21,357 nucleotides of DNA, from contig JANKJI020000001.1 in assembly GCA_024626585.2 (NCBI GenBank), positions 9,719,506 to 9,740,862 on the forward strand, in the 5' to 3' direction. Numbering within the stretch: position 1 is the first letter of the stretch; the number at the start of each line of letters is the position of its first letter. A model generated the notes under the pieces. That model did not search any database and was not told the DNA's origin. It was given only the letters and a program-made list of their open reading frames with translations. The position numbers and the translations under genes are program-made. Below, piece by piece: positions 1 to 21,357 of this stretch. The stretch comes from Ginkgo biloba. Its lineage: Eukaryota > Plantae > Ginkgophyta.

Positions 1-1973
1 AATAAAGATAGATCTCTAGGCACCCTCTTAAGAAAATTTTAACAAGTAAGACTTCTTTAGGTCACTTTAAGCTCAAAATAAAACTAGATACCTTACTTCA
101 TAATCAGATGATATTACCAAAAAATTCATGCAAAATAATGCATCAAAATATACTTACCCATTATACCCAATACCATCACTAGATGAATATCAAAGGAAAA
201 TCGTGTTTCATTAAATAAAAATAAGCATTCAAATTCATATATTATGGCATCACTAGAAACATAAGATTTAAAAAGAAAAACTTAAATTTCATTTAATGTC
301 ACAAAATAGTTACCACTTTGCATCAATTCTCCAAAAATATTATACGTTAGTGTCGATATACAACTATAACAATTAGAATAAAAAATATAACCTAAAACTA
401 TTTTATCTTCTCCCCTCCAAAAGGAGAAAGAGAGAGAGCCATCTAGAGGGATAGTGAGTACCAAACATTTCCCTTTTATATTTTCTTAGCAAGAAGTGTT
501 AGGTGATCACTTCTTAATTCTTATGATAGTTGGTTTATGGTGGTTTGTATCATTAAAAATGAGTTAATACAAGTTGATTTTGCAACTTTCATTTTAATGT
601 CTTACCTTTAATATTTCTAACTTTCCTTGAAGAGGCTTCCATCTTTGACTTCCTAGTCACTCTTTCGTTAGTTTTTCGATGTCAGTCTCTAGTTTCCCAT
701 CATTCATTAATGTCATTTGTTAGCCTTCCTCTCCCTTCTCCTTTTAGTTATTCATTGTCATATATTTTTTGTGACTTCCCTTAATCCTCCATATTGTTAA
801 TGGACATATCCTCCACTTTTTCATTGTTGAGTGATGACACTCTCTACCATTAGTTATTACAAACCCTTCTCATAAAAATTCAAGTGTGCAAAGTAGTATT
901 CGATACTAATGGTAGATTCTTAAGGAGATACATTTAAATCTCTTTCATAAATACAAAAATGAAGCTTTAAATGACACATGTATGCCACATAGGGTGAAGG
1001 GCATGTCACCTCTGTAGACTTGAGATGTGGGTACTATTACTCATATTCATGATAGGTGAAAAATATCGTCACATTAAATTCTTATACTTTCAACATCAAC
1101 TATCAATGGGATAGGATGATTCACAATCTGATGCCACACATGTCAACATAGATGGATTTTAGGGGTCTTCATTTGTTTGGGGTTCTCCCTTGATACTTCA
1201 AGAATCAAAAATATGAAGATCCTGAACTATGACTATCACCACTTGATTTGTAACTTATTCAGCAAGTAAAATATCCCAATTTTATTAACTTCATATCCTT
1301 TAAATGAAATTATCTTCAAAATAAACAAACGATCACTATTTCTAAAATTTGCATGCTCTCCTATCAACTTGAATCTAGAAATTCAAGAACAAATAAAAAT
1401 GGACATGCACAAATATTTACATAGATATAAAATTTTTTATCTTGAGAAACCCTCGTAGGGAATAAAACTATATAATGGTGTAAGAAATTACAATTCAATT
1501 TTGCCTCTTCTTCTGTCTTGAGATGCAACTCATAGAGCTTACACAATATACAACAAAACATTCAATAATATGTGGAGATTTTATGTATTCAATAAACTCT
1601 CTCACACTCTCTTCTTTCTTCTCATGAAACTTTTATATATTCTCTCTTAATGGTTTTATGCTCCTTATGTCCTCTTCTCCCCCTCTACCTCTTTCTTCTA
1701 TCTCCCTTTGATTTTCCCTTCAAACCTTTTAGTTACCCTAATTGTTTAAAGGAGTTAAATCATTTTTCTAACTATTATTCCTTGGTTCTTTTCACCTTTG
1801 AATTATGAAATTCAAAAATCCATATAATGTTATTTATTCAATTTTAGGTTCGTTGTTGTAGAATGTCCAAGCAAAAAGGGTGCCGCGCTCCTCTTTTAAT
1901 CCTCAAGCTCTGAAATTCCAAAATGTCATAGACTAACTTTTATTTATTTTCAAGTTTGCAGAGTTCAAAACTT

Positions 1974-2363
1974 TTTCAAGGTCATGTATTCACTTAATTA
2001 TCCTAAAATTCCAATATCCCAAAATCCCAAACTCCTGAAAACCCAAACTCCCAAAAGTTTGAAATCCCAAAAGCCCAAAAAATAGAACTCCCGAAAATCT
2101 CAAAATTCAAAAAATTGACAAAGTGTTAAGCATGCAACAAAACTTTTAAAGTTTATCACCACTTTAAACTTTAAAAAATTTCAAGGGTGCATATTCACTT
2201 AAGTCACTCAAAATCCCAATCTTCTAAAATCATGAACTCCTGAAAGTCCAAAATCTTGAAAGTCCAAAAAGTTGAAAGCCCAAAACCTCAAAATCTAGAA
2301 ATTTGACTAAGTGTTGAGCATGAAAGGAAGTTTAAAATTTTATCACCACTTGAAACTTTAAAA
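1974..2363. repeat. Two imperfect tandem copies of a ~190-205 bp unit (~1974-2176, ~2179-2363) with an internal ~8-nt (t)cccaaaa/cctgaaa sub-repeat; probably non-coding LTR-retrotransposon sequence
   Basis: Both copies share tttcaagg..tattcacttaa, aactcctgaaa, aagtgtt(a/g)agcatg and tttatcaccactt(t/g)aaactttaaaa in the same order. Confidence 0.85.
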
Positions 2364-3789
2364 GTCAAGGAAATACCCCATTTGAGGATTTTTTCTGGTG
2401 GTTTTAGAAGCATCTAACATCACACGAAGTAGTTGTATCCAAATTATTTTTAGATTTAGAAAAGTAGGAAATTTTCTCTGTATTTTAGGCAGCTACAGAT
2501 TTTACAATAATTTTGATCCACAACTCCATTTTNNNNNNNNNNNNNNNNNNNNNNNNNNNNNNNNNNNNNNNNNNNNNNNNNNNNNNNNNNNNNNNNNNNN
2601 NNNNNNNNNNNNNNNNNNNNNNNNNNNNNNNNNNNNNNNNNNNNNNNNNNNNNNNNNNNNNNNNNNNNNNNNNNNNNNNNNNNNNNNNNNNNNNNNNNNN
2701 NNNNNNNNNNNNNNNNNNNNNNNNNNNNNNNNNNNNNNNNNNNNNNNNNNNNNNNNNNNNNNNNNNNNNNNNNNNNNNNNNNNNNNNNNNNNNNNNNNNN
2801 NNNNNNNNNNNNNNNNNNCCAGTTTTGAGCAAGCGTATGATCTAATTATCCTTTCTTAATTTATTTTTGAATATGTAAGACTTCAAAAATTTTATGAGGG
2901 TTGCATATCCATTAATTCCCAAAAACTTGAAGTCTCAAATAACTTCATTCATTTGGACATAATCTCCTTTCGGGTCCGTGTTGTTGAGTTTATGGAAAAA
3001 GACTTGTCGTGATGCCTTGGGAGTTATTTTAACTTCATTTAACCAAATTTTGGGTATGTGGAAGCTCAGGATTTATTTTGATAAAAGACTTTGGACGCAT
3101 TCCACTTATTTTCTCGAACTCCCAAAAACCCAAAATTTTCATTAACCATGCTTCATTTTCTTTTGGGTCCTCAAGATTTTAGAACGTTTGAGAGGAGGAC
3201 TACATCTCCATAAATCCTCAAAAATTTGAAGTCCCATATTCGTGAATGGAAAAAATATTTATTTAATCTTTTTTAATTTTGTCTCAATTCCATGGCTTTA
3301 AAACTTACTTTGGGACTTTATAAACCCGAGGAACCTAACTCTACCAATTCTCAAAGGTTGAAAGTCCTCAGTACTCCATTTATTTGGTGTTGCTTCTATT
3401 TTCTTAAGTAATTCTTTATCTTCGTGCTCCCCTTCTTACATAAGGAATAATACTCTTTATCTTCCCTACAAAGAGAAGCATGAAAAGGAGAAGAGCATGC
3501 TTATGGATTAATGCAGTAGCAGGGGGCAATGATAAAATATTTATAGGAGTGACCTCATAAGGCCTAGATAGACTTAGGCACACTAGGAATTCTTTCTAAG
3601 TGCTTATGGTGAACAAAATTGAGGGAGATAAAATATAGAATAATGGTTTATGGGGATTAAGCTATTATGGGAATCACTTTACTAAAGGATATATGCAACA
3701 AAGGCAAAAATAAAAAGGGGACCCAAGATGGGCGGAGTTAATAAGATTAACATATACAATTCACTTTATGATATGGAATCAGTCATGTA

Positions 3790-4360
3790 GGCCAAATTTA
3801 CACCATTAGATTCTCTATTTATTCCTTCAAAGATGAGGTCACATATCACATGAAACCCATAGGTTATTTTGATATATGTTTGGGATGGCCATACTAGTTT
3901 CGTTAGAATGTGGTCTTTGAAATCAAGAATAATTGATATATCCTCAAAAAGGAGGGTTACACCTATAGAATTACTCAACTTGATTAGTTAATTTGGTACC
4001 CCCTAAGTAAACCAAAAATATTGCTCGTACTACATTATAGTTCATTGTATTACTTATATGGGCACATGTTGATAAGTCAAATTGTGTTTCTAAAATGTAG
4101 GTTATAAGAGCTCTAGAATATCATCTTAATTGAAAACTTTAATACACTCATACATATGTGTTTGAGGATCAAAAGGGTATTTCACCCTCTAAAGGGGTTA
4201 ATCATAGCATTGACCTTTGTGCCACTAGATTTTCTTATGGGCTAACTTACAAAACCTATAATCTTAAGTATCTTAGGTTGAAGAGATAGTTGTAGTAGTT
4301 TATTGATACAACTAAATTTGATCCCATATGGCTCTTTGATACTCATATTTAAGAATAATA
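3790..4360 (+). mobile_element. Decayed Ty3/gypsy pol remnant: end of the aspartic-protease region and the linker into RT
   Basis: Translations TIRFSIYSFKDEVTYHMKPIGYFDICLGWPY*F (cf. FSIGxYxDEVxCDVVPMxxCxILLGRPWQF) and YVFEDQKGISPSKGVNHSIDL...LKR*L...PYGSLILI (cf. DVFEEPKGLPPxRGIEHxIDL...SPYGSPVLLV). Many stops. Confidence 0.75.
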
Positions 4361-4568
4361 TATTTTTATTAATTTTAGGGTTTCTTATTTCCTGTGCTTC
4401 TACAGTTGCCATGTTGTCGCTATCATTTTTAGGGTTTTAGTTCTCTTTTAGGGTTTATGTTCGTTATTNNNNNNNNNNNNNNNNNNNNNNNNNNNNNNNN
4501 NNNNNNNNNNNNNNNNNNNNNNNNNNNNNNNNNNNNNNNNNNNNNNNNNNNNNNNNNNNNNNNNNNNN

Positions 4569-4975
4569 CAGGGGCTTCCCTCCCCAACCAATCAGTTTAT
4601 AGAACAACACCTATCGAGAGTGCTGAGCTGGAATGACAGCTTACCCAACTCATTGAAGAAGGCAAGATACAACCTAGCGTATCTCCTTGTGGTTCCCATG
4701 CCCTACTCATCCCAAAAAAGGATAATGAGTGGTGATTATGCGTTGATTATTACGCATTGAACAAAATCACTTTAAAAAATAGGTACTCTTTTCATTATAG
4801 ATAAGATTTGATTAATTAGCTAGAGAGGGGATTATGTTCTTATGATTGATCTCAAATATATCTATCACCATATCAGAGTGAAACTACAAGACAATTAAAA
4901 AATATTATTCAAGACATGTTTAGGAATATATGAGTTAATGGTCATGCCTTTTAGATTGACCAATGTCCTTGATAT
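4569..4975 (+). mobile_element. Decayed Ty3/gypsy reverse transcriptase, N-terminal half
   Basis: GASLPNQSVYRTTPIESAELE*QLTQLIEEGKIQPSVSPCGSHALLIPKKDNEW*LCVDYYALNKITLKNRY...IDLKYIYHHIRV...FKTCLGIYELMVMPFRLTN. It repeats the pre-RT region already present at ~4150-4360, so it is a separate copy. Confidence 0.92.
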
Positions 4976-4979
4976 AGTG

Positions 4980-5860
4980 TTAGAATAGACATGGAATAAG
5001 TTGCTTTATTGAAAACATCATTAAGAAATCGAATGACAATAGAGAAATTATTAGAAGAAAGGATACTCACTGTTAATACTCATCCAAATCCATCTCTAAT
5101 ATTTGAATAACCAGATAAAAGGCTTACTATTAGAGTAGAAGAAGAAGACGAAGATAATACTCAAATGACGATCCAAGAAGAAGTGCATATCATTGCATAT
5201 GCTTGTATTCTAGAAGAACTAAGCATTACAAGTTGTAGTTGCATTTGAATGAAAATTTATAACCAATAAAAATATCTTCGTCAAAGACACTCTTAGGCAG
5301 CAAATAGCAAAGATCCCTCCTTTTGATAAGCTGACACTTCCTACTAAAATTGTAAGAGAACTCCAAAACATAAGGAAGGATGATAGTATCTTCATAAAAT
5401 TAGATAATAAGAAAGTAGGACTCATCATGATGAAAAAATATAGGTATTATAATGAAGGTTTTAAGGCAGTCATCCAACCTGTTTGTTTATAAAAAAAGTT
5501 GGCATGGTGCCTTGGTAGTTATTATAGAGTAGTCTGAGAAAGCTTGTGGATTATTTTGGAGAACTATTTTCTAGAGTAGAAGACTATCTCCTCGCTAATA
5601 TACCCTCAAAATTTGAACCCTAAGTGTTTCACCTCCTACCCAAAATCCATAAGGTAGTTATATTAGCAATACCTATCTACAACTATTGAGGTTACATGCT
5701 AGAGTCATATTTTAAATTTCTCCACCACATTCTACTGCCCATCCTCTTAAACTATAAAAACCACCTTCCTAACTCTATCACACTTCTCAACCTTATTATA
5801 AAAAATCATTTTGCTTCTAATGTCATTCTCTTCACATTTGGTGTTGAATCTCTCTATTGA
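4980..5860 (+). mobile_element. Penelope-like element (PLE) RT, fragment A: N-terminal region and RT motifs 1, 2 and A; pseudogenised
   Basis: LQNIRKDDSIFIKLDNKKVGLIMMKKYRYYNEG (5361-5459; cf. LxxLRxDxxIxIKPADKNxGxVxMxxxxYxxEG). VFHLLPKIHKVVILAIPI (LPKIHK 5636-5653; cf. FYxLPKIHK..GRPI). Then, in the same frame, KFLHHILLPIL..HLPNSITLLNLI..VILFTFGVESLY (TFGVESLY 5834-5857; cf. LxTxDVxSLY). The 5' boundary is approximate. Confidence 0.88.
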
Positions 5861-5906
5861 TTTGGGTCAAGTCTAGTACATAATCCTCATCAACTCCTTT
5901 TTCTAT

Positions 5907-5920
5907 AGTGGGAGGATTTG
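5907..5920 (+). mobile_element. Candidate polypurine tract and TG start of an LTR
   Basis: agtgggagga-tt-TG lies about 50 nt after PLE homology ends and is followed by non-coding sequence. No partner LTR was identified. Confidence 0.4.
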
Positions 5921-8885
5921 ATGAACATCATGTTGAGGCCACCACTTAAGAATCCCACATCTCAGTTACTTTTTTTTCTATTTAGAAGTTTGGTTGTTAG
6001 AGGTTTCATCAAGGTTAAATGAAAAGTGCTCAACAAAAATCCAGGAGGCCAAAATGATTAAAGGCTATGTGAACTTTTTAGAATTCAAGGATTTGAAAGG
6101 CTAAGTTGCACCCAATGATTGTAAAAAAAATGTTTGAAACCACATAGACCTAGGGAAAATATTAATCATATTTTATGTGCACGCACTTATAAATAATTAG
6201 GCTTTCCATATTTTTAGGAATTTGGAGGTTCAGGCAATTTAAGTAAGCATGCCCAGTAAGAGTTTCTAACCCTTAGCCCTAAAAAGGAGATCAAACTAAG
6301 TTTATGATATTCTAGAGAGCTCATTATTTGGAAATATGTTGATTTCCATAATTTTAAAAGTATGATACTTCAAGGTTTCAGGAGGATCAAGTGGAAAGGC
6401 ATCGACACCCTTCATCAAAATCCCTAAAGATTCATAGACCCAAAAAGAGAATCCAACTGAGTTAAAGCTTCATGACTTGGTATTTTAGGAACAAGATACC
6501 AAAGGGACTTCAAAGTTCAAATTTTAAGAGATTTAAGAGATTGTCTTGTGATACCTTGTGTGGACACAACTCAGCCACCTATCCCACAACCATAGCCACT
6601 TAGAGTGGATCCATGCATGAGAATGGGTGGAAAATATCTTTGAGGGTTTCACTAGACACCTCATGTCAAGAAGTTTATGAACGTATGNNNNNNNNNNNNN
6701 NNNNNNNNNNNNNNNNNNNNNNNNNNNNNNNNNNNNNNNNNNNNNNNNNNNNNNNNNNNNNNNNNNNNNNNNNNNNNNNNNNNNNNNCCATACTGGGGAA
6801 TGCAATGCATTCCCCATCATATGTACTTCATTTGGCTCTGTTCTTTTAAATTTTTTATAGATATCACCATTTGATGAGAGGCACAATCCACCATTTACAT
6901 CCATCACCTGCCACGTGATGTTTATATAGTGCTATGAATACTCACAATCCAGTTGTGTTATCTCATAGCTATATCCATAAACACATATGTCCTTAGCTCC
7001 CATTGACATGTGCACCAATGGTGTTGCCTCTACATTTGAAGACATCGCTCTATTACAACTCCTATCCATACTTTCTCTACATCATCTCAAATGATATTAT
7101 TCACTGGGTACAATCACATCTTCTCAATATTAGTAGATCTCATCAGCAAATCCTACACCTTGGATGATCGAATCCATACTCACATCATTCAAAGCACATT
7201 CAACTAGGTTGATTTCATTTGCTTCTCCGTCAATCATACGTTGTTATTCCTTAATTTTATGCACATCCTCTTGCACGACGATTATGCAGCAACTCACAAA
7301 TGTCATGCGTTCTCTCCATAACTAGTTAAATCAAATTTAATCACATGTAATTTTGTATTTTTAGGAGTGCCAATATAAGATGATATCTCTGCATTAACAT
7401 TGTAAATATTCCAGTGTATGTGATGTTGCATCCATGTTTCACTTATATTAAGAGTTCCAACTGCAAGAGCAGAGGCAATATAGAGATTGCTCCATTATTT
7501 TGGACACCCAGTGATCACCACAATAACATGTAGACACCAGTAATTGAGATTTCAACAAGAGATACATGCATCATCTTAGCAAGTTAGCCCTATTATAGGC
7601 TACCCATATTTTAAAGTAATCACCAACGTCTTTTGTTCAATGCTCTTCACAAATACAACTACACATCATTTTAGCCACCATACATCTAATAATGATTAAT
7701 TATAGATACACTCAACAATTATCATCACTATAACAAATTCTACAGTCAGTGATTCCACTCAGAGAACCTCATGTAAAATTATTAGCTACACAGTTTTCAT
7801 TTAGATGCTTGTACATGAATTAACAATCATATTTACCTCTATACTCACATTTATAATTTATATTTGTTACACATCATTTTTTGCTGACTCTCTTTTTCAA
7901 GGTTCCAAGAGAATCATTTACACAACTATAGTTCATTCATTAGTTCAATGATCTTTTATTAATTTGGCATCCATGTCCATTGAGGTGAATCTTATCCATA
8001 ACCATGTCGCCTTCAGATCGCTCATACGACTCATTTATCACAATCATATATGGAGAATACTTATCATCTACAGATACAAGCAACAGAGGTATATCACATC
8101 ATTATAACATTGAACAATTATGCAACCGATACCACACTATATCGCATCCATGAAGCCATATCCTATTGATTATCAAGATATTATCACCATAGTAGAACCA
8201 TTCATCCTAAATTATAATCTTATATTTCATCATTCCATAATTTAAGGTTTCATATGATTCCCTAGTTCATCTCCCATCACCCTACCATTCATTCTCCTTC
8301 ACTCATACAATCACTTTTTTATTCAAGTTTTAGACTTGGGGGAACCAATTTCTATTTGTTTATATATGTGCACTTATTTTATCATAGCATATTAATTAAT
8401 ATACGCCATATCCCACTTTCATTTTCTCTATTTTCTATAGTGCTAATGTTTATCTGGTGCTAGCATCGATATTTTTTTAATGCTTTTTTAAGATGGTATC
8501 CCTTAAGTAATCCACCTTATAGATTCAAAGTTGCAGAAGGGATGAATGAGGGAAAATCTTAAGGATTGCCTTATTTTTATAAGTATAATTANNNNNNNNN
8601 NNNNNNNNNNNNNNNNNNNNNNNNNNNNNNNNNNNNNNNNNNNNNNNNNNNNNNNNNNNNNNNNNNNNNNNNNNNNNNNNNNNNNNNNNNNTCCAACACA
8701 ATGACTATTAAAGGCCATATTATTAATAATAATATTCCTTTGCGCATATATCAACTAGAATTAGCCTCATGGATAATTTAATAAAGACACTTTGTTAACT
8801 CATAGCTAATAAAGTAAGAGAGATATATGAGGTAGGAAGAGAAATACCCAATATAGTAAAAAAAATTCAATGGATTCCCTATGGT

Positions 8886-9748
8886 CATATCCTCCTCTCA
8901 TGGTTAGACCCTCATAGAACCATTTTCTATCCCCCTCCTGGTTAGGATGGCACATCATTTTATCCAATAAGTATGGAAACTCTCTCCTCGACCTGTCCAA
9001 AGGAACTTGCTTGGCCTTATATGGGTATTAACCCTTCCTTCTAATAAGGAATGAGTCTAAAGTAGAAGATCTTATCTTCTTAGCTTGATTCTTGCAGATC
9101 ATATCCTCTTGTGAAGGATCTATAAAATCTTGTACTATCCCATTTGGATGTTAAGGTTAACTTATATAAATCTCCTTAAATAATGGTTACTCATATAGCT
9201 TCAACTTGTCTACATTGAACATAATATTAAGTCCTAAATAAGGTCAAAAGTGAAGGTAGAATGCATTATATCCATACTACTCCCTGTACCTTCTCCTTTG
9301 GAAGATATATCCAAACTTTATTTTCCACCTCAAAAGAATTACCTACTAACCCCCTTGTACCTATGTAGATCCTTCTCCAAGGCCTCATGAACTGTCTATG
9401 TACCCTTTGAATATGATTAATAAATTTTATAAATTTCCCATGAGCCTATCCATCAGATGATAAATATGTAGAAGGTAATGATAGCACCTACAAATTAATA
9501 AGAGACAGGTAAAACCCCAAGCAATCCTCAAAAGGATAAATCCTAATAGAGTGATGAATGGCTCTATTATAACTATGATGGATGTAAGAGAGAGACTCAT
9601 CTCAATTCTTGGCATGACTATCATTAGATATATGCAATGCATGTAGCAAGGTGTTATTCACTACCTCTCTTTGTCCATTTTTCTATGGGTGAAAAGAAGT
9701 TAACAACTTTAACTTCATATATATCATCCCCCATAAATGTGTCTAAAA
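8886..9748 (-). mobile_element. Decayed Ty3/gypsy integrase (core and C-terminus) followed by a PPT/LTR start
   Basis: Minus strand reads F*THLWGMIYMKLKLLTSFHP*KNGQREVVNNTLLHAL...*DESLSYIHHSYNRAIHHSIRIYPFEDCLG (cf. TAFHPQTDGQTEVVNRTL..WDE.L...SYNRA.H), then FEVENKVWIYLPKE and YGYNAFYLHF*PYLGLNIMFNVDKLKLYE. PPT gagaggagga (8899-8890) is followed by TG at 8887-8886. Confidence 0.9.
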
Positions 9749-10076
9749 NNNNNNNNNNNNNNNNNNNNNNNNNNNNNNNNNNNNNNNNNNNNNNNNNNNN
9801 NNNNNNNNNNNNNNNNNNNNNNNNNNNNNNNNNNNNNNNNNNNNNNNNAGGAGGATGCGTATCTTCATGAAAATTTTCCTTCTAGGGTGGTGAACCCTTG
9901 GCCCAACATGAACATCACTAGAAATGCAAAGAAGGAACAATAAATATCCAAGAAGTTCTATCACCCCATAGGTTTCATCCACTTCCTTTATAAGATTCAA
10001 TTTATGTTGGAAAGAGAGATGAGGTTATTATCCCCTAGATACCTTCTCCTTACTAGGATAATTAGGGATAATAAGC

Positions 10077-10910
10077 CAATAAAGGGAGTATCGATCCCTT
10101 AGAATTCCTATGTTATTGGCTTGGTCAAGGTGCCCCAATAGACAAAAGTAACAACTTTTGTGGGATTGTTAAGTGATAGAAGGCATTAATAGTTTAACCA
10201 AGTTAATCTTAATGATATGCCTCGCATGAGGACCTTACGAGACTGAAAATTTTATGTCATTTACGATGCTAGAAATGAGAGGGAAACTAAGGAAATAATA
10301 AAAGAGAACTGTACGGTCATGAATCAAAACTTTTCCATTGGCTAGAATTAAATCATTTATTCAAAGTAGTTACTAATATCTCTATACATGCTTGAAAGAT
10401 TTGGGATTTTTTGTAATTAATATCTCTCCATTATTTTTTATAAATCCCCTAGTAGTGCATTTAGAAAGTCATAAAAAATTGCCTGGCTAAGCCATTTCCT
10501 CAATAGACAAAAGTATACATCCCTTGAAAGTCTTGCATTATTGGATTGTTCAGGGATCCCCAATAGAAAAAAGTAGTAGATTTTAAGGGACAATTAAGTG
10601 ACAATGAGCATTAATGATATGCCTTTCCTGAGGACATTACAAGTCTAATGAATCTATGCCATTTGTGGTACCAATGATGAGAGGGAAACCAAGGAAATAA
10701 TTAGAGATAACCTTGTGGTCATGACTCATCACTTTGCCATTAGCCAGAATAAAATCATTTTTAAACAATAGTTACTGATGACCTCACACAGGCGTAAAAG
10801 ATTCGAGCATTTTCTTAATGAAGATCCCGCAATTATTTTTTATAAATATTGTAGCAGTGCATTTAGTATGTCACAAAAAAATTTCCTAGTCAAACCGATT
10901 CCTTAATACA
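10077..10910 (-). repeat. Diverged tandem duplication (~10077-10500, ~10501-10910) with a 402-nt core period; probably a decayed coding repeat on the minus strand
   Basis: Anchors gggaaac (10281/10683) and gtgcatttag (10455/10857) are 402 nt apart. ccccaatag (10133/10558) is 425 apart because copy 1 has a 23-nt insertion. Confidence 0.85.
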
Positions 10911-13420
10911 ATCTATTAAAAAGTTGGTACAATTTATTTGATTCTAAGGATATATTAGTCGGTAAAGAACCATTTATAGTGAGCAACCTAGAATTGAGGA
11001 AGCTAAGAATTAAATCCAGAATACTATTTTTATGATAATTTGGAAACTAAATCTTTTTGGGTAACTAAGGCAATAGAAGATCATCCAAGCCATTTCACTC
11101 AGGAATATAAATAATTTTTTTTGGTTGATGGGAGTGGAAGCACAATCTAACCTAATTAGCTTTGAAATGGGTTATAATAATAAAATATTTCAAGGCCCTA
11201 ATGTTATACCTCCCATACTTAGTGATCCTAGAAATGCTTTGTCACTTTGAGTTANNNNNNNNNNNNNNNNNNNNNNNNNNNNNNNNNNNNNNNNNNNNNN
11301 NNNNNNNNNNNNNNNNNNNNNNNNNNNNNNNNNNNNNNNNNNNNNNNNNNNNNNCTAACCTATGGGTGATTGTGTATAAGAAGAAAATACCATTGAAGAA
11401 TTTACTAGTGAAGAAGGACAAGGAGGGAAAATATACCCCTCTAGAATAGTCTTAATGATAGGTGAATCCATTTCAAAAGGGTTCCTAAATCCATCTTGAG
11501 TGATTTCAATCATTATTTTGGGTCGTAAACCTCTTAGATGCCCATAAAAATAGATAGGATAATGTAAGGATTTAACAAAACCCCTTGGGAATCAAGAGTG
11601 AAAGGATGGCTTGGTTAGATGAGCTATAGTGAACGATTAGTTGAGATCAAAAGTCCTCATGTAACTATCAAAAGGCCAATCTAAAAAACAAGCAAGCCCA
11701 AATTAACATAAAAGTAAAATCAACATGAACAATAAATGATAATGTGCACAAAGGTCTTGTTATTATGTGTGTTTGTTAAAGTGCAATTGAATGTTCCCTT
11801 TAAAATTAGAATACAAACAAAATGCATGTGAGAATTACTTGTAAGAATAACTTGTGAATCAAGTATAGAACAAGGCGACTAGGGCCCATGAGAAAATTAT
11901 GGGGCACCACTTCCCTCACCTCTTAGGATGAAAAATGGAAGTAAATGTTTTTAACAAAAAAATAGGAAATTTATAGAACCCTAGGTACCAAGATGCACCA
12001 CTCACTTTGAATGGAGGCTCATTAGTCCAAGACAAGTATTCGCTAAGGGACCTGTGACTTTCTCCCTCCTAAAAGAGAGAGAGATATTAGCCACAAAATG
12101 ATACAAATTGTATTAATGGATAGATTGATGTTAAAGGAGTCCAAACTTATGCCAACAGACAGGTGCAAGGCAATAAGAAGTCGGTGATAGAATTGCGATA
12201 AGTTGGTTGAGAATCGATGGATAGGTGACAACCAAAGATAAGTGTGATAGATAGTGAGCAAAAAGAACTATGAGTAAATGAACCAAATAGAGTAGGATTT
12301 GGATGATGGTTAAGCCATGTGGTCATACTCATGAGCAATTAGTCGAACAAAATAGGCAAGGTCAGAGTTAGACCTTGGTCTTGGCTACTAAAGAAAAAAT
12401 CTATTATATTCATTCGAAGGAGAGTGGGCCATTGTAATAGAATTTTCATTAGGCATTGAATGTGTAATTGTGTAAGTGTAATGAATGATTGTGTTCCCTC
12501 ATATATATGTGTATACTCTTATAGTGGTTGTGCATTGTGTTTAGGTGTTTGGATTATGTTCTAAGTGTTTAATGGATGCATGTTTATGAATTGGCTAAGT
12601 GAGAAAAGGAACTAGGGTACTAGGAAAACCAGGAAAGTGGTAGACTAGGAAGGGTTGGTGTTAGTCATAATTTTGGGCTAGATGATGTGAATGACCAGTT
12701 GGAAGGACAAGCATAGTCTGGGTGCTCAATTACCCATAATTTAGTCTTCCAGTACTACACGATTCTAATCTTGAGGATTTTGGAGTATAAAGGACAAAGA
12801 AAATTGAAGTAAACTTGGGACTTATGACAAAATGATGAAATGAAGTGTAGATGATAGGGAATGTGTTGCATTCTCTAGTATGGCCACCAAAATATATTCC
12901 CCATCTCTAAAATATGTGTTCCAGTATGGTCAGAAAAATATGTTAGGGGAAAGTACCACTCCCCAATATGATATTATTTACTAGATTTTGTGTACCCTAG
13001 GAATAATAAAGATTTTACCAAAACACCCAAGGTAAGGGTCACACAAAATTGAGATAGAAAAAAAAATTAAAATCCCTCAGCTCATTGTTAGGGTTGGTTC
13101 CCTCAAATTTTTACAAATATAAAAAAAGTGAAAATGAATGGAAACTATGTACAAACATATTCACATTATACATAAAGACTACTATTGTTTGCATATAATA
13201 TGAACTAGTAATAGACAATGATAAATGCAAGGAAAATCTATAAAATCTGCTACTTGACTCAGATAATAGAGCAAGGTTTAAGATTGGTGAGGAAAGGAAG
13301 ATTTAGATAAAATATTTTTTTAGCACCCTCTTAGGGATACATCTTAGTACTATAAAATAGGTCCCTTATATTTTAATGATGGACCAAAATAGATTGACCT
13401 ATTGAGGGATGAGATTGCCT

Positions 13421-13520
13421 NNNNNNNNNNNNNNNNNNNNNNNNNNNNNNNNNNNNNNNNNNNNNNNNNNNNNNNNNNNNNNNNNNNNNNNNNNNNNNNN
13501 NNNNNNNNNNNNNNNNNNNN
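13421..13520. other. Assembly gap directly upstream of PLE fragment B. Other gaps: 2533-2818, 4469-4568, 6688-6787, 8592-8691, 9749-9848, 11255-11354, 14597-14696, 15128-15146, 16288-16387, 16627-16640, 19119-19135
   Basis: Runs of N. The exactly 100-N gaps are probably placeholders of unknown size. Confidence 0.99.
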
Positions 13521-14223
13521 AAGTAGTGGAAAAAATATGGCTAAAGAATCTTAACTTCTTTTATAGGTATATTGATGTTGCCTTTGGAGTCTAGAGTGAA
13601 ACCAAAGAAGAACTAGAAGATTATTTTTGTGTTTCTTTGGAAATACATATGAATAACATCAAGATCAAAACTTCAATTTTGGATTATTCCATGAATATCC
13701 TAGATATCAAATTCTATACAGATGGGGATTTCATGAAAACAAGAGTTCTCACCACAAGATGCTACTAGAAGGAATTGAATACTTATCAATATGTTATGTT
13801 CTCATCGTGGCATCCATGCCATCAAAAGGAGTCTTTAATCATGAGTGAATTATAAGATTCCTAGTGAAAGAAAAAGACCATTGCAACTTCATCAAATTGA
13901 GAAATATCCTCTACATCAAACTTCATGCAAGAGGTTATCTAAGGAAATTTTTATTGCAATACTTCAACAAAGTATCAATCAGAGATCATTCAAGATACTC
14001 AAAAAATACTGTTCAAAAATAGTAAAAATGGGTAAGAGAGCCCCCTTAGTGATGAAACTGGACTTTTGTGAAAGGTTAAAGAACTTGAAATTTTTTGCAA
14101 AAATCCTATACTATCAGAGATTTTTTCATAAATGCCTTGATTTAAGACACACTTTGAAAGCCCAAGAAGTTGGGAAGCTTTCTCACTTACTATAAGTTTT
14201 CCTTAGAGAACAACATCAATTAG
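13521..14223 (+). mobile_element. Penelope-like element (PLE) RT, fragment B: motif C, thumb and post-thumb linker; pseudogenised
   Basis: FFYRYIDVAFGV*SETKEELEDYF (YIDV 13568-13579; cf. YRYIDDxFGIW.G..EEL..F), NIKIKTS..MNILDIKFY, TTRCY*KELNTYQYVMFSSWHPCHQKESLIMSEL. After a frameshift, IRFLVKE..NFIKLRNILYIKLHARGYLRKFLLQYFNKV (ARGY 13927-13938), then PLVMKLDF and KPKKLGSFLTYYKF. Confidence 0.92.
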
Positions 14224-14696
14224 TGAAAAAATGAAGAATGAGAATGCCATATTGAAAGGATAAGGTATGTAGACCAACCTAAGGCCTCTCGAGTGAAAAC
14301 AACATCTTAAAAACCCTTAATATGCTTAGCTCAAAAATGTCCCTTAAAGTAATGCAAAGGACTTTTTTTGAATAACTCTTCAGGAGACCTTCTTTACATA
14401 TTTACATTTGCACTTTGATGTTATTTTAGCATATATAAAGTGATGTTGTTTTAAAATATATAAAGGTTTTACATTTGGTTGGTTGCTTTCGCAATCTACT
14501 ATTAATTATGAATCTAAGGTCCGTAAACTTCGATGATGAGGGAGGTAGGAAACCTACTCCATCAATTCTTTTGGAAGACAAAAATGCGCTTAACTGNNNN
14601 NNNNNNNNNNNNNNNNNNNNNNNNNNNNNNNNNNNNNNNNNNNNNNNNNNNNNNNNNNNNNNNNNNNNNNNNNNNNNNNNNNNNNNNNNNNNNNNN

Positions 14697-15127
14697 CACA
14701 TGCTTCTTAGAGCACCTTCGATTGCTTGAAGAAGAAGAATTAGAAGAGCTATGAAATCTAATGATGAGGAAGGAAGAAGGGTTACCTATTTATGGCCCAA
14801 CCTTGGGTGCTTCACTTCTCTTCACTTATAGGTCAGTTAAGAGTGTCATTTTGTTACTAAAATATTCTTTAACTAAAGGAACATGTGTGCCCTCCATCTA
14901 AACCTATTTTGAAGTTGTTTTAGGCTAATTTTGGGTCTTTCATACCCTTAACTTAAGGGTAACTCGTTTTAGAGCTCTCCTAGTTGCAATTATGACTTAA
15001 GGTCATAACATAATTGACTCTTGATCAAATCAATAACATCATTTTGAGATTTATCTCACATTAAGGCCTTCTTAGGCTTTGTAATTTGATGGAGAGGAGA
15101 AATAATATCAGAAAATCCTGGCACAAA
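14697..15127 (-). mobile_element. LTR-like remnant with a TATA-like motif
   Basis: Minus-strand ccataaatagg (14795-14785) is followed by a CT-rich leader. It lies downstream of the minus-strand gypsy RT. Termini are not defined. Confidence 0.35.
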
Positions 15128-15159
15128 NNNNNNNNNNNNNNNNNNNTCCTATAAGAGTT

Positions 15160-16287
15160 GGCATTGTTACGTAGCTCATGCACATTGGTCAGTTGCCCCT
15201 AATCTCTTAAGACCTCAATTTTAGAGGGATTAACTCTAAATTCATACCAATCAATAATAAAGTTAAGGTAAGCGAAGTTATGTATGGCAAAGTTGCACTT
15301 CTCCATGTTAGCATATAACTAATGGACCCCAAGTGCTTCTCCCAAGTGCAACTGAATATAAGAATGTCATCAAGGCATACTATGATGAAGGAGTCTAGGA
15401 AGGGTCAAGGCACATCATTCATCAACCTCATGAATGTTGCAAGGGAATTGGTTAACCCAAAAGGCATCACCAACCACTCTAAAGAGACTCGATGTGTCTT
15501 GAATGTTATCTTCCATGTATCCCCCTCTCAAATCTACACTTAATGGTATCCCAACTTCAAATAAAACTTCATAAAGTACCTAGCACCATGTAGTTGATCT
15601 AATGAGTCATCTATGCATGGAAGTGAATACTTGTTATTCATCATAATCTTATTGATTGCCTTATAGTCGATACACATGTACCAGGAACCATCCTTCTTGA
15701 GCACTAACAAGAGCATTGAACCAAAAGGATAAGCATTGGGCCTAATTTGTCCCTTCTCCAATAACTATGAAATATTCATCTTAATCTCCTCACTCACCAT
15801 GATTAACCTATGATAGATACATGCATTAGAAAATGAAGCCCCTGGTTCTAGACCTATCCCATGTGATATGTGTCTCTCTAGGGATAAGCCATCATAAGAT
15901 GTGAATATATCCTCAAACTTAGAAAGCATTTTCTCCACCTACAATTCATATTTTCCATCATTGATCACTGACTCTAACTTGTCTCGATTCTCCAAACTCG
16001 ACTTGTGATGGCCTTTGACCATAATATAAATAAATTTCTAGGAAGATTATACCAACCTCTTAGCTTGTGCCCTATTCACCATAATGGAAGATCTAGGATT
16101 ACGAATAGAACAAATGACAAAATGGTTATTTCCTTTCATCACAATACACTTCCCTTGATAGAAAACTATCTTCGCCTTCTCATCATTCAAGAATAGAATT
16201 TTAATCAATATATTGGTGCAATCCATAGGCACCACATCATAAGTAATCTCATCAACATAGTCCTTAGTGATCAAAAACTTGAAATTG
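15160..16287 (-). mobile_element. Decayed Ty3/gypsy pol: end of the protease region and a near-complete RT
   Basis: FKFLITKDYVDEITYDVVPMDCTNIL; EKGQIRPNAYPFGSMLLLVLKKDGSWYMCIDYKAINKIMMNNKYSLPCIDDSLDQLHGARYF..LGYH; [42 protein letters not shown] (~15366-15377); EKCNFA..VNPSKIEVLRD. Confidence 0.95.
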
Positions 16288-19200
16288 NNNNNNNNNNNNN
16301 NNNNNNNNNNNNNNNNNNNNNNNNNNNNNNNNNNNNNNNNNNNNNNNNNNNNNNNNNNNNNNNNNNNNNNNNNNNNNNNNNNNNNNNACACACAAAAAAA
16401 AAAAAAACTACTAAGTTCTCTCTAAGATCACTTCGGTAACATGCACATTTCCTAACTTTGGATTCCAAAGCATCCACATATCCTCGCACATTTTAATGTT
16501 TGAAAATAAGAGTGATTTTCTCTTAGTGGAAGAAGTATTTAGAAGTAATGATGTTGGTAACAATGAAGTTTACCAGTAATAATGATATTTATCCAATTAG
16601 CAATGGTGCATGACTCTCCTAGTTGCNNNNNNNNNNNNNNAATGATAGGTTAATCTATCTTCTTATAATTATGGTATTTAGGAATAATAGCAATATCATT
16701 TTAAGTTAAAGATGGTATTTAGAAAGTAGCGTTGTCAAAAACCTATCGACTTATTTGCCATCTAATTGTATACACACTTATTTTGAAGGTAAGTTATTTA
16801 ACATGTGGGTTAGCCTTTCAGCTTTCAAATTATAAGCATTTTACCTTATTTTATGTTTTTTCATTTTTGTTGTCTTTATAGAGAATGATTTTATTATGTA
16901 GAAAATTTATATTAGTGTCACAATAAAGAGTTAGGTAGAAATGAACACATCCATAACACCAACCCTAGGGGTGTAACTAAGAACACTATTGGATTTAGTG
17001 CTTATGTGTGGAAATTACCAACCAATGGTCATGCGTCATGTGGAGTTGTGCCACTTCTATATGCAACACTAATACCCCCTAATGTGTGGGTGGTAGGTGC
17101 ATCTATAGCTTAGAAGATTGGATTTTTCATACTTGATTAAGTTGGGATATGTTGCTTCATTTAACGTAGAAGAAATGATGTTTTATTGAACTCCTCCTCC
17201 GCCACATCACTATTATTGTGATAGGAAATCAATATGGAGATATAGTGTATTATACCAAAGTTAATTTGACTTTCCTCTTGCATATGCCCCTTGGGAGCAA
17301 TAAAATATAAATTTTCTTTTTATTATTTACTACCTCTATTACTACAATTAATTTGTATTACAATGTGACAATCACATAAGGCATCGATCATTAAATACAT
17401 GCACTAGACAATCCAAAATGGTTGCTCTCAAGATCCTTGAAGAAAAGATTTATAAAATCCCAGATGAGGGAAAGTCTTAAGTATGATTAATTAGCATATA
17501 TTTTTAATATATATAATAAGTAATATATACATTATAGGCAAATGTTAGTAATTTGTACTAAATCTAGTAAATACAATAAGATTTTTCAATGAAATTAAAA
17601 AATCTTGGCAAATGTTTTAAAGCAATTTTGCCCATTGACGAATCTTATTTTTGGAAAATTTGTAAAAGAATAGCTAATTGGCTGTATAGAGCCCATAACA
17701 GTTTCTCTGAAAGGCTCCAAATGTCTTTGTAGACAATTAGAGATGATTTGGGAAAAACAGTCATGTTTTGCATCATATCTGTGATGGAACATAGGATCCA
17801 AAGAGTTGTCACAATCCAAGGCAGATGAAGAATTGTAAGTAATTCCAGTGTGAGTGCAAGCACTACTTTCACAGCAAGTGAACCATCTAGATTTTGATCT
17901 GTTTGGCAATGCCCTCCAACTATAGTGCCAGGAATGCAACTTTTCGACTGGTCCAAGCCTTGATAACTGACTCGTTCCAACATCCAATGCTTAATGGGCA
18001 GAAGGTTCTAAGGCTTGGTCGTAATTAACAGAAGAGCATGAACTCATTTTTTGGTTCAAAACGTGCATAATCTGATAGGCAAGGAATGTTGTGCACAAAC
18101 CCATCTTTCCACTGTAACTGCCATAACACTTGATTAACTACAGCTATAGCTCTACTTAGAGCTCTTGTTAGGATTATAAAATTGGCCAACAAGTAAGAAG
18201 CATCCCAGAGACCCAAAGCTTTTTTTCAATAATATCCCATCTTTGATCAGCCTGTGCGTTGAGGGCAAAGCATTTTTACAGCATATGATTTAAAGTTATT
18301 CCTGTGTGAGCTTAGCATCAATGCCAGTCAAACGAATAATTTCTTAGGGTTGTCATGAGGCAGAAAGCTAAATTCGATCTACAAAAGCCTCTTCCTATCC
18401 TATTTGTACACCACCTTGGGAATTGTATCAATTGAAGTCCGCAGATTCATTCCAAACTTTGATACTACTGTTTGTTCACTTATGATTTGCATTATCTGTA
18501 GATATTACAAAAGCAAATCCTTCCAGTTCAGAATATCGCAGTTAGATCATGTGTGTTCAAACAGAACATCTTTCAGGTGTCTAGCGGTGGGCAAGCAAAA
18601 CTTAACCACTTCAGCCATGAAATTCTTTGAATATATTGCAATCAACATGGAACAGAAGAATGTCCTTTGCACAGCAGTCTGATAACAACTGATTGAATTG
18701 TGGAGAACATTGATAGAAGATACAGCAATTGAATAGTGTGAACAAATTAAACATAGGTAAGTGAAGGTGAGAGGTAATGAGGATTGTAGACAGTAAAGAG
18801 GGTTTCTGAGCCGGAACAACAATGCATGAGAGATATAGGGAACTCAAGAGTAAGAAAAGGCCTGTACAAGGAGAATGCAATGAGAGAAATAAAACACAGA
18901 GAGACCATCCTTGAAAAGAATGAGAGCTGCCATGGCTCACAAAAGCACAAAAGGAAAATGACGGCATGACTAGGAAGAATGGGGATCACCCTTCAAAACC
19001 AGAAGTATCTTCAAGTTTTGGCAGTTAGGAAAACAAATGTGTCATCATATTTTCAGAGCTAAAATAGATTACAGTTTAATGGAAGTTGATCTCTTGATGC
19101 TCCACACTCATGCCCCTANNNNNNNNNNNNNNNNNAAAGATTGATCATTATAGAAATCACTAGAAAAATATTTGGTTGACGAACTTTATGACAAGTGTGA

Positions 19201-19345
19201 TGATGATTGATAATTGCAGAATTCATTGGCAAAATATTTGACAAATTTAGGACACTTTGATGAAAGTTCCTCTCATGAAGAAGCTCCATACATACCATTG
19301 CACTGAGAAAAGTGTGTAACAAGCATTTTTCCATTCACAACTAGT

Positions 19346-19539
19346 ACAGAATCCAGATGAGTTCACGTTTAACAGGTCTGAAATTAAGGTTTCAATATAT
19401 TGCACTTGTTCTCATGAAGCTTTATATGTATCACTTATCTAAGAAATGCATCACAAACAACTTTCCCTCAACAATCCGAACAGAATCCAGATGAGTTCAA
19501 GTTCAACAGATCAGGAAATGAAGGTTTCAATAAATTGCA
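19346..19539. repeat. ~59-bp direct repeat (19346-19404 and 19480-19539)
   Basis: acagaatccagatgagttcacgtttaacaggtctgaaattaaggtttcaatatattgca versus acagaatccagatgagttcaagttcaacagatcaggaaatgaaggtttcaataaattgca. Confidence 0.9.
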
Positions 19540-19578
19540 TAGCAGTCGCTCCCTTCCTAAGGTTTCCACATATTGCAA

Positions 19579-19596
19579 TCTCTCTCTCTCTCTCTC
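19579..19596. repeat. (TC)9 microsatellite
   Basis: Read directly from the sequence. Confidence 0.95.
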
Positions 19597-20580
19597 CAAG
19601 CTTGATCTTGCCACATATTCTTAAGGTTGATAAATCCCTCAAGCAATTAAAAGAAATGAGGCCTGCCTAAGCTAATATTCAAACACACAAATATATATTA
19701 TTGCCACACAAAACAGGATCATGATATTTTACAAGATGTTCACCTTAATATACGGTGGACAACGAGCACAGGTTTCCTCAAAAATTCATTTTAAAGCAGA
19801 GGACTTGTTCAGCATATGAAAATTTACAAGATATTGTCACATCAGTAGATGAGATAGAAAAAAGGCTATCCACTGCATTGGTTTTAACCTCAGGTTCATA
19901 AAAACGGCCGTTGTTACCCCTTGCTATCAAATTCACACTGACTGGCTGGAAGTTTTTTCTGGCTTTCCTTTTTCTTTTTCAAAAACTACATTAACAGAGA
20001 CTCCATTCAGAAAAAAGTTACCTCTGGATGTCCTATAACCAAGCAGTCCATATCAGGAAGAACATAACTAGGGAGATCCAAAACATGGGATGCTTACCAA
20101 CTCATGAAGATTATTAAAGACAATGAAAACTCGACATCAATTGTAACAGGTATAATAAGTTAAAATGCATGCATATCCAGCCCTATTGGGCACCCTGGAG
20201 GAAGCACTGAAAAGTAGAAAGAATAAAAGGCCTGAGTGCATCCAAAGTCGTCTCAAGCCCCAAATAAATTAATTTTAGAACATTGTTAGCATACTTTTCT
20301 TTCTATATAGTGGAACATAAGCACAAATTCTCATAAGGAAACTCCAAGAAAAGAAGTTTTCATGCATTTCTGCTATTGGATCAAACAAATTCTCCACAAG
20401 ATTATCACAAGTTCTCCATATTTATCTGCATAAATACCAAAGTAATGCACAGCATCTGTGCAATCTTGAAGCTCACTGCTTCTTTAAATTGCATTTTTGT
20501 GGAAAATAATGCTTTCAAACAAAAGAAGATTGTTTTGGAAACAGTAATGCTGAGAGCACAGAAAAATCAAAGATACTCAC

Positions 20581-20649
20581 GACATTTCCAAAGTGGCGAT
20601 CCATTGTCTCCACCACCAGATGGATGAATTCCAAAATCGCTAGTTCATT
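20581..20649 (-). CDS. AP4S: Isolated internal exon (69 nt, phase 0/0) of AP-4 adaptor complex sigma subunit
   Basis: Translates to NELAILEFIHLVVETMDRHFGNV, matching plant AP-4 sigma ...ENELAILEFIHLLVETMD(K/R)HFGNVCELD... It has a U-rich acceptor (ttttttttgtttggcag|) and a |gtgagt donor. Flanking AP4S exons were not found in the window. Confidence 0.9.
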
Positions 20650-20741
20650 CTGCCAAACAAAAAAAAACAATTAACAAATATTTAGTAGTCTCCTTTCCCA
20701 TTTCTAAAATGATATTATGAAATGAAAAATTCATTTTATAC

Positions 20742-20864
20742 CTTTTGTGTAAAACGTTCACAATTCTGCAATAGTTGTCCACTTCAAAGGCAGATTGAGA
20801 AATCATAGACATTGCACGGGTCTCCGGTCCCCATGGATCACTGTTGGTTGCTTCCTCTGTCATT
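20742..20864 (-). CDS. ENTH-domain (epsin-like) protein, coding exon 2 (123 nt, phase 2/2)
   Basis: (L)MTEEATNSDPWGPETRAMSMISQSAFEVDNYCRIVNVLHK(R) carries the ENTH signature EATxxDPWGP. Acceptor ttttcctgtatacag|, donor AG|gtataa. Confidence 0.93.
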
Positions 20865-21013
20865 CTGTATACAGGAAAACAATTGGCTCTAAACAGCAAC
20901 AGACATATTCAACTTCTCATTCTATTGAAAAACCCCAATACACAGAAACAATCAAACCCATTGCAAATAGAATACCAAATGCACAATTGAATTAACTAAG
21001 CAAAAAACCTTAC

Positions 21014-21123
21014 AATTCAGCTTCAGTGACATCAGTGAGTGCAAGCCTAGCTGTTCTGAGCTTTTCCCTTAGAAAAGATGAAGTTTGCTTCTTGACTTGG
21101 CCAAGATTTAGACTGCCCATCAT
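21014..21123 (-). CDS. ENTH-domain (epsin-like) protein, coding exon 1 (110 nt)
   Basis: MMGSLNLGQVKKQTSSFLREKLRTARLALTDVTEAE(L) matches the plant small-ENTH N-terminus KKQASFFxKEKxKTARLALTDVT. An in-frame TAG lies 18 nt upstream of the ATG. Donor TT|gtaagg; a 149-nt intron joins it in frame to exon 2. Confidence 0.93.
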
Positions 21124-21223
21124 TGATTTGATGGTCAACTAATCCTTGCCCTTGCTCTTGAATATAATAAGCTGAATATTTTCTCCTCGGCAATTCCTTT
21201 AGAAATAGCTGTAGTTTCAGCCT
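21124..21223 (-). other. Probable 5' UTR of the ENTH gene, with an upstream intron acceptor at 21223-21222
   Basis: Minus strand reads gattttatcag|G, 98 nt upstream of the ATG. Confidence 0.45.
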
Positions 21224-21270
21224 GATAAAATCAGTGCTAATCCTTGTATTCTCTAGAGGGAAATGTTACG

Positions 21271-21342
21271 GAAAACATAAGACTACTTCCTTCGTATTTA
21301 AAGGTATCTACGGCTTCAGATCTCCAGAAAACATAAGACTAC
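21271..21342. repeat. Exact 16-bp direct repeat gaaaacataagactac (21271-21286, 21327-21342)
   Basis: Read directly from the sequence. Confidence 0.9.
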
Positions 21343-21357
21343 ACAAACAGGCAAACC

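Follow-up and report, generated by a model that had tools for sequence, protein, structure and literature searches.

The gene for the sigma subunit of AP-4 (AP4S) spans 3.1 kb in grape, whereas the fern AP4S (Ceratopteris, P0052 locus), which encodes 143 amino acids, spans 66.9 kb. Introns longer than 20 kb make up 12.45% of those in ginkgo (PMC5118899). Among ENTH proteins, MTV1 has been described as an accessory of plant AP-4 (PMC9402974).

Here, we analysed a stretch of 21,357 nucleotides of Ginkgo biloba DNA (contig JANKJI020000001.1), below referred to as the window. On its minus strand, two coding exons of an ENTH gene are followed by a 92-nt gap with GT..AG ends (20741-20650) and by a 69-nt exon of AP4S. 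This arrangement had been described in an earlier note on the same DNA, and our analysis confirms its coordinates and splice sites. The locus resembles two known systems. Same-strand fragments of unrelated genes, with their introns kept, are found in Helitron and Pack-MULE captures, and gap-free joins of two single-copy genes are found in chimeric contigs of low-coverage short-read plant assemblies. Our results argue for the latter: the contig is most likely a chimera in a fragmented short-read assembly, in which two ordinary genes were wrongly joined.

Exons of ENTH and AP4S in the window

The 69-nt exon (20649-20581, minus strand, phase 0/0, adjoined by a GT) belongs to the AP-4 sigma subunit gene. 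Its translation, NELAILEFIHLVVETMDRHFGNV, matches the Pfam domain Clat_adaptor_s (PF01217) with an E value of 2e-4 and 21.8 bits over 23 amino acids, where the cut-off for a whole protein is 22.5. Of these residues, 22 are identical to the corresponding ones among residues 77-99 of AP4S from olive, grape and spinach. Grape AP4S has a matching 69-nt exon with the same phases, the third of four, and 11 of the 13 base differences between the two fall at third codon positions. Hence, the identity proposed in the earlier note is upheld by the domain match, the orthologues, the exon borders and the splicing described below.

The exon shares its borders, nearly all of its residues and its splicing to the expected neighbours with plant AP4S. 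It differs in that the window holds this exon only, while the remaining gene lies elsewhere or is missing from the assembly. A tblastn search with eight full-length AP4S proteins recovered this one exon only in the window, whose sequenced parts do not include the next AP4S exon. Its absence from the 4.2 kb downstream can be explained by the long introns that are usual in such genomes. The interval after the exon (16388..20580, minus strand) is probably a long AP4S intron of at least 4.2 kb, as its GT donor at 20580 is used by 25 RNA reads. Low-depth contigs of run X15 lie along this interval, and the depth of run X4 is 13-26. Ten long reading frames in 16916-20624 gave no Pfam match, so that no further captured gene pieces were found there.

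The probable AP4S intron also contains an AT-rich, very high-copy repeat at 17480-17690, with a summed X4 depth of up to ~1e5, and a diverged tandem duplication at 19310-19539, with a spacing of ~134 nt and copies that are 72-92% alike. Elsewhere in the window, two 270-nt copies lie 402 nt apart at 10209-10880 (74% alike), and decayed gypsy-like pol frames were recognised by eye from translations at 15210-16421 on the minus strand.

The ENTH gene begins with a 5' UTR (21124..21357, minus strand), which runs ~149 nt past the window edge; record 15 of X15, an RNA-type contig, covers 21014-21357 from record letter 150 onwards with one difference. Coding exon 1 (21123-21014, minus strand) starts with ATG, is 110 nt long, ends in phase 2 and is adjoined by a GT. 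By itself, it has no Pfam or NCBIfam match and no usable match in the ESM Atlas. Intron 1 (21013-20865, minus strand) is a GT-AG intron of 149 nt, confirmed by an X15 RNA joint at 20864/21014 that skips 149 letters with CT..AC ends. Coding exon 2 (20864-20742, minus strand) is 123 nt long, ends in phase 2 and shows no differences from the X15 mRNA contig. It matches the Pfam ENTH domain (PF01417) above the curated cut-off, with an E value of 7e-8, and its best PDB match is CLINT1/epsin-4 (E 2e-4), with epsins also among the best PDB matches.

The gene is an ENTH-domain gene, since exon 2 exceeds the profile cut-off and its mRNA continues into the remaining domain through the normal ENTH exon 3, as in plant ENTH proteins. 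In contrast to these, the window carries exons 1 and 2 only. The gene is probably related to epsin/CLINT and of the short plant ENTH class; the mRNA contig, if complete, leaves room for at most ~370 amino acids. Our searches likewise agree with the earlier note that both ENTH exon 3 and the neighbouring AP4S exons are absent: the sequenced part of the window contains no further exon of either gene.

Transcripts and reading frame

Four runs from four studies were aligned to positions 17400-21357. The RNA, of which a small part was sampled (6% of X24), came from individuals other than the assembled plant. In X24, which consists of polyA RNA, 34 of the 38 aligned reads were 99% or more alike, with most of the depth on the sigma exon. 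Here, 25 reads extend past 20581 into CELDIMFHL and 13 reads extend beyond 20651 into FFLVGVDGD, in both cases with an agreement of 1.0. CELDIMFHL and FFLVGVDGD are the neighbouring AP4S exons. Both of these AP4S loose ends are also present in X15, which we take to be RNA. Furthermore, an X15 contig of 1488 nt starts in the ENTH 5' UTR, joins exon 1 directly to exon 2 with the 149-nt intron left out, and proceeds to AAFDTKRWR, the normal ENTH exon 3.

The earlier note had suggested looking for an RNA joint at 20742/20649 and for reads continuing from 20581. No run lists such a joint, X24 and X15 included, at this shallow sampling of other individuals, while the splices of both parental genes were seen; the reads from 20581 lead to the next AP4S exon instead. 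These splicing patterns indicate that the two parts stem from separate genes, each of them normal and expressed. The exons in the window are identical to the expressed mRNAs. The intactness of the exons had been attributed to youth or selection. Selection accords with our finding that they are exons of two expressed genes, whereas youth, in the sense of recently captured copies, does not.

The two genes also fail to form a continuous reading frame. For this comparison, the exons were joined only to read the frame and the length of the open reading frame, and were otherwise searched separately. ENTH exon 2 ends in phase 2, whereas the AP4S exon has phase 0, a mismatch that the earlier note had overlooked. 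The joined exons read R-M-N-stop, so that splicing would lose the frame and run into a stop two codons later. The open reading frame comprises 80 amino acids after removal of the 92 nt and 109 if they are retained, and in either case contains no sigma residues in frame. The other AG acceptors downstream of 20741 offer no in-frame ENTH-like or AP4S-like continuation.

Hence, barring an unseen in-frame splice variant in RNA, a functional fusion is excluded on sequence alone. The canonical splice sites, the intact exons and the related cell biology of the two genes might have pointed to an ENTH-AP4 sigma fusion gene that links two coat-associated modules. Yet, such a gene would be out of frame and would contain less than half an ENTH domain (profile positions 8-46 of 124) and only 23 of 143 sigma residues, chimeric RNA was not seen, and the word search found no protein of matching length. 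That search, whose query was the stop-free frame surrounding ENTH exon 2, yielded no candidate under a length limit that excludes full-length ENTH proteins, and so has no bearing on relatives. A junction pattern had no match in metagenome contigs, a result that carries no information. Taken over all evidence, we consider a functional fusion gene extremely unlikely, and the shared vesicle-sorting role of ENTH and AP4S is most likely a coincidence.

Independent DNA and the origin of the join

Run X4, a sample from 2019, stems from a different study and a different individual; ~37% of it was read, and its contigs lose rare variants. Its contig 23 (421 nt, depth 19.2) matches 20389-20720 without a single difference, while its final 89 nt are not on the window. 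This departure places a probable false join at 20720/20721. The support for this breakpoint consists of one contig from one sample. Accordingly, the apparent 92-nt intron would fall into two parts. The 71 nt at 20650..20720 (minus strand), which are contiguous with the 69-nt exon in the independent DNA contig, represent the 3' end of the AP4S intron that precedes this exon. The 21 nt at 20721..20741 (minus strand), which follow the GT donor of exon 2 and lie outside the contig 23 match, are probably the first letters of the true ENTH intron 2.

The depth of contig 23 is similar to that of its neighbours (13-26). Moreover, the contig crosses 20720 unstopped, which suggests that the graph of this sample had no branch towards the ENTH sequence. 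The X4 depth in the bin 20568-20699 equals the depth of contig 23 exactly (19.2), leaving no room, among the contigs read, for a junction-spanning contig at k=31, which would have added depth. On the ENTH side, at 20832-21357, no X4 contigs were seen in the ~37% of X4 that was read. Additional X4 and X1 depth at 20700-20831 comes from unlisted pieces, which could be a true ENTH-side contig, a paralog or a chance repeat.

X1 is the only run that contains the whole stretch (share 1.00, against at most 0.91 of the sampled words in all others). However, X1 is not independent, but is the assembly itself with the N letters removed. It omits exactly the 17 N at 19119-19135, a gap that the independent runs X4 and X15 fill with 8 real letters. 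Once all N are taken out, the start of one of its contigs lies exactly 30 letters (k-1) on the other side of the 100-N gap at 16288-16387. All of its listed contigs have depths of 76-84. Being derived from the assembly, X1 lends no independent support to findings in this genome and should not be cited for them. The window itself consists of 0.2-2.5 kb pieces separated by runs of N. It is much more fragmented than the 2016 ginkgo draft with its contig N50 of 48-kb (PMC5118899), which points to a low-coverage short-read assembly.

Besides a functional fusion, we compared three explanations for the join. Misassembly, listed third in the earlier note, is the best-supported reading, given the X4 break at 20720 and the separate, normal mRNAs. 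As in known chimeric contigs, each gene is identical to its expressed mRNA and independent DNA departs from the assembly at a single point. In this chimeric contig, the ENTH gene would break off after exons 1-2 and ~21 nt of intron 2, and the sequence would pass directly into the AP4S intron, entering it 71 nt ahead of the 69-nt exon. The ENTH GT donor and the AP4S AG acceptor would have been paired by chance, producing an imitation of a 92-nt intron. In the plant, ENTH and AP4S would be separate and each spliced normally, and the join would presumably be absent from the sequenced individual as well. Technically, a chimeric fragment in the library or a short shared k-mer may have caused the join in a short-read assembly of low coverage.

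Alternatively, the join might be real: a non-coding rearrangement or a chimeric duplicate of very recent date, confined to the sequenced plant or at least uncommon in its species. It could have arisen by deletion, by translocation or by Helitron/Pack-type capture of pieces from both genes, and its product would be a truncated ENTH frame of 80 amino acids with an early stop, which would probably be degraded. The join at 20720/20721 contains no N gap, and a private allele is compatible with the fact that X4 and the RNA runs represent other individuals. On the other hand, neither the exons nor 332 nt of flanking DNA differ from the working genes, and nothing in X4 hints at a second copy of AP4S or at a branch in its graph. 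The locus also includes more than 4 kb of apparent AP4S intron, which is long for a captured fragment. A search of the gene strand over 16388-21357 gave no hairpin-CTRR of the kind that marks a Helitron 3' end, and the block is not flanked by terminal inverted repeats. Compared with known Helitron and Pack-MULE captures, the locus differs in that no element ends were found in the part searched, the upstream side lying beyond the window, and in that it shows no divergence from the expressed genes. The single-copy-like, unbranched depth of X4, in this one sample, gives no indication of an extra copy. We regard a private rearrangement as unlikely. Of the fusion or transposon-captured fragments that the earlier note had envisaged, the working chimera is contradicted by the frame, by the lack of chimeric RNA and by the mRNAs of both parents, whereas the captured-copy form is retained at lower weight.

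The same note had also considered two interleaved same-strand genes. In that case, the ENTH gene would start within an AP4S intron, its intron 2 would contain the AP4S exon, and the X4 sequence would be an insertion allele at 20720. This lineage often has long introns, as illustrated by ginkgo (PMC5118899) and by the fern AP4S of 66.9 kb, and both mRNAs exist. Yet, the independent genomic contig departs from the window at 20720, which this explanation can only accommodate by assuming, ad hoc, that X4 carries an insertion of at least 89 nt at exactly that position. Furthermore, a strong donor only 92 nt from a strong acceptor should cross-splice, whereas no such splicing was seen and all 13 of the 13 reads that enter the AP4S exon come from the upstream AP4S exon. 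Neither gene has a further exon in the 21 kb window. Interleaving is therefore poorly supported and quite improbable; if true, it would imply an unusual means of keeping two overlapping pre-mRNAs apart.

Implications for this assembly

A chimeric contig, as favoured here, would probably carry no biological weight, because it would consist of two ordinary genes that were seemingly joined falsely. Our results do bear on how this assembly is used. It can hold gap-free joins of single-copy genes, and findings of 'chimeric genes' in it need support from reads.
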